Part shown: piece by piece, positions 1-64,000 of the stretch
Numbering within the stretch: the first letter of the stretch is position 1
How the letters are laid out: the number at the start of each line of letters is the position of its first letter
DNA from: an uncultured Candidatus Saccharibacteria bacterium
Lineage (GTDB): Bacteria; Patescibacteriota; Minisyncoccia; Phycocordibacterales; UBA1006
Assembly (NCBI GenBank): GCA_964415895.1
Contig: CAYQCC010000001.1
Coordinates: 17,934-81,933 of the forward strand
Reading direction: 5' to 3'
DNA length: 64,000 bases
The notes under the pieces: generated by a model
What the model was told of the DNA's origin: nothing
Database searches by the model: none
What the model saw: only the letters and a program-made list of their open reading frames with translations
Position numbers and translations under genes: made by a program

Positions 1-287
1 GATCAGAAAACGATGATGATAAGAATAATCATGTAGATTTTTATTTACTCATCGAAGTTGGTGGTAAGATACAAAAGATTCCAATTGATTCGAAGAATAC
101 TGCAAGAGCTCAAAAACAAAGTATTTTACGAAACGGTCATCAGTATCCAACTATGAATCTAGAAGGTGTAAAAGAACTTCTTAGAAAAGAACATGGAGAA
201 AAAACCTTTTTATGGAGAATGAAAATATTTGCTTTTGATTATCTTTCAGGCAAACCAGTAAAGAAAAAAAGAATACATTTCTTTTGA
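1..287 (+). CDS. 3' end of a CDS that starts upstream of the window (hypothetical protein; ...KKKRIHFF stop)
   Basis: Frame 3 is open from the window edge to TGA at 285-287. It is followed by a strong terminator. It is not in the ORF track because there is no in-window start. Confidence 0.4.
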   Translation, partial: SENDDDKNNHVDFYLLIEVGGKIQKIPIDSKNTARAQKQSILRNGHQYPTMNLEGVKELLRKEHGEKTFLWRMKIFAFDYLSGKPVKKKRIHFF

Positions 288-290
288 TGC

Positions 291-327
291 ACAGGCGCTC
301 ATTTCATGAGTGCCTGTTATTTTTTTG
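291..327 (+). terminator. rho-independent terminator (12-bp stem ACAGGCGCUCAU/AUGAGUGCCUGU, loop UUC, U-run)
   Basis: Stem with one G-U pair followed by TATTTTTTT. Confidence 0.7.
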
Positions 328-352
328 ATTTTCTGGTAATGTCTGGATATCT

Positions 353-1438
353 ATGTGGTTTCTGAAACATATACTTAATATCATTACAAAGCCTGGCCGT
401 GGACGACGGGCATATGTAGGTGTTTCTGGTGGCGTAGACTCGTCGGTTTCAGCGCTTTTGCTCAAATTATATGGTTATAACGTGTCTGGTGTGTTTATTC
501 GAACATGGCAGCCGGATTGGATTGAGTGTACCTGGCGCGATGAACGACGTGATGCTATGCGCGTTTGTGCGCATTTGGAAATTCCATTTATCGAACTTGA
601 TCTGGAAAAAGAATATAAACAAGGCGTAGCAGATTATATGATTGCAGAATATCGCGCAGGACGAACACCAAATCCAGATGTGATGTGTAATCGTGAAGTA
701 AAATTCGGTGGTTTTCTGACATGGGCGCTTTCACAGAACGCAGATTATATTGCTACAGGTCATTATGCACAAAACATTTCGAATTCGCTTTTTAAAGGAA
801 CTGACCCTACAAAAGATCAATCATATTTTTTATGGACTCTTACGTCAGAACAATTAAAGCACGTATTATTTCCCATTGGCCATATTCAAAAAAAGATCGT
901 ACGAAAATTGGCGTCATGGTATAAGTTGCCAACTGCTATTAAAAAAGATTCACAAGGAATTTGTTTTATCGGTGAAATAGACATGAAAGATTTCTTAAAA
1001 CATTATATCGATGAACAGCCAGGAAATGTTGTTGATGAATCAGGAACTATTATTGGACATCACGATGGTGTACTGATGTATACGCTTGGAGAGCGACACG
1101 GGTTTACGATTACAAAAAAGGGAACAGCTGATGCGCCGTATTATGTTACCGGAAAAGATTTGCATAAAAACGAATTAATTGTTTCTTCATTTCCCGAAAT
1201 AAAAACATCGTTACAGGAAATTAAATTAACAGATTGTGTTTGGCGAGAATCTTTGCAAAATAAACATTATACTGCTCAGATTCGTTATCATGGAGAATTT
1301 AAATCATGTCGCATTCACAAAAATACAAAAGACGAGTATGTATTAGTGCTTGATATGTCAGATAACACTATTGCTCCTGGGCAATCAATGGTATTATATG
1401 ATAATTCGATATGCATTGGTGGTGGAATTGTTGCGTAA
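353..1438 (+). CDS. mnmA: tRNA-specific 2-thiouridylase MnmA
   Basis: N-terminal PP-loop VGVSGGVDSSVSALLLK. Length and overall pattern are typical of MnmA/TrmU. Confidence 0.85.
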   Translation: MWFLKHILNIITKPGRGRRAYVGVSGGVDSSVSALLLKLYGYNVSGVFIRTWQPDWIECTWRDERRDAMRVCAHLEIPFIELDLEKEYKQGVADYMIAEYRAGRTPNPDVMCNREVKFGGFLTWALSQNADYIATGHYAQNISNSLFKGTDPTKDQSYFLWTLTSEQLKHVLFPIGHIQKKIVRKLASWYKLPTAIKKDSQGICFIGEIDMKDFLKHYIDEQPGNVVDESGTIIGHHDGVLMYTLGERHGFTITKKGTADAPYYVTGKDLHKNELIVSSFPEIKTSLQEIKLTDCVWRESLQNKHYTAQIRYHGEFKSCRIHKNTKDEYVLVLDMSDNTIAPGQSMVLYDNSICIGGGIVA

Positions 1439-1443
1439 TTATT

Positions 1444-2493
1444 ATGAGAAGAACTTTTGAAATACTTATTATTATATTTGCATTAATCGGACTGGTCTTT
1501 TCCGGTGTTTTTGTTGCAATGCAATTTGGGTTATTAAATGTTCGTGGAACTATTGAAGAGCGTAATAAGGCAATTCTTGGTGCAGGGAAGTTTGTACGAG
1601 ACAAAGACAAAGAGGCAAGTTCAGAAAGCCGTGCCGTTTTATTATGCAAAATTCATACACTTGCCAATTATGCGCCGCAAACTGCTCAAATTATCAATCA
1701 AGTATTAGAGGAACAAAAAAACCCAGTGCTCGCAGTTGATATGCTGTCAGTGGCAAGGCTTCGTTTTGAATCGACCAGGTTCCCACGTGAAATTCAAGAC
1801 TGTGCACGTGTAACCGTTCCCGACACGACACCACTTGCACAGACTGCCTATGTTTGGGCTGACTCTGCAGAATGGGCTGTTATGAAATCTGCGTTTATTC
1901 GAGATCAAGAATATATAAATAAAGCTGCAAAAGACGCTGGTATTTCTCCGCGACTATTGCTTGGCGGTGTGCTTGGCGAACAGTTTCGATTCTTTACTAA
2001 TTCTCGCGATTCTTTTAAGTCATATTTTGAGCCTTTAAAGATTCTTGCATCATTATCAAAATTTTCATTTGGTATAGCAGGTTTAAAGCCTGATACAGTA
2101 AAAAGAATTGATGAACAGTTAAAGAATCCGTCATCAGTATTTTATCTTGGAAAAGAGATGGAAAATATTATTACCTATCCAGATGAAAGTGATCACGATG
2201 CTGTTCGGTTTGAACGTATTACGGATTCAAAAAATACATATTATTCATATTTATATACAGGATTATTTATGCGTATGGTTATTGCGCAATGGGCTCATGC
2301 AGGATATGATATTTCAAACCGGCCGGGCGTATTATCAACATTGTATAATCTTGGTTTCAATCGATCGATTCCAAAAGAAAATCCAGGAGCAGGTGGTGCG
2401 CCAATTACGATTGGCAACCAAGAATTTTCATTTGGTGAACTGGGTTATGAATTTTATTATTCAGGTGAATTGGTAAATGAATTTCCTTATTAA
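1444..2493 (+). CDS. hypothetical protein with N-terminal transmembrane anchor
   Basis: ORF track 1411..2493. The first ATG after the mnmA stop is at 1444. One hydrophobic helix (ILIIIFALIGLVFSGVFVA) is followed by a soluble domain. Confidence 0.5.
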   Translation: MRRTFEILIIIFALIGLVFSGVFVAMQFGLLNVRGTIEERNKAILGAGKFVRDKDKEASSESRAVLLCKIHTLANYAPQTAQIINQVLEEQKNPVLAVDMLSVARLRFESTRFPREIQDCARVTVPDTTPLAQTAYVWADSAEWAVMKSAFIRDQEYINKAAKDAGISPRLLLGGVLGEQFRFFTNSRDSFKSYFEPLKILASLSKFSFGIAGLKPDTVKRIDEQLKNPSSVFYLGKEMENIITYPDESDHDAVRFERITDSKNTYYSYLYTGLFMRMVIAQWAHAGYDISNRPGVLSTLYNLGFNRSIPKENPGAGGAPITIGNQEFSFGELGYEFYYSGELVNEFPY

Positions 2494-2538
2494 GAATCTT
2501 GTCTTGTCACAAGGTTTTTATTTTACTATAATGAGCAT

Positions 2539-3063
2539 ATGAATAATTATTTCTTTGACTCTCAATTTTTATTGTTTATGACAAAAATGTGTCTTGCAAT
2601 GATACTTGGATTATTACTTGGATTGGAACGAGTATACGCACATAAAACCGCTGGCATGCGAACGTACGCACTGGCATCGGTCGCAACATGTTTCTTTGTA
2701 ATTATCTCTTTGTACATCGGATCGTCGATTTCAATCACTGGTGATAGTTTTAGTCCAGCACAAATTGCAGCTGCCGTTATTACAGGAATCGGATTTTTGG
2801 GAGCAGGTTTAATTTTCTTTAAGGATGATCATGTACAGAACTTAACAACAGCTGCAGGATTGTGGATGTGTGCAGGAATCGGAATGGCAGTAGGGTTTGG
2901 AATGTTTCGCGAGGCAATATTCGCAAGTGTGCTAACGTTTTTTGTGCTCGGAGTACTTACATTTTTTGAGCGATATGTCCGACTGAGGTTTTTCCCAGAC
3001 CCAGCGTTTGAACAAGAAAAAGTAAAAGTGGTTAGGGCTCGGAAGAAGGTTTTATTAAAATAA
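2539..3063 (+). CDS. MgtC/SapB family membrane protein
   Basis: The LGLLLGLERVYAHKTAGMRTYALASVATCFFVIISL signature is typical of MgtC. TATAAT at 2527-2532 sits 6 nt before the ATG. Confidence 0.6.
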   Translation: MNNYFFDSQFLLFMTKMCLAMILGLLLGLERVYAHKTAGMRTYALASVATCFFVIISLYIGSSISITGDSFSPAQIAAAVITGIGFLGAGLIFFKDDHVQNLTTAAGLWMCAGIGMAVGFGMFREAIFASVLTFFVLGVLTFFERYVRLRFFPDPAFEQEKVKVVRARKKVLLK

Positions 3064-3078
3064 TTAACTAATATTTAT

Positions 3079-3507
3079 ATGTCTACAATTTTTATTGCAT
3101 TAATCGCAGCAGCAGCAGCACAATTTGTCGGATTTTTATGGCATGGACCGTTGTTTGGTATGATTTGGGCGCGTGCGTCAGATATGGCAGATATGCCAAA
3201 AGACGGAAAAATGACTCCAGAAATGAAACGACATTTCATGTGGCAGTTGATCATCAATTTCATTGCTAACTTTGTTATGGCGTTTGTATTGTTCTACTTC
3301 CTATCAGGAGTTTCAACATTACCGTTTCCATGGTTATTGAAACTGATGGGAATGCTTTTCATTGGATTTATTCTACCAGTTCAGACTATTGGAACAATCT
3401 GGAATGGACGTTCACCTAAAAAACAATTCATTATTTGGGCAATCGCAGGAGGTTTCCAAATTATCAATCTGTTTGTTTGGGCGCTATTGTTCAAATGGTT
3501 GGCATAG
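3079..3507 (+). CDS. small integral membrane protein (DUF1761-like)
   Basis: 142 aa with 4 predicted transmembrane segments. It resembles the DUF1761 family only loosely. Confidence 0.4.
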
Positions 3508-3523
3508 CAATCAAGTAAAAAGC

Positions 3524-5398
3524 ATGGATTTCCGTGCTTTTTCTGTATCCAAAAAATATGGTATTCTAGGGCATATGAAAACGAAACCAGCTTTTAAGAA
3601 TGCGGCACAATTTTTGGATTATTTGAATGAAACATATAACAAACTACACGTTGCATATGAAAATCTTTTTTGGATTTCATATATGGGCGATCATTCTGTA
3701 GATAAAAAATTAAACAAGGCTTTAGCTCTGCGAGATGCATTTCGTTCTAATCCTGATTTTTTGAAACAGGCAGTATCATACCTAAAGAATTCTTCTGCGA
3801 AAGATGCAAGCCGATTAAAAATATGGAAAATGTTTTTCGAACAACACCAAATTCCAGAAAGTGTATTATCTATAAAAAAACAAATTGACGACCTAGAATC
3901 AATAATCATGGAAAAAAGAACAAGTCGTAAGGAGGGCTATATTGATCCAAAAACAAAGAAGTTTGTAGCAGCATCTGAAAACGCGATGCGTATGATTTCA
4001 AGAACTCATTCAGAGGAAAAATACCGAAAGGCAGCTTATGATGCAATGCAGAAATTACCCCTTGATACACTTGATGAATATGTAGAATTAGTAAAACTCC
4101 GAAATAAGTTTGCAACAGAGCTTGGATTTGAGCATTTTTACGCGTACAAATTATGGAACGAGGAAGGAATGAAGATGAAAGAATTGTTTGATTTATTTGA
4201 TAAAATATATGAAAAGACAAAATATGCATTTTCAGATGTACGTAAGCTGGAAAAAACAAAACCTGGTTTACGTCGCCCTTGGAACTACGCATACATGCTT
4301 AGCGGTAATTTTACAAAAGAGGAAGATCAGTATTATCAATTCGACCAAGCACTTGATCGATGGGGAAAATCATTCGCTGCAATCGGAATTGATTACCAAG
4401 GAGGCGAATTACAGCTCGATCTATTAGATCGTAAAGGTAAATATAATAACGGATTCTGTCATTACCCAAAGTCTGTATATAAAAAGGGAAACAAGCTGCT
4501 AAAAGGATCATCGAACTTCACTTGTAATGTGGTATACGGACAGGCTGGCTCAGGTATGCAAGGAATGCATACGTTGTTCCACGAAGGTGGTCATGCGGCA
4601 GATCGATTGAACAGTACTGAATCTGAAATTTGTGTTAACACTGAATATCCACCAGCATCGACTGCCTGGGCAGAAACTCAAAGTATGTTTTTAGACACCA
4701 TGTTTGCAAGCTTGGAATGGAAAGTAAGATATGCAAAGAATGATAAAGGTGAAGCATATCCATTTGAATTGTTTAAAAAGAAGATAGAACAGTTAGGAAT
4801 CTTATCACCACTTTCTATGAATTCGATTCACGGTATGATGGAGTTTGAAAAAAAGATTTATGAATCCAAATCTTTAACAACAGAAAAAGTTCTCGCCATA
4901 GCAAAACAAACTCATAAAAAGTTTAATGACTATAGTGATGATCTTATCTCAGTATTAAATGTCCCACATATTTATTCATGGGAAAGTGCATGTTCGTATC
5001 ATGGCTATGGATTAGCAGAATTAGGACTCAGTCAGTGGCGACAGCATTTTTATGATAAGTATGGATATATTGTAGATAATCCACAAGTTGGAAAAGAGAT
5101 GACACAAGTTTGGAAGCTTGGATCAACAAAAACATTTCCAGAATTTATTAAATTAGCAACTGGTAAAAAGCTTTTATCAAAAGATTATATCGATACGATT
5201 ACTCGTTCAAACGAAAAACGAATAGCACTTGCTAAAAAACGAGTTGAAAGAATGAAGACGGTAAAGCCTTATACAAAACCTGTTAAGTTAAATGCATTGA
5301 TCAAAATGGTTCATGGAAAGAAAGTGATTGCAGATAATAAAAAGAGCTTCGAAGACATGGCTCGCACATATGCGAAATGGCTCAAAACTCAGGACTAG
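3524..5398 (+). CDS. M3-family (oligoendopeptidase F-like) zinc metallopeptidase
   Basis: HEGGHAAD zinc-binding HExxH motif in a roughly 620-aa helical protein. Track ORF 3362..5398. The first in-frame ATG downstream of the 3507 stop is 3524 (MDFRAF...). Confidence 0.5.
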
Positions 5399-5448
5399 AC
5401 AAAAAAAGCTGCTAAATAGGCGCTTTTTTGCTTAGTCATGAATTGTGC

Positions 5449-5454
5449 TATAAT
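5449..5454 (+). promoter_or_regulatory. -10 box TATAAT (extended TGc) with -35 TTGCTT at 5428-5433; ATG 8 nt downstream
   Basis: Sigma70-like hexamers and their spacing, read directly from the sequence. Confidence 0.4.
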
Positions 5455-5462
5455 GCCACCAT

Positions 5463-6092
5463 ATGTCATTTATCGAAAGATTAGGCTGGCGTTACGCCAC
5501 AAAGAAATTTAACGGAGAAATAGTACCAGATTCAATCATTCAGAAAATTAAAGATGCCATTCGTTTTGCGCCATCATCATTAGGTGCTCAACCATTTCAT
5601 GTGGTTGTGGTGAAATCACAAGAAATAAAAGATACATTATTCCAAGAAGGAATTAAACAACAACAGGTTCCAACATCTTCACATGTATTTATTTTTTGTG
5701 CTCGAACAGATTTTCCAGAACGAGCAGAAGCACTTGTTCAATTGGTTTCGAAAGAGCAAGGAACACCTCGCGAAGAATTACAGGGCTATTTCGATATGGT
5801 AGATGGTGCTGCAAAACGTTTTACAACAGTTGAAAGTCTCCGTGACTGGACTGGAAAGCAAGCATACATTGCTCTTGGTTTCGGACTTGCTGCATGCGCA
5901 GAACTTGGGATTGACGCAGGACCCATGGAAGGAATGAATCCTGATGTTGTAAAACAAGTTTTGAATCTTCCAGATTACATGTATCCGCAAATGGTTATGG
6001 CCGTTGGATATCGTGATCCAAATGATCACAATCAGCCAGAATTCCGATCAAAGGTTCGATTTCCAGAATCAGATATGTTTACAGAGATATAG
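5463..6092 (+). CDS. NAD(P)H nitroreductase family protein
   Basis: RYATKKF...IRFAPSSLGAQPFHVVVV N-terminal nitroreductase signature. Length 209 aa. Confidence 0.7.
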   Translation: MSFIERLGWRYATKKFNGEIVPDSIIQKIKDAIRFAPSSLGAQPFHVVVVKSQEIKDTLFQEGIKQQQVPTSSHVFIFCARTDFPERAEALVQLVSKEQGTPREELQGYFDMVDGAAKRFTTVESLRDWTGKQAYIALGFGLAACAELGIDAGPMEGMNPDVVKQVLNLPDYMYPQMVMAVGYRDPNDHNQPEFRSKVRFPESDMFTEI

Positions 6093-6097
6093 ATTTT

Positions 6098-6124
6098 AAA
6101 AAGCAAGCATGAGCTTGCTTTTTT
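6098..6124 (+). terminator. rho-independent terminator (AAGCAAGC / GCUUGCUU + U4)
   Basis: 8-bp perfect stem, loop AUGA, T-run. Confidence 0.7.
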
Positions 6125-6159
6125 ACATAAATATGGTATTTTGCTGGATAGTTAAAATC

Positions 6160-6633
6160 ATGAATATGACCTTTTCTAATTTTATGGATCTTGTTGCAAG
6201 ATTCGATTCAAAATCCTGGAGTAGAAAAGTGCCGGCTACCACAGGACATGTACATTGTGCATCATTAATTTTACCAGAACATATTGCTCTAGAATCCGTT
6301 GCGTCGATGTTATCGATCGGTAATCCTCTTTTTGTCATTACTGCAGAGTTTGCAGATAAATGTAAGCAGGCGAAAACTTGCTGTATTTATTTTATTGAAC
6401 AAGGATATAAAACTGTAACACTGTCAGAGTATGATACGAATAACAGTGTTGGTCCTATTCATGAGATAAAAGAAGAAAAACACCACGAAGGAATCGTTGG
6501 GATTACTTACGGAATTGCACAAACAGGAATTCTGGTAGGTGCGGCAGGTTTTAATGAAGCTGTAAAAACAGTTGCCAGCGAGATTGAGGTAAGAATTATT
6601 CACAACGCCATTTTTCTGGGAAATAATGGCTAA
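6160..6633 (+). CDS. hypothetical protein
   Basis: The ATG at 6160 is in-frame, downstream of the terminator. No confident family assignment. Confidence 0.4.
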   Translation: MNMTFSNFMDLVARFDSKSWSRKVPATTGHVHCASLILPEHIALESVASMLSIGNPLFVITAEFADKCKQAKTCCIYFIEQGYKTVTLSEYDTNNSVGPIHEIKEEKHHEGIVGITYGIAQTGILVGAAGFNEAVKTVASEIEVRIIHNAIFLGNNG

Positions 6634-6714
6634 CATACAGGCATAAGGTGAGCTTCTAATTTTATATTAGAGGTTCTTTTTTTATTACCAAAATTATGCT
6701 AAAGTCAGCCTATT

Positions 6715-8472
6715 ATGGAAAAACAACACCTTTCTTCATCTGATATCCGAAATAGATTCTTGGCTTTTTTTGAAAAACGCGGCCACGCGATTTTGCCGTC
6801 TGCAAGTTTAGTCCCTGAAAATGACCCTTCGGTGTTGTTCAACACGGCTGGAATGCAACCGCTTGTTCCGTATTTGATGGGACAAAAACATCCACTTGGA
6901 AACCGATTGGCATCATGCCAGAAGTGTGTGAGAACAGGCGATATAGAGGAAGTTGGGAATCACAAGAACCTGACGTTTTTTGAAATGCTTGGAAACTGGT
7001 CATTGGGTGATTATTTTAAAGAAGATGCTATCAAGTGGAGTTATGAATTTTTAACAAACAAAGATGAAGGTCTTGGGCTGGATCCAACGCGATTGTATGT
7101 GACTGTATTTGAAGGTGATGACAATGCGCCACGTGATATGGAAGCAGTTGAGATATGGAAGCAGTATATTCCTGAAAACCGAATTTATTTCCTGCCAGCA
7201 AAAAACAACTGGTGGAGTCCTGGAGATAATGGACCATGTGGACCTGATAGTGAAATGTTTTATGACGTGACACCAAACGGATTGGGTGACATGACTCATG
7301 ACGAATATGTGTCAGCAGATGACGATGGACGGGTTGTTGAGATTTGGAACGATGTATTTATGCAATACCTCTCAAAAGATGGAGCAGTCGTTGGAAAACT
7401 TGATCAAGCAAATGTTGATACAGGATCAGGATTGGAACGAGTGACAATGCTTGTGCAAGGAAAAACAAATGTGTACGAAACAGATTTGTTTGCATCGATC
7501 ATGAACATCATAAAAAATACAGCAGGCGACACATATGAAGAGCGAAGTGCGCGCATTATTGCAGACCATATTAAAGCCGCATTGTTTCTTATGGCAGATG
7601 GAGTATTTCCTTCAAACAAAGAGCGAGGATATATTTTACGAAGAATCATACGAAGAGCTGTATTCCGTGGTGGTAAGCTCAAACTTGATCAAAATGCTTA
7701 CGGGATTATAATGAATCTTTACATTGATATTTATAAAGATATATATCCTGAAGTTACGAAAGAAGGCTTGGCAGAAACTTTTGCTCAAGAAGCGATTAAG
7801 TTTATCAAGACTCTTGATGCTGGATTAAAAGAATTTGAGAAAGGCGTTGATCCGTTTATGCTTGCGACAACATACGGATTTCCGATTGAACTTACGGAGG
7901 AACTTGCAACGGAGAAGGGTATTACGATTGACCGCGCAAAATTCGATCGCGAAATGGCAGAACACCAGGAAAAATCCCGAGCAGGCGCAGAACAGAAATT
8001 CAAAGGCGGGCTTGGTGGAACATCTGACAAGATTGTCCGATCACACACTGCACATCACTTGCTATTAGCAGCGCTTCGGAAAGTTCTAGGTGAACATGTT
8101 CATCAAAGAGGAAGCAATATTACTGATGAGCGTATTCGAATCGATTTTGCACATGATGCAAAAATGACCGATGAACAAAAAACAGAAGTGGAACAACTTG
8201 TAAATGAATGGATTAAAACTGATATGCCAATGCAGCGGATGGAAATGCCACGGGCGGAAGCTGAGCAGATCGGTGCTGAAATGGAATTCGGTGTGAAATA
8301 TCCAGATTTAGTTTCAGTATATTTTATCGGAAACAACCTAGACTCTGCAATTTCAAAAGAATTTTGTGGTGGTCCGCATATTGACCATACAGGATTGATC
8401 GGAACATTCAAGATTCAGAAAGAAGAGGCAAGTAGCGCAGGTGTACGACGCATAAAGGCAGTTATTGAATAG
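6715..8472 (+). CDS. alaS: alanyl-tRNA synthetase, short form (catalytic plus editing domains, no C-Ala domain)
   Basis: The N-terminal class II core matches AlaRS. Editing-site motifs HTAHHLL and CGGPH are present. Only 585 aa. Confidence 0.8.
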   Translation: MEKQHLSSSDIRNRFLAFFEKRGHAILPSASLVPENDPSVLFNTAGMQPLVPYLMGQKHPLGNRLASCQKCVRTGDIEEVGNHKNLTFFEMLGNWSLGDYFKEDAIKWSYEFLTNKDEGLGLDPTRLYVTVFEGDDNAPRDMEAVEIWKQYIPENRIYFLPAKNNWWSPGDNGPCGPDSEMFYDVTPNGLGDMTHDEYVSADDDGRVVEIWNDVFMQYLSKDGAVVGKLDQANVDTGSGLERVTMLVQGKTNVYETDLFASIMNIIKNTAGDTYEERSARIIADHIKAALFLMADGVFPSNKERGYILRRIIRRAVFRGGKLKLDQNAYGIIMNLYIDIYKDIYPEVTKEGLAETFAQEAIKFIKTLDAGLKEFEKGVDPFMLATTYGFPIELTEELATEKGITIDRAKFDREMAEHQEKSRAGAEQKFKGGLGGTSDKIVRSHTAHHLLLAALRKVLGEHVHQRGSNITDERIRIDFAHDAKMTDEQKTEVEQLVNEWIKTDMPMQRMEMPRAEAEQIGAEMEFGVKYPDLVSVYFIGNNLDSAISKEFCGGPHIDHTGLIGTFKIQKEEASSAGVRRIKAVIE

Positions 8473-8499
8473 AAAAACTTCTCGGACAGAGAGGTTTTT
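8473..8499 (+). terminator. bidirectional rho-independent terminator
   Basis: AAAAA-CUUCUC-GGACA-GAGAGG-UUUUU. Confidence 0.55.
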
Positions 8500-8626
8500 C
8501 ATTTATTACATAACATTGACATGTTATCATTTTAAAGATATTGTGTAGGAAATATAAAACCTCTTTGTCAATAAACTAATAAAATCAAAAATAATTAAAT
8601 AACCAAAAAGAAAAACAAAACTACTA

Positions 8627-11362
8627 ATGAAAAACACAATCAAAGTACTATTGGCAATTTTATTGCTGATCTGTACAAAAACAGCGGTGGCTCAAGCAAG
8701 TCACAAGACTGGATTTTATCCGGTCAGTTCTTTAACGTTTAAGTTAAATTGGAATGTTGGCTCTAACCAACGACTCGAAGTACGTGTAAATAATGGTCTG
8801 TGGGCTTCATATAGTGGCGATATTGTTTTAACAGATCGTTCTAACGAACCTAATAGTTGGGAAAATCGTATCTATTCAAACCCAAGTTGTTGGTATCCAG
8901 TGGATACCACAGCAGGAAGCGGTCCTCGAAATAAAATAAATATTATTTCTGTCCGTTTGATAAATACGACCAACATGACGATTGTCAAAGATTCTGTATA
9001 TGGAATAGGAATGGGGTCTTATCCTTATCCTGGCTACTACAGCAGCTTTGTAACAGTTGACCCAGATGAATTTGACTACATGATGAGAAATGAGATGGAG
9101 GACATAGAAATACCTGGATGGGTATTCATATTTTCTCCGATTGGCAAACTTGAGGTTAGTCAAAGAATTACTTTTAATATCGCATCAGGAAGCAGTTCTT
9201 GTATGGCGGATAGAAGTTACTCTATTAAGGGTGACAAGGTAATGAAAACATCTCTTTTGTCAGAAAACGGAACTATTGAGGATTTAAAAAGTGTAAAGGC
9301 ACGATCATTGAAACATTATGCTCCTGCTAATCACGAAATCATGGGTGCTATCCTCGACACTTCACTTATTACGATTGGTGGAATGCGAAGCAGGCCAGCA
9401 ATTCTTTACGTTAATGGTTCCTACTGGAGTCTACGCATGTTTCAAGTAAAGGCAGAGAATGAGAGGGAGTTGGCAAAGAAATGGAATACCGATAAGGATT
9501 CCATTGATATCATTTCACTTATTCATTTCAATTTGTACATTGATACATTGGAGCATGGTTGTATAACGTACACATTTCCATTGGACTCAGTTCTTGGCAA
9601 GCCACATCTCCCACAAACGAGTTGGCGAAAAATGAACGAAGCATATGCTGCATTTCTAAAAGGCGACAAATCTCTTGCACAATCAATTGCAGGAAAAATG
9701 AAAAAACCAAGTTCAACATCAAGATTAATGCGTGATACAAGTATTGTTGTTTGTGGAACATATGTAAAATTTAATTTTGCTTATGATTCACTTTCTACCG
9801 CGTTCTATCTTGCTCTCGGATTTGATAGTATTCAATTTTTTCCAGAAGAATTTGTTCCTGTTGGTAAGATGGTCATTGTTAGAAATCCGTATGACGGACA
9901 GAAGAACATGATCGGTGTTGCCGAAGAAGGGACAGCGGACAGATTTCAGCCGATTGGACAAGAAATGTACGAAATGCGATTCGACACTACTCATAATCAT
10001 TCACAACGATTAAGTATGATTATTGAATCGGACGATTTTCTAAGATGTTTTAATGGAATTCATTGGACTCATGCACATGATGTTATTGAAAACAATGTTG
10101 CAATTGCTCTGTCGAACAAAACAAAGCCAACATTGATTGTGACTGATTACGACGATGGCTCTATTAATGCAGGGCCCTATGGAGACAACTGGGACAATAA
10201 AATCATGCATGATAATACAATTTACGACAAAGGATTTCTTGCGAGTTCTATAAGAATGATATTTAAAGATCCAGAAACCAAAGAAAGAAACTTGTTATTA
10301 TATCAAGGAATGGTAAACAGCATTTATCGTGTAAACCGTACAACAGGAGCGTTAAATAAGATACGTAGCCGATTAATGCCAGCTTACAATTATCATTTCC
10401 ATGCATGGAATGGTGATCCAAACGGCGGGACGGATTCATTAAACGTAGAAGCGTCTTTTGCTCAGCTTAGATACAATTTCGAGCGAAGAAATTTGGGCGC
10501 ACTACAGGCAACAGTGAATTATTGGTTTCCGAACGATTCATTAGATATGAGAAAAGACTATCACGAAATACGTGTTGTCTTTGATTCTATACCTTTGAAT
10601 CTTACTGAAATCGTATTTAATAGAGACACGTTGATGCATTTCAAGAAAAACGCTACTGTTAGTTACTTAAGAAAAGCAATCGAGATTGATGCTAGAAAAC
10701 TTAGCAACAATCCTGATTACGGAAGATTATACTTTAAAGAATACCCAGATTCTGGGCTACATTTTAAATTAATACCTGATAGTGTTATTACACTGACTCT
10801 TGTAATGAGGCCTGTTGAAGTACTGCCAGTTGAGCTTACGTATTTTGTATGTTCATCTAACGCAGAAGGAATATTACTTTCATGGCAAACAGCATCAGAA
10901 TTCAATAGTGATTACTTTGTCATTGAATATGCTTCTGATGACTCGCTTCGTTTTGGTAGCATTGGTGTTGTTAATGCGGCAGGTAATAGTAATACGCTCT
11001 TGAACTATTCATTTTCAGATGCTGGATCAGGTTATTATCGCTTGAAACAAGTAGATAATGATGGGCATTTTACATACAGCAATACGATTGGATGTCACAG
11101 GGTAATTACTGATACACAAATACATATACAAGAAGGAAAACCTTTAATTCTTTTCCCGAATCCTGGAAGTGGTGTTATTTACATCCAAGGTTTAAAAGAC
11201 CAAAAAGGTACTATTACTGTTATTAATGAGCTATCGCAGATCGTTCTGCAGCAAGTTGATAATTTACAACAAATTAATATCTCTTTACTAGCTAACGGCA
11301 TGTACATGCTACAACTTATTAAAGACGATAAAATATATACTGGAAAGTTTATAAAGCAGTAA
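8627..11362 (+). CDS. large secreted protein with T9SS-type (Por) C-terminal sorting domain
   Basis: N-terminal signal peptide MKNTIKVLLAILLLICTKTAVAQA. The C-terminal ~75 aa, ILFPNPGSGVIYIQG...NGMYMLQLIKDDKIYTGKFIKQ, match the Por_Secre_tail pattern. An upstream ~70-aa segment LTYF..W.TASE...F.IE.S....F..IG...AAGNS is also present. Confidence 0.6.
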   Translation: MKNTIKVLLAILLLICTKTAVAQASHKTGFYPVSSLTFKLNWNVGSNQRLEVRVNNGLWASYSGDIVLTDRSNEPNSWENRIYSNPSCWYPVDTTAGSGPRNKINIISVRLINTTNMTIVKDSVYGIGMGSYPYPGYYSSFVTVDPDEFDYMMRNEMEDIEIPGWVFIFSPIGKLEVSQRITFNIASGSSSCMADRSYSIKGDKVMKTSLLSENGTIEDLKSVKARSLKHYAPANHEIMGAILDTSLITIGGMRSRPAILYVNGSYWSLRMFQVKAENERELAKKWNTDKDSIDIISLIHFNLYIDTLEHGCITYTFPLDSVLGKPHLPQTSWRKMNEAYAAFLKGDKSLAQSIAGKMKKPSSTSRLMRDTSIVVCGTYVKFNFAYDSLSTAFYLALGFDSIQFFPEEFVPVGKMVIVRNPYDGQKNMIGVAEEGTADRFQPIGQEMYEMRFDTTHNHSQRLSMIIESDDFLRCFNGIHWTHAHDVIENNVAIALSNKTKPTLIVTDYDDGSINAGPYGDNWDNKIMHDNTIYDKGFLASSIRMIFKDPETKERNLLLYQGMVNSIYRVNRTTGALNKIRSRLMPAYNYHFHAWNGDPNGGTDSLNVEASFAQLRYNFERRNLGALQATVNYWFPNDSLDMRKDYHEIRVVFDSIPLNLTEIVFNRDTLMHFKKNATVSYLRKAIEIDARKLSNNPDYGRLYFKEYPDSGLHFKLIPDSVITLTLVMRPVEVLPVELTYFVCSSNAEGILLSWQTASEFNSDYFVIEYASDDSLRFGSIGVVNAAGNSNTLLNYSFSDAGSGYYRLKQVDNDGHFTYSNTIGCHRVITDTQIHIQEGKPLILFPNPGSGVIYIQGLKDQKGTITVINELSQIVLQQVDNLQQINISLLANGMYMLQLIKDDKIYTGKFIKQ

Positions 11363-11389
11363 TGCTTTAAGTTTTCCTTTTAATAAAAA

Positions 11390-11420
11390 ATCCGTAGCTA
11401 CGTGCTGCGGATTTTCTTTA
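11390..11420 (+). terminator. rho-independent terminator (9-bp stem AUCCGUAGC/GCUGCGGAU, U-rich tail)
   Basis: Stem, loop UACGU, then TTTCTTTACACTTTTTT. Confidence 0.65.
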
Positions 11421-11452
11421 CACTTTTTTAGGTTCAGTGATATACTATTTGC

Positions 11453-12604
11453 ATGTCATTGTTTTCTTCTCCTAATATACAAGAAAATTCTCTTCGAGTT
11501 TTGTGGCGTATTGATAGTGCTGGAATTTCTGTGATGGTTGTAGATACGCAATCACATGTATATTACCATGATTCGCAGCCACTTATCGTTTTTGCGATGG
11601 ATGATCGTCATATGTATGATCAATTATTACATCATACAGAAACAATCCTGATGAAAATGATTCCAGATGTGGTTTCATATATTTCTGGTATTTCTGAAGA
11701 TGTCACAGTAGTTTTGGGTGAGCCATGGGCTCATAGTATTCGACGGCACATTACCTATAAGCGAAAGACTCCATTTAAACTTACAAAGTCATTTATTAAT
11801 GATTTAATTTCTCGTGATATAAAACGAATTCAAAAAGAATATAAAGATGAAGAGATTGAATTTATTGATCCAACCTATCACGATTTACTAATTGCAGGTC
11901 ACGCTGCAATGAACCCATGGGGGAAAACGGTTACTGATATTCGTTTTGATTACGTAACAGGTTTTTCTGATATTCGCATTGTAAAACTTGTAAAACAGGT
12001 CATTCATGAAAAAATGAAGGCGAAATTACTTGATATTACTATTGATCATTACCAAAACTTCTTGATACGATTTTGGAAGCGAACCAATTTGTCAGATGGA
12101 TTATTTATTGATGGATCTGGATTTGTTACCGATTTATCTATCTTCAAGCGCAATCAATTAGTTCAGGCTGGGACGTTACCAATGGGATTTTCAATGATTC
12201 GAAATGAATTGGCAAGTTATCTGGGAATGTATCCAAATGAATTAGAATCACTACTTTCGTTGTATCAAAAAAATCTTCTTTCTGACTCAGTTTCTAGTAG
12301 AATTGAGAAGGGAATGCATGATTTATTTGTTTCTTGGGAAAAAGATTTTCAAATGTTCTGTAATCATGCAACACAGCAAGGTGATATTTTAGATCAAGTT
12401 GTATGGTCAGGAGATTCGAATGATGTTGTTCTGCAATTCTTTATGCACCAACTGGCAGATGACTCGATTCAATTTCCTATTGTATTTGGAACAAGTCAGG
12501 TTGGATTTTTGCATAGTGGAATATTGGTTAATAATCTAAATCAAGAAACAGGATTGGAATCATCTGCGCCAAATACTGATCACATTATTGTTGCAGGATT
12601 GTAA
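11453..12604 (+). CDS. hypothetical protein, possibly actin-fold ATPase (FtsA/PilM-like)
   Basis: The N-terminal LRVLWRIDSAGISVMVVD and the later IDGSGFVTDLSIF..GTLPMGF motifs resemble sugar-kinase/actin-fold phosphate-binding motifs. TATACT at 11441-46 is 6 nt before the ATG. Confidence 0.3.
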   Translation: MSLFSSPNIQENSLRVLWRIDSAGISVMVVDTQSHVYYHDSQPLIVFAMDDRHMYDQLLHHTETILMKMIPDVVSYISGISEDVTVVLGEPWAHSIRRHITYKRKTPFKLTKSFINDLISRDIKRIQKEYKDEEIEFIDPTYHDLLIAGHAAMNPWGKTVTDIRFDYVTGFSDIRIVKLVKQVIHEKMKAKLLDITIDHYQNFLIRFWKRTNLSDGLFIDGSGFVTDLSIFKRNQLVQAGTLPMGFSMIRNELASYLGMYPNELESLLSLYQKNLLSDSVSSRIEKGMHDLFVSWEKDFQMFCNHATQQGDILDQVVWSGDSNDVVLQFFMHQLADDSIQFPIVFGTSQVGFLHSGILVNNLNQETGLESSAPNTDHIIVAGL

Positions 12605-12619
12605 TAATTTACTCACTAT

Positions 12620-13963
12620 ATGATACAGCGGAAAGTAGGACAAGATATGGTAGTGCGAAAAAAACCTTCACAACCAGTGAGGGTTGCTTCGCGTACAGAA
12701 CCTATAAAGGAAAGTGCACCTATAAAAAGACCCGCTCCTGTTGTTCAGGCACCTGTTTATAGAAAGCCGGAACCTGCGCGACCGGCTTCTCGACGTGAAG
12801 ATTCTAATGACGAAATGTTTAAAGAAGTATTTTCGCCACATCATTCGAGTGAGCGTCCACCTGCACGTGGTGGTGTTTTGTGGATCTTGGCTGGCGTTGC
12901 CTTTATTGCACTTGTGATTTCGATTATTTCACTTTTTGCAAAGGCAACTATCAATGTCACACTTGCCGAATCAGTAACTCCTATTGATATGCCAATTACG
13001 TTGTATGCGGAACCTTCTGATGGGCAAATTGCTTTTAAAACTGCAAAAATCGTGGATAAACAGTCAACACTTGTAGTGACGACTAACAAACAATCAGTAT
13101 CTACTGCAGCGTCAGGTACTGTAAAATTATTCTCAACGTCAGCAAAGCTTGTGACTATTGCAGCAGGAACACAATTAATAAATACTGAAAAGAAGACATT
13201 TACCACAAAATCCAAGGTGGTTATTCCAGGTGGTTCTGTTAACAAGCCTGGCTCTGCAGAAGTTATTGTTACGGCAACAGTAGTCGGGGCAGATTCAAAT
13301 ATTAAATTAGACGATTTGAAACTACCAGCCTTTCCAGCAGTGGTAGCTCGAACAACAACAGAAATTACAGGCGGTGTTTCAGGAGATCAATTTATATTGA
13401 ATGAAGCAGAATTAACAGCAGCAAAAGCAAAACTTGATAGTGTCATAAAGGCATCAAATCCTGCTGCATTTTTATCGAATCAGATACCTGCTAATTTTAT
13501 GTTGCCAGAATCATTGCTTCAAATTTCTGATATTACATATCACACAGAATCGACTGATACAGGCGTGTCTGTTATAGCGGAACGAACTATCACAGGAAAC
13601 ATGATCGACAAGGAAAACTTTCATCAATTTTTAATTAATCAACTTCCAGAATCAGAAAGGGAATACATGACTATTTATTCAGACGCCAATACATCATTCT
13701 CTCTTGCTCCAAATTCAGTATCCGTTGATAATTCAACCTTACAAATACAGGCGAAAGGAACATTCACAGCTCGTGCACAGTTTGATGAAGCAGCTGCGCG
13801 AACTGTTATTGCGCGTGTCAAAAAATCTGCAGCAAATACATTATTACGAGCCATACCTGGTGTAATTTCGTCAGATCTTGAACTTTTTCCACCATGGTCT
13901 AGTCGTCTGCCTGGTAAAATCTCTGGTATTATTTTTAACATTTCATACCAATCGGGAAAATAG
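12620..13963 (+). CDS. hypothetical membrane-anchored protein (Pro-rich N-terminus, one transmembrane helix, large extracytoplasmic domain)
   Basis: PAPVVQAPVYRKPEPARPASRRED followed by transmembrane segment VLWILAGVAFIALVISIISLF. No family recognised. Confidence 0.4.
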   Translation: MIQRKVGQDMVVRKKPSQPVRVASRTEPIKESAPIKRPAPVVQAPVYRKPEPARPASRREDSNDEMFKEVFSPHHSSERPPARGGVLWILAGVAFIALVISIISLFAKATINVTLAESVTPIDMPITLYAEPSDGQIAFKTAKIVDKQSTLVVTTNKQSVSTAASGTVKLFSTSAKLVTIAAGTQLINTEKKTFTTKSKVVIPGGSVNKPGSAEVIVTATVVGADSNIKLDDLKLPAFPAVVARTTTEITGGVSGDQFILNEAELTAAKAKLDSVIKASNPAAFLSNQIPANFMLPESLLQISDITYHTESTDTGVSVIAERTITGNMIDKENFHQFLINQLPESEREYMTIYSDANTSFSLAPNSVSVDNSTLQIQAKGTFTARAQFDEAAARTVIARVKKSAANTLLRAIPGVISSDLELFPPWSSRLPGKISGIIFNISYQSGK

Positions 13964-13974
13964 TCATAAAATCC

Positions 13975-14002
13975 TTGACAATTTTCTGGATTTTGCTATG
14001 AT
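13975..14002 (+). promoter_or_regulatory. sigma70-like promoter TTGACA-16-TATGAT upstream of infA
   Basis: Consensus -35 at 13975-80 and -10 at 13997-14002. Confidence 0.5.
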
Positions 14003-14017
14003 GATTTTATTCTATCC

Positions 14018-14233
14018 ATGAATATGAAAGATGAAACCATTGTCCCTGCTACTGTAGTTGAAGCATTACCTAATGCGATGTTTCGCGTTACGTTAAAAGA
14101 CGCAGAAGCACCGATGGTTGCATACCTTTCAGGAAAAATGAAACTACACCGAATTAAGGTGTTGCTAGGCGATACAGTACAAGTTCTCCTTGATCCTTAC
14201 GGAGGCAAGGGACGTATTGTCAAAAGAATGTAA
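14018..14233 (+). CDS. infA: translation initiation factor IF-1
   Basis: 71 aa. The S1-like KDETIVPATVVEALPNAMFRVTLKD..KMKLHRIKVLLGDTV pattern matches IF-1. Confidence 0.85.
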   Translation: MNMKDETIVPATVVEALPNAMFRVTLKDAEAPMVAYLSGKMKLHRIKVLLGDTVQVLLDPYGGKGRIVKRM

Positions 14234-14315
14234 TTGTGCTAGATTGATTTCTGCACAAAGCCCGAATTTACAGGGTATTTATTAGTTTTACATAGGGCAT
14301 CTCTCTCTAATCGAC

Positions 14316-14429
14316 ATGAAAGTACAATCATCAATCAAAAAAATTAGTCCAGATGACATTATTGTGCGTCGAAAAGGTCGTCTGTTCCGCATTAACAAAA
14401 AGAATCCACGCCACAAAGCGCGTCAATAA
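14316..14429 (+). CDS. rpmJ: 50S ribosomal protein L36, zinc-less (C-minus) form; missing from the ORF track (37 aa)
   Basis: ATG at 14316, TAA at 14427-29. The product is [37 protein letters not shown], which aligns to L36 with the Cys ligands replaced by S/D/N. It sits in the conserved infA-rpmJ-rpsM position. Confidence 0.75.
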
Positions 14430-14444
14430 TTTTTTAAACTCTCT

Positions 14445-14825
14445 ATGCGTATCTTAGGTATTACACTTCCAGACAACAAACAAGCACAATATGGCATGAC
14501 GGCACTGTTCGGCATCGGTCTTTCTCGCGCAAAGAAAATCTTAGCAGAAGCTAAGGTTGATGCAGTTAAGAAGATCAAAGATCTTACAGCAGACGAAGAA
14601 GCGGTTATTCGTAAAATTACTGAAGAGTTAAAACTCGAAGGTAACTTGAAACGAGAAGTCAGCCAAAACGTAAAACGATTAAAAGACATTCAGGCATACC
14701 GAGGTTCTCGACATGCACATGGATTACCAACTCGCGGTCAGCGAACAAAAACAAACTCTCGAACAGTTCGTGGTAACAAACGAACGACAATGGCCTCAGG
14801 TCGTCGTAAAGAGAGTAAGACATAG
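14445..14825 (+). CDS. rpsM: 30S ribosomal protein S13
   Basis: MRILGITLPDNKQAQYGMTALFGIGLSRAKKIL. Confidence 0.9.
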   Translation: MRILGITLPDNKQAQYGMTALFGIGLSRAKKILAEAKVDAVKKIKDLTADEEAVIRKITEELKLEGNLKREVSQNVKRLKDIQAYRGSRHAHGLPTRGQRTKTNSRTVRGNKRTTMASGRRKESKT

Positions 14826-14873
14826 TATTAATTATCAACCGATTTCATTATCACTCTATTATTATCATTTCCT

Positions 14874-15308
14874 ATGGGCAAAAAACGTATTGTAAAACAA
14901 GAAGGTCAGCGCGTGAACAAAAGTTTGAAAGATCGAGCTTTGGCACGTGTTCCAAAAAAGAAACTAGTCAGCGGAGTGCTGCATATTCAAGCTACGTACA
15001 ACAATACCAAAGTAGTCCTTACTGATAAGGAAGGTAATGCAATTATGTCGGCATCATCTGGATCTCTTGGATTCAAAGGTGCTAAAAAATCAACACCGTT
15101 TGCTGCTGCAAAAATCGGAGAAGTTCTCGCAGAGAAAGCTCAGATGATCGGTTTGAAAGAAGTTGATATTGTTGTTAAAGGCGTAGGTTCAGGTCGTGAA
15201 TCAGTTATCCGATCGTTTATCGCTCGCGGTGTCGATATCACATCTATCAAAGATAAAACCCCTGTTCCATTCAACGGTCCTCGCCCTAAAAAAGCTCGAC
15301 GCGTATAA
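14874..15308 (+). CDS. rpsK: 30S ribosomal protein S11
   Basis: GVLHIQATYNNTKVVLTDKEGNAI...GFKGAKKSTPFAA signature. Confidence 0.9.
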   Translation: MGKKRIVKQEGQRVNKSLKDRALARVPKKKLVSGVLHIQATYNNTKVVLTDKEGNAIMSASSGSLGFKGAKKSTPFAAAKIGEVLAEKAQMIGLKEVDIVVKGVGSGRESVIRSFIARGVDITSIKDKTPVPFNGPRPKKARRV

Positions 15309-15326
15309 TCTCTTTTCTCATTTATT

Positions 15327-15932
15327 ATGTCATCAACTACTAAAAAATATAAAATCTGTCGCCGACTCGGTGTTGGTATGTTTGAAAAATGTCAGACACA
15401 GAAATTCTTAGCTCGGGCAAAAACCGGGAAAAAGGAAGTTCGCGTTCGACGTTCTGATTACGGTGTCCAATTCCTAGAGAAGCAGAAAATCCGATTCACC
15501 TATGGTGTTCGTGAAAAACAATTCAGTAACTACATTAATTTTGCCATGACTCATGGTAAAAAAGATGTTAAGCCATCTGATTTGCTATCACAACTACTTG
15601 AGCGACGATTGGATAATGTTGTCTACCGATTAGGACTTGCTAATTCACGAGCATTGTCTCGCCAGATCGTTTCCCACGGACACATTTTGGTAAACGGAAA
15701 GAAATTGAACATTCCATCATATCAGGTTGAAAAAGGCGACGTTATTGCAATCCGAGAGGGAAGCAAGAAAACAGTCTTGTTCACAGATGTAGCAACCAAA
15801 CTAAAAGCGTACAAAACGCCAGATTGGATCAAGTGGAGTAGTGATTTTTCAAAAGCGGATATTACAGCAATGCCAAAGGGTGCTGATCCGTTCTTGAACC
15901 CACAATCCGTTATCGAGTTCTACAGTCGATAA
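15327..15932 (+). CDS. rpsD: 30S ribosomal protein S4
   Basis: Match includes the S4 RNA-binding domain LERRLDNVVYRLGLANSRALSRQIVSHGHILVNGKKLNIPSY. Confidence 0.9.
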   Translation: MSSTTKKYKICRRLGVGMFEKCQTQKFLARAKTGKKEVRVRRSDYGVQFLEKQKIRFTYGVREKQFSNYINFAMTHGKKDVKPSDLLSQLLERRLDNVVYRLGLANSRALSRQIVSHGHILVNGKKLNIPSYQVEKGDVIAIREGSKKTVLFTDVATKLKAYKTPDWIKWSSDFSKADITAMPKGADPFLNPQSVIEFYSR

Positions 15933-15965
15933 TCAGTGACTCATCTCACGATGATCACGACCTTT

Positions 15966-15993
15966 CTTGAAACATTCTAGAATCTGTTTCAAG
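15966..15993 (+). other. 9-bp perfect hairpin CUUGAAACA(N10)UGUUUCAAG in the rpsD-rpoA intergenic region
   Basis: Seen directly. The loop TTCTAGAATC is itself palindromic. A second 14-nt palindrome GTTTCAGCTGAAAC lies at 16015-16028. Confidence 0.4.
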
Positions 15994-16044
15994 GCCGAGG
16001 AATTAGCATGCTAATGTTTCAGCTGAAACAACCAAACACGCACT

Positions 16045-17040
16045 ATGTACTCTACTTCAATTGTTCTACCTTCAAAATTTAAAACTATTTCCGAGACAAA
16101 AACTTCCGGTGTATATGAAATCGAAGGCTTGGCTCCAGGTTATGGACACACATTAGGCAACTCGTTACGACGAATTATCTTGTCATCTATTCCAGGAACA
16201 GGTATCACATCATTCAAAATCAATGGAGCTCTTCATGAGTTTGATACACTGCCTGGTATTCATCAGGATGTATTAACTATTATCTTGAACCTGAAACGTG
16301 CACGATTCCATTTAATTGGAGACGAGCCTCAGACCATTACATTAGTTTCTACAAAAACTGGTATTGTAACTGCTGGCGAATTCACCACTGGTGGAGTTGC
16401 TGAAGTTCTAACACCTGATCAAGCCATTGCTGAAATCACTGACAAAAATGCACGACTTGAAATCGATATCACTCTTGCAAAAGGGTTGGGATTGATTTCT
16501 CGTGACAATCTTGTTAAAGAAAAAGCAGAAGTTGGTCACATTGTTATGGATGCTGTATTTACACCAATTATCAAGGCTCACTACGAGGTTGAAAACATGC
16601 GTGTAGGTGATCGAACTGATTACAACCGATTGCGAGTAATGATTGACACTGATGGATCTGAAAGTCCAAGTACAATCCTTTCACAATCAATTCGAATCAT
16701 GCTTGATCAATTCAAGGCAATCCTCGATTTGAAAGAATTTGTCATTCCGGAACCAGTTATGGAAAAAGCAATCGCAGCTTCATCAGTTTCTGAAGAGGTA
16801 GTAGATTACTCTGACCAATCTGACAAGGTAGACATGACGGACGTATTGAAAACTCGAATTGATTCAATTCAGCTTTCAACACGAACATTGAATGCACTTT
16901 CAGAAGCAGGAATTAGAACAGTAGGCGGATTGATCCAAAAGACTGAAAAAGATCTACTAGATCTTGATGGCTTTGGGGAAAAAGGTCTTAAAGAATTAAA
17001 AGAAGTCCTTACTGATTTCGGACTTGCATTAAAAAAATAA
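16045..17040 (+). CDS. rpoA: DNA-directed RNA polymerase alpha subunit
   Basis: N-terminal dimerisation domain and C-terminal alpha-CTD (LSTRTLNALSEAGIRTVGGLI). Confidence 0.9.
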   Translation: MYSTSIVLPSKFKTISETKTSGVYEIEGLAPGYGHTLGNSLRRIILSSIPGTGITSFKINGALHEFDTLPGIHQDVLTIILNLKRARFHLIGDEPQTITLVSTKTGIVTAGEFTTGGVAEVLTPDQAIAEITDKNARLEIDITLAKGLGLISRDNLVKEKAEVGHIVMDAVFTPIIKAHYEVENMRVGDRTDYNRLRVMIDTDGSESPSTILSQSIRIMLDQFKAILDLKEFVIPEPVMEKAIAASSVSEEVVDYSDQSDKVDMTDVLKTRIDSIQLSTRTLNALSEAGIRTVGGLIQKTEKDLLDLDGFGEKGLKELKEVLTDFGLALKK

Positions 17041-17079
17041 ATCAGTAGTATAGCGTTTACTTATTAAATCAAACTCATT

Positions 17080-17436
17080 ATGCGACACCACAATCACAAC
17101 CGAAAATTTGGACGAAAATCAAACGTTCGTAAAGCTTTCATGCGATCACTCGCACGTGCTTTAGTGATGGAAGGTCGCATCATGACAACTGAGCCTCGCG
17201 CAAAGGAATTACGTCCTTACGTTGAGAAAATGATTACTCGTGCAAAAACTGGAAACGCAATTACGAATGTTCGTATCTTGGCTTCTGATATGGGTGGACA
17301 GTTAGATGTTGCTCAAAAATTGATTAAAGATATTGCCCCTAAATACGTTAATCGTAATGGTGGCTATATCCGAATCATGAAGACTCCAGCCCGAGCGAGT
17401 GATGCAGCGCCTATGGCACTGATCGAATTCGTATAG
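17080..17436 (+). CDS. rplQ: 50S ribosomal protein L17
   Basis: MRHHNHNRKFGRKSNVRKAFMRSLARALV. Confidence 0.9.
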   Translation: MRHHNHNRKFGRKSNVRKAFMRSLARALVMEGRIMTTEPRAKELRPYVEKMITRAKTGNAITNVRILASDMGGQLDVAQKLIKDIAPKYVNRNGGYIRIMKTPARASDAAPMALIEFV

Positions 17437-17457
17437 TATCGCTTTAATATAACCTGA

Positions 17458-17802
17458 ATGTTTATGAAATACACACTAGATGCTACAAATAAAAAATTGG
17501 GACGAATTGCAACTGAAATTGCGACCATTTTGCGTGGAAAAAATTCTCCTGACTTCACTCCTAATAAACAATCAGGTAATGTTGTCGAGATCATTAATGC
17601 GAGCAAACTTGACCTTACGGACAAGATGGACGATACCTACAAGACATTCTCTGGTTATCCAGGAGGTCTAAGAATTGAGACTCGCGGAAATTTACTGAAA
17701 CGTCGTGGAATTTCCGAGGTTCTTATGCGAACTGTTCGCGGAATGCTTCCTCGCAACAAATTGCGAGATGACATGCTAAAAAACCTAAAGGTTTCTGAAT
17801 AA
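17458..17802 (+). CDS. rplM: 50S ribosomal protein L13 (short, C-terminally truncated relative to E. coli)
   Basis: DATNKKLGRIATEIATILRGK...GMLPRNKLRDDMLKNLKV. Only 114 aa. Confidence 0.8.
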   Translation: MFMKYTLDATNKKLGRIATEIATILRGKNSPDFTPNKQSGNVVEIINASKLDLTDKMDDTYKTFSGYPGGLRIETRGNLLKRRGISEVLMRTVRGMLPRNKLRDDMLKNLKVSE

Positions 17803-17807
17803 TTACT

Positions 17808-18221
17808 ATGGCTACAACTACTACTCCTAAAACAAAATACGTTCCTGCAATCGGCCGACGTAAAACATCGACTGCGCAAGTTCGCCTAACTGCTGCTGAG
17901 AAGACTTCAGTGACGGTAAACGATCGTTCAATCAACGATTATTTCCCAACATCAGAATTGTTCAAAACTGCAATGGGTGCTCTTCATACTGCAGAAAATG
18001 TTTCTGAATACGAGGTGACTGTAAAAGTTACTGGTGGCGGATCACATTCTCAGGCTGAGGCTGTACGACATGGAATTGCTCGAGCATTGATTAAAATCGA
18101 TGAGGAATTCAAATCTGACTTGAAAAAGGCAGGATTCCTAAAACGAGATCCTCGTGCTAAAGAGCGACGCAAATTCGGACTTAAGAAAGCTCGAAAGTCA
18201 GCTCAATGGTCAAAACGATAA
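17808..18221 (+). CDS. rpsI: 30S ribosomal protein S9
   Basis: IGRRKTSTAQVRL...GGGSHSQAEAVRHGIARAL...KRDPRAKERRKFGLKKARK. Confidence 0.9.
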   Translation: MATTTTPKTKYVPAIGRRKTSTAQVRLTAAEKTSVTVNDRSINDYFPTSELFKTAMGALHTAENVSEYEVTVKVTGGGSHSQAEAVRHGIARALIKIDEEFKSDLKKAGFLKRDPRAKERRKFGLKKARKSAQWSKR

Positions 18222-18336
18222 TTCGTTACAAAACTTTCCCGAGAGGGATTTTTTGGTTATATTTTAACTTGACAAGATAATATAATAATATATAGTTATT
18301 TTAATAAATTATTCTTTCACATAAAAATTTTTAAAT

Positions 18337-18969
18337 ATGAATACAGTAGAAAAATATTACTCCGTACCGCTTAATGTACTTATCGAACTGATCTGCTTCG
18401 GGCCCAAAGAAGTCAGAACCACAATAGATAAAGAAACAATTATCGATTATCATGATGGTCAAAAAATGTTACTTGTAGCCCATTCTGAAGAACAGGATAA
18501 ATTTATAGCTTGTTATGTCGGTGGTACCATTCCTACCTTGGTGCCAGATATAGATTTTGATTCCAGAAACTATATTCTTCCGGATGAGGCAGGAAGCTTT
18601 AATATAGGGAGATTTCTAGAAGATTTATTGTCTGAAAAACGCGAAACATTAGTACTTCATTTAGGATATGAATCCTGGGTACACGAACGCTTCTTTCTAT
18701 GGAAAATAATTTCAGCAGAAAAAATAAAGTCTCTTAATCTCGATATTGATGAGTTTATCAGACTTAGATGTTCGGCCAATATTCCGAGAAAAAAGCAGAT
18801 TATTCAGGAACTGGAAATAATTTCTAATATTACTGAAACACATAAACCAAAAGAAATATGGAGGTTTCCTCAAGGATCTGGCACTACATACCAGCAATCT
18901 GAAGTTAAATATGCATATCCAAAAAGGTATCCAAATTTAGATCAGCAAGAAGGTAATCCTATTGATTAA
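18337..18969 (+). CDS. hypothetical protein
   Basis: 210 aa with no recognisable motif. It is preceded by a very AT-rich 115-nt spacer. Confidence 0.4.
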   Translation: MNTVEKYYSVPLNVLIELICFGPKEVRTTIDKETIIDYHDGQKMLLVAHSEEQDKFIACYVGGTIPTLVPDIDFDSRNYILPDEAGSFNIGRFLEDLLSEKRETLVLHLGYESWVHERFFLWKIISAEKIKSLNLDIDEFIRLRCSANIPRKKQIIQELEIISNITETHKPKEIWRFPQGSGTTYQQSEVKYAYPKRYPNLDQQEGNPID

Positions 18970-19019
18970 TTTTACTATTTAATGAGACCTCTAGTGGGTC
19001 TTTTTTGTTTTAATAAAAT

Positions 19020-19613
19020 ATGTATAATAATAATCATATGACAGAATATGATGAATTTATTGAAAAAGAAGAAGTCGGGGATGACCTGGAATTTGTTGAA
19101 ACTGACGCCATGGGCGACGAATTAAAGGACAAGGCAAAATTGAAAAAACTTCGTGAGGAATTAAAAACTGCCCAAACGGAAGCTCGCGACAGTCTCATGG
19201 CATTACAGCGATCGCGTGCTGATTATGTAAACTTGAAAAAGGAAAACGATGAAATTCGCACTACCGTAAAACAGCGTACTACTGAAAGCGTTATTATGGA
19301 TTTTCTGCCAGTGATCGATAGTTTTGATATGGCGATGGGTAATTCTGCTGCATGGGAAGCCGTAGATAAAAACTGGCGGGTAGGTGTGGAATATATTTAC
19401 AGTCAACTGAATACAACTCTTGATAATCATGGAATTTCCGCGATTGATAGTGTTGGCGTGGAATTTGATCCAAACTTGCACGAGCCGATGAAAACAGAGG
19501 ATACAGAGGATACAGCACAAGATCACAAAATTGCTCAGATTATCCAAAAAGGATACAAAATGGGTGACAAGGTTATTCGTCCAGCACGGGTTGTTGTGTA
19601 TAAATTAAAATAA
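19020..19613 (+). CDS. grpE: nucleotide exchange factor GrpE
   Basis: Coiled-coil N-terminus. The C-terminal VIDSFDMAM...VEFDPNLHEPM...KGYKMGDKVIRPARVVVYK region is typical of GrpE. Confidence 0.8.
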   Translation: MYNNNHMTEYDEFIEKEEVGDDLEFVETDAMGDELKDKAKLKKLREELKTAQTEARDSLMALQRSRADYVNLKKENDEIRTTVKQRTTESVIMDFLPVIDSFDMAMGNSAAWEAVDKNWRVGVEYIYSQLNTTLDNHGISAIDSVGVEFDPNLHEPMKTEDTEDTAQDHKIAQIIQKGYKMGDKVIRPARVVVYKLK

Positions 19614-19661
19614 TGCCTTTTGGCTTTATTTTTTTTATTAAATAGGAATATACTAAATTAT

Positions 19662-20099
19662 ATGAATACAAAAAAAGTTTTAACATCTATTGGAATCGGA
19701 TTAATCGTATTATTAATAGCGTTTTTTGCAGTATTTGGATCGTCTCTTAAAAATTTGAAAAAGGGAACAGTTGAAGTGCCTACCACTACAGAGCAGGTAA
19801 TGCCTACAGCTACAACAACAACTACTACGCCTACTAAAACGACTACATCGACACCTGCAGTTGCTACTGGATATACACTTTCAGATGTAGCAATGCATAA
19901 TTCAGCAACATCATGTTGGTCTGCAATCGATGGAAATGTGTATGATCTTACAAACTGGGTAAATTCACACCCAGGTGGAAAGGCTGCAATTTTGATGATC
20001 TGTGGAAAGGATGGATCGCCAATGTTTGAGTCACAGCATGGTGGACAGAATAAGCCTGCGAACATCTTGGCAAAATATAAAGTAGGTGCACTTAATTAA
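19662..20099 (+). CDS. membrane-anchored cytochrome b5-like heme-binding domain protein
   Basis: N-terminal transmembrane helix and Thr-rich linker. The C-terminus CWSAIDGNVYDLTNWVNSHPGG matches the cyt-b5 HPGG motif. The track ORF starts at TTG 19620; the first ATG is at 19662. Confidence 0.6.
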   Translation: MNTKKVLTSIGIGLIVLLIAFFAVFGSSLKNLKKGTVEVPTTTEQVMPTATTTTTTPTKTTTSTPAVATGYTLSDVAMHNSATSCWSAIDGNVYDLTNWVNSHPGGKAAILMICGKDGSPMFESQHGGQNKPANILAKYKVGALN

Positions 20100-20106
20100 T
20101 TATTTT

Positions 20107-20490
20107 ATGAATAATAGACAATATATTGGGATTAGTATTCTTCGCATTGCACTTTCATTTGTATTCCTTTGGTTTGGATTTTCACAGATGAGCAATGCCG
20201 CGCAGTGGGTTGGTTTTGTTCCAGATTGGGCGACATCAATCATGAGTGCAGGAACGCTTGTGTACCTAAACGGAATATTTGAAATTATTGCTGGACTTAT
20301 GCTTGCGATTGGAATTTTCCCTCGATACGTTGCGTTACTTCTCGGGCTTCATCTGTTGGTTATTTCATCAAGTCTTGGGTTTTCTGCAATCGGCGTTCGC
20401 GATATCGGATTATCGTTTGCAACATTGTCATTATTCTTTTTAGGGAATGATAAGTTGGCATTAAGTTATAAGGAAAGTACTAGTAATTAA
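20107..20490 (+). CDS. DoxX family membrane protein
   Basis: 4-transmembrane pattern; ILRIALSFVFLWFGFSQ is typical of DoxX. ATG at 20107 (the track ORF starts at GTG 20086). Confidence 0.5.
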   Translation: MNNRQYIGISILRIALSFVFLWFGFSQMSNAAQWVGFVPDWATSIMSAGTLVYLNGIFEIIAGLMLAIGIFPRYVALLLGLHLLVISSSLGFSAIGVRDIGLSFATLSLFFLGNDKLALSYKESTSN

Positions 20491-20493
20491 TAT

Positions 20494-20727
20494 ATGACAT
20501 ATATTGATGTACGCACACCCGAAGAGTTTGCATCAGGTCATTATCCTGATGCTATAAATCATCCTGTTGAATTAATCATGCAGGGAATGTTTCCGGAACT
20601 TTCAAAAGACACAGAAATTAATTTGTACTGCAGATCTGGTGCTCGAGCAGGAATGGCTCAGCAGATGATGCAACAGGCAGGTTTTACAAATGTCACCAAC
20701 AAAGGCGGTCTATCAGATTTAAAATAA
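20494..20727 (+). CDS. rhodanese-like domain protein
   Basis: 77 aa with the active-site Cys loop YCRSGARAG. Confidence 0.7.
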   Translation: MTYIDVRTPEEFASGHYPDAINHPVELIMQGMFPELSKDTEINLYCRSGARAGMAQQMMQQAGFTNVTNKGGLSDLK

Positions 20728-20750
20728 AAACACCATTTGGTGTTTTTATT
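20727..20750. terminator. bidirectional terminator AAAACACCA-UU-UGGUGUUUU between convergent genes
   Basis: Perfect palindrome flanked by A-run and T-run. Confidence 0.65.
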
Positions 20751-21291
20751 TTTGAAATATTTTTAACAACTCAGTCTCTGTTTCCGCGTCCAGATTATTC
20801 GTTGTCATGATCATCATTTCTGTCGTCAGGTCCAGATCTTTCTTGATATTCATAAACAGGTGTTCGTAGGGAAATGGGGAAATCCATGCTGAATTTTTGA
20901 GTAATTCAAACCCGGCTTTTTTCAAGAGATATCGCAATGCCTCGCGTTCGGATTTTCGGGATTCTGGTAGATCAAGCAATACGATCCGCCACTGTCCGTC
21001 CCAGTTGGGAACCAGGGTAGAATCCGATTCCAATTGGATACTGACTGCCTTTCGTTTACCAGCCCGGGTCAGCCGTGCATAGTCGTTCTGGCCTGAAAAA
21101 TGGCTCTCTACAAGGCCTGATTCATGCAAACCGCGCAATGACCGATTCAGGGCATATTGTGCCTTTTTTGGGTCATTTTCAGCCTTTTCAGAGACGTCCT
21201 TTATAAGTTTGCCTGCAAGATCAGGAAAGGAAACCGCACGATTCTCAGACAGTATTTTCAATATTTTCTTGGAGTAATCTTGATTTTTCAT
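20746..21291 (-). CDS. putative transcriptional regulator, PaaX-like (winged-helix N-terminus; C-terminal WDGQWRIVLLDLPE region)
   Basis: The DGxW..V..DlPE.....R...R..L...GF motif resembles the PaaX C-terminal domain. The N-terminus is winged-helix-like. The assignment is tentative. Confidence 0.35.
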   Translation of the reverse strand: MKNQDYSKKILKILSENRAVSFPDLAGKLIKDVSEKAENDPKKAQYALNRSLRGLHESGLVESHFSGQNDYARLTRAGKRKAVSIQLESDSTLVPNWDGQWRIVLLDLPESRKSEREALRYLLKKAGFELLKNSAWISPFPYEHLFMNIKKDLDLTTEMMIMTTNNLDAETETELLKIFQK

Positions 21292-21314
21292 AAATAGTAT
21301 TTACCTCACCCTAG

Positions 21315-21383
21315 CCCTCTCCTACATAGGAGAGGGAATAAGCCACAAAACGCGAGTCAGTCCTTCTCCTATGTAGGAGAAGG
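21315..21383. repeat. inverted pair of 22-bp dyad-symmetric elements (CCCTCTCCTACATAGGAGAGGG ... CCTTCTCCTATGTAGGAGAAGG) in a divergent promoter region
   Basis: Each 22-mer is a perfect palindrome. The second is the reverse complement of the first with 2 substitutions. They are separated by 25 nt. The same family recurs at 28325-28440. Confidence 0.6.
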
Positions 21384-21406
21384 TGGCGGCACGCCGGATG
21401 ATGTAC

Positions 21407-21434
21407 TTGACTCTTAAAAAGGATAGCATATAAT
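21407..21434 (+). promoter_or_regulatory. sigma70-like promoter TTGACT-16-TATAAT
   Basis: -35 at 21407-12 and -10 at 21429-34, upstream of the 21486 CDS. Confidence 0.5.
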
Positions 21435-21485
21435 AGACATTGTACAAGTATTTCGCGACCGCGGAATAATTGTTAATATTTAATT

Positions 21486-22010
21486 ATGAAAAGAATTTAT
21501 ATTACAGGAGCATCAGGGACAGGTAAATCTACTATAGCAAAAAGATTGAAAGAATCAGGAATGCCTTCATTTGATTTAGATAAAGAAGAAGGTTTATGTA
21601 CTTGGATTCATAAGACGACACAGGAAAGAAGTAGGTGGAATCCTGAGAAAGATGCAGAATTTTTTGAATCAAATGATTATGTTTGCGACAAGGAAAAGCT
21701 TGCTGGATTAATGAGTCAACACGAAGAAACAGACGAAGCTGTAGTTGTTGTAGGACTTTGCGACAATCAAGCCCAGCTGCTCGATTTGTTTGATAAGATT
21801 ATTCTGCTTACGTGCCCTGAAGAAGTTTTCTTGAAAAGAATAAATGAACGGGAACAGCCTTTTGGAAAGGGAGAATCTGAAAAGCAAATGATATTAGGCT
21901 GGTATAAAGACGTTGAAAAAGAATCTCTTGAAAACGGTGCTATCACTATCAATGTTGATCAGCCTATCGAAGAGGTCATGAATGAAGTTATTAAGCTAAT
22001 TAAAAGTTAA
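21486..22010 (+). CDS. P-loop NTPase, small kinase-like (AAA_33 / adenylate-kinase-like fold)
   Basis: Walker A GASGTGKST at residues 8-16. Length 174 aa. Confidence 0.5.
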   Translation: MKRIYITGASGTGKSTIAKRLKESGMPSFDLDKEEGLCTWIHKTTQERSRWNPEKDAEFFESNDYVCDKEKLAGLMSQHEETDEAVVVVGLCDNQAQLLDLFDKIILLTCPEEVFLKRINEREQPFGKGESEKQMILGWYKDVEKESLENGAITINVDQPIEEVMNEVIKLIKS

Positions 22011-22069
22011 ACAAAAAAAGCCGTTCGAAATGAATCTACTTAGCTTAATACCATACTTTCTTTTTAGAT

Positions 22070-22303
22070 TTAGACTCGCCCTGGCCATGGTGGTCGATGT
22101 TCTTCAACGAAAATCCTTATCAACAAGATAAATGCAATAATGCCTCCAAAGAAGCTAATCAACGCACATAAAAACAACAAGTGTTCGTGGTGAATAAACA
22201 AACCGCTTTCTCTGCCATAAAGAAATAAAATAAAAAAGATGGTGTAAAGAACTAAATAGATAATACGAATTTTTTTCATTGTCTTAGATTTTATTAGAAA
22301 CAT
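22070..22303 (-). CDS. small hydrophobic protein (2 predicted transmembrane helices), hypothetical
   Basis: ORF only. The product is hydrophobic. Confidence 0.3.
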
Positions 22304-22339
22304 AATATCACTTTATTAATTAACTGTCAAATAAACTAT

Positions 22340-24223
22340 ATGTCAAAAATCATTGGAATCGATTTAGGAACCACAAACTCGGCGGTAGCCATCATCGAGG
22401 GTGGTCAACCAAAAATTATTGAAAACACAGAAGGTGCACGAACAACGCCCTCTATCATTGCGCAGGCAAAAAACGGTGACCGAATGGTCGGAGCTTTGGC
22501 TAAACGACAGGCGGTTACGAATCCTGAAAATACCATTTTCGGAATCAAACGATACATGGGTCACAAATTCAGCGACGAAGTAGTGACAAAAGATATTCCT
22601 CATTCACCGTTCAAGATTTCTAAAGGAACAGACGATCGCGTAATGGTGAAATTCGGAGGCGAGGATAAAAGCCCGGAAGAAATTTCTGCAATGATCCTTT
22701 CAAAAATCAAGGCGGATGTGGAGGCAAAACTTGGTGAGAAAATCACCGAAGCTGTTATTACCGTACCTGCGTACTTTGACGACGCACAGCGTCAAGCTAC
22801 AGTTAATGCAGGTAAAATTGCAGGTCTTGATGTTAAGCGAATCATCAACGAACCAACAGCTGCGGCTTTGGCTTACGGATTCAACTCTAAAAAAGATCAG
22901 AAGATCGCCGTGTACGATTTCGGAGGTGGAACATTCGATATTTCAGTTCTGGAGGTTGGGGCGGACTTGGTAGAGGTTAAATCTACTGACGGAGACGCAC
23001 ACATGGGTGGAGAAGACATCGATCGAAAGATTGTTGCATGGATTGGTGATGAATTTAAAAAGGAATCAGGATTGGATGTTACGAAAGACGTTCTTGCATT
23101 GCAGCGTTTGAAAGAAGCAGCTGAAAAAGCAAAGCACGAACTTTCAACAACAACAGAAACTGAAATCAATATTCCGTTTATCGCGCAGAACGACGGAGTT
23201 CCTCAACACTTGATGATGAAGATGTCACGAAGCAAACTTGAAGAATTGGCTGCAGAATTTGTAGATCGATCAATCGAAATCACAAAACGAGCCATTGCTG
23301 CATCACCATATAAAATTGGCGAGATCGACGAAATCATCATGGTTGGAGGACAGACTCGAATGCCAAAAATTGTCGAGGAAGTGAAGAAGCTGTTTGGAAA
23401 AGAACCAAACCGAACAATCAATCCTGATGAAGTGGTAGCTTTGGGTGCTGCAGTTCAGGCTGGAGTATTGCAAGGTGATGTAAAAGACGTTCTTCTTCTT
23501 GATGTAATTCCATTGTCACTAGGAATCGAAACAATGGGAGGAGTAGCGACAAAGCTGATCGAGCGAAACACGACGATCCCGACATCAAAATCACAAGTCT
23601 TTTCAACAGCATCAGACAACCAAACATCAGTGGATATTCATATCGTTCAGGGTGAACGACCGATGACATCTGATAACAAATCTTTGGGACGATTCGTGCT
23701 AGGTGATATTGCACCAGCTCCACGCGGAATTCCACAGATCGAGGTAACATTCGATATCGATGCAAACGGAATCTTGAACGTGAAAGCAACTGACAAGGCA
23801 ACTAACAAGGAAGCTTCAATCACCATCCAATCAGGAGGAGGTTTGTCAGATGCTGATATCAAGAAAATGCAGGAAGATGCCGAGAAATACAAAGAAGAAG
23901 ATGAAAAGAAAAAGGAATTGGTGGATAAAAGAAATACGGCTGAAACATCAATCTTTGCAGCAGAAAAATCTTTGAAAGAATATGCTGACAAATTGGATGA
24001 TGCGACTAAAACTACGATCAACGAAAAAATCACAGCCTTGAAGGATGTGAAAGATAAAGACGATGCGGCAGCAATTGATTCTGCAACATCTTCACTTTCA
24101 GATGAAATGATGAAGATCTACGAAATTATACAGAAAGCTGGAGCGGAAGCTCAACCTGAAGCTGCAACAGAGGAAACTGCGGAAGAAACTAAAACAGAAG
24201 AGGGGGGTGAGGAAGGGAAATAA
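22340..24223 (+). CDS. dnaK: molecular chaperone DnaK (Hsp70)
   Basis: [18 protein letters not shown]-type motifs and the overall length (627 aa). Confidence 0.95.
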
Positions 24224-24236
24224 AAAACAGTCTTAT

Positions 24237-24281
24237 TCAACTAACATCTAAAATGTTAATCGAATAAGACCAGTAAGAAAT
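24237..24281 (-). terminator. terminator hairpin for the small minus-strand ORF (GUCUUAUUC...GAAUAAGAC with nested inner hairpin; U-run on the minus strand)
   Basis: 9-bp outer stem. rc(24225-24236) gives UGUUUUUU immediately 3' on the minus strand. Confidence 0.45.
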
Positions 24282-24293
24282 GAAAATTTCATG

Positions 24294-24494
24294 CTAAGCA
24301 ATTATTACGCCGAATTCTTTGTTTAAAATCTTACGGAAAGAAGAATAGCCAAAAATGACGGCTACTGCACATAAGATTTCAACAGAAGCTGGAAATAAAA
24401 GCTTAGGAAGTTCAATTTTCACATTTACAAAAAATGGAAACGCTACCATGCATACTGCACCACATAGCATAAGAAAAAACGATAGATATTTCAT
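24294..24494 (-). CDS. small hydrophobic protein, hypothetical
   Basis: ORF only; 2 predicted transmembrane helices. Confidence 0.3.
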   Translation of the reverse strand: MKYLSFFLMLCGAVCMVAFPFFVNVKIELPKLLFPASVEILCAVAVIFGYSSFRKILNKEFGVIIA

Positions 24495-24635
24495 AAAGAT
24501 TGTTTAATTGAATTATATATTAGCATATATAGCTTACTTTGTCAATATATTATTCAACCTTCTTTCCGAACATGTCTAAGGACGTGTTTGGTATAGAGGT
24601 GAGAAAATCTCAATCTCGTGTATACTTATAAACTT

Positions 24636-25544
24636 ATGAGTAAAGACTATTACAAAACATTAGGAGTAGATAAAAAAGCAACAGAGCCCGAGATAAAGGC
24701 TGCTTTTCGTAAACTTGCTCATCAACATCATCCAGATAAAAACGGAGGAAAGGATGAAAAGTTCAAAGAAATTAACGAGGCATACCAAACTCTTTCGAAT
24801 TCGCAAAAGCGAGCGCAGTATGACCAGTTCGGATCATCTGGACCAGGAGGTTTTGGAGGTGGTCAGCAGGGAAATCCGTTCGGTGGTGGAGCTTTCAATT
24901 GGGAAGATATCATGCGACAGGCACAACAAGGTCAAGGCGGTGCGCAGTTTGATTTTGGCGATATTGATTTGGGAGATTTGTTTGGTGCATTTGGATTCGG
25001 TGGACAGCGTGTACGAAGAGGGCGAAACATTGAGGTTCAAATGAAAATGACATTCAAGGAGTCAGTTCGTGGATTTACACGTGATATTGATGTTCCTGAT
25101 TATCGTGACGGAAAACAGTCTGGAATGAAAAAAGTTTCTGTAACAATTCCAGCAGGGGTCACGCATGGTCAACAATTGCAAATGGATGGAGCAGGGGAAT
25201 CTGTAACTGATGGTCGTCCAGGAAGTTTGATTATTACAGCTATTGTTGAAAAACATCCTACTATCCGAAAGGAGGGACAGCATTTGGTTATGGATCTGCA
25301 TGTATCGTTGATCGACGCTTTGCTTGGAAAGAAGGTCGAGGTTGAAACATTAGACGGAAAGGAAACAATTGAAATTCCAGAGGGAATGCCAGTGAACCAT
25401 GTGATCAAATTGAAAGGAAAAGGTGTATCAGCAGGATTTATGCGTAATGGTGATTTTCTGATTGAAACACATATTGATATGCCAAAAAAGATTTCTAAGT
25501 CTGCTAAACAGAAAATCGAAGACTTGCGAGGCGACTTGGCATAG
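24636..25544 (+). CDS. dnaJ: DnaJ-like co-chaperone (J domain, G/F-rich, C-terminal substrate-binding domains, no CxxCxGxG zinc finger)
   Basis: DYYKTLGVDKKATEPEIKAAFRKLAHQHHPDKN J domain. GGFGGGQQGNPFGGG linker. No Cys repeats. The track ORF starts at 24618; the MSKDYY start is at 24636. Confidence 0.75.
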   Translation: MSKDYYKTLGVDKKATEPEIKAAFRKLAHQHHPDKNGGKDEKFKEINEAYQTLSNSQKRAQYDQFGSSGPGGFGGGQQGNPFGGGAFNWEDIMRQAQQGQGGAQFDFGDIDLGDLFGAFGFGGQRVRRGRNIEVQMKMTFKESVRGFTRDIDVPDYRDGKQSGMKKVSVTIPAGVTHGQQLQMDGAGESVTDGRPGSLIITAIVEKHPTIRKEGQHLVMDLHVSLIDALLGKKVEVETLDGKETIEIPEGMPVNHVIKLKGKGVSAGFMRNGDFLIETHIDMPKKISKSAKQKIEDLRGDLA

Positions 25545-25598
25545 CATTGACTTCATGTTGCAAAATGGTATCGTGTCTTCAATAAAAACGAAAATACA

Positions 25599-25919
25599 AT
25601 GGCAAAAATTGTTACAACACTTATCAGGGAGTACAAGCAGAATATGAAAGTTAATTTTGGGAAGAATTGGATTGATATAGCTGATTTTACGAATGAAACA
25701 GTATCAAACATCCTGAAGGAATTTCTAAAAAAGAATCCTAACAATTTTGACTTAGTTGCATTCATGATAGAAGATACTACCTGCACTGACCCGATAGTGG
25801 CAATGCTGGTATATCTTTATTCAGCCGATTCCACAAAAGGTGAACAATATAAGCAGCTTGGAAAACTGATAAGTGAACGAAATGACATCTCAGAAATAAC
25901 AAGAGAACTTCTGGCATGA
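25599..25919 (+). CDS. hypothetical protein
   Basis: ORF only. Confidence 0.35.
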   Translation: MAKIVTTLIREYKQNMKVNFGKNWIDIADFTNETVSNILKEFLKKNPNNFDLVAFMIEDTTCTDPIVAMLVYLYSADSTKGEQYKQLGKLISERNDISEITRELLA

Positions 25920-25920
25920 T

Positions 25921-25949
25921 AAAAGGCGATCGAAATTCGAACGCCTTTT
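25921..25949. terminator. bidirectional terminator AAAAGGCG-N13-CGCCUUUU
   Basis: 8-bp stem with palindromic loop, between convergent genes. Confidence 0.65.
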
Positions 25950-25960
25950 ATACTACTTAT

Positions 25961-27346
25961 TTATACTTTTCTAACCTTTTGTCCGTCATCTGTATCTTTT
26001 AATTCGTATCCAAGTGCCTGGATTTCGTTTCGAATTAAATCTGATGTATGCCAGTCTTGTTTTTCACGAGCAATTTCTCGTTCCTTCAACAGTTTTTGAA
26101 TGTGATCTGGAATCTCAAATGGCTCGTCATCTGCCGCAACTTCATTAAGTTTTAATCCAAGTACGCGATCAAAATCAAGGATGGTTGCTTTTTTATCAGC
26201 ATCAGAAACGTCAGGATTCTTTATAAGTTCCCAAACAATCGCAAGTCCACCAGCAGTGTTCAAATCATCATTCACAATATCATTAAATAATGTTTGGTAG
26301 GATTCTGAAATTTCTCCAACTTCTTCTATTCGTGAGATATAACTTTGCAGTTTTTTCAAAGCTGTTTCTGATGCAGACAATGCTTCCCATGAAAACGAGA
26401 TTTGTGATCGATAATGTGATTGTAGATATAAATAACGTAACGCAAGAGGGTTGTGTCCGTTTTCACGCACTGTTTCCATAGTGATAGAATTATCGCCAGA
26501 CTTCGCCATCTTGGTATCACCAATGTTTACGAATTCATTATGCAACCAATAATTCACATAAGGTGCATGCCCTGTAGAGCATTCTGATTGCGCAATTTCA
26601 TTATTATGATGAATTGCTGCAAGATCATGCCCACCTGTATGAATATCTAGATGGTCTCCCAAGTATTTCATTCCCATTCCAGAACACTCGATATGCCAGC
26701 CAGGGAAGCCTTGACCCCATGGTGACTGCCAGCCTTTTGTCTCATCGAATTTCCACAATGCAAAGTCACGCGCACTTTTTTTCTCTGTAACTTCGCCAAT
26801 ACGTGATTCGTTAGAACTTGAAAGTCCTCCCAGTTTTCCATAATCCGGCATTTTTTCTGTATCAAAATATATACCATCTGTAGTTGTATATATAAAACCT
26901 TTCTGCTCAAGTTTTTTAATGATTTCAATATCTTCATCAACATGCTCACTTGCTCGTGGAAGGATCTTTGGAGTTAAAATATTCATTTCTCCAATATCAT
27001 TTACGAATACGTCTTCATATTTGCGAGCAAGTTTCAACATGTTTTCAAGATTAATCTCCATTCCTTCACGTTTCAGCCCCTTTGTCATTTTGTCATCTCC
27101 AGTATCATTATCTTCATTCACAAGATGTCCAATATCCGTAATGTTCATTACCTGGTTTACTTGGTAATCGTTATATTCAAAAACACGACGTACAATATCG
27201 GCTAATGCGAATGCTCGTAAGTTGCCAATATGAAGTGACCCATATACCGTAGGTCCACAATGATACATAGAAACAGAGCCAGGTGTAATTGGCTTAAATA
27301 TTTCTTTCTGCTTTGAAAGCGTATTAGTTAGGTAAATTTGTTTCAT
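25961..27346 (-). CDS. cysS: cysteinyl-tRNA synthetase
   Basis: HCGPTVYGSLHIGN (HIGH), KMAKSGDN (KMSKS) and the overall class I CysRS pattern. Confidence 0.9.
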   Translation of the reverse strand: MKQIYLTNTLSKQKEIFKPITPGSVSMYHCGPTVYGSLHIGNLRAFALADIVRRVFEYNDYQVNQVMNITDIGHLVNEDNDTGDDKMTKGLKREGMEINLENMLKLARKYEDVFVNDIGEMNILTPKILPRASEHVDEDIEIIKKLEQKGFIYTTTDGIYFDTEKMPDYGKLGGLSSSNESRIGEVTEKKSARDFALWKFDETKGWQSPWGQGFPGWHIECSGMGMKYLGDHLDIHTGGHDLAAIHHNNEIAQSECSTGHAPYVNYWLHNEFVNIGDTKMAKSGDNSITMETVRENGHNPLALRYLYLQSHYRSQISFSWEALSASETALKKLQSYISRIEEVGEISESYQTLFNDIVNDDLNTAGGLAIVWELIKNPDVSDADKKATILDFDRVLGLKLNEVAADDEPFEIPDHIQKLLKEREIAREKQDWHTSDLIRNEIQALGYELKDTDDGQKVRKV

Positions 27347-27366
27347 AGTATTTTAATTAGCATATC

Positions 27367-28269
27367 TTACAGCCACTTCTTCTTGTTGAAATACATCATC
27401 ATAATCAAAAGAATAACAACCAGTATTCCTATTACGATCCAAAATCCGTTTTCTCCGTGGAAGATATGTGGCGATGCAGGATCGAATAATATAATTGCAA
27501 TTAATGAAAGAGGGAATGTAACGAACGACATTAATGTAAGTGTTCGCATAATTTCGTTAGTTCTATTTGTAAGTAATGAATCGTATGTCTGACGTAATTC
27601 CTGCGTCATTTCGCGAGAACTATCCATAATGGTTGTCAGGTGATAATACCGATGCATAATTGACTGTACAACAGATTCAAATTCATCACCAAACAATGCA
27701 ATTGCTTCATGTTCAAACGATGTAAGGATTTCATGATGAAACCGCAGTGCTGACTTACAATCAAGTAATTTTCTGTGAAGAGTAATTAATATTTTAGAGA
27801 TTGAAGAATCGTTTTCACCAAAGATTCTATTTTCTACATCAGTAATATCCTTTTTAATAAGTGACAATTCATCAATAAGACCATCATACAGATCGTCGAT
27901 CATTAGTCCAAAAATATTTCCACCATGGATATCTGCCATGGGTGACTTGTTGCTTGCAGTGTGTTTTTTCTCGAACGATAACAACGTATCTATTGGCAAA
28001 TATCTATTAGTAATAATGAACTTTTTATGTACTATAAAATCGATTTCAATAGCGCCTCCAGTTTTATGTGCTGGGTGATCGGGAAAATGAAGAACAAAAA
28101 ACAGATAATCATCGTACCGGACTGCTTTTGCTCGCAAAGATGGACGCAATAATTCGATCGCACATGACTCATTAATATCAAATTCGTTAATAATAGTATG
28201 GATTTCCTCGGTGGTTGGGTTTTCCAAATCAATCCATGGAATGCCGTATAAATCATTGCGGTTTATCAT
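27367..28269 (-). CDS. CorA-like divalent cation transporter (divergent; GMN motif absent)
   Basis: Soluble N-terminal domain plus 2 C-terminal transmembrane helices ending KKKWL. ...FPLSLIAIILFDPASP occupies the position of the YGMNF motif. Apparently co-transcribed with cysS (20-nt gap). Confidence 0.5.
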   Translation of the reverse strand: MINRNDLYGIPWIDLENPTTEEIHTIINEFDINESCAIELLRPSLRAKAVRYDDYLFFVLHFPDHPAHKTGGAIEIDFIVHKKFIITNRYLPIDTLLSFEKKHTASNKSPMADIHGGNIFGLMIDDLYDGLIDELSLIKKDITDVENRIFGENDSSISKILITLHRKLLDCKSALRFHHEILTSFEHEAIALFGDEFESVVQSIMHRYYHLTTIMDSSREMTQELRQTYDSLLTNRTNEIMRTLTLMSFVTFPLSLIAIILFDPASPHIFHGENGFWIVIGILVVILLIMMMYFNKKKWL

Positions 28270-28324
28270 ATGGACAAAAGTATAGCATTTTAGGGACAGT
28301 TTTGGTAGCTTTTTTGTATTTCAT

Positions 28325-28440
28325 CCCCTCCTAAATTAGGAGAGGTGACCGAAGGTCGGGGTGGTATTTTGAGTGCATTACTTATCCATAAATCTTCTTG
28401 ATCCTCGTGCCTCAGGTCAGTCTCCTAATTTATGAGGGGG
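28325..28440. repeat. second inverted pair of CCCCTCCTAAATTAGGAGAGG-type dyad elements, flanking a 72-nt spacer, in the corA/cysS-rplU divergent promoter region
   Basis: 28325-28345 and 28420-28440 are near reverse complements of each other. Each contains the CTCCTAA-TTAGGAG dyad. This is the same family as at 21315-21383. Confidence 0.55.
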
Positions 28441-28453
28441 TTCAATGCTTTGC

Positions 28454-28481
28454 TTGCATTTCTTTTGAAATTATGTATACT
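28454..28481 (+). promoter_or_regulatory. promoter TTGCAT-16-TATACT for rplU
   Basis: Hexamers read from the sequence. ATG at 28492. Confidence 0.45.
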
Positions 28482-28491
28482 GGTACGCATT

Positions 28492-28899
28492 ATGGCATCA
28501 ACAACTACGTCAAAAAAAGCACCTGCAAAAAAGGCTGCTACAAAAAAAGTGAGCACTAAAAAGGCGGTAAATTCTGAGAATTCAGCATTTGCGGTTATTG
28601 CAACTGGTGGAAAACAATACATTGTTCGTGTAGGTGATGTGATCACTATCGAGAAAATGGATGGTGAGTTTGCAGAAGGCCAAGCGACTTCATTTGATCA
28701 AGTATTGCTTACTAACGATGGAACAGCTACAAAAGTAGGCGCTCCAACGGTATCTGGCGCAAAAGTTTCTGCAGAGTTTATCGAAGCAGGACGAGACAAA
28801 AAAGTAATGGTTGTTAAATACAAAGCTAAATCTCGTTACTTAAAGAAAAACGGACACCGACAGCCTCACATGAAATTCAAGATTACTGCAATTGCGTAA
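28492..28899 (+). CDS. rplU: 50S ribosomal protein L21 with Lys/Ala-rich N-terminal extension
   Basis: FAVIATGGKQYIVRVGDVITIEK...KVMVVKYKAKSRYLKKNGHRQPHMKFKITAI. Confidence 0.85.
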   Translation: MASTTTSKKAPAKKAATKKVSTKKAVNSENSAFAVIATGGKQYIVRVGDVITIEKMDGEFAEGQATSFDQVLLTNDGTATKVGAPTVSGAKVSAEFIEAGRDKKVMVVKYKAKSRYLKKNGHRQPHMKFKITAIA

Positions 28900-28902
28900 A
28901 TA

Positions 28903-28929
28903 AAAGACTCCAGATAATGGAGTTTTTTA
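28903..28929 (+). terminator. rho-independent terminator ACUCCA/UGGAGU + U5
   Basis: Stem-loop followed by TTTTTT. Confidence 0.6.
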
Positions 28930-28930
28930 T

Positions 28931-28958
28931 TTGCAAAAACTTATGAAATCTGTATAAT
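28931..28958 (+). promoter_or_regulatory. promoter TTGCAA-16-TATAAT for tRNA-Ile
   Basis: -35 at 28931-36 and -10 at 28953-58. The tRNA starts at 28977. Confidence 0.55.
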
Positions 28959-28976
28959 GATTTTTTGTAGCCACAT

Positions 28977-29053
28977 GCGTGATTAGCTCAGATGGCTAGA
29001 GCATTCGACTGATACTCGAAAGGTCCTAGGTTCGATCCCTAGATCACGCACCA
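28977..29053 (+). tRNA. tRNA-Ile (anticodon GAT), CCA encoded
   Basis: Acceptor GCGTGAT/ATCACGC and D arm GCTC/GAGC. Anticodon stem TTCGA/TCGAA with loop CTGATAC. T arm CTAGG-TTCGATC-CCTAG. Discriminator A, then CCA. Confidence 0.9.
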
Positions 29054-29057
29054 TCAA

Positions 29058-29082
29058 AAATCCCTTCCAAAGAGGGATTTTT
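29058..29082 (+). terminator. terminator AAAUCCCU-N7-AGGGAUUU
   Basis: 8-bp perfect stem. Confidence 0.65.
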
Positions 29083-29150
29083 GACTGCTTGATATTTAGG
29101 TGTAAATCTCTTATACTTGTTTAGTAATTATTAATAATCACATTTATTTT

Positions 29151-29867
29151 ATGACTGAAAGAATCTCTGGACCCTCTGCAGTTTCGTCTGCTTGGAGTGC
29201 ATTTAAAAAGAATTGGAAATTTATTATACCTGCAGGAATTGTGACCGTTGTTGTTATGATTCTGTTACAAACGCTTCAGAAAAGCGTGCAAGACTCGCCA
29301 ATTCTTGGTCTGATCTTTGCCTTAGTCTCTGTAGTTATTGGGATCGCAATTGCGCTAGGTTGGTCACAAGTTATCTTGAAATTAGTCCGCCATCAGCATG
29401 TTGATTGGAACAGTTTCAAAACAAACACAAATACTTGGTTCCCATATTTTGTGTCACGTTTGATACTTGGAATATTTATCTTTCTATCACTATTACTTAT
29501 CGGTATTCCACTATTCTTTATTATTGGTTCAATGATGAGTGCATCGGTTCCATTGATGATCGTAGGAATCATTGTAGGTATTGCAGGAATCGCATTGTTC
29601 ATTTGGATTGGAATTCGCTACATGTTCATTTCGTTTGTTGCTATTGATAAGAATGTTAATGGTTGGAAAATAATGAAAGAATCAGCACGACTTACAAAAG
29701 GGCATACAGTTGAATTATTTGTATTTATCCTATTTATCATATTAATTAATATTATCGGACTCCTACTATTGGTTGTTGGATTGATTATCACGATTCCTGT
29801 TAGTAAGATTGCAACAGGGTATGTGTACGAACATTTGAAAGGGAAACATGAAATGAAAGGTGAATAA
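29151..29867 (+). CDS. polytopic membrane protein, hypothetical (about 6 transmembrane helices)
   Basis: Hydrophobicity pattern only. Confidence 0.4.
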   Translation: MTERISGPSAVSSAWSAFKKNWKFIIPAGIVTVVVMILLQTLQKSVQDSPILGLIFALVSVVIGIAIALGWSQVILKLVRHQHVDWNSFKTNTNTWFPYFVSRLILGIFIFLSLLLIGIPLFFIIGSMMSASVPLMIVGIIVGIAGIALFIWIGIRYMFISFVAIDKNVNGWKIMKESARLTKGHTVELFVFILFIILINIIGLLLLVVGLIITIPVSKIATGYVYEHLKGKHEMKGE

Positions 29868-29870
29868 AAT

Positions 29871-29924
29871 AACTGAGTAACAGAAAAACCACATCATTTG
29901 ATGTGGTTTTTCTGTTACTCAGTT
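29871..29924 (+). terminator. very long perfect hairpin (26-bp stem, 2-nt centre) with terminator core AAAAACCACAUCA/UGAUGUGGUUUUU
   Basis: rc(29871-29896) = 29899-29924 exactly. Confidence 0.6.
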
Positions 29925-29943
29925 ATCCACAGATAAATATGAG

Positions 29944-29999
29944 GTGGGCGCTTGTGTTTCACGGTGGGACAGAGTATTATTGAAGTGGGATGAAATGGG
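29944..29999 (+). promoter_or_regulatory. putative MraZ operator: four (G)TGGG repeats at 29944, 29964, 29985 and 29995 (spacings 20/21/10 nt) upstream of mraZ
   Basis: MraZ binds phased TGGGN direct repeats upstream of its own gene in E. coli and Bacillus. Here the repeats are helically phased. Confidence 0.45.
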
Positions 30000-30032
30000 A
30001 TTTCTAAATCTCATCAGTTCCGACACACATAT

Positions 30033-30467
30033 ATGTTACTCGGAGAATTTCGCCACACATTGGACGACAAAAACAGAGTTTCCTTGCCAGCAAAATTTCG
30101 CAAGGAACTCGGAAAAAAAGTAATTATTACGCGAGGTCTCGATCCTTGTTTATATGTCTTTTCAATGTCTGAATGGAAAAAATTCTCTGACGAGTTAACA
30201 TCTCAAACTAGTTTCAATCACTCAAACAGTAGAGCTGTCGATCGTTTCTTCACCTCTGGTGCGATAGAAACCGATGTCGATAGCTCTGGAAGAATCCTTA
30301 TTCCAGATTTCTTGAAACAATATGGAAATATGGGGAACAAGGTAGTTGTTGCCGGAGTACGCAATCGTTTAGAACTCTGGAATGAAGATGGATGGAGTGA
30401 TTACATGAAAAAAGTTGAGAAGGAAATTGGTGCACTTGCAGAGCAGTTAAATCAGCCAAAGAAATAA
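30033..30467 (+). CDS. mraZ: transcriptional regulator MraZ
   Basis: The tandem DxxxR motifs EFRHTLDDKNRVSLPAKFRKEL match MraZ. Confidence 0.85.
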   Translation: MLLGEFRHTLDDKNRVSLPAKFRKELGKKVIITRGLDPCLYVFSMSEWKKFSDELTSQTSFNHSNSRAVDRFFTSGAIETDVDSSGRILIPDFLKQYGNMGNKVVVAGVRNRLELWNEDGWSDYMKKVEKEIGALAEQLNQPKK

Positions 30468-30468
30468 T

Positions 30469-31407
30469 ATGACTGAAAAAACATCAGAAAAGGAAAGCGG
30501 TCATATTCCAGTATTATTTGCAGAATCCATTGAAGCCTTGGATATTGATCCGAAAGGAATCTATGTCGACGGAACATTGGGTGGTGCAGGTCATGCTGAA
30601 GCGATTGTAGAAAAGTTATCTAAAGCAGGAACATTGATTGGAATAGATGTTGATATCGATGCGATCAAGCGCGCACAAGTGCGACTCGAGAAATATCAAT
30701 GTCAAAAATATTTCATACATAATAATTTCAGAAACCTAGATTCCATTCTTTCAAAGGTGAACATTGAGTCAGTCTCTGGAATATTGCTTGATCTGGGTTG
30801 GAGTAGCTTCCAAATAGATGATGCGACTCGTGGATTATCATTCATAAACGATGGACCTCTGGATATGAATCTTTCAAAAGGTTTAGACGCAGAACGAGTC
30901 ACAGCATATGAGATTATAAATTCATGGGAAGAATCAACACTTGCAGATATCTTTTATGGCTACGGCGACGAGGTAAAGGCTCGTGTCATTGCGCGGCATA
31001 TTGTTTCTGTGCGAAAAGCACAACCAATTGCGACAACCCATCAATTGGCACAAGTTGTTATCGAAGCGATGTTTCCAAAAAAGGTAGCAGCAAACAAGGA
31101 TGCCTATTTCAAAATCCATCCTGCAACAAAAGTATTCCAAGCATTGCGAATAGCAGTGAATGACGAATTACAAACTGTAACGGACGCAATTCATGTTGGA
31201 ATAACAAAGCTTAGAAAGGGAGGACGATTTGCAATCATAACCTTCCACAGTGGTGAAGACAGAATCGTAAAACATTTATTTAAATCATATGTTGACGAAG
31301 GTTTAATAAAACTTATTACAAAAAAGCCAATCGGTCCGACCGATGAGGAAGTTCGAGCTAATCCTCGAGCGCGCAGTTCAAAATTGCGTATTATTGAAAA
31401 ATTATAA
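30469..31407 (+). CDS. rsmH: 16S rRNA (cytosine1402-N4)-methyltransferase RsmH
   Basis: HIPVL...YVDGTLGGAGHAEAI N-terminus. Conserved position after mraZ. Confidence 0.85.
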   Translation: MTEKTSEKESGHIPVLFAESIEALDIDPKGIYVDGTLGGAGHAEAIVEKLSKAGTLIGIDVDIDAIKRAQVRLEKYQCQKYFIHNNFRNLDSILSKVNIESVSGILLDLGWSSFQIDDATRGLSFINDGPLDMNLSKGLDAERVTAYEIINSWEESTLADIFYGYGDEVKARVIARHIVSVRKAQPIATTHQLAQVVIEAMFPKKVAANKDAYFKIHPATKVFQALRIAVNDELQTVTDAIHVGITKLRKGGRFAIITFHSGEDRIVKHLFKSYVDEGLIKLITKKPIGPTDEEVRANPRARSSKLRIIEKL

Positions 31408-31410
31408 TTA

Positions 31411-31758
31411 ATGAAAACTATGTACCACTCAGTCTCAGCAGAACAATCTCCGGTAGCACATATTGCTTCAAACGCACGTGTTATCATTTCACGATCACTT
31501 TCAGTGGTTGCAGTTGGGTGTGTTGTTGTGTATATGGTATTGATGGTGCGTACAATTTCATTAATTAACGAGCGAAAAGATATTCGTGCTGAAATTCGAA
31601 ATACACAAGTTGCTATTTCAGATTCAGAGGTTCGTTACTTTGAACTTGCACAATCTATTGATCAGAAAGTTATTTCAGATCTTGGATTTACCGAATCAAC
31701 GGTTCCAGTCTTTGCTTATACACATCCAGATTATCCAACAGTTGCTTTAGTTCGATAA
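31411..31758 (+). CDS. FtsL-like small bitopic membrane protein
   Basis: 115 aa with a single transmembrane helix plus a coiled-coil-like region. Conserved position between rsmH and ftsI. Confidence 0.4.
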   Translation: MKTMYHSVSAEQSPVAHIASNARVIISRSLSVVAVGCVVVYMVLMVRTISLINERKDIRAEIRNTQVAISDSEVRYFELAQSIDQKVISDLGFTESTVPVFAYTHPDYPTVALVR

Positions 31759-31782
31759 CCTAAATCCCTTTTTCCTTTGTGA

Positions 31783-33525
31783 ATGAGGGATTTTTGGTAT
31801 AATGAACTGATTATGTCAGATGTCTTTGGTTTCCGAATTCGAGTTGTGTCTTTTTTTGTCCTATTGTTAGGATTGTTATTTGGTGTGAAATTATTCTGGC
31901 TCCAAATTATTCATGGGCACGAATATTCTAGTCAAGCTGATCGTCAGTATGTTACGCCAGAAGGTGCACAATTTGATCGAGGTACGATTTTCTTCAAGAA
32001 AAAAAATGGTGAATTGGTATCCGCTGCAAGTTTGCTGCGTGGCTTTACGCTTGCGATGAATCCAAAGTTGGTAAACGACGAAGAGTCTGTATTTACGCAA
32101 TTACAAGTCATTCTACCTGATCTTAATCATGATGATTTTATTGCGCAGGTTGCAAAAAAAGATGATTCATACGAGGAAATTGCCACACGTATTAACGAAG
32201 ATCAAGCTGCACAGGTAAAAGCTCTTAAAATTCCAGGTGTTACTCTGTACCGTATGAGTTCACGATTTTCGCCTTCCGGAACGGTCGCGCCACAGACGAT
32301 TGGGTTTGTGTCGTACAAAGGAAACGATTTAATTGGACGATATGGAATTGAACGTTCTTATAACGATGTACTATCACGAACATCAAGCCGTTTATATGTA
32401 AATTTCTTTGCCGAAGTATTCTCACATATCACAGACTTATCATCCGATGAAAGCCCGACAGAAGGTGATGTTATTACTAACATAGAACCTGCTGTTCAAA
32501 CATCTTTACAAAATGAATTAGAACTTGCTCGTGATCGATGGAATTCAGACCGCACGATGGGTATTGTTATGGATCCAAAAACAGGCAAAGTGATTGCTAT
32601 GGCGTCTAGTCCTGGGTTTGATATCAATAATTATAGAACAGAATCATCTGTTTCAATTTTTAACAATCCTCTCGTAGAAAGTGCTTTTGAAATGGGTTCT
32701 ATTATGAAACCTATTATTCTTGCAACTGCACTTGATCAGGGTGCTGTGACGGCAGAAACGCGCTATAACGACTCGGGTTCAGTGCGAGTAGGAGATCGTA
32801 CTATTCGTAACTTTGACCACAAAGGACGTGGAAATGTGAATATGCAAACAGTATTAAATCAATCATTGAACACAGGTATGGTATTTATTATGAGTCGTAT
32901 GGAACGACCAAAATTCCGCGATCAGTTTGTTAATTTTGGATTCGGCGAAAAAACTGGAATTGATTTGCCTGCAGAAATTGGAGGAATTACTGGAAACCTA
33001 AAAAGCAATCGTGAAGTTGAATATGCTAACATTTCATTTGGACAGGGAATTGCAGTAACACCTATTGGAATGATTCGCGCGATGTCTGCACTTGCCAATG
33101 GTGGAAAGATAATGGAACCACATATAGTGGATTCAATAGAATATCAGGATGGCTCACGAAAGGAAATTGCACCAAAAGAAGTTAAGCAAGTCATCAAGCC
33201 AGAAACATCTGCTGAAATTACGCGCATGATGATTAATGTGTTTGATAATTATTTCAATGGCGCAAAGAAATTGGAACATTATTCTATTGCTGCAAAAACA
33301 GGTACAGCGCAGATTGCCGATCGTGCGACTGGTGGATATTATTCAGACCGGAATATGCACACATTCGTTGGGTACTTTCCAGCATATAATCCGCAATTCA
33401 TTGTATTTCTCTTAAATGAATATCCAAAAAATGGAGCAGAATTTTCATCACAGACATTGATTGATCCCTTTTTAAATCTTACGAAATTTTTAATCAACTA
33501 CTATAACGTTCCGCCAGACCGTTAA
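31783..33525 (+). CDS. ftsI: penicillin-binding protein (class B transpeptidase, FtsI/PBP2-like)
   Basis: N-terminal transmembrane helix. Transpeptidase motifs SIMKP (SxxK), SLN (SxN) and KTGTA (KTG). Confidence 0.8.
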   Translation: MRDFWYNELIMSDVFGFRIRVVSFFVLLLGLLFGVKLFWLQIIHGHEYSSQADRQYVTPEGAQFDRGTIFFKKKNGELVSAASLLRGFTLAMNPKLVNDEESVFTQLQVILPDLNHDDFIAQVAKKDDSYEEIATRINEDQAAQVKALKIPGVTLYRMSSRFSPSGTVAPQTIGFVSYKGNDLIGRYGIERSYNDVLSRTSSRLYVNFFAEVFSHITDLSSDESPTEGDVITNIEPAVQTSLQNELELARDRWNSDRTMGIVMDPKTGKVIAMASSPGFDINNYRTESSVSIFNNPLVESAFEMGSIMKPIILATALDQGAVTAETRYNDSGSVRVGDRTIRNFDHKGRGNVNMQTVLNQSLNTGMVFIMSRMERPKFRDQFVNFGFGEKTGIDLPAEIGGITGNLKSNREVEYANISFGQGIAVTPIGMIRAMSALANGGKIMEPHIVDSIEYQDGSRKEIAPKEVKQVIKPETSAEITRMMINVFDNYFNGAKKLEHYSIAAKTGTAQIADRATGGYYSDRNMHTFVGYFPAYNPQFIVFLLNEYPKNGAEFSSQTLIDPFLNLTKFLINYYNVPPDR

Positions 33526-33527
33526 AA

Positions 33528-33556
33528 AATAGCCTTTGATGGCTGTTTTTTAATTT
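33528..33556 (+). terminator. rho-independent terminator UAGCC-N6-GGCUG + U6
   Basis: Short stem plus T-run after ftsI. Confidence 0.45.
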
Positions 33557-33721
33557 CTTACATGTCTTACATTTAGTTGTGGATAATAAAATTGCTTTAT
33601 CTGACGATAGGTCCATACTTATAACAAGAGGCTCTCATATAAATCATATATATTTTCAAACACGTGGAACGGATATATGGTGCCTCGCTGTTATTAGATT
33701 AATTTTCAATGAAAACTATTT

Positions 33722-34813
33722 ATGAAATCACTAAAAATATTAACTCTTGCTGTTGCCCTGCTTGTAGTCACAGGAATGAGTTTTGGATTAACAAGTAAAG
33801 TTTCGGCAAATAATGACGGATCAATTGGTGTTAAAGTTGACTCTCGCCTTGATTCACGAGGAACAGATATAAAAGGGGATATTAATATACAGGGTGGAAT
33901 GCATGAGGATGATAAACGAGGTAATGATGATTGGAGTAATGGACATGACAAAGATGGTAAGTCTATTCCAATGATGAGAATGGATACATGGGTTGGGACC
34001 GTAATTGCAATTAACGGATCAACGTTAACAATCAAAAGTATGCGTGACGGAAATAATTTTACCGTTAACGCAAGTAATGCGACTGTTTGGAAAGGATCAA
34101 ATAGCGAACTTTCAAAACTAGCTATAAATGATGTTGTTGTTGTTCGTGGAACTGTTTCAGGTAGCGCTATTACAGCGTCAGCCATTGCAGCTGGAGCTTG
34201 GAAAAGTTCATGGCCAGAAAACGGAAACTGGAACAATCTGAAACCTGGAATTACAGGAACAGTAACTGGTATAACTGGGACATCACTTACCGTTAAGAAC
34301 AATCAAGGCGCTATGTTCGCTGTCGAGACAGCAAATGCAAAACTTCAAAAAGAAAAAGGAACTGTAATAACTATCAGCGATATTAAAATTGGTGACACTG
34401 TATTTGTTCAGGGAACAGTATCAGGTAATACTGTAGCTGCAACTAATGTATTTGATGTTCAAATCTATGCAGAAAAAGCAGAGGAAGCATATAATCCCGA
34501 TATTTCTGGAAAGGTAACAGTATTAAACGGGTTAACTTGGACAGTTGTTACTGATAATAATACTTCTTATACTGTCGATGTGAGTAATGCAAAACTACGA
34601 ACATTGCGAAATGGCGAAGTATCATCAAAGTATAGTGTATCCAATGTTAAAGTAGGTGACACAGTTTGGTTAAAAGGATCAATGAGCGGGACAACATTTG
34701 TCGCTACTAGTTTGGTTGATACAGACTTAACTGTTAAAGCAATGGTAGATACTAAGGTTGGATTTTTCCATCGAATCGGAAACTGGTTCCGTGGATGGTT
34801 TGGACGAAAATAG
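33722..34813 (+). CDS. secreted protein with three tandem ~70-aa repeats
   Basis: Signal peptide MKSLKILTLAVALLVVTGMSFG. The repeats, TGTVT.I.G.SLTV....G..F.V.....K.......I....I..GDTV.V.GTVSG....A..V, are visible by eye. Confidence 0.5.
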   Translation: MKSLKILTLAVALLVVTGMSFGLTSKVSANNDGSIGVKVDSRLDSRGTDIKGDINIQGGMHEDDKRGNDDWSNGHDKDGKSIPMMRMDTWVGTVIAINGSTLTIKSMRDGNNFTVNASNATVWKGSNSELSKLAINDVVVVRGTVSGSAITASAIAAGAWKSSWPENGNWNNLKPGITGTVTGITGTSLTVKNNQGAMFAVETANAKLQKEKGTVITISDIKIGDTVFVQGTVSGNTVAATNVFDVQIYAEKAEEAYNPDISGKVTVLNGLTWTVVTDNNTSYTVDVSNAKLRTLRNGEVSSKYSVSNVKVGDTVWLKGSMSGTTFVATSLVDTDLTVKAMVDTKVGFFHRIGNWFRGWFGRK

Positions 34814-34823
34814 AACTATCAAT

Positions 34824-34845
34824 AAAACCGCTTAGGCGGTTTTAT
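34824..34845. terminator. bidirectional terminator AAAACCGC-UUAG-GCGGUUUU
   Basis: Perfect 8-bp stem. Confidence 0.65.
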
Positions 34846-34892
34846 TGATTATGGGTATGAAAAATGAATAAAAAGTGATATGATGAAATCTT

Positions 34893-35948
34893 ATGAAGAA
34901 GCAAAAAAACGAAACACCACTCTTTAAAAGGAAAACTGACATTATTGCAACACTAGGGTCTTCGTGTGACACAAACGAAACAACATTGCAAATGATACAA
35001 CATGGAATAACTATGGTTCGTATTAATATGAGCCATGGTGATCACGCTGAACATCACGAGCAGATCTTACGAGTTCGAAGATGTGCCAAGCAACTTGGCG
35101 TATCAGTAAAGATAATTGTTGACCTCGGCGGCCCAAAGATTAGAGTTGGATCAATGGAAAAAGACGTGTATTTGAAAGAAGGTTCAAAGGTTGTCATTAC
35201 GACAAAACCTTACATAGGAACTGCAAACCGTTTTAGTGTTTCTTATAAAAAGCTTCCACATGAAGTTCGTAAAGGTCAATATATTTTGATTGCTGATGGT
35301 AAAAGAAAACTTCAAGTTGTCTCAATAGACAAATCGGATGAAATTATTTGCAAGGTTATTACGGGTGGATTATTAACATCTCGTCGTGGTGTAAATATTC
35401 CAGGCGCGGAATTAAGTGTTCCATCAATTACTGCAAAAGATAAAATAGATATGCAGTTTGCTGCAGATCACAAAGCAGAATATATTGCATTATCATTTGT
35501 TCGTTCAGTAAAGGATATTAAACAAGCACGACTATTGTTAAAAAAATTAGGATTACATGCTCAAATAGTTAGTAAGGTTGAAACCGTTGAGGCTATAGAT
35601 AGACTTGAAGACATTGTGAAAGAGTCAGATGTGGTCATGGTTGCGCGTGGTGATCTTGGAATGGAAATCGGATATGAACATGTTCCGATCGAGCAGAAAA
35701 GAATGATTGCTTTGGGAAAAAAATATGGAAAACCAGTGATCGTTGCAACACAATTACTTGATTCAATGGAAAAATCACCAGTCCCAACTCGTGCAGACGT
35801 TTCGGATATTGCAGGAGCTGTATATGATGGTGCGTCAGGACTTATGGTTTCAGGAGAAACTGCTGCAGGGAAACATCCTATTGAAGTTATCGAAGTTATG
35901 AATAAGGTTGCAGTAGCAGTGGAAAAAGCAATGCAGCAAAGTATGTAG
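34893..35948 (+). CDS. pyk: pyruvate kinase, barrel domain only (no C-terminal regulatory domain)
   Basis: KTDIIATLG...NMSHGDHAEH and MVARGDLGMEIG...VATQLLDSM motifs. Only 351 aa. Confidence 0.75.
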   Translation: MKKQKNETPLFKRKTDIIATLGSSCDTNETTLQMIQHGITMVRINMSHGDHAEHHEQILRVRRCAKQLGVSVKIIVDLGGPKIRVGSMEKDVYLKEGSKVVITTKPYIGTANRFSVSYKKLPHEVRKGQYILIADGKRKLQVVSIDKSDEIICKVITGGLLTSRRGVNIPGAELSVPSITAKDKIDMQFAADHKAEYIALSFVRSVKDIKQARLLLKKLGLHAQIVSKVETVEAIDRLEDIVKESDVVMVARGDLGMEIGYEHVPIEQKRMIALGKKYGKPVIVATQLLDSMEKSPVPTRADVSDIAGAVYDGASGLMVSGETAAGKHPIEVIEVMNKVAVAVEKAMQQSM

Positions 35949-36006
35949 AAATCTGGCCATTGGTCAGATTTTAGTTTATATGGGTTTATGGTAGCATAGA
36001 GGCAAT

Positions 36007-37848
36007 ATGGGTTATGTAAAGACTTTTTCTCAATTATCTAAAAAAGACGTTGTTAGTGCAGGTGGGAAAGGCGCTTCTTTGAGTGAAATGTTTAATTCTG
36101 GTATTCCTGTGCCAGACGGTTTTGTGATACTTGCCAGTACGTTTGAAGAATTTCTAAAGAACTCGAACTTAACAAGATCAATAAAAGAAATATTAGATTC
36201 TGCCAATAAAAATGACATGATATCAATTGATAGCGCTAGTAATGCACTTCAAGCTTTGATTAAAAGCACATCGATATCGGAGGATGTTATTAAAGAAATA
36301 TATGAGCAGTTTGAAAAGTTGGGTACAGACTTTGCTGCTGTAAGATCAAGTGCAACAGCTGAAGATGGAACAGAGTATGCATGGGCAGGTCAACTGGATA
36401 GTTATTTGAATACTACAAGCGAACAGCTAATTGAGCGAGTAAAAGACTGTTGGGCATCGTTATTTACACCACGTGCAATTTTCTATCGACTTGAGAACGG
36501 TTTATCTGAAACAGATATATCCATTGCTGTTGTGGTGCAAAAGATGGTGAATTCAGAAAAATCTGGAATCGCTTTTTCTGTTCATCCGGTAAGTCAAAAC
36601 AAAGATCATATTATTATCGAGGCAGGTTTTGGGTTAGGTGAAGCTATTGTTTCAGGTGCGATTACGCCAGATAGTTATATTATTCAGAAATCTCACAGAA
36701 GTATTATTGATATTAATGTATCTTCCAAAAAGCGAGCGCTTTATCGAAATCCTACAGGTGGAAATGACTGGATCGATCTTGATTATGTGAAATCTAAATC
36801 ACAAGTGCTAACCGATGATGAAATCTTAAAGCTTGCTGAAATTATCATAACCATTGAAAATCATTATGGCTTTCCGTGTGATATTGAATGGGCATATGAA
36901 GAAGGGAATTTTTATATCGTTCAAAGTCGTCCCATTACTACGCTATCAAAAGATACAGCAGACGATGTTGTTATTACTGAACCTATGAAAGATATGGGAA
37001 AGCGTCGTCCAGATATTCGTCTTGCGTTTTGGAAGATTAGGTGTTGGTCTTTCGAGTGGGAACAGGAGGTTGGAATTGGGTACAAGACAATGGTAATAAA
37101 CTCTGACGGTGAAATATGGGGTGACGAGAAAAGCACTATTGAGATGTATGAACAACTTGATGACAAAGGTGTTGATGTGGCTATGGAGTACATTCAGAAA
37201 ATGGCTGATTTAAACACTGAATTAACAAAGCACGTAGAAACTGATCCGCATGGAACCTATGATGATGGTTTTGTAAAACTGCTTACTTATTTCTTTATTG
37301 TCCGAAGAATTATCGCTAATACTTTCGAAGGTGCAACCGAGGAACAAAAAGAATTTATCGACAAATGGCGTAATTATGACCAAGCATTTTCATCAATGGA
37401 TACATATTTGGAAATAAATCCAGTTGAGAATCCAAAAGGAGATTGGAGCGTGGTATTGCAAAACGGTAAGCTTCAGCAAATTCCAAGGAAAATTAGTTTT
37501 CATGTAGAAAAAGATTTATCTGGCATTCAAGTCTTGAAGGGCTCAATTGGCTATCCAGGAAAAGGAACTGGCTCAGTTCGAGTAATTCAGACACGGGCAG
37601 ACATGGACGCGTTTGAAGAAGGTGAGATTTTAGTGGCAAGTATGACGTTCCCAAGATATTTGCCAATAATTGCCAAATCAGCAGCGTTTGTAACCGACGA
37701 AGGAGGTATTACATCGCATGCCGCTGTTACAGCCCGAGAATTGAAAAAGCCATGTGTTATTGGAACCAAGTTTGCTACACAGGTTTTAAAAACTGGCGAT
37801 ATTGTAGAGGTCGATGCTTTTAATGGAATTGTTAGGAAAATATCATAA
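36007..37848 (+). CDS. PEP-synthase-like phosphotransferase: N-terminal PPDK_N ATP-grasp domain plus C-terminal phosphohistidine swivel domain, no PEP-binding TIM barrel (rifampin-phosphotransferase-like architecture)
   Basis: SAGGKGASLSEM (GGKxAxLxE) at the N-terminus. GGITSHAAVTARELKKPCVIG swivel-domain motif at the C-terminus. Only 613 aa. Confidence 0.6.
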   Translation: MGYVKTFSQLSKKDVVSAGGKGASLSEMFNSGIPVPDGFVILASTFEEFLKNSNLTRSIKEILDSANKNDMISIDSASNALQALIKSTSISEDVIKEIYEQFEKLGTDFAAVRSSATAEDGTEYAWAGQLDSYLNTTSEQLIERVKDCWASLFTPRAIFYRLENGLSETDISIAVVVQKMVNSEKSGIAFSVHPVSQNKDHIIIEAGFGLGEAIVSGAITPDSYIIQKSHRSIIDINVSSKKRALYRNPTGGNDWIDLDYVKSKSQVLTDDEILKLAEIIITIENHYGFPCDIEWAYEEGNFYIVQSRPITTLSKDTADDVVITEPMKDMGKRRPDIRLAFWKIRCWSFEWEQEVGIGYKTMVINSDGEIWGDEKSTIEMYEQLDDKGVDVAMEYIQKMADLNTELTKHVETDPHGTYDDGFVKLLTYFFIVRRIIANTFEGATEEQKEFIDKWRNYDQAFSSMDTYLEINPVENPKGDWSVVLQNGKLQQIPRKISFHVEKDLSGIQVLKGSIGYPGKGTGSVRVIQTRADMDAFEEGEILVASMTFPRYLPIIAKSAAFVTDEGGITSHAAVTARELKKPCVIGTKFATQVLKTGDIVEVDAFNGIVRKIS

Positions 37849-37857
37849 TTGGATTAT

Positions 37858-38955
37858 ATGAATCAAGAAATAGCTGAAAAATTAAAATCTCTAGAATCCA
37901 AATACAGTTATAATCAGGATGAGGTTTATTATTTCAATTCTCATCGTTCTTCAGACCTTGTTTTGTCATTGCAGAATCGGTTTGAAACATTCGATGAATC
38001 AATTATTCCAGAGATCTTTAAAGATTTTGGAGAAGCGGAAAGCTGGACAGTCAATCAAAGTTTTGGAACAGGTCATATTATTATTTTTGTGAGTACAAAA
38101 GATGGAAAGGAATATGTGTTACGTACAAATTATGGAATTGCTGAACCAGAGAAATATATGCAATTTGAAAAGTATTTCGCGCAACAATATGAATCTGTAG
38201 GCATTCCTACCGCAAAAGTGTTGCATAGTGATATTTCTCGCGAAAAATACCCATTTGATTATCAGATCATGGAAAAACTTGGTGGTTATGATTTGAAAAC
38301 TGATCCAGATATTACAGAGGAGCAATATGAAATGATTTCACAAGATCTTGGAAAGGTAGTGGCAAAGCAGTTTTTATTACCCATAAAAGGGTTTGGTCGG
38401 ATCGTTCTTAGGGATAGTATTTATCAAGGAAATTACAATACACACAATGAGTATCTATCGGCGTATGTCGACCATGACCTTGATGTAATGGAATTATTTG
38501 AAATCATTGATCACGAATCAAATATAATGATATTAAATTTTTTCAAATCTGAAGACATAAAAAATCTCTTTGTAAGTACATCATCATATCTAGTACATCA
38601 CGATTTAGCTGATCATAACATTCGAGTAAAGAATGGAAAGCTATTAGCAATTTATGATTGGGAAAATGTCGTGGCGTTTGATCCACTTTCAGAGCTAGGC
38701 TCAATTCCTACGTGGCTATCGCGCTATCCGAGAGCCCCAGGAATGATAATAGGCTTCTTGGAATCTTATGGTCATATGCCTGAAAACTTCGAATTGAAAC
38801 TGTCAGTCTATAAATTGCGTACTATGTTATGGAAGGCTAATCTAGCTTTAAAAGGTGAAAAGTTGTCACATCGGCATATTGATTACCTACGACAAGCATT
38901 ACAAGAATGTGGCTTGGATATAATAATTAATTCTGATCATTTAACATTGAAATAA
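37858..38955 (+). CDS. protein-kinase-like (APH / choline-kinase family) phosphotransferase
   Basis: Brenner motif HHDLADHN (HxDxxxxN) and IYDWE (D-x-E metal-binding loop). The track ORF begins at TTG 37849; the ATG is at 37858. Confidence 0.55.
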   Translation: MNQEIAEKLKSLESKYSYNQDEVYYFNSHRSSDLVLSLQNRFETFDESIIPEIFKDFGEAESWTVNQSFGTGHIIIFVSTKDGKEYVLRTNYGIAEPEKYMQFEKYFAQQYESVGIPTAKVLHSDISREKYPFDYQIMEKLGGYDLKTDPDITEEQYEMISQDLGKVVAKQFLLPIKGFGRIVLRDSIYQGNYNTHNEYLSAYVDHDLDVMELFEIIDHESNIMILNFFKSEDIKNLFVSTSSYLVHHDLADHNIRVKNGKLLAIYDWENVVAFDPLSELGSIPTWLSRYPRAPGMIIGFLESYGHMPENFELKLSVYKLRTMLWKANLALKGEKLSHRHIDYLRQALQECGLDIIINSDHLTLK

Positions 38956-38956
38956 T

Positions 38957-38984
38957 AAAAATACCTTATTAATAAGGTATTTTT
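38957..38984. terminator. 28-nt perfect palindrome terminator AAAAAUACCUUAUU|AAUAAGGUAUUUUU
   Basis: Perfect dyad flanked by A-run and T-run. Confidence 0.6.
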
Positions 38985-39018
38985 ATTATTTCTCGGAATC
39001 TGTTAAAATGGCTGTATT

Positions 39019-39954
39019 ATGAAATCAATACTTATAACTGACTCATTATTTATCTTTCCAGAACACGAACAGAAATTGCGCGACGCGGGTTTTGAACTGA
39101 CTCGACTAGACAAACCAGAAGCAACCGAGGAAGAGTTGATAGAGGCTGTGAAAGGAAAGCATGGGTATATTTTAGGCGGAGTTGAAAAAGTGACCGAAAA
39201 AATCATTGAGGCGGGAGATATGCTCGAAGTAATTTCATTTACTGGGATTGACTATAAGGCTTTTGTTCCAGGTTGGAAATATGCTACGGAAAAAGGAATT
39301 ACTATTACTAACACGCCTGATGCGGCTGCGCACGCGGTTTCCGAATGGGCAGTGACAGTTGCGCTTTGTATGAATCGAGGTGTTTTTGATATCGGAAGGA
39401 CAGGGCAAAAGGATTTTATGACCACACCAGGTCTTGAGAATCTCAAAATTGGTATTATTGGGCTCGGTCGAATAGGTAGGAATATTATTAAAAAACTTGA
39501 AGCATTTGATACTGCAGATATTACATATTATAACAGAAGTCGTCATCAAGAATTTGAAAAAGAGTATAACATTTCTTATATGCCTTTAGACGACGTAATG
39601 AAGGAAAGTGACGTATTATTTCTCTGTGTTCCGGAACAAGCAGGTATCAATTTTATAGGCGCAAGGGAATTATCTTTAATGAAGTCGGGAGCATTACTTG
39701 TCAGTTCGTCTCATTCTGGGCTTATTGATGAAGACGCCTTATTACCTAAGCTTCAAAGTGGCAAGATACGTGTTGCTGTCGATTTCCCGCTGAAACAAAA
39801 TGGCTACAGCGACCTTCCTTTGAGCGTTGCTTATTTCTCGAATGGTCAGAATGCGTTTAATACAAATGCTGGTATTAGGCGAGCAAGCGATACTGTCACA
39901 GAATCAATGATTAATTTATTGAATGGAAAATCTGATCAGTATAAGGCAAACTAA
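39019..39954 (+). CDS. D-isomer-specific 2-hydroxyacid dehydrogenase family protein
   Basis: NAD-binding IGIIGLGRIGRNI and the overall length. Confidence 0.65.
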   Translation: MKSILITDSLFIFPEHEQKLRDAGFELTRLDKPEATEEELIEAVKGKHGYILGGVEKVTEKIIEAGDMLEVISFTGIDYKAFVPGWKYATEKGITITNTPDAAAHAVSEWAVTVALCMNRGVFDIGRTGQKDFMTTPGLENLKIGIIGLGRIGRNIIKKLEAFDTADITYYNRSRHQEFEKEYNISYMPLDDVMKESDVLFLCVPEQAGINFIGARELSLMKSGALLVSSSHSGLIDEDALLPKLQSGKIRVAVDFPLKQNGYSDLPLSVAYFSNGQNAFNTNAGIRRASDTVTESMINLLNGKSDQYKAN

Positions 39955-39956
39955 TT

Positions 39957-40517
39957 ATGAAAAAAGTATTTATGATTCATGGACTGGAAGGTAGTCCAAA
40001 CGGTGGATGGCGACCGTGGTTGATGGCAGAACTTGAAAAGCATAATATCTACGCATGTTCACTGTTCATGCCAAAGCCAAATCAGCCAGCGTTGTCTGAA
40101 TGGTTGGAAGAACTGCATCGTGTCGTGGAATCAAATCCTGATGATGAATTGTACCTAGTAGGTCATAGTTTAGGTGGTACGTTGTTGTTACGATATCTTG
40201 AAAATTATGACAGTAAAAACATAAAAGGAATTGTCACCGTGTCTGCTGTTGCTCATAAGGCAAAGACGGAAAAGCTAGGAGGATTTATCAATGATGATTT
40301 TGATCTCAAGACTATAGCTTCCCGTGTTCCAAGCATTGTTGCTATTCATGGGGATAATGATGAATTTGTGAGCGTCTCGGACGCAGAAGCGATCGAAAGA
40401 GAGGCAGGTGGAAAATTGATTATCATTCCAAATGGTGGACATCTGAATGGTTCTGCAGGATTTTTCCAACTACCAGAATTACTTGATTCACTTCTTGAAA
40501 TGATGAAGATAAAATAA
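39957..40517 (+). CDS. alpha/beta-hydrolase, RBBP9/YdeN-like serine hydrolase
   Basis: MIHGLEGSPNGGW and nucleophile elbow GHSLGG. Length 186 aa. Confidence 0.55.
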   Translation: MKKVFMIHGLEGSPNGGWRPWLMAELEKHNIYACSLFMPKPNQPALSEWLEELHRVVESNPDDELYLVGHSLGGTLLLRYLENYDSKNIKGIVTVSAVAHKAKTEKLGGFINDDFDLKTIASRVPSIVAIHGDNDEFVSVSDAEAIEREAGGKLIIIPNGGHLNGSAGFFQLPELLDSLLEMMKIK

Positions 40518-40537
40518 AAAAGCCTTATGGCTTTTTT
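40516..40537. terminator. bidirectional terminator AAAAAAGCC-UUAU-GGCUUUUUU
   Basis: Perfect stem between convergent genes. Confidence 0.65.
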
Positions 40538-40928
40538 ATTTGGCTGGAATTATTTCCTCAATCATTTTATTTTCATTTTCATCGTAGTAGGTGCAGGTCA
40601 TAGTATCCGTATCAACAGTCCATTTTACAACACCTGTTTGGGCAGCATGTTTACAGAATGTCATGTAGTCGGTTTCGCCGCATTGATGTGCTTCTAAATC
40701 ATCTTTGAATTGTTCCGTATTACTTACATTGCTTATGTTTAGTGCCTCGTATTTTGGTTCTGATTGGATACGATAATCATTCAATCCAACGTATTCAGCG
40801 TGACCATCGGTTACGTATATATCATATGATCTAACTCCAAGTTTGATAATATCCTGCACATAAGCAGGGAAGTCCACACCACTTTTTACATGTGAATGTG
40901 CTTCCTGGATTTGTTCGAGTGTAAACAT
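40536..40928 (-). CDS. hypothetical protein (130 aa, Cys-containing)
   Basis: ORF only. Apparently co-transcribed with the P-type ATPase. Confidence 0.4.
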   Translation of the reverse strand: MFTLEQIQEAHSHVKSGVDFPAYVQDIIKLGVRSYDIYVTDGHAEYVGLNDYRIQSEPKYEALNISNVSNTEQFKDDLEAHQCGETDYMTFCKHAAQTGVVKWTVDTDTMTCTYYDENENKMIEEIIPAK

Positions 40929-40931
40929 AAT

Positions 40932-43334
40932 TTATGCTCGTCTATTCACGAGTTTATATAATTCGTCTGCAATAATGATTACAAGTGATAATACTATTGC
41001 AAGAATAATAAGGTTGTGACCAATTGGGACTGTTTCTAATAATTTATTTCCAACACCGGTAAAGATACTCAGACCTACCAACAAAACTTCAAATACAAGG
41101 ATTCCAGTAATTGATAGGTTGTTAAAAATGTTAAACGTAAATACTGATTGTGTATGTTTTCGTGAATTAATTGCATTAAACCATTGGAATGCAGACACAA
41201 TAACCAACATAAATGTTCGTGCAATTTCAAGTACAACCGTTTTGATAATCACCACGAATGCGACAAGCGATACAATTGACATAGTTAGTGCCATTATCAA
41301 CATGCGAACAATATCATATCTGTTAAGGATATTTCCTCGATAACGTTTATGATTATATTTTTTGAAATTAATCTCTGATCGTTCGCTAGCAATTCCAATA
41401 TTCAAAAATCCATCGATGATTAAGTTGAGCCACAAGATCTGAACAGGCAATAGTGGTAATGGTAGTCCAAGGATTACTGATCCACCAACGATGATCATTT
41501 CGCCTAATGATGTTGAAAGTAGGAATATCAACGTCTTTTTAATATTTTCAACGATCGTTCGTGCTTCAAAAATACCATCACGAATATTTGAAAAACTGTC
41601 GGTTACTAATATAAAGTCAGCAGCTTCTTTTGCAACTTCTGTACCAGTTTTACCCATAGCAATTCCAATATCTGCAAGTGCAATAGATGGTCCATCGTTT
41701 ACACCATCTCCAGTCATTGCAACGATTTCGCCTTTGGATTGTAGGATTCTTACGACGCGCAATTTATCCAATGGATCCGCTCGTGCAATAACTTTAATGC
41801 GATGAATAATACTTGATAAATAGTCATCAGAATATGTTTTTAACTCAGTGCCTGTAACATACAGTTCTGTTTCGATGTTTTCGAGGATTCCAACCGTTTT
41901 TGCTACATGTTTTGCCGTATTGATATTATCTCCCGTAATCATCATTACGGTGACTCCAGCTGCCTTACAATCGGTTATAGCGGCTGCTACATCGGTTCTG
42001 ATCGCGTCTTCAAATATCACTAATGCAATTGGTTCGACATTGGTCAAATCAAAATCTGTATTAATGGACACATTCTTTTTTGCGATACAGATAACGCGGA
42101 ATCCTTCGTTTACATATTTTTCAAACAGCGAATGATCAGTCAAGAATAATTCAGGTGCGCCTTTGAAGATCTGCACATGCTGTCCATCAATAACATATTC
42201 TTTTGCATTGTATTTATTCTCGCTTGTAAATGGTAATTCCTTTGTTTCTTTCCAGGTCAGGTCTGTCGTGATATGTGCATCAATTTTCAAATCCAGAACA
42301 TCGCCGATTTTATCTTTTCCAATTTTCTTTATGTCCAAACTATGTGCGATCAAATCATTCAATTCTTCCTTACCAAGCTTGTTCAGGTTGATAACTTCTT
42401 TCACGGTGATATCTCCATGTGTTAGCGTTCCAGTTTTATCAGTACAAATATACGATACGGTTGCAAGTGTTGCGCCTGACGGTAGGTTTTTCAACAATCC
42501 TTTTACCTTGCTAATGCGCCATGCACCGATTGCAAGCACTACTGTGATTACCATAGGAAGACCTTCCGGAATCGCCGATACAGCAAGCGATATTGCAACC
42601 TTAAAAATCGTCACAATATTCATTCCTCGAATCAGTCCAACAAGGAAAATAATAATCACTGCAACCAATACAAAGTATAAAATGTATTTCGTTAGTTGAT
42701 CTAATTTCTTTTCAAGGATTGTTTTATTCTCTATATTATCCAAGATGTCCTTGCTCAGCTCACCAATCATTGTATCTTTCCCGATCGATGTAACTTTAAA
42801 TATTCCAGTTCCTGAAACGACTACAGTTGAACGAAACACTTTTGTCGAAGACTCGCTTTTTGCAACTGGCATAGATTCACCGTTAATTTTACTTTCATTG
42901 ATCTGCAAATTACTCCACTGAACCAGTTCACCGTCTGCAGGAACAATATTTCCAGGTGATAGAAATACATAATCATCAATCGTTACCATATCAAGTGGTA
43001 GTTCATGTAAATTTCCATCACGAATGACGGTTGTTTTTGCCTTTGAAAGATTTTTCAACGATTCCAGAATATTATTAGCTTTTCGAGTTTGGATCGTTCC
43101 AATGATGGCATTCATAACAACCACCAATAAAATTACAAGTGAATCAGAATAGTCATGCAGGAAAAACGTAACAGCTGCCACAACTAATAAAATATAAATC
43201 ATTGGACTTTTTAGTTGTTTAAACAAGGAAATCAATAGTGTGTCTTGTTTTTTCTCGGGCAAGATATTTAATCCATATTTTTGGATATTAAGTTCAGCTT
43301 GAGCTTGTGTAAGACCGGTAAATTCATGTTGCAT
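40932..43334 (-). CDS. cation-transporting P-type ATPase (P2-like)
   Basis: ICTDKTGTLT, MITGDN and GDGVNDGPSIALADIGIAMG motifs. Ten transmembrane segments. Confidence 0.85.
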   Translation of the reverse strand: MQHEFTGLTQAQAELNIQKYGLNILPEKKQDTLLISLFKQLKSPMIYILLVVAAVTFFLHDYSDSLVILLVVVMNAIIGTIQTRKANNILESLKNLSKAKTTVIRDGNLHELPLDMVTIDDYVFLSPGNIVPADGELVQWSNLQINESKINGESMPVAKSESSTKVFRSTVVVSGTGIFKVTSIGKDTMIGELSKDILDNIENKTILEKKLDQLTKYILYFVLVAVIIIFLVGLIRGMNIVTIFKVAISLAVSAIPEGLPMVITVVLAIGAWRISKVKGLLKNLPSGATLATVSYICTDKTGTLTHGDITVKEVINLNKLGKEELNDLIAHSLDIKKIGKDKIGDVLDLKIDAHITTDLTWKETKELPFTSENKYNAKEYVIDGQHVQIFKGAPELFLTDHSLFEKYVNEGFRVICIAKKNVSINTDFDLTNVEPIALVIFEDAIRTDVAAAITDCKAAGVTVMMITGDNINTAKHVAKTVGILENIETELYVTGTELKTYSDDYLSSIIHRIKVIARADPLDKLRVVRILQSKGEIVAMTGDGVNDGPSIALADIGIAMGKTGTEVAKEAADFILVTDSFSNIRDGIFEARTIVENIKKTLIFLLSTSLGEMIIVGGSVILGLPLPLLPVQILWLNLIIDGFLNIGIASERSEINFKKYNHKRYRGNILNRYDIVRMLIMALTMSIVSLVAFVVIIKTVVLEIARTFMLVIVSAFQWFNAINSRKHTQSVFTFNIFNNLSITGILVFEVLLVGLSIFTGVGNKLLETVPIGHNLIILAIVLSLVIIIADELYKLVNRRA

Positions 43335-43362
43335 AGACCATTATTTTAACATAAAACCGCCA

Positions 43363-44082
43363 TTATTTGACGGTTTTCTTGTTCAGTACATGTTGTTCCA
43401 AAATAGGAAGCAGGAATATGGCAACGGATAATACCGAGAAAATAATATCCGTCGTTTCTGTTTCCAGTGCTACACAAACTGGATTGTGCAAGAAACTGCA
43501 ACCTGTTGTAACTAATAGCTTTAGCCCAAGTAATCCAATAACCAAAAATGCAGCAGATTCAAGTCGTGGATATTTCTTCATTAGTCCAACAAAACGTTGT
43601 GCAACAAATCGCATAGCAAGTATTCCAATTCCGACACCTACCATAATCAACCAAACCTTGTCAGTTAACGCGACAGCAGCAAAAATATTATCGATCGAGA
43701 ACGTAACATCCAATAATTCAACCGCAACAATCGTTGCCCACAACGCGCCAATATACGGAGTCAGTTTTCCAATTAATCCACGATCTGATGCAATAACGTC
43801 ACCGTCTTGTGGTGAATCAGACTTGAAATAATCAAACGCGAGCCAAACCAAGTATGCTCCACCAATAACTTTCAGCCACCAGATATGGATCAGCCATGCT
43901 GCGAATAATAAACAGAGTCCACGGAATACGTACGCACCAATAATTCCATAGCGCAGCGCTTTGGCTTGCTGTTTTTCAGGAAGAGGTGCAACTAAAATCG
44001 CAAGTACTACTGCGTTGTCGATTGAAAGTAATGTTTCGAGTAATAAAAGTGTCAGTATAACTGATAAGTCCTGCCAGATCAT
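43363..44082 (-). CDS. TerC family integral membrane protein
   Basis: LSIDNAVVLAILV and SIDNIFAAVAL repeats are typical of the TerC/Alx family. Confidence 0.7.
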   Translation of the reverse strand: MIWQDLSVILTLLLLETLLSIDNAVVLAILVAPLPEKQQAKALRYGIIGAYVFRGLCLLFAAWLIHIWWLKVIGGAYLVWLAFDYFKSDSPQDGDVIASDRGLIGKLTPYIGALWATIVAVELLDVTFSIDNIFAAVALTDKVWLIMVGVGIGILAMRFVAQRFVGLMKKYPRLESAAFLVIGLLGLKLLVTTGCSFLHNPVCVALETETTDIIFSVLSVAIFLLPILEQHVLNKKTVK

Positions 44083-44146
44083 AAGAGTATCAGTATAAAT
44101 GAAAAGGGAAGTATTTCAAAGTAGTAATCTATGATAACATATTCGT

Positions 44147-44692
44147 ATGTCACTAAAAGTCACTTATTTTGTTCACGGAACGACAACTGATAATGAGAAT
44201 AACATTTCATCAGGGTGGTCAGATGTAGAATTATCAGAACTTGGAATAAAGCAATCGCAGGAGCTTGCCGCGCTAACCGCAGACAAGTATTTTGACGTTG
44301 TTTTCACGTCTGACCTAAAACGCGCCTTTGATTCTGCAAAGATTACTTGGGGTGACACATATGAAATAATTCATGACGCAAGACTTCGCGAATGTAATTA
44401 CGGAGATTTAAATGGAATGTCTTCAGATATTGTCGAACCATTACAAGAGCAATCAATCGAAATTCCGATGCCAAATGGCGAAAGTTATGAAATGGTAAAG
44501 GAAAGAATTGCAGACTTCTTGGAATACTTGAAGCAGAATTATGAAGGAAAACACGTGGCGATTGTCGCGCATAAGGCGCCTCAGCTTGCTCTTGATGTGC
44601 TATTGAAAAAAATGACTTGGGATGAAGCTTTTGCAAGCGATTGGAGGAAGACGAAAGAGTGGAAGCCAGGCTGGGAGTATATTATTGAATAA
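44147..44692 (+). CDS. histidine phosphatase superfamily protein (phosphoglycerate-mutase-like), with non-canonical VHG in place of RHG
   Basis: KVTYFVHGTTTDN...GWSDVELSELG pattern. Confidence 0.5.
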   Translation: MSLKVTYFVHGTTTDNENNISSGWSDVELSELGIKQSQELAALTADKYFDVVFTSDLKRAFDSAKITWGDTYEIIHDARLRECNYGDLNGMSSDIVEPLQEQSIEIPMPNGESYEMVKERIADFLEYLKQNYEGKHVAIVAHKAPQLALDVLLKKMTWDEAFASDWRKTKEWKPGWEYIIE

Positions 44693-44704
44693 GTAATAAA
44701 AATT

Positions 44705-45355
44705 ATGACATACGAAGAAATAATTGCGCTTATAGCTGAAAGCAGACCGTCAGCAATTTACATATCCGGAAAGACGAGTACGGGCAAAAGCACGCTGGCT
44801 AACCAGATTGCAGCTACGCTGGATTATGCGCATATTGAGTTTGACGAAATTGTTATCGAATCGATCATCAAGCCATTCAGCGTGCCAGAACATGATCATT
44901 CAAAGGCATTCATTTCCGCATATCGGGATTCGGAATCTTCGGAGCAAAGAAATGCCTTCATAAGGTCAGCAAAGGAGAAAGTAGGCCAGCTGCATAAGGA
45001 AAAGAATATCGTATCAGAAGGCGCGATTGCGAATCCAGGTATGCTTAAGCAGATATTCGATTCAATCGCTGATTTCATGTTCGTCTATATCCACCCTGTC
45101 AATTTGGATGTGTATGAGCAGCGTCTGACTGAAAGGTTCATGAAAGGAGCAGGGCAGGGGAATGCCGGACTTCCCAAGGCATTTTGGGACCTGGTCGATG
45201 ATAAAAGCCTGAGCGATTTCAGGCAGTCGAAAAGCATGAACCCAGATATCATTTATGCGCTGCATCAATTTGCAATCAGCTCACAGCTTGAATCAGGCGA
45301 AAGATTGAATGACATGAAAAAGGAATTTCAGGATATATGCCTGGTTGAAATATAG
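44705..45355 (+). CDS. P-loop NTPase / small-molecule-kinase-like protein
   Basis: Walker A GKTSTGKST. Confidence 0.45.
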   Translation: MTYEEIIALIAESRPSAIYISGKTSTGKSTLANQIAATLDYAHIEFDEIVIESIIKPFSVPEHDHSKAFISAYRDSESSEQRNAFIRSAKEKVGQLHKEKNIVSEGAIANPGMLKQIFDSIADFMFVYIHPVNLDVYEQRLTERFMKGAGQGNAGLPKAFWDLVDDKSLSDFRQSKSMNPDIIYALHQFAISSQLESGERLNDMKKEFQDICLVEI

Positions 45356-45361
45356 AGACAT

Positions 45362-45411
45362 CAGTATGATATGAAAAACCTCTCAATCGAGAGGTTTTTC
45401 ATATCATACTG
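45362..45411. terminator. 23-bp perfect-stem hairpin (loop AAUC) acting as a convergent terminator; overlaps the NUDIX stop codon
   Basis: rc(45362-45384) = 45389-45411 exactly. Core AAAAACCUCUC/GAGAGGUUUUU. Confidence 0.6.
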
Positions 45412-45958
45412 TATCTTCTCGCGCATGTTGGAAATCAACAGAAGTATTTTTGAGAATTTTCAACGTAAAATGTGAGCGATCATCCTTTAGGTTATCTGCC
45501 GGATTTGCAAGTCCTTCTAGTTTTTTAATCAATTCTTCCATTGTTACCCAAACAAGTTTTGAACCTTGCTCATAATCTTCTGTCGATTGAGGAATCTGAG
45601 GTTCGCCATGAAGCCTGGCTGTACAAAGAATGCTCTGAAAACATTTCATTGTTGAATTGTCGTATGAACCAAAACTTCCAATAGGTTCGATGTCCTGGAT
45701 AGTACAACCTATTTCTTCTTTTATTTCGCGTATAAGTCCTTCTTCCCATTCTTCTCCTTCATTAACACCTCCGCCAGGCAAAGGGTATATACGACCAATA
45801 TCTTCTCGAAAGTTAATAGATGCGACTTTTTTATCATCATTGAAAATCAAAACATAAATTGATGGTCTACTGAAATAGCTTTCTTTATCGCCTTTTAAAA
45901 TAAAGCCAAAATCTTCTGCTTCAAAGTGGTTAGCTGAAAATGGATAAGTTATTTTCAT
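45404..45958 (-). CDS. NUDIX hydrolase
   Basis: Nudix box GGGVNEGEEWEEGLIREIKEEIG. Confidence 0.8.
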   Translation of the reverse strand: MKITYPFSANHFEAEDFGFILKGDKESYFSRPSIYVLIFNDDKKVASINFREDIGRIYPLPGGGVNEGEEWEEGLIREIKEEIGCTIQDIEPIGSFGSYDNSTMKCFQSILCTARLHGEPQIPQSTEDYEQGSKLVWVTMEELIKKLEGLANPADNLKDDRSHFTLKILKNTSVDFQHAREDTV

Positions 45959-46078
45959 CTTTTTATTATATCACTTATTTAACTTTTCTTGGCTAGCATA
46001 ATTTTGTGAGCCTTCTCGAGATAGAACCTTTTGGTTCATTATCCTGTAAGGTTGTTTAAGACTTTTCAGTACATCATT

Positions 46079-46588
46079 TCAACCCTTCTCGTGTGTAGAA
46101 GTTTTACCCCATACGCTAAGAAAATGATTTATGTCTTCATGGATATCTAGGACTACTGTTTTTATAACTGCCTCATCTTTCTCATCACCATCCTCCTTAT
46201 AGAACATGTATGTAACTTTTTTGAAGTTATGAGAAATCTTATATATTAGGAAATTATATTTTACTTTTCCATCAAATACGAGCTCATTCCAATCATGTGC
46301 AAAGGCATTTCTCGGGAGACGAATTCTTTTATTTTTAAAATCGTCTTTTGAAGTTATGGAATAGTAACTTGAAAGTTTTATATACAAAAGCTGAATATTT
46401 AGATCGAGTTGTATTAATTCTCTATTGGCCTGAAATAAATCCATAACAGTGAAATGGTTTAGCATTTCATCTGAAGAGTCTAGGTTATTGCCAGTCAAAC
46501 TAAAAAATAATTCTCTTCCTTCAGAAATAAAGGTAATTAAATTAGCTATTTCTTGCTCAAGTCTTCCTTTGTTATTTCCAGCAATCAT
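46079..46588 (-). CDS. hypothetical protein with HEPN-like RNxxxH motif (PRNAFAHD); downstream partner of a two-gene module
   Basis: 169 aa. RNAFAH matches the R-[NHQ]-x3-H catalytic motif of HEPN RNases. It overlaps the upstream gene by 17 nt, which suggests translational coupling. Confidence 0.45.
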   Translation of the reverse strand: MIAGNNKGRLEQEIANLITFISEGRELFFSLTGNNLDSSDEMLNHFTVMDLFQANRELIQLDLNIQLLYIKLSSYYSITSKDDFKNKRIRLPRNAFAHDWNELVFDGKVKYNFLIYKISHNFKKVTYMFYKEDGDEKDEAVIKTVVLDIHEDINHFLSVWGKTSTHEKG

Positions 46589-47756
46589 ATAATAGTTTTA
46601 ATTTAAAATTGCAATTATTTTCAACGTAAGCAATTAAGGAGTTATTGACCATTAAGTCAAAATAAGAAATCACCGGTAGTAGTTCACTAATAGATATTTT
46701 CTTTCTATCGCGTACTCCTCCTGAAATCGCTTCATAGGCAGAATCATCAAAAGAGTTCATACTTATTAGCATTTGTAGGCCTTCGTGCACATATTTAGAA
46801 CGTGCAACGTATATTCTGTCCACAGTTTTTTTCAGAGGAATGATCTGACTTTCTCCTTTTTCGTTCGTAAACATTGTTTTAGTAAACTCAGCATTTTCTT
46901 TAAGAAGATATTTTTCAAAAAAAGAAACAACTGATTTGAAAGACCCTCTGTTCTCCCACATTGTATTAATTTGACTTAATTTTTCTTTATCCACCAACAC
47001 ATCAATGTATTCAGGAAAATCTTCCTTAAAACTAGACCTACCTTTCTCGATTGACGCTATTCCTTCAATTGCTACAACAAACTTTAGGTAAGCAATATCA
47101 TGATCAATGCCTATATTTTTTAAAGCTTCATGATATTCTCTGAAAGCGTGTATGATATTAAAGTGACCTTTGTCCGGAAGATTCATTACTTTCTGAAAAA
47201 AAGGAACGAGATCACTTGTAAGGTTCTTCTTTTTATCATCAAAAATTGATTTATATTCGCTTACTGTATTTGGTAAAAATATAGGATGAGTTATTTTAGT
47301 TGAGACCCCGGTATTATTTCTACTGACTTGATTTCTTAAATAAAAACGTGCTCTCAGACAAACAGCAAAAATACAAATTAGTTCTCCGGCGAGCCCTTCT
47401 TTAAAATAATAACCATCTTTTCTGGCACTGTCAAAATTATTTAACACTTTTGCACTGTATTCTTCGTTAGTCATTTTCCCTAATAAGGTAGGATTTATTA
47501 TTGTAGGAATCCGTAATAAATATCTATAGTAGCCAAATTCATTTTTCTCAGATTCTATCATTCTAAAAGTAATCGGATGCTTTTCTCCAATTTTAAAAAG
47601 TCCGCAGATTCTAGAATCTGAGAAGTATTCATACTCAGTAGCATAACCGGCAAAAAAGTCATCAGCGGGAACTTCGTATCCCTCTAATTCTTTGACGTAT
47701 GTTATGCACCGCATCCTATTATCAACAATATCTGTTACACTTTCTTTTTCAGTCAT
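46572..47756 (-). CDS. hypothetical 394-aa protein with C-terminal Rx4H motif (RIYVARSKYVHEG); upstream partner of the two-gene module
   Basis: No housekeeping family recognised. R-x4-H is embedded in a predicted helical C-terminal region. It lies next to tRNA-Glu. Confidence 0.45.
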   Translation of the reverse strand: MTEKESVTDIVDNRMRCITYVKELEGYEVPADDFFAGYATEYEYFSDSRICGLFKIGEKHPITFRMIESEKNEFGYYRYLLRIPTIINPTLLGKMTNEEYSAKVLNNFDSARKDGYYFKEGLAGELICIFAVCLRARFYLRNQVSRNNTGVSTKITHPIFLPNTVSEYKSIFDDKKKNLTSDLVPFFQKVMNLPDKGHFNIIHAFREYHEALKNIGIDHDIAYLKFVVAIEGIASIEKGRSSFKEDFPEYIDVLVDKEKLSQINTMWENRGSFKSVVSFFEKYLLKENAEFTKTMFTNEKGESQIIPLKKTVDRIYVARSKYVHEGLQMLISMNSFDDSAYEAISGGVRDRKKISISELLPVISYFDLMVNNSLIAYVENNCNFKLKLLYDCWK

Positions 47757-47784
47757 AAATATTTATTATTATATCATTAAATAC

Positions 47785-47811
47785 AAAAACAGCTCAAATT
47801 GAGCTGTTTTT
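47785..47811. terminator. bidirectional terminator AAAACAGCUC-AAAUU-GAGCUGUUUUU
   Basis: 6-bp perfect stem with A-run and T-run. It lies downstream of tRNA-Glu on the minus strand. Confidence 0.6.
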
Positions 47812-47991
47812 GTATACTTCTCGTGCTAGCACGAGATGTTGGTCACAAGTCACTAAGTAAAATTCTTCGCTACGCTCAAATTGTACTAAGTGCTCGCGAC
47901 CCCGTCTCGCTTGTCCATCATTTCATTCTGGACATAGCTCCGACTTCACACTCGTTCGCACGCAAAGCAGTTTGCGTGCTTTGCACTCGTG

Positions 47992-48063
47992 TGACCCTAC
48001 GGAGAGTCGAACTCCGCTTCCATCCTTGAGAAGGATGTGTCCTAACCGATAGACGATAGGGCC
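47992..48063 (-). tRNA. tRNA-Glu (anticodon CTC)
   Basis: rc reads GGCCCTA-TC-GTCT-ATCGGTTA-GGAC-A-CATCC-TTCTCAA-GGATG-GAAG-CGGAG-TTCGACT-CTCCG-TAGGGTC-A, a cloverleaf with a G2-U71 wobble. No CCA is encoded. A TATAAT box lies about 24 nt upstream at 48087-92 on the minus strand. Confidence 0.75.
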
Positions 48064-48407
48064 AAATTCTGAGAGAAATATGCCAAATTATATTTGAGCA
48101 TATTTCCGAAGAATGCAGGCTCTACAGCAAAATGCTATAGGGCCGAGTTTCGAGCGAAATAGAAAAAGAGGAGCTTGCTCATATTTTTCTATTTCCGAGA
48201 AACGATGTCTCTATCTCGTAAGAGATTGGGACTGGCTTATAGATCTCGTATCAAAAGATAGAGTGATCCAATGGTCATCATTATACAAAAAAAATGTCTT
48301 TTATCAAGAGGGAAAAATCGAAGATTTTTCCCTCTTGTGGTGTAATAAATAATTTTACACAGGTTCATGTTGCAAAAAAGTAATGATGTGCGGTATACTG
48401 GTGATAT

Positions 48408-49100
48408 ATGATTTATTTTAATAATGTTACGAAACACTATAATGATAAAGACCGCTCGATCACAAATGTAGATCTAACAATCAATCAAGGAGAATTTGTC
48501 TCTATTGTTGGGCACAGCGGATCTGGAAAGACAACCTTGATTAAATTGTTGTTGAACGAGGTAAAACCAAATTCAGGAACTGTATTTTTTGAGAATCAGG
48601 ACATTCATAAACTAAAAGGTTCTGCTATTACAACATATCGACGACGGATCGGAGTTGTGTTTCAGGATTTCAGATTGCTGCCTAATAAAACTGCATTTGA
48701 AAACGTTGCTTTTGCAATGGAGGTTGCAGGACGCAGTGACGAAGACATTGTAACTGATGTGCCATATGCATTGGAATTGGTAGGACTTTCAAACAAGGCA
48801 TATGATTTTCCACATGAAATGTCAGGTGGCGAAAAGCAACGACTTGCGATTGCGCGAGCAATTATTAACCAACCCGAAGTGATCATTGCCGACGAGCCAA
48901 CAGGAAATCTTGATCCCGTTGCAACACGTGAAGTTATCGGTATCTTGAAAAAAATTAATGATTTGGGAACAACAGTGATTTTAACGACACACAATACTGA
49001 TGTCGTGAATAATCTTGGTAAGCGAGTAGTGCATTTGGAAAACGGTCGAATTACAAACGATGAAAAAGTGGGAATGTATCCGCATCATCACGCAAAATAA
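48408..49100 (+). CDS. ftsE: cell division ATP-binding protein FtsE
   Basis: ABC ATPase with Walker A GHSGSGKTT and signature LSGGEKQR. Paired with ftsX. Confidence 0.85.
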   Translation: MIYFNNVTKHYNDKDRSITNVDLTINQGEFVSIVGHSGSGKTTLIKLLLNEVKPNSGTVFFENQDIHKLKGSAITTYRRRIGVVFQDFRLLPNKTAFENVAFAMEVAGRSDEDIVTDVPYALELVGLSNKAYDFPHEMSGGEKQRLAIARAIINQPEVIIADEPTGNLDPVATREVIGILKKINDLGTTVILTTHNTDVVNNLGKRVVHLENGRITNDEKVGMYPHHHAK

Positions 49101-49116
49101 TATATCTATCTAATCT

Positions 49117-50049
49117 ATGAGTTTTTCAAGCGACATGAAACGCATTACGCGTTCAGGACTAATTAATTTTTATCGAAACACATTCGTTTCTTTTGCGTCT
49201 GTATTAATGATGACGCTAACATTGATGGTAATCGGTTCTACAATCTTCCTTAATGCAATTCTTTCGTTTACAATTACTAACATTGAACGAAAGGTAGATG
49301 TAAACGTATACTTCTACCCAAATGCGGCAGAGTCACAAATCTTGGAGATGAAAACATCTATCGAACAATTACCGCAGGTTGCAGCAGTATCTTACATATC
49401 ACGTGATGAAGCATTAAAAGCATTCCAAGATCGTCACCAAAATGATTATCTAACACTTCAAGCATTGGATGAACTAGGTACGAATCCATTGGGCGCATCG
49501 TTAAATATTCAAGCAAAGGATTCTGGGCAATATGAATCGATCGCACAATTCCTTAGTGGAGATGACGGAGCTTCAGCAGTAGAAAACAAAGATATTATTG
49601 AAAAGATTAACTACTATCAGAACAAGGAAATTATCGGACGACTGACAAATCTTGCGCATACGGTTCAACGCGTAGGGATTATTCTAACAGTTGTATTTAT
49701 AGGATTGTCTATTATTGTTACATTGAACACAATTCGTATGGCAATCTATGGTGCACGAGAGGAAATCAATGTAATGCGATTAGTAGGTGCCGAAAACAAA
49801 TACATCCAAGGACCATTTATGGTAGAGGGAATTGTATCTGGATTATTTGCAGCTGTCATAACAATTATTGCACTGTTTCCGCTGACGTTATGGATATCTA
49901 AATACACGGTAGATTTCTTTGGCGGATTATCGCTAGTGCGATATTATGGAGACAACTTCTTGCAGCTCTTGCTTATCCTGCTAGTTGTAGGAATCTTGCT
50001 CGGCGCGCTATCAAGTCTATTTGCAATTCGAAGATATTTGAAAAAATAA
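49117..50049 (+). CDS. ftsX: cell division permease FtsX
   Basis: 4-transmembrane FtsX topology with a large periplasmic loop. Lies downstream of ftsE. Confidence 0.8.
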   Translation: MSFSSDMKRITRSGLINFYRNTFVSFASVLMMTLTLMVIGSTIFLNAILSFTITNIERKVDVNVYFYPNAAESQILEMKTSIEQLPQVAAVSYISRDEALKAFQDRHQNDYLTLQALDELGTNPLGASLNIQAKDSGQYESIAQFLSGDDGASAVENKDIIEKINYYQNKEIIGRLTNLAHTVQRVGIILTVVFIGLSIIVTLNTIRMAIYGAREEINVMRLVGAENKYIQGPFMVEGIVSGLFAAVITIIALFPLTLWISKYTVDFFGGLSLVRYYGDNFLQLLLILLVVGILLGALSSLFAIRRYLKK

Positions 50050-50075
50050 AACACCACGACGGTGTTTTATTTTTG
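50048..50075. terminator. bidirectional terminator AAAACACC-ACGAC-GGUGUUUU (same stem sequence as at 20727)
   Basis: Perfect 8-bp stem between convergent genes. Confidence 0.65.
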
Positions 50076-50309
50076 TACTAATTTCATTTTCTCTTCACGA
50101 CTCATCCGTTTTATTTCTGCTTCACGTGCTCGCGCTTCAGCGTAGGTTTCAAACTGTTCTGAATGTTTTAATTCCACTGGTCGGCGAATCTTTGTATAAT
50201 GTGCACCATTCTTTGCGTTATTATGTTGATAAAGACGTTTTTCTAAATCATTGGTAGAGCCTGCGTAAAGCGTCCCATCATTGCATTGTAGTAAGTAAGC
50301 GAAATACAT
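50067..50309 (-). CDS. GIY-YIG nuclease family protein (stand-alone 80-aa domain)
   Basis: YFAYLLQCNDGTLYAGSTNDLEKRLYQHN matches the GIY-YIG pattern. Confidence 0.75.
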   Translation of the reverse strand: MYFAYLLQCNDGTLYAGSTNDLEKRLYQHNNAKNGAHYTKIRRPVELKHSEQFETYAEARAREAEIKRMSREEKMKLVQK

Positions 50310-50319
50310 ATTAATTGAA

Positions 50320-50838
50320 TTATAAGTCTATGACACCAGTCTTTTCAAGAATAAACACAATAATGTAGACTAATGCGATTACAACTCCAAACGCAATCCA
50401 AGGGTTTGGAATAAATGTCATAACACCGATAATTAATAACCAGTACACAACATAGCCAGCCATATTTCCCAAGAAAAGCATTAAAAACGCTCGTTTTAGT
50501 GGAATACGTGCCCACGCTGCTACGAATCCGTTTATGTGCGGAAAGCTAAATATTCCAAGTAAAAAAAGTGCTACATGCTGCTCGCGTTTTGCAACGTAAT
50601 TATGTAAATGATCCACCATGCGATGAATGAATTTCACAATTCGATTGGTGATCATTAACTTTCGCGTATGAATTCCAATAAAATATCCAACAGCAATATC
50701 AATACATGTTGCTACAATAAATAAGATATGAATTAACCAAATTAAATGGTGCGCATTATAGAAATGCAAAAGAACGCCATTTAACATTGCGGACTGTTGT
50801 ACAAACAATGCGATAAGGATAAAGATCCATTTATTCAT
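50320..50838 (-). CDS. polytopic membrane protein, hypothetical
   Basis: Hydrophobicity only. Confidence 0.4.
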   Translation of the reverse strand: MNKWIFILIALFVQQSAMLNGVLLHFYNAHHLIWLIHILFIVATCIDIAVGYFIGIHTRKLMITNRIVKFIHRMVDHLHNYVAKREQHVALFLLGIFSFPHINGFVAAWARIPLKRAFLMLFLGNMAGYVVYWLLIIGVMTFIPNPWIAFGVVIALVYIIVFILEKTGVIDL

Positions 50839-50846
50839 ATACCTTG

Positions 50847-50917
50847 CTGCCAGTCAGGGACTCGAACCCCAATAGTCGGTACCAGAAACCGAAGTCCTAC
50901 CATTAGACGAACTGGCA
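50847..50917 (-). tRNA. tRNA-Gln (anticodon CTG), with U1-A72 and G73
   Basis: rc reads TGCCAGT-TC-GTCT-AATGGTA-GGAC-T-TCGGT-TTCTGGT-ACCGA-CTAT-TGGGG-TTCGAGT-CCCTG-ACTGGCA-G. The U1-A72/G73 identity set is characteristic of tRNA-Gln. The T stem has two G-U pairs. A TATAAT box lies 9 nt upstream at 50926-31 on the minus strand. Confidence 0.7.
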
Positions 50918-50997
50918 ATGAAAGGCATTATAGCTCAAACTTGTTAAAAAATCTAGGTTTCTGTACAAAATCAAATTTATGTGCTATTTTATAACCT

Positions 50998-51759
50998 ATG
51001 AGTAAAGAATTCTATATTTACGGCAAGCACGTAATCGTTGAAACACTACGAACAAAACCCGAGTCACTAAAACGACTTTATATAAAGGAAACTGGTAAAC
51101 AGGCTGCCTATGACGAAATTCGTATTCTTGCAAAACGCGCAGGAGTATTGGTGAGTTCAGCAAGTGAAAAACAAATCACAGGTTGGGTAGGTGATGTAAA
51201 TCATCAGGGAATCCTAGGGTTATCAAAACCATTTGATTATGAAAATCTTGGAAACTTTTTGGAAACCATTAACGAGGATAGCCCATTGCAAACTGTATTG
51301 ATCTTGGACCATATTATGGACGTTGCAAATATTGGTGCGATTATTCGATCTGCTGCAGCAATGTCTATTGACGCCATTATCGTAGCCGAACTTCATCAAG
51401 CACCAATTACCAGTGCTGTATTTAAAACTTCAGCCGGGACTGTTGGACGGATTCCAATCATTCAAATTGGAAACATCAATCAATGTGTTGAAACATTGAA
51501 AAAGAAAAAATTCTGGGTTGTCGGACTATCATCACATGATGAAAAAGGCGAAGCATTGGAACTTTGGAATTACAAGTTTGACTCGCATGCTGCAATTGTA
51601 ATTGGAAACGAAGGTGCAGGTGTCCGAGAAAAAACATTGGAACACTGCGATACACTACTTCGAATCCCTATGACAAATGATGTTGAATCATTAAATGCAT
51701 CGGTAACTGCAGGTATTGTATGTTACGAAGTTATGAAACAGCGGAAAGAAATGAAATAG
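50998..51759 (+). CDS. rlmB: TrmH/SpoU-family rRNA 2'-O-methyltransferase (RlmB-like)
   Basis: N-terminal substrate-binding domain plus SPOUT motifs LILDHIMDVANIGAIIRSA and IVIGNEGAGV. Confidence 0.65.
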   Translation: MSKEFYIYGKHVIVETLRTKPESLKRLYIKETGKQAAYDEIRILAKRAGVLVSSASEKQITGWVGDVNHQGILGLSKPFDYENLGNFLETINEDSPLQTVLILDHIMDVANIGAIIRSAAAMSIDAIIVAELHQAPITSAVFKTSAGTVGRIPIIQIGNINQCVETLKKKKFWVVGLSSHDEKGEALELWNYKFDSHAAIVIGNEGAGVREKTLEHCDTLLRIPMTNDVESLNASVTAGIVCYEVMKQRKEMK

Positions 51760-51820
51760 CCTTAAGAGGGCTTTTTTGATGATTGAAAAACCAGATTATT
51801 ATGGTAGTATTGAAATAACT

Positions 51821-52774
51821 ATGAAAACCTCTAAAAAAATTCTCCTTTCTGGTATAAAACCAACAGGAAAAGCACATATTGGAAACTATTTTGGCGCATT
51901 GAAACAATGGGTGGATCTTCAGAATGAATATGATACATATATTTTTATCCCTACATTTCATGCACTTACTGGCGAGGTAAAAACAGCACAAGAACTAAAA
52001 GAGTTGGAACACGACCTGGTTTTGGATTTACTTGGAATCGGAATTGATCCCAATGTTGTAACGTTATGGAGACAACAAGACGTTCTACAAGTAACAGAAT
52101 TGTCATGGATTTTTTCATGTATCACAACGATGCCGCAATTAATGCGTGCACACGCATTCAAAGATGCTGAAGCAAAGAATAAGGATATTTCCGTGGGATC
52201 GTTTAATTATCCACTGCTAATGGCGGCAGATATTGTTATGTACGATGCAAACAAAGTTCCTGTTGGGCAGGATCAAGCTCAGCATGTGGAAATTGCTCGT
52301 GAAGTTGTTCGAAAATTCCACATTAATTATGGCGATGGAGTATTTACAGAGCCTGAAGCATTGGTGATCTCGTCTGTTGCTGTTGTTCCTGGAATTGATG
52401 GACAAAAAATGTCAAAATCATACAACAATACTATTCCGCTATTTGGTACTGATGAAGAAATTAAAAAAGCAGTCATGAGTATTGTGACTGATTCAAGTGG
52501 AGATCTTCCTGTAAATGTGTTTGCAATTCATAAATTATTCAAGTCAGAATTAGAACTGAAAGATCTTTATGAAGAAAAGAAAGGTAAGTATAAAGACCTA
52601 AAAGAAGCATTACTTGCAGACATTTTAGAATTTGTAACACCTATGCGAAAACGTAGAGAAGAATATGCGAACAATCCAAAGAAAGTCGCAGAAATACTCG
52701 CACAAGGCGCAGAAAAGGCTCGAGCAAAAGCTGTTGAAAAAATGAAATTAGTCCACGAAAGAATTGGATTATAA
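51821..52774 (+). CDS. trpS: tryptophanyl-tRNA synthetase
   Basis: SGIKPTGKAHIGNYFGA (HIGH region), KMSKS and the length (~318 aa). ATG at 51821. Confidence 0.85.
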   Translation: MKTSKKILLSGIKPTGKAHIGNYFGALKQWVDLQNEYDTYIFIPTFHALTGEVKTAQELKELEHDLVLDLLGIGIDPNVVTLWRQQDVLQVTELSWIFSCITTMPQLMRAHAFKDAEAKNKDISVGSFNYPLLMAADIVMYDANKVPVGQDQAQHVEIAREVVRKFHINYGDGVFTEPEALVISSVAVVPGIDGQKMSKSYNNTIPLFGTDEEIKKAVMSIVTDSSGDLPVNVFAIHKLFKSELELKDLYEEKKGKYKDLKEALLADILEFVTPMRKRREEYANNPKKVAEILAQGAEKARAKAVEKMKLVHERIGL

Positions 52775-52775
52775 T

Positions 52776-52802
52776 AAAAAAACCGCAGTGCGGTTTTTTT
52801 AT
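52776..52802. terminator. bidirectional terminator AAAAAAACCGCA-G-UGCGGUUUUUUU
   Basis: Perfect palindrome between trpS and the convergent gene. Confidence 0.7.
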
Positions 52803-53725
52803 TGTTTCTTCATTTGATCAACAACTGCGTTTGGGATTTTCTTGAAATATCCAGGTGTCATTTTTCCTATGGTGAAATCTCCAATTCGAATTCGTACTAG
52901 TCGTGTGACAGTTAGTTTACAAGCGTTTGCCATACGACGAACTTGGTGTTTGCGACCTTCTTGAAGAGTAATGCGATATTCATTACGAGAAACTTTTTCT
53001 GCTAAACAGGGAAGTGTCATTACTTTGTCGAGCATAATTCCAGACTCCATTCGAGATAATAATGCTGGCATAACATCTTCACGAACTGTAACTTGGTATT
53101 CCTTATCAATTTTTGAGTTTTCTCCTGTGACTACTTTTGCAAGTACGCCATCGTTTGAAAGCAAAATTAATCCTTCAGAATCTTTATCGAGTCGTCCAAC
53201 AGGAGCAAGATGTTTGAACTGTGGGAATTTGTCATGAATATCAGTAGCATCAGGAGATGTTTTTGTAGTTTCAATTCCTCGTGGTTTATAAAACAAAAGC
53301 GTTTCTTTTGATTCAAGTACTCCACCGGTAATTTTTACTTTATCTTTTGAAATATCAATACCCATTCCTGGTTCGCGTGCAACTTTTCCATTTACAGTAA
53401 CTAAACGTCTTGTGATTAAATCTTTTGCTTCACGACGTGATGCAATTCCAGATTGTGCCATGTATTTTTCAAGTCGTTCAAGTCCTGGAGCAAGTGTACT
53501 TACAAACGTGGTTCGTTTTCTAACAACTTTGTTTGCTGCGATAGGGGTAGTTGCATAACCACCTTTGGAAGCTGACACCTTTGAAGATCGTGGTTTTTTA
53601 GTAAAGCGGTCAATTGTTTTTTGTCGTGGCGGACTCTTCCGTTTTGATTGAGTCTTCACAAACTTTTTCGGGCCTTGCATCTTTTTCTTGGGAGCTCGGC
53701 CAATGTTTCTTTTTACTGGATTCAT
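52799..53725 (-). CDS. pseudouridine synthase, RsuA/RluB family, with Lys-rich N-terminal extension and S4 domain
   Basis: S4 motif AQSGIASRREAKDLITRRLVTVNGK and catalytic GRLDKDSEGLILLSNDG. Confidence 0.75.
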   Translation of the reverse strand: MNPVKRNIGRAPKKKMQGPKKFVKTQSKRKSPPRQKTIDRFTKKPRSSKVSASKGGYATTPIAANKVVRKRTTFVSTLAPGLERLEKYMAQSGIASRREAKDLITRRLVTVNGKVAREPGMGIDISKDKVKITGGVLESKETLLFYKPRGIETTKTSPDATDIHDKFPQFKHLAPVGRLDKDSEGLILLSNDGVLAKVVTGENSKIDKEYQVTVREDVMPALLSRMESGIMLDKVMTLPCLAEKVSRNEYRITLQEGRKHQVRRMANACKLTVTRLVRIRIGDFTIGKMTPGYFKKIPNAVVDQMKKQ

Positions 53726-53750
53726 AGAAAATATAATACCACATAATTAA

Positions 53751-53785
53751 TAAAAAATCCAGTCTTTTACTTGAAAAGACTGGAT
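53751..53785 (-). terminator. terminator AUCCAGUCUUUU-N5-AAAAGACUGGAU with U-run on the minus strand
   Basis: 12-bp perfect stem. rc(53751-56) supplies UUUUUUA. Confidence 0.6.
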
Positions 53786-53806
53786 CACTGGAAATTTTAT
53801 TACTCA

Positions 53807-54085
53807 TTAGAATAATGAGATAAAAGGAAGGTTTTCTATTTCATTTTGAATTTTTTCAATTTCATGAGAATAACGAATAATATTTTTATCGTTTTCGAGA
53901 AATATCTGCTTCAATACAGGAATGGAATCTGTTGATTCAAATCTTTGAAAGACTATTTGTTCTTGCTGTTCTTGTAGTCTTCCAAGATCTTCTTGGATTT
54001 GTGCTTTTTTAATGAAAGGTGCTGCATAAAAATATAAAATTGTCATGCAGATAATGATTGTTGGAATAAGTAGTATTTTTTTCAT
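53807..54085 (-). CDS. small bitopic membrane protein with coiled coil (FtsB/DivIC-like?)
   Basis: 92 aa, with an N-terminal transmembrane helix and a Q/E-rich heptad region. Tentative. Confidence 0.3.
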   Translation of the reverse strand: MKKILLIPTIIICMTILYFYAAPFIKKAQIQEDLGRLQEQQEQIVFQRFESTDSIPVLKQIFLENDKNIIRYSHEIEKIQNEIENLPFISLF

Positions 54086-54160
54086 TTTTTCTTTTTACCA
54101 TACTTTTTAATTGACCAGTGTCAAGTTTGAATGGAGCAAGCTTCCTGTATAATGGTTGTT

Positions 54161-55861
54161 ATGACACAAGCTGACGCACTATCAATCATGAAAATGGGAA
54201 AGAATATCTATCTGACAGGTGGTGCTGGTTCTGGAAAAACCTATGTTTTAAATTCTTATATTAAATATCTGCGCGATCATGATATTAATGTTGCTATTAC
54301 TGCATCCACTGGAATTGCAGCAACTCATATTGGTGGAATGACAATTCATGCATGGTCTGGAATGGGAATTCGCGAAACGCTTTCTGATTGGGATATCGAG
54401 TCGCTCGAAGAAAAAAAATATTTATGGGACCGGTATGACAAAGTTCAAGTGTTGATCATTGATGAAATTTCAATGTTATCAGGAAAGTTTTTGGATACAC
54501 TAGATCGGATTTGTCGTGCATTCAAACGAAAACCCGCACTATCGTTTGGTGGAATCCAAGTGGTTTTGTGTGGAGATTTATTCCAGCTTCCACCAGTAAC
54601 AAAACGTGATGAGGTTGTATCACAAGTCATTGATTCAAACGCATGGAAAACAATGTCCATGGTAATGTGTTATTTAACAGAACAGCATCGACAAGATGAC
54701 GAAGCGTTTACAGAGATTTTAAATGCGATCCGCCAAAACGCAATTACTGAATATCATTTGGAAGTCTTGAATGACCGACTACGAGAATATGATGCGGATG
54801 ACTTTGAATCAATCACAAAGTTGTTTACACATAATGCAGATGTTGATGCTATTAACTCGGAAGCTCTTGCGGGAATTTCGGAAGAAGAGTTTATATTTGA
54901 AATGACAAGCAAGGGAAAGGAAAATTTGGTTGAAACATTAAAGAAAAGCTGTTTGGCGCCAGTAATGCTCAAATTAAAAATCGGAGCCGAAGTTATGTTT
55001 GTAAAAAATAATATTGAAGCAGGATATGTGAACGGAACACGAGGAACTGTTATTGATATTAATGAAATGAATTTACCCGTTGTAAAAACTCTTGCAGGAC
55101 GTGAAGTTATTGTTGATACGGAAACATGGGCAGTGGAAGATAATGGAAAAATACTTGCATCTATTTCACAAATTCCATTACGCCATGCATGGGCAATTAC
55201 GGTTCATAAATCACAAGGAATGAGCTTAGATGCAGCAGTAGTTGATCTTTCAAAATCATTTGCATATGGAATGGGATATGTTGCACTGTCACGAGTTCGC
55301 ACACTCAGCGGGCTTCACTTAGTGGGATTTCAAGAAAGTTCACTGGCAGTAGATCCACGAATCTTACTTGTTGATCAGCAACTACAACAAACATCAAACA
55401 GAGCTGTTGAGCGTTTGAAAGATTTCGGAAAAGATGAATTGAAAAAAACTCACGAGGAATTCATTTTGAAAGCTGGTGGAACACTCGTTGTGAAAAAAGG
55501 AAAGAAGGAAAAAGATTTGAAAGAAAAATTATCGAATCGAAAAACCCATGAAGCAACATTCGATATGTTGCAACAAGGAAAAAATCTGATGCAAATTGCA
55601 AACGAACGAGATCTGCAATTGGGAACAATTATCGAACATTTGCAAAAATGTAAAGATAGTGGAAAATCACTGCGCGATTTTCCAAACCTATCAGTGGATT
55701 CTGAGTTATTATCACGAGTTCGTGATGCACATGAGGCACTGCGAAGTGAAAACGAAGTGGTGATTGATATGAAACTAACACCGATTAAGCGGTATTTGGA
55801 CAAAGCAGGATATAATGATAGTTTTGATGATATTAAATTAGCTCGATTATTTATGGATTAA
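54161..55861 (+). CDS. PIF1-family (RecD-like) ATP-dependent DNA helicase with C-terminal helix-hairpin/HTH extension
   Basis: Walker A GGAGSGKTY. Motifs LIIDEISM, FGGIQVVLCGDLFQLPPV and WAITVHKSQGMSLD. The track ORF starts at 54131. The TTTGAA-16-TATAAT promoter at 54124-54152 places the TSS at about 54160, so ATG 54161 is the favoured start. Confidence 0.65.
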   Translation: MTQADALSIMKMGKNIYLTGGAGSGKTYVLNSYIKYLRDHDINVAITASTGIAATHIGGMTIHAWSGMGIRETLSDWDIESLEEKKYLWDRYDKVQVLIIDEISMLSGKFLDTLDRICRAFKRKPALSFGGIQVVLCGDLFQLPPVTKRDEVVSQVIDSNAWKTMSMVMCYLTEQHRQDDEAFTEILNAIRQNAITEYHLEVLNDRLREYDADDFESITKLFTHNADVDAINSEALAGISEEEFIFEMTSKGKENLVETLKKSCLAPVMLKLKIGAEVMFVKNNIEAGYVNGTRGTVIDINEMNLPVVKTLAGREVIVDTETWAVEDNGKILASISQIPLRHAWAITVHKSQGMSLDAAVVDLSKSFAYGMGYVALSRVRTLSGLHLVGFQESSLAVDPRILLVDQQLQQTSNRAVERLKDFGKDELKKTHEEFILKAGGTLVVKKGKKEKDLKEKLSNRKTHEATFDMLQQGKNLMQIANERDLQLGTIIEHLQKCKDSGKSLRDFPNLSVDSELLSRVRDAHEALRSENEVVIDMKLTPIKRYLDKAGYNDSFDDIKLARLFMD

Positions 55862-55862
55862 A

Positions 55863-55894
55863 AGCAGAAATGACTTGCGTCATTTCTGCTTTTT
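55863..55894 (+). terminator. terminator AGCAGAAAUGAC-UUGC-GUCAUUUCUGCU + U4
   Basis: 12-bp perfect stem. A TATAAT box at 55898-55903 lies 8 nt before the next ATG. Confidence 0.7.
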
Positions 55895-55911
55895 CAGTAT
55901 AATATTTTTCT

Positions 55912-57717
55912 ATGGCAAAATTACCAAATCTTGAAACTATTGAAAAACCAAAAGGAACCTTTCGGATTTTTTGGTTTATCATAAAACTTTCTTGGCGGAG
56001 TAACAAATGGATATTTTTATCAGCAGTATTGACTACGTTGATTATTGTGGGTTTTCAATTTTTGAACTCTTACAGTTTTGCACAAATTTTGAATATATTG
56101 GTTTCTCCTGATCCAACATGGAAGAGAATTATTCCATTTCTTATTTTAATAGTTTTTTTGGATTATCTGCCTTCCGTATTAGGGTTTCTCCAAGCGTCAC
56201 TTACTGATTTTATTGATCGTGCTCTCCGTATTGATCTTGAGCAATTAGTTTATAAGAAGATTTCTAATTTGGATATTGCAACAATCGAACAGCCCGATTT
56301 CCAGGATATGCTTTATCAAATCAATTCACGGGGAATTGCAGGAATGATCAATATCAATTTCTGGCTCTTTACCTTAATTAGACAAGGTTCGAAAGTGGTG
56401 GTTGCCTTATTTATTCTATTTACGCTTTCAAAGCTCGGATTGTCGATTCTTATTTTAAGTACGATACCAATTTATTTTTATGAGTCATGGCGTGCAAAGC
56501 GTCTTGGTAAAATATTTGCAAGTCAGACTGAGACGAACCGAAAGGCAGGATCACGTGTCGATGCATTTAATAATAAGGATGCGTTAATTGAGGTTAAGTT
56601 TTTTGGACTAGGAAACTATTTCCTTGAAAAAATTAAAGGAATCAGAATGGCACACCATAATCATCTTTCATCTGATGATGTGAAAACTATTCCTCTTTAT
56701 GCTGGCTCACAAGTATTTCCACAAGCAGGAATCATTGTCAGTATTGTTGCTATTATTGGTGATGTTATTAAAGGTGTTCGACCAATCGGAACATTGTCAT
56801 TCATTTGGGGAACTCTTTGGTCATTCTCCGAAGGTTTTACTGCGATCCTTCGATCTGTCGGAAGACTTGAAGAGCATGGAGCCTATGCTTCAAAATTGAT
56901 GAACATGCTCGATATGGACTCTTATGTTTCTGAAAACGTGAATGGTAAAAAATACGACTCAAATTTACCGCCTACAATCGAATTCAAGAATGTTTCATTT
57001 GCTTATCCAGGATCAGATCGGGTGGTGCTTTCTAATATTAATACTGTTATTTCCGCAAATTCCGAAACTGCACTTGTTGGACTTAATGGTGCAGGAAAGA
57101 CGACACTACTTCGACTTTTGTCACGTGTCTATGATCCTACTGAAGGGCAAATTTTGATCAACGGAGTTGATCTGAAAGAGTACTCTTTGAGATCTTGGCG
57201 AGATGCACTTGGTATTATGCTTCAAGATTACAAAGTATATCAGGATGAGTCTATCAAGGAGAACATCACATTCGCACAAGGAAAAGAAGATAAAGATCGT
57301 TTAAGAAAGACAGTCGAAGAAACAGGGGTTGGAGAATATGCAAAATCATATGCAAGTGGAGTTGATCAGATGATTGGAAAGGAATACCGTGGCGGTGTAG
57401 AACTCTCGAAAGGTCAAATGCAGAAACTTGTTCTTGCACGAACTCTCTATCAGAATCATTCATTCTTAATTCTTGATGAACCAACTGCCGCGATTGATGC
57501 GCTTTCGGAAGATTATATTTTCAAGGCATTACGCAATAATCACCGCGGGCAAACACGTGTAATTATTTCACATAAATTTTCAAATGTTCGTGATGCTGAT
57601 AAAATTATTCTTATTAAGAATGGAACAGTTCTCGAACAAGGAAATCATGAGGAACTTATGGAGCTTGGCGGCACATACAAAGAATTATTCGAACTTCAAG
57701 CAGAAGGTTATAAATAA
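55912..57717 (+). CDS. ABC transporter, fused permease/ATP-binding exporter (MsbA-like)
   Basis: 6 transmembrane helices in the N-terminal half. Walker A GLNGAGKTT, signature LSKGQMQKL and Walker B ILDEPT. Confidence 0.75.
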   Translation: MAKLPNLETIEKPKGTFRIFWFIIKLSWRSNKWIFLSAVLTTLIIVGFQFLNSYSFAQILNILVSPDPTWKRIIPFLILIVFLDYLPSVLGFLQASLTDFIDRALRIDLEQLVYKKISNLDIATIEQPDFQDMLYQINSRGIAGMININFWLFTLIRQGSKVVVALFILFTLSKLGLSILILSTIPIYFYESWRAKRLGKIFASQTETNRKAGSRVDAFNNKDALIEVKFFGLGNYFLEKIKGIRMAHHNHLSSDDVKTIPLYAGSQVFPQAGIIVSIVAIIGDVIKGVRPIGTLSFIWGTLWSFSEGFTAILRSVGRLEEHGAYASKLMNMLDMDSYVSENVNGKKYDSNLPPTIEFKNVSFAYPGSDRVVLSNINTVISANSETALVGLNGAGKTTLLRLLSRVYDPTEGQILINGVDLKEYSLRSWRDALGIMLQDYKVYQDESIKENITFAQGKEDKDRLRKTVEETGVGEYAKSYASGVDQMIGKEYRGGVELSKGQMQKLVLARTLYQNHSFLILDEPTAAIDALSEDYIFKALRNNHRGQTRVIISHKFSNVRDADKIILIKNGTVLEQGNHEELMELGGTYKELFELQAEGYK

Positions 57718-57740
57718 AAACGCACATTTGTGTGTTTTTA
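57716..57740 (+). terminator. rho-independent terminator (CGCAC/GUGUG with a G-U pair, + U5)
   Basis: Short stem plus T-run after the ABC gene. Confidence 0.45.
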
Positions 57741-57746
57741 TTTATA

Positions 57747-57775
57747 TTGCAAATACGGCTTAATTTTGCTAATAT
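57747..57775 (+). promoter_or_regulatory. promoter TTGCAA-17-TAATAT driving the aspS leader
   Basis: -35 at 57747-52 and -10 at 57770-75. Predicted TSS at about 57783. Confidence 0.5.
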
Positions 57776-57782
57776 AACTATA

Positions 57783-57930
57783 TTCCAGCGACCCGACTGA
57801 CACTTGGCGAGGAATAAGTTAGAAAGAGTTATAAATGAGGGTGGCACCGCGGAATAATCCGCCCCTCTGAATTTATCAGAAGTTAAGAGTAGTTGCTCAT
57901 AATTTTAAATAAGTTCAGAGGGGTTTTCTT
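57783..57930 (+). promoter_or_regulatory. T-box riboswitch leader (antiterminator/terminator) upstream of aspS
   Basis: Canonical T-box core GAGGGUGGCACCGCGG at 57837-57852. The antiterminator has A1 helix GAGGG/CCCUC, a 7-nt bulge UGGCACC and A2 helix GCGG-AAUAAU-CCGC. The competing terminator is CCCCUCUGAA (57862-71) paired with UUCAGAGGGG (57914-23) plus UUUUCUU. The bulge UGGC can pair with a 3' GCCA acceptor end (G73, as in tRNA-Asp). GACA at 57796-99 is a possible Asp specifier, but Stem I would be unusually short. Confidence 0.65.
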
Positions 57931-58078
57931 GTATTAGCAAGAGCTTCGCAACTATTATTTTTCTATCCTGCGTATTTGTTTCTTTATTTGAGCAGCTCAG
58001 TGGTCTCATACTCGAATGCGAAAAATAATAGTTTGCTTTGCTCTTGTTTTTATAACAAGACTTTTCTGAATCATCTTT

Positions 58079-59500
58079 ATGAAAGATAGAATTTTAATTG
58101 GTGACTTATCAAGTCACAAGGGAAGTGAGGTCACAATCAATGGATGGGTTTCTGTTCGTCGTGATCAAGGGAAAATGGTTTTCTTTGATTTTCGAGATCG
58201 TACCGGATACGTGCAAGGAGTAGTTTTGCCAGGAAGTGCTGCAATCGACATTGCGAAAGAAATCAAAACTGAATATGTTGTTTCTGTTACAGGTAAAGTA
58301 AATGAACGACCAGAACGAAACCGACAGGCTGATAAGCAAAACGGTGATATCGAACTTGAAATTCTTGGAATGGAAATCTTGAACGAGACTGAAACGCTTC
58401 CATTTGAAATCAGTAGTGATACATCGGTAGTAGGTGAGGAAACACGCTTGAAATACCGATACATTGATTTACGCAGCGAGCGTGTTCAGAAAAACATCCG
58501 TATGCGCCACAAGATTCAGAAATTAATTCGTGACTTCTTGGATGGACAAGGATTCATCGAAGTGGAAACTCCAATCCTAACAAAGTCGACTCCAGAAGGA
58601 GCGCGTGATTATATTGTTCCATCACGTCTATATCCAGGAACCGTATATGCGTTGCCACAGTCGCCACAACAATACAAACAGCTGTTGATGACAGCAGGAG
58701 TGGAACGGTACTTTCAATTGGCACGTTGTATGCGCGATGAAGATACACGTGGAGACCGACAACCTGAATTTACGCAGCTAGACATGGAAATGAGTTTTGT
58801 TGATCAGGATGCAGTAATGCAAGTTAACGAGGAATTACTTATTAAAGTTGTGCAGGATTTATATCCAGAAAAGAAAATTCAGCAAATTCCATTTCCACGA
58901 ATTACCTATAAAGATGCGATGGAGAAATATGGAAATGACCGGCCTGATATTCGAAATGACAAAAATGATCCAGACTTGTTAGCGTTTTGTTGGGTAATTG
59001 ATTTCCCATTTTTCGAACCTACTGACAAATCAGACAATCCGGATACACATGGTGCATGGACATTTACTCACAATCCGTTTTCTGCACCAAAACCAGAACA
59101 TATGGAATGGTTAATAGAAAAGAAAAATATTGGTGAAATTTTGACGACACAATACGACATTGCATTGAATGGTTATGAAATTGGTGGAGGATCAATTCGA
59201 AACCATAAACCAGAAGCACTTCGAACAGTGTTTGAAATTATTGGACATAAGTCTGAAGACATTGATACAAACTTTGGCCACATGTTAAAAGCCTTTTCAT
59301 CTGGCACTCCGCCACATGGTGGAATTGCTTGGGGATTTGATCGATTCTTGATGCTGTTGCAAGGTGAGCCAAACATCCGCGAGGTGATCCCGTTCCCAAA
59401 AACAGGGGAGGGACGAGACTTAATGATGAATGCACCAGCTCCAGTTTCAGATCGACAGTTGGAAGAGCTTCATTTGATTGCAAAGAAAAAGAGTATTTAG
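58079..59500 (+). CDS. aspS: aspartyl-tRNA synthetase, short (archaeal/eukaryotic-type, no GAD insertion domain)
   Basis: N-terminal OB anticodon-binding domain and class II motifs (FRDRTG...; QSPQQYKQLLM; GGGSIRNH; GIAWGFDRFLM). Only 473 aa. Confidence 0.85.
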   Translation: MKDRILIGDLSSHKGSEVTINGWVSVRRDQGKMVFFDFRDRTGYVQGVVLPGSAAIDIAKEIKTEYVVSVTGKVNERPERNRQADKQNGDIELEILGMEILNETETLPFEISSDTSVVGEETRLKYRYIDLRSERVQKNIRMRHKIQKLIRDFLDGQGFIEVETPILTKSTPEGARDYIVPSRLYPGTVYALPQSPQQYKQLLMTAGVERYFQLARCMRDEDTRGDRQPEFTQLDMEMSFVDQDAVMQVNEELLIKVVQDLYPEKKIQQIPFPRITYKDAMEKYGNDRPDIRNDKNDPDLLAFCWVIDFPFFEPTDKSDNPDTHGAWTFTHNPFSAPKPEHMEWLIEKKNIGEILTTQYDIALNGYEIGGGSIRNHKPEALRTVFEIIGHKSEDIDTNFGHMLKAFSSGTPPHGGIAWGFDRFLMLLQGEPNIREVIPFPKTGEGRDLMMNAPAPVSDRQLEELHLIAKKKSI

Positions 59501-59505
59501 TAAAT

Positions 59506-59553
59506 AAAACCGCATTTATCCCAGTAGGTCATCCTGCGGGATGAGCGGTTTTT
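59506..59553 (+). terminator. two-tier terminator AAAACCGC...GCGGUUUU with inner AUCCC/GGGAU helix
   Basis: Outer 8-bp stem plus an inner stem. A TATACT box at 59558-63 lies 6 nt before the scpA ATG. Confidence 0.55.
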
Positions 59554-59569
59554 ATGATATACTTTTTCC

Positions 59570-60352
59570 ATGTCATTTCAGCTGAAAACATCATATTTTG
59601 AAGGACCTTTGGAGTTACTCCTTTCCTTGATCGAGGAAAAGAAACTGCATGTTTCTGAAATCACTCTTGCTCAGGTTACCGAGGAATACTTGAACTACTT
59701 GAATATTCTTTCTACGATTCCACAGGATGACGAACGTCATGAAATGATCTTACTCGACCGTTCGCAATTCATTGTTGTTGCAGCAACACTTATCTTGATC
59801 AAAGCACGATCACTCCTTCCTGCAATTGAATTAACCGAGGAAGAAACCGAATCCATTGATGACCTAACAGAGCGATTGCGATTATATGAAATCGTTAAAC
59901 GTTATGGTGAATTGTTTAGTAAACATTTCCAGATGAAGCCAGCCATGTATCGTGGAAATCCACCAAAGGAAAAGAAGGTTCCTGTGTTTACTCCTCACGA
60001 GTCACTAACAACTCAAACATTAATTGACGCATTGCATGATATATTTGCAGCACTTCCTGCAGCGGAAGTCCTTCCAGAAAAATCTGTGAAACTCACTTAT
60101 ACACTTGCTGATGTAATGGAAAAAGTAGAGAAAACCATTTCATCCGGCGCAAGTTTCTCGTTATCTGATGCAACTGATCGTTACAAAAACGCAGTCACTC
60201 CCGCGGAAAAGCGCGAAGCAAAAGTATTTGCGGTACTATCATTTTTGGCAGTACTTGAAATGGTGAAAAAATCAATCGTAATGGTCGAACAAAACGAAAT
60301 GTTCCAGGATATTGTCGCGCATCCTTATCAGTCAACAGAACCAACACAATAA
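59570..60352 (+). CDS. scpA: segregation and condensation protein A
   Basis: FEGPLELLLSLIEEKKLHVSEITLAQVTEEYL N-terminus. Confidence 0.75.
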   Translation: MSFQLKTSYFEGPLELLLSLIEEKKLHVSEITLAQVTEEYLNYLNILSTIPQDDERHEMILLDRSQFIVVAATLILIKARSLLPAIELTEEETESIDDLTERLRLYEIVKRYGELFSKHFQMKPAMYRGNPPKEKKVPVFTPHESLTTQTLIDALHDIFAALPAAEVLPEKSVKLTYTLADVMEKVEKTISSGASFSLSDATDRYKNAVTPAEKREAKVFAVLSFLAVLEMVKKSIVMVEQNEMFQDIVAHPYQSTEPTQ

Positions 60353-60353
60353 T

Positions 60354-60884
60354 ATGAATCCAAACACACAACTTATTCATGCTTTATTATTTACCAGTGG
60401 TGAGACCTGGCGTTTTTCTGAGCTTGCTGAAACATTACAGCTTTCAAAATCCGATGTAACAGCTGCAATTGCAGAACTTGCGGATGCTTTAAAAGATACT
60501 GCAATCATTACGCTTATTCACGAGGAATCAATTACTCTTGTTACACGACCTGAATTAAAAGAAGAACTTCAAAAATTGGAAAAAGAAGAACTTGCAAAGG
60601 AATTTTCTAAAGGTGCAATTGAAACGCTAGCATTGATTGCGTATAAAGGTCCAATTGGAAAATCTGACATTGATTATATTCGAGGAGTAAATTCACAATT
60701 TATGTTACGAAATTTGGTATTGCGTGGAATGATTGAAAAGCAAGTTGGAGGGAAGGGGTATATTATTACAGCTGATGCACTTCGATTTCTTGGTGTGACA
60801 ACGGTTGATCAATTGCCACAATTTAATGAATTTTTTACTGAAATTGAAAAACGTATCCCTGTTTCTGATTCACCTGAAGCATAA
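60354..60884 (+). CDS. scpB: segregation and condensation protein B
   Basis: Tandem winged-helix pattern (IHALLFTSGETWRFSELAE...). Immediately follows scpA. ATG at 60354. Confidence 0.75.
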   Translation: MNPNTQLIHALLFTSGETWRFSELAETLQLSKSDVTAAIAELADALKDTAIITLIHEESITLVTRPELKEELQKLEKEELAKEFSKGAIETLALIAYKGPIGKSDIDYIRGVNSQFMLRNLVLRGMIEKQVGGKGYIITADALRFLGVTTVDQLPQFNEFFTEIEKRIPVSDSPEA

Positions 60885-60895
60885 TTATTTTATTT

Positions 60896-61945
60896 ATGAT
60901 AAACATCATCAAAGTCTTTTTTCCTGCGATACTCGCATTCATGATTGGAATTGCAATCACTCCGATTTGCACGCATTTTTTCTATAAATATAAATTATGG
61001 AGAAAGTCGCGATTGGATAACCCAGATGAAATGAGTGCAGTTTTTAAACAGTTACATGACGAAAAAAGCGAGGTCAACACACCACGTGTTGGTGGGATTA
61101 TAATTTGGAGTTCAGTGCTTATTACGATTCTATTTGTCTATATCTTGAAATCATTATTTGGCGGCGCATTGCTCGGAAAGCTTGATTTCCTTAGTCGTAA
61201 TCAAACATTACTTCCATTACTTGCATTAGTATTTGGTGGAATATTTGGATTATTTGAAGATATGGTAGATATTTTTGCTGATAAACTTAAAACTATTAAA
61301 GAAGGTTTGCCAGTTCGATATCTTGTGATGGTTGTGATCCTTATTGGTTTGATTGCGTCGTCATATTTTTATTTTAAATTAGGATTGCGTGATATCTATG
61401 TTCCGTTTTTTGGATACTGGCATGTAGGATGGTGGTTTATTCCAATATTTATTTTGGTGACACTTGGAACATTCTCAAGTCGGGTAATCGATGGTGTCGA
61501 TGGTCTTGCGGGAGGTGTTATGGCAATTGCATATGGTGCTTTTGGTACAATTGCATTACTTCAAAATCAAATCGATATTGCCACATTTTGTTTTGTAATT
61601 ACAGGAGGAATCTTAGCATTTCTTTGGTTTAATATTCCTCCAGCACGATTTTATATGGGTGAAACGGGAATGTTGGCACTAACACTAACGCTCTCTTTCG
61701 TCGTGTTTTTGGTAGACGGAGTGTTTTTGCTTCCCGTTATTGGTGCATTACTAGTTGCTACATCATTGTCTTCAACTATTCAAATTATATCCAAGCGTTA
61801 TTTCGGAAAAAAGATTTTCAAGATTGCACCACTGCATCATCATTTTATGGCATTGGGCTGGTCACGTGAAAAAATAACTATGCGATACTGGATTTTATCT
61901 CTTATGTTTGCAGTTCTGGGAATTATGATTGCTATCATTGGTTAG
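60896..61945 (+). CDS. mraY: phospho-N-acetylmuramoyl-pentapeptide transferase
   Basis: 10-transmembrane protein with the VIDGVDGLAGG motif and an HHHF-containing C-terminal loop. Confidence 0.85.
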   Translation: MINIIKVFFPAILAFMIGIAITPICTHFFYKYKLWRKSRLDNPDEMSAVFKQLHDEKSEVNTPRVGGIIIWSSVLITILFVYILKSLFGGALLGKLDFLSRNQTLLPLLALVFGGIFGLFEDMVDIFADKLKTIKEGLPVRYLVMVVILIGLIASSYFYFKLGLRDIYVPFFGYWHVGWWFIPIFILVTLGTFSSRVIDGVDGLAGGVMAIAYGAFGTIALLQNQIDIATFCFVITGGILAFLWFNIPPARFYMGETGMLALTLTLSFVVFLVDGVFLLPVIGALLVATSLSSTIQIISKRYFGKKIFKIAPLHHHFMALGWSREKITMRYWILSLMFAVLGIMIAIIG

Positions 61946-61972
61946 TTTTGTGATACAATCATCTTAATAATT

Positions 61973-63100
61973 ATGAAACCAAAAACATTTTCCATCGATA
62001 AAGTATTTTTAATCATCGTAGGAATCCTTATGGGTTCCGGTTTGTTGTTTTTTCTTTCTGCGTCACTTTCATTACTTGGTTCTCATAGTGGGGAATTGTC
62101 ACGAATCTTGTTAAGTCAGATTGTTCTTGGATTAATCGGTGGGATTATTGGTGCGTTTATTATTACAAAAATTCCATTGAAATATGTAAAACAATATGCA
62201 CTTCCTATGGCTATCGCAAGTCTATTATTAACCGCAGCCGTACTTGTTCCAGGAATTGGATTTCGAGCGGGAGGTGCGGCACGCTGGATTAATCTTGGAT
62301 TTATCTCGTTTCAACCGGTGGAGATTTTGAAATATACAATCATTATTTATTATGCGGCATGGCTGTCATATGCAGATAAACTCGAAAAAGATATTTGGCA
62401 TACACTGGTTCCGTTACTAGTGATACTTGGATTGGTTGGTGGAATTTTACTTGCACAACCTGATACTGATAACTTTATGATCATTGCAGTTTCTTGCATT
62501 ATTATGTATTTCGTTTCAGGTGCAAAATGGAAGCATATATTATTATTCGGGGGGATTGGATTATTGGTTGGTGGGGCACTGATTATGACACGGCCTTATA
62601 TTTTAGATCGATTGAATACGTTCTTGGATCCAAGTAAGGACCCATTAGGTTCGTCATACCAAGTTCAACAGGCATTAATTGCGGTTGGATCAGGTGGTGT
62701 GACAGGGCGTGGTTTTGGACAAAGTATTCAAAAATTTAAATATTTACCAGAACCGTTATCAGATTCAATTTATGCTGTTATGGCAGAAGAATTCGGCTTC
62801 GTTGGAGCTCTTGGACTTGTACTCCTTTATATTTTCTTTGGTTTGCGTGGTTATGTTATTGCCATGAAGACAAATGATACATTCCACCGCTATATTGTTG
62901 TGGGTGTCGTATCGCTTATCTTGTTTCAATCGTTATTAAACATTGCTTCAACTATTGCACTGTTTCCACTTTCTGGGCTTCCGTTAGTATTTGTGTCGCA
63001 TGGAGGAACAGCATTGTTTTTCGCGCTCTTATCAATTGGTCTTGTGCTTAATATTTCGCAATATCAAAAAACTGTTGTTATTCCAGTAAAACGTCATTAA
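61973..63100 (+). CDS. ftsW: SEDS-family peptidoglycan glycosyltransferase (FtsW/RodA)
   Basis: 10-transmembrane SEDS pattern with LPEPLSDSIYAVMAEEFGFVG and a GGT..F motif. Located between mraY and murG. Confidence 0.8.
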   Translation: MKPKTFSIDKVFLIIVGILMGSGLLFFLSASLSLLGSHSGELSRILLSQIVLGLIGGIIGAFIITKIPLKYVKQYALPMAIASLLLTAAVLVPGIGFRAGGAARWINLGFISFQPVEILKYTIIIYYAAWLSYADKLEKDIWHTLVPLLVILGLVGGILLAQPDTDNFMIIAVSCIIMYFVSGAKWKHILLFGGIGLLVGGALIMTRPYILDRLNTFLDPSKDPLGSSYQVQQALIAVGSGGVTGRGFGQSIQKFKYLPEPLSDSIYAVMAEEFGFVGALGLVLLYIFFGLRGYVIAMKTNDTFHRYIVVGVVSLILFQSLLNIASTIALFPLSGLPLVFVSHGGTALFFALLSIGLVLNISQYQKTVVIPVKRH

Positions 63101-63128
63101 AATCCCGAAAAATCAAGGGATTTTTTTT
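63099..63128 (+). terminator. terminator AAUCCC-N10-GGGAUU + U8
   Basis: Stem plus a long T-run. A TATAAT box at 63153-58 lies 8 nt before the murG ATG. Confidence 0.5.
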
Positions 63129-63166
63129 GTGGCTGGAAATCCAATGTGTGATATAATCTGTGTTAT

Positions 63167-64000
63167 ATGAAAATCGTTTTGACAGGTGGAGGAACAGGTG
63201 GACACTTTTTTCCAGTGATCGCTGTTGCCGAGGAAATTAATAAAATGGTTGATGAACAGAAAATAGCACATGTTGAAATGTACTATTTTTCAGACGCTCC
63301 ATATGACAAGGAGGCTTTATTTGAAAACCGCATTCATTTCGTAGAAATTCCAGCAGGGAAATTACGAGTTTATTTTTCTTTTCAGAACTTTACTGATATT
63401 TTTAAAACCGCGTATGGTTGTTTAGTTGGTTTATGGGAAGTATTCAAAGTGTATCCAGATGTTATTTTTGCAAAAGGTGGTTATGCATCATTTCCAACAT
63501 TGATGGCTGCAAAGATTTTGCGTATTCCAGTTATTATTCATGAATCAGATTCTGCGCCAGGTCGTGTGACAGCTTGGGCTGGAAAGTTCGCACAGTTCAT
63601 CGGAATTGCATATCCAGAAGTTGCAGAGTATTTTCCAAAAGACAGAGTTGCACATGTTGGTCAACCAATTCGTCCAGAATTAGAACATCCGATTACTGAT
63701 GGTGCACATGAATTTCTACATCTTGAGTCGGGAATTCCTGCAGTATTGGTTATGGGTGGATCTTCCGGTGCTCAAGTTATTAACGACGCTGTAATTGGTG
63801 CCTTGCCAGAGTTGCTTCAAAACTATCAAGTTGTTCACCAAACAGGAAAAGCATTATTTGACGAGGTTTCAGGACGCGCAGCGCTTATTCTTGAAAATAA
63901 CGATTACAAGACTCGTTATCAGCCATATGCTTTCTTAAATCCATTGGCTATGCGTATGGCAGCAGGTGTTGCAGCTGTCACCATATCACGCGCAGGAGGT
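63167..64000 (+). CDS. murG: UDP-N-acetylglucosamine-N-acetylmuramyl-(pentapeptide) pyrophosphoryl-undecaprenol N-acetylglucosamine transferase, 5' portion (runs off the window end)
   Basis: MKIVLTGGGTGGHFFPVIAV G-loop; the frame is open to the window edge. Missing from the ORF track because there is no stop. Confidence 0.8.
   Translation, partial: MKIVLTGGGTGGHFFPVIAVAEEINKMVDEQKIAHVEMYYFSDAPYDKEALFENRIHFVEIPAGKLRVYFSFQNFTDIFKTAYGCLVGLWEVFKVYPDVIFAKGGYASFPTLMAAKILRIPVIIHESDSAPGRVTAWAGKFAQFIGIAYPEVAEYFPKDRVAHVGQPIRPELEHPITDGAHEFLHLESGIPAVLVMGGSSGAQVINDAVIGALPELLQNYQVVHQTGKALFDEVSGRAALILENNDYKTRYQPYAFLNPLAMRMAAGVAAVTISRAGG

Follow-up and report, generated by a model that had tools for sequence, protein, structure and literature searches.

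Within the window, the 64,000-nucleotide stretch of DNA analyzed here, an ABC-transporter gene is followed on the same strand by a promoter, a compact leader carrying a T-box sequence, an intrinsic terminator, a 150-nt spacer, and aspS, which encodes an aspartyl-tRNA synthetase (AspRS) (Table 1). The terminator-like hairpin that ends the ABC-transporter gene sets the 5' boundary of the room left for a leader and is listed as context only. The AspRS matches the NCBIfam aspartate--tRNA ligase equivalog in two stretches, with a score of 621 bits. Among Pfam domains, tRNA_anti-codon and tRNA-synt_2 are present and PF02938, the GAD insertion domain, is absent, which bears out the short-form aspS proposed in an earlier, sequence-only reading of this DNA. 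The exact protein sequence is not on record, and homologues at 91-98% identity were used. Its nearest relatives all come from assemblies of Patescibacteria (CPR) that are labelled Paceibacterota, Nomurabacteria, or Parcubacteria, with identities of up to 74% among species representatives and 98% among metagenomes, in keeping with the CPR-like genome that the same reading had suspected. Neither alaS nor cysS, both of which also lie in the window, has a T-box.

Table 1. Features of the aspS leader region and its flanks, in coordinates of the window.
Feature	Position	Strand	Remarks
ABC-transporter ORF	55912-57717	+	ABC_tran match; stop codon at 57717
Terminator-like hairpin ending the ABC-transporter gene	57709..57746	+	18-nt inverted repeat, 94% complementary
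Promoter	57747..57775	+	-35 TTGCAA 57747-52, 17-nt spacer, -10 TAATAT 57770-75
Ultrashort Stem I	57783..57814	+	32 nt total; covariation and RNAalifold
Predicted specifier GAC (Asp codon) with purine A	57799-57801 and A57802	+	U57798 precedes
Single-stranded linker	57815..57836	+	22 nt between Stem I and A1
Extended T-box sequence AAUGAGGGUGGCACCGCGG, with 7-nt UGGN-ACC-type bulge between A1 and A2	57834-57852	+	
T-box sequence GAGGGTGGCACCGCGG	57837-57852	+	read from sequence
Antiterminator (discriminator core)	57837..57867	+	RF00230 alignment, covariation, folding
Intrinsic terminator	57861..57931	+	hairpin 57861-57925, then U-run UUUUCUU
Long spacer hairpin	57936..58050	+	inverted repeat 14/14 complementary; z = -4.5
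aspS, regulated gene	58079..59500	+	bacterial-type aspartyl-tRNA synthetase, 473 aa

The T-box core GGGTGGNACCGCG occurs once in the 64-kb window, against 0.04 occurrences expected from shuffles, and lies within an antiterminator of familiar form. Helix A1 pairs GAGGG (57837-41) with CCCUC (57863-67), helix A2 pairs GCGG (57849-52) with CCGC (57859-62) around an AAUAAU loop, and between them lies the T-box bulge UGGCACC (57842-48), in which UGGC is the complement of a GCCA 3' end. In an alignment of 24 sequences, pairing is 100% for A1 and 91% for A2, and compensatory changes occur. The antiterminator has a free energy of -12.9 kcal/mol, and the terminator hairpin, which comprises about 16 bp and an apical extension, reaches -34.7 kcal/mol. 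The terminator draws its 5' strand in part from the 3' strands of A2 and A1, the segment 57861-67 being common to both folds. Thus, the antiterminator and the terminator are mutually exclusive, and the energies favor termination by default. The full leader folds as the terminator (z = -4.7 vs shuffles), the minimum-energy fold of a transcript ending at 57869 consists of Stem I and the antiterminator, and the segment 57782-57872, folded by itself, does not exceed shuffles in stability (z = -0.36). A simple scanner reported no terminator, its loop limit being 8 nt and the loop in the window being longer. By script search, 24 of 43 family leaders have a hairpin and U-run behind the antiterminator, among them the leaders of the window and its closest relatives, L201, L204, L206, L209, and L210. 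Because the aspS AUG lies 150 nt downstream, control is expected to be transcriptional.

Much of this had been anticipated from the letters of the sequence. The T-box 16-mer and all parts of the antiterminator are found where the sequence-only reading had placed them, and folding agrees; the terminator it described does overlap the antiterminator and end in a U-run, at a length of about 16 bp rather than the proposed 10 bp; and folding with and without the 3' terminator strand, a check it had suggested, gives two competing folds. Its promoter, TTGCAA-17-TAATAT, about 55 nt upstream of the T-box, is likewise in place, and its spacer contains a TG at 57767-68. This promoter was not detected by a simple scan because it matches at 8 of 12 positions and the cut-off is 9 of 12. 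We place the transcription start at about 57781-57783, as judged from the promoter. For TAATAT in the window, the distance from the end of the hexamer to the 5' GA of Stem I is 14 nt, and for the best -10-like hexamer of most Patescibacteria relatives it is 12-16 nt. Upstream genes vary between relatives (L204, L206, L210), and the start of the leader after the -10 box is constant. Furthermore, only 65 nt separate the ABC-transporter stop codon from Stem I. With so small a gap and such different upstream neighbors, a longer Stem I has neither room nor conservation, and these comparative data agree with the earlier claim of an ultra-short T-box in a space too small for the canonical stems.

The short hairpin that takes the place of Stem I has a C-stem (UUCC 57783-86 with GGAA 57811-14), a 3-nt bulge, AGC (57787-89), the tandem G57790·A57810 and A57791·G57809, a C57792·C57808 mismatch, an upper helix of 4 bp (CCGA 57793-96 with UUGG 57804-07), and a 7-nt terminal loop, CUGACAC (57797-57803). 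By this signature, the base of Stem I reads as a K-turn with the specifier hairpin directly on top of it. The GAC(A) specifier suggested previously is indeed present, 3 nt higher than the 57796-99 assigned to it, at 57799-57802. The features of a long Stem I, namely the specifier-loop S-turn, the AG bulge, and the distal loop or elbow platform, do not occur in this 32-nt element. Relatives share a motif that follows directly on a -10 box. It opens with a short C-stem and a 3-nt bulge, then has GA, a single nucleotide that looks unpaired, and a helix of 3-4 bp; a loop of 6-9 nt that includes U-GAC-A comes next, followed by the returning strand, 1 nt, GA, and the returning C-stem. All 40 aligned sequences have either C-G or U-G as the pair adjoining the K-turn bulge.

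Comparative evidence for these helices comes from an alignment whose register was set by the spacing to the two GA dinucleotides, independent of pairing. N padding was confined to loop columns; plain MAFFT had placed a 1-nt length difference at the end and left the 3' strand out of register. Among 40 distinct sequences, 80% of cells in the Stem I helices pair, vs 31-40% in slid controls, and the covariation score of 0.70 (controls, 0.09-0.14) was reached by none of 500 shuffles. A second alignment, of the 24 leaders of the minimal class (83-98 nt), has 92% of cells paired vs 39-48% in slid controls. Unguided RNAalifold on these 24 leaders returned the C-stem, the upper helix, A1, and A2 only, with no conserved pairing in the linker.

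The linker itself retains a recognizable trace of the canonical discriminator. It carries a purine string composed of AAGAG (57824-28), which corresponds to the RRRxG motif, UUAU (57829-32), and AA (57833-34), so that UUAU occupies the place of the Stem III helix and the purine string is kept without the helix. In described T-boxes, the conserved 5'-RRRxG–Stem III–AA-3' purine string makes packing contacts with A2 and the T-box bulge, and an antiterminator without Stem III shows no appreciable tRNA binding (PMC7583486). The closing pair of A2 is G-C in the window, and it has been described as a conserved G·U wobble (PMC7583486). A weak, AU-only "Stem III" formed by 57814-17 and 57829-32 was considered and rejected, as it is unconserved and not predicted by RNAalifold. 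The Stem III place amounts to only 3-4 nt in the window and in L130, L201, L204, L206, L209, L127, and L019; it holds a hairpin in L105, L112, L100, L143, L179, and L001. Four further relatives (L011, L023, L051, L067) have a 50-140-nt insert after Stem I with a Stem II-like AGUAGA motif. With members that have such an insert and members that do not, the family grades from leaders containing Stem II to fully minimal ones, and the leader in the window sits at the minimal end.

Of 80 species-level Patescibacteria aspS loci, 8 have a T-box directly before the gene, and in two more the T-box is followed by a small ORF and then aspS. Closer relatives with the leader have AspRS identities of 98% (L201), 95% (L206), 93% (L204), and 91% (L209 and L210); between the window and L201, leader differences are confined to the K-turn bulge, the linker, and the terminator apex. 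A metagenome pattern scan returned 120 stretches, of which about 45 are genuine T-boxes, mostly upstream of aspS, and many matches were discarded as chance matches within coding DNA. About 30 metagenome contigs carry the leader design. Most metagenome members were collected with this pattern, which fixed TGACA, GAG, and GGTGGCACCNCG, and the conservation of those letters is thus not independent evidence.

The same scan pointed to a second lineage, in which a mini Stem I precedes full-length aspS genes of 589-593 aa. One homologue is labelled, as an "Alphaproteobacteria bacterium" MAG, and the taxonomy is thus provisional. These leaders have no terminator, and the CCCC on the 3' side of A1 is able to base-pair with AGGGG, a Shine-Dalgarno sequence located 5-6 nt ahead of the AUG, so this version of the leader looks translational.

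Standard annotation does not recover the family. At the Rfam gathering thresholds (93 bits for RF00230), the window gave no T-box match, three tRNAs being the only result, and none of 18 relatives scanned reached the threshold. The cmsearch check recommended in the sequence-only reading, where a missing T-box hit was to count against the proposal, is formally negative at the Rfam threshold and, under permissive settings, gives a match at 57701-57869 (33.8 bits, E = 6.7e-6). Posterior probability in the permissive match is high over the antiterminator only, and the Stem I of the model is forced onto the terminator of the upstream gene and the promoter. The low score is what a T-box without a long Stem I, Stem II, and Stem III would produce, and it does not refute a T-box. 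Since the gathering threshold misses the class, T-box censuses built on RF00230 would undercount.

The spacer between the terminator and aspS, which had been noted previously as unexplained, is confirmed, and it now has a visible structure in the form of a long hairpin with an outer stem (AGCAAGAGC with GCUCUUGUU) and an inner stem of 14-16 bp (AACUAUUAUUUUUC with GAAAAAUAAUAGUU). This hairpin also occurs in L201 and L204, with some compensatory changes. L001, L209, and L210 do not have it, and the insert in L206 is a different, palindromic one. We rejected two proposals for its origin or role. A repeated mobile element was discounted for want of a second copy within the window, and a part in the switch was discounted given the relatives in which the hairpin is absent or replaced. 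The 150-nt spacer is a lineage-specific structured insert outside the conserved switch. A copy of the 5' strand of the terminator just before the AUG was found weakly above the cross-locus control.

The identity of the loop triplet bears on what the leader may sense. Among the 14 relatives found via the AspRS protein, which were gathered independently of leader sequence, the codon position holds GAC in 12 and AAC in two (L067 and L206), and without exception the preceding base is U and the following base a purine. An exchange of Asp and Asn codons for one enzyme is hard to explain unless an anticodon reads the loop triplet, and it suggests that an AspRS of the type in the window may also charge tRNA-Asn. 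The context of the triplet resembles positions 33 and 37 of an anticodon loop, and by analogy we speculate that the leader could form a loop-loop complex with tRNA. At the other end of the tRNA, the UGGC of the bulge would call for a partner ending in GCCA, with G73 opposite C57845. This discriminator base is general in tRNA-Asp as well as tRNA-Asn, and we infer it for the tRNA-Asp of this genome. An ARAGORN search of the window and of the 200-213 fetched loci turned up no gene for tRNA-Asp or tRNA-Asn, and neither gatCAB nor asnS (AsnRS) was found among the 10 largest ORFs of the window. The tRNA-Ile gene in the window encodes its CCA.

Taken together, these observations make it probable that the leader is a T-box-type, tRNA-sensing transcription attenuator of aspS with the smallest known natural layout, about 87 nt (57781-57867). 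The basis for this reading is sequence, energetics, and covariation, and tRNA-dependent function is a prediction from them. Transcription would begin a few nucleotides before the K-turn-based hairpin, whose 7-nt loop CUGACAC would offer GAC to the anticodon of tRNA-Asp. The 9-nt single strand and the purine string AAGAG-UUAU-AA would then lead to the antiterminator, where the UGGC of the bulge could pair with the free 3' GCCA of an uncharged tRNA. Such pairing would stabilize the weak antiterminator (-12.9 kcal/mol) against the terminator (-34.7 kcal/mol) and allow the polymerase to read into aspS; with charged tRNA the antiterminator would not be stabilized, and transcription would end at the U-run. 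Binding of tRNA by the leader, and discrimination between its charged and uncharged forms, are thus expected features of this model.

At a more general level, we lean, by a modest measure, toward the view that such leaders constitute a functional, unannotated, and widespread class of 83-98 nt. Its members would consist of a specifier hairpin on a K-turn, an NCCA-binding bulge, and a purine string without a helix, with the elbow platform, Stem II, and the Stem III helix all dispensable. The class would act transcriptionally in Patescibacteria and translationally in the lineage with full-length AspRS, and its GAC or AAC triplets, possibly as tandem codons, would read tRNA-Asp and tRNA-Asn for a non-discriminating AspRS.

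Other explanations deserve consideration. One is that the leader is a canonical T-box with a long Stem I or Stem II that has been overlooked, either because read-through from the ABC-transporter gene places the transcript start further upstream or because the domains lie elsewhere. Model positions 1-219 of RF00230 do formally align to the permissive interval, but the 5' part of that alignment has low posterior probability and runs over the stop codon as well as the upstream terminator and the promoter. Given also the 65 nt between stop codon and Stem I, the constant leader start behind differing upstream regions in L204, L206, and L210, and the failure of RNAalifold to find any additional conserved helix, we regard this explanation as extremely improbable. 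Alternatively, the element could be the decayed relic of a canonical T-box from which genome reduction has removed Stem I, Stem II, and Stem III, leaving a constitutive or leaky terminator or mere 5' UTR structure. Patescibacteria genomes are reduced, the literature holds the missing parts to be necessary, and the distribution of the T-box is patchy, with L208 and L212 (AspRS 79-81% identical) having none. Yet all four helices retain compensatory changes in a set of over 40 divergent sequences, neither the T-box bulge nor the purine string varies, the triplet is limited to GAC or AAC, and the minimal layout recurs across several separate AspRS lineages. Decay is therefore very unlikely to account for the leader.

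It is also conceivable, if rather unlikely, that the leader is a T-box-derived attenuator that needs an extra factor, such as a K-turn-binding protein of the L7Ae family, another RNA-binding protein, or an unusual tRNA or RNA polymerase of Patescibacteria. The K-turn signature is conserved in 13 of the 14 protein-derived relatives, the exception being L017; T-box K-turns are known to be bound by such proteins (PMC7583486); and the lost contacts would need some compensation. No candidate factor was identified, however, and the occurrence of the same layout with different types of AspRS, including a translational version, argues for a mechanism intrinsic to the RNA.

If correct, the interpretation as a T-box-type attenuator would make the leader, at about 87 nt, the smallest tRNA-sensing riboswitch, and a useful one for structural work and for the design of orthogonal tRNA-responsive switches. 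It would also mean that Patescibacteria regulate genes through a tRNA-sensing RNA. A family without elbow platform, Stem II, or Stem III would put the current rules for T-boxes (PMC7583486) to a direct test. Furthermore, the GAC/AAC swap between near-identical aspS genes would tie the switch to indirect synthesis of Asn-tRNA.

Our findings can be set against the T-boxes that are already known. In the open-access literature we found no paper that links T-boxes to Patescibacteria, CPR, Saccharibacteria, or Parcubacteria; subscription papers lay largely outside this search. By its sequence, the architecture of the leader in the window is new within that literature, as a T-box-like form of transcription attenuation, and an earlier description elsewhere is possible. 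The ultrashort Stem I class of actinobacterial ileS was reportedly described by Sherwood, Grundy, and Henkin in 2015. According to two sources, this class is translational and actinobacterial, its described members are all ileS leaders that respond to tRNA-Ile, and it relies on a Stem II S-turn and a Stem IIA/B pseudoknot to offset the short Stem I (bioRxiv 10.1101/2023.02.28.530422; PMC7583486). The leader in the window resembles it in that a short helix replaces Stem I, the specifier sits in the terminal loop, there is no double T-loop platform, and the T-box bulge and discriminator follow the same logic. It differs in having an intrinsic terminator and U-run, with the AUG 150 nt away and no sequestration of a Shine-Dalgarno sequence, and in lacking Stem II, the pseudoknot, and the Stem III helix; its gene is aspS, its specifier GAC, and its host a member of the Patescibacteria.

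The glyQS leaders of Bacillus subtilis and Geobacillus offer a different comparison. Like the leader in the window, they consist of Stem I, a single-stranded linker, and a discriminator, with no Stem II domain; their Stem I likewise rests on a K-turn, and their read-out is by terminator and antiterminator. In contrast, their Stem I is long and carries an interdigitated T-loop platform, and they have a Stem III helix, both of which are missing in the window. In T-boxes of the glyQS type, the T-loop platform serves fast capture of tRNA and Stem III is indispensable to the discriminator, and transcriptional T-boxes generally require the platform of a long Stem I (PMC7583486). With these required parts missing from the leader, the literature would predict poor tRNA binding (PMC7583486).

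With the canonical Firmicute-type leaders of RF00230, the element shares the 14-nt T-box, the 7-nt bulge, A1 and A2, the overlapping terminator, and the K-turn, and it differs from them in having no specifier-loop S-turn, AG bulge, distal loop, Stem II, pseudoknot, or Stem III. Classical biophysics provides one further parallel, in that tRNAs with complementary anticodons form anticodon-anticodon loop complexes. The Stem I of the leader is similar to the partners in such complexes, as an analogy only, in its 7-nt loop, in the U before and the purine after a triplet complementary to the tRNA-Asp anticodon, and in its short closing helix. Thus, as far as can be read from its sequence, the element misses several defining features of RF00230 and of the ultrashort class and retains the T-box core together with a T-box-like logic.

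The miniature Stem I, a K-turn followed by a terminal loop that holds the specifier, is also found upstream of full-length aspS genes (589-593 aa) in a lineage of loci from rumen- or gut-type metagenome contigs, in which only one AspRS homologue carries an organism label, that of an Alphaproteobacteria MAG. The leaders of this lineage have no terminator but bear an AGGGG Shine-Dalgarno sequence 5-6 nt upstream of the AUG that is complementary to CCCC in the 3' strand of antiterminator helix A1. Because this strand is able to pair with the Shine-Dalgarno sequence, regulation seems to be exerted at translation, and the leaders look like translational ultrashort T-boxes. In L096, L134, L157 and L163, members of this lineage with its AspRS of about 590 aa, a tRNA gene lies upstream of the T-box, and its 3' end (…GGGCACCA) is within about 20-30 nt of the leader start. 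The tRNA and T-box may share one transcript there, with the T-box freed through processing.

Leaders and synthetase genes in the window and in compared aspS loci (L-numbers)
Feature	Locus	Position	Strand	Remark
alaS, short form	window	6715-8472		585 aa
cysS	window	25961-27346	-	
Mini Stem I before full-length aspS	L096, L134, L140, L142, L147, L157, L163, L165, L166, L191, L192			
Long AAC T-box and downstream gene	L166	about 2720-3000 and 3169-3876	+	
UGGU T-box locus	L037	216-302 and 554-2537		196-aa ORF ahead of aspS
UGGU T-box locus	L031	about 4560-4700 and 4788-6395		51-aa Cys-rich ORF ahead of aspS

Stem I also occurs in an intermediate form, in leaders L085 (336-404) and L102 (384-451), which lie on contigs of about 28% G+C; aspS is downstream of one of them. 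This form consists of a lower helix and a short distal hairpin without the platform, and the loop carries UGUGACA on its 3' side. Its existence suggests that Stem I truncations form a graded series beyond Actinobacteria.

Other leaders add to the variety of arrangements. The L166 contig has, besides its miniature aspS T-box, a second T-box that is long, carries the specifier AAC and is encoded by the other strand; the predicted product of the gene downstream of this long T-box has an N-terminus resembling a class II AsnRS or AspRS. Two Patescibacteria loci, L037 and L031, combine a T-box with a UGGU bulge and an aspS in second place. Tandem codons are present in the specifier loops of L067 (GAU-AAC, about 4795-4805), L206 (AAC-GAC, about 975-990) and L019 (GAU-GAC, about 790-800); more speculatively, such a loop might let a single leader serve a non-discriminating AspRS by reading tRNA-Asn as well as tRNA-Asp.

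Between terminator and aspS, the window contains a 7-12-nt duplicate of the terminator 5' strand (UCUGAAU..AUC, 58060-58072), as do L201, L204, L206, L209, L210, L105, L182 and L067. The duplicate lies 8-20 nt upstream of the AUG, with no Shine-Dalgarno-like sequence visible at that position, and could base-pair with the terminator 3' strand. The spacers of these loci are otherwise dissimilar, and the longest common word averages 5.6 nt vs 4.8 nt in cross-locus controls, a weak signal. The L206 spacer also holds a distinct palindromic insert (about 1090-1200, GTCATTCC…GGGATGAC), which the 'ggatgac' repeats upstream of aspS in L031 (about 4950-4990) resemble; both may belong to a kind of small palindromic repeat carried by Patescibacteria genomes.

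Within the window, T-box control appears restricted to aspS, as neither alaS nor cysS has a T-box motif or a match to the family model. In regard to known T-boxes, a review (PMC7583486) reports the A2 pair beside the bulge to be a conserved G·U wobble that acts as a steric sensor of the aminoacyl group; this pair is G-C in the window (57849/57862) and in most relatives, and a few others have A-U (L001 and L019) or G·U (L100 and L186). The known ultrashort class is associated with ileS, while the leaders of the full-length AspRS lineage precede aspS instead.
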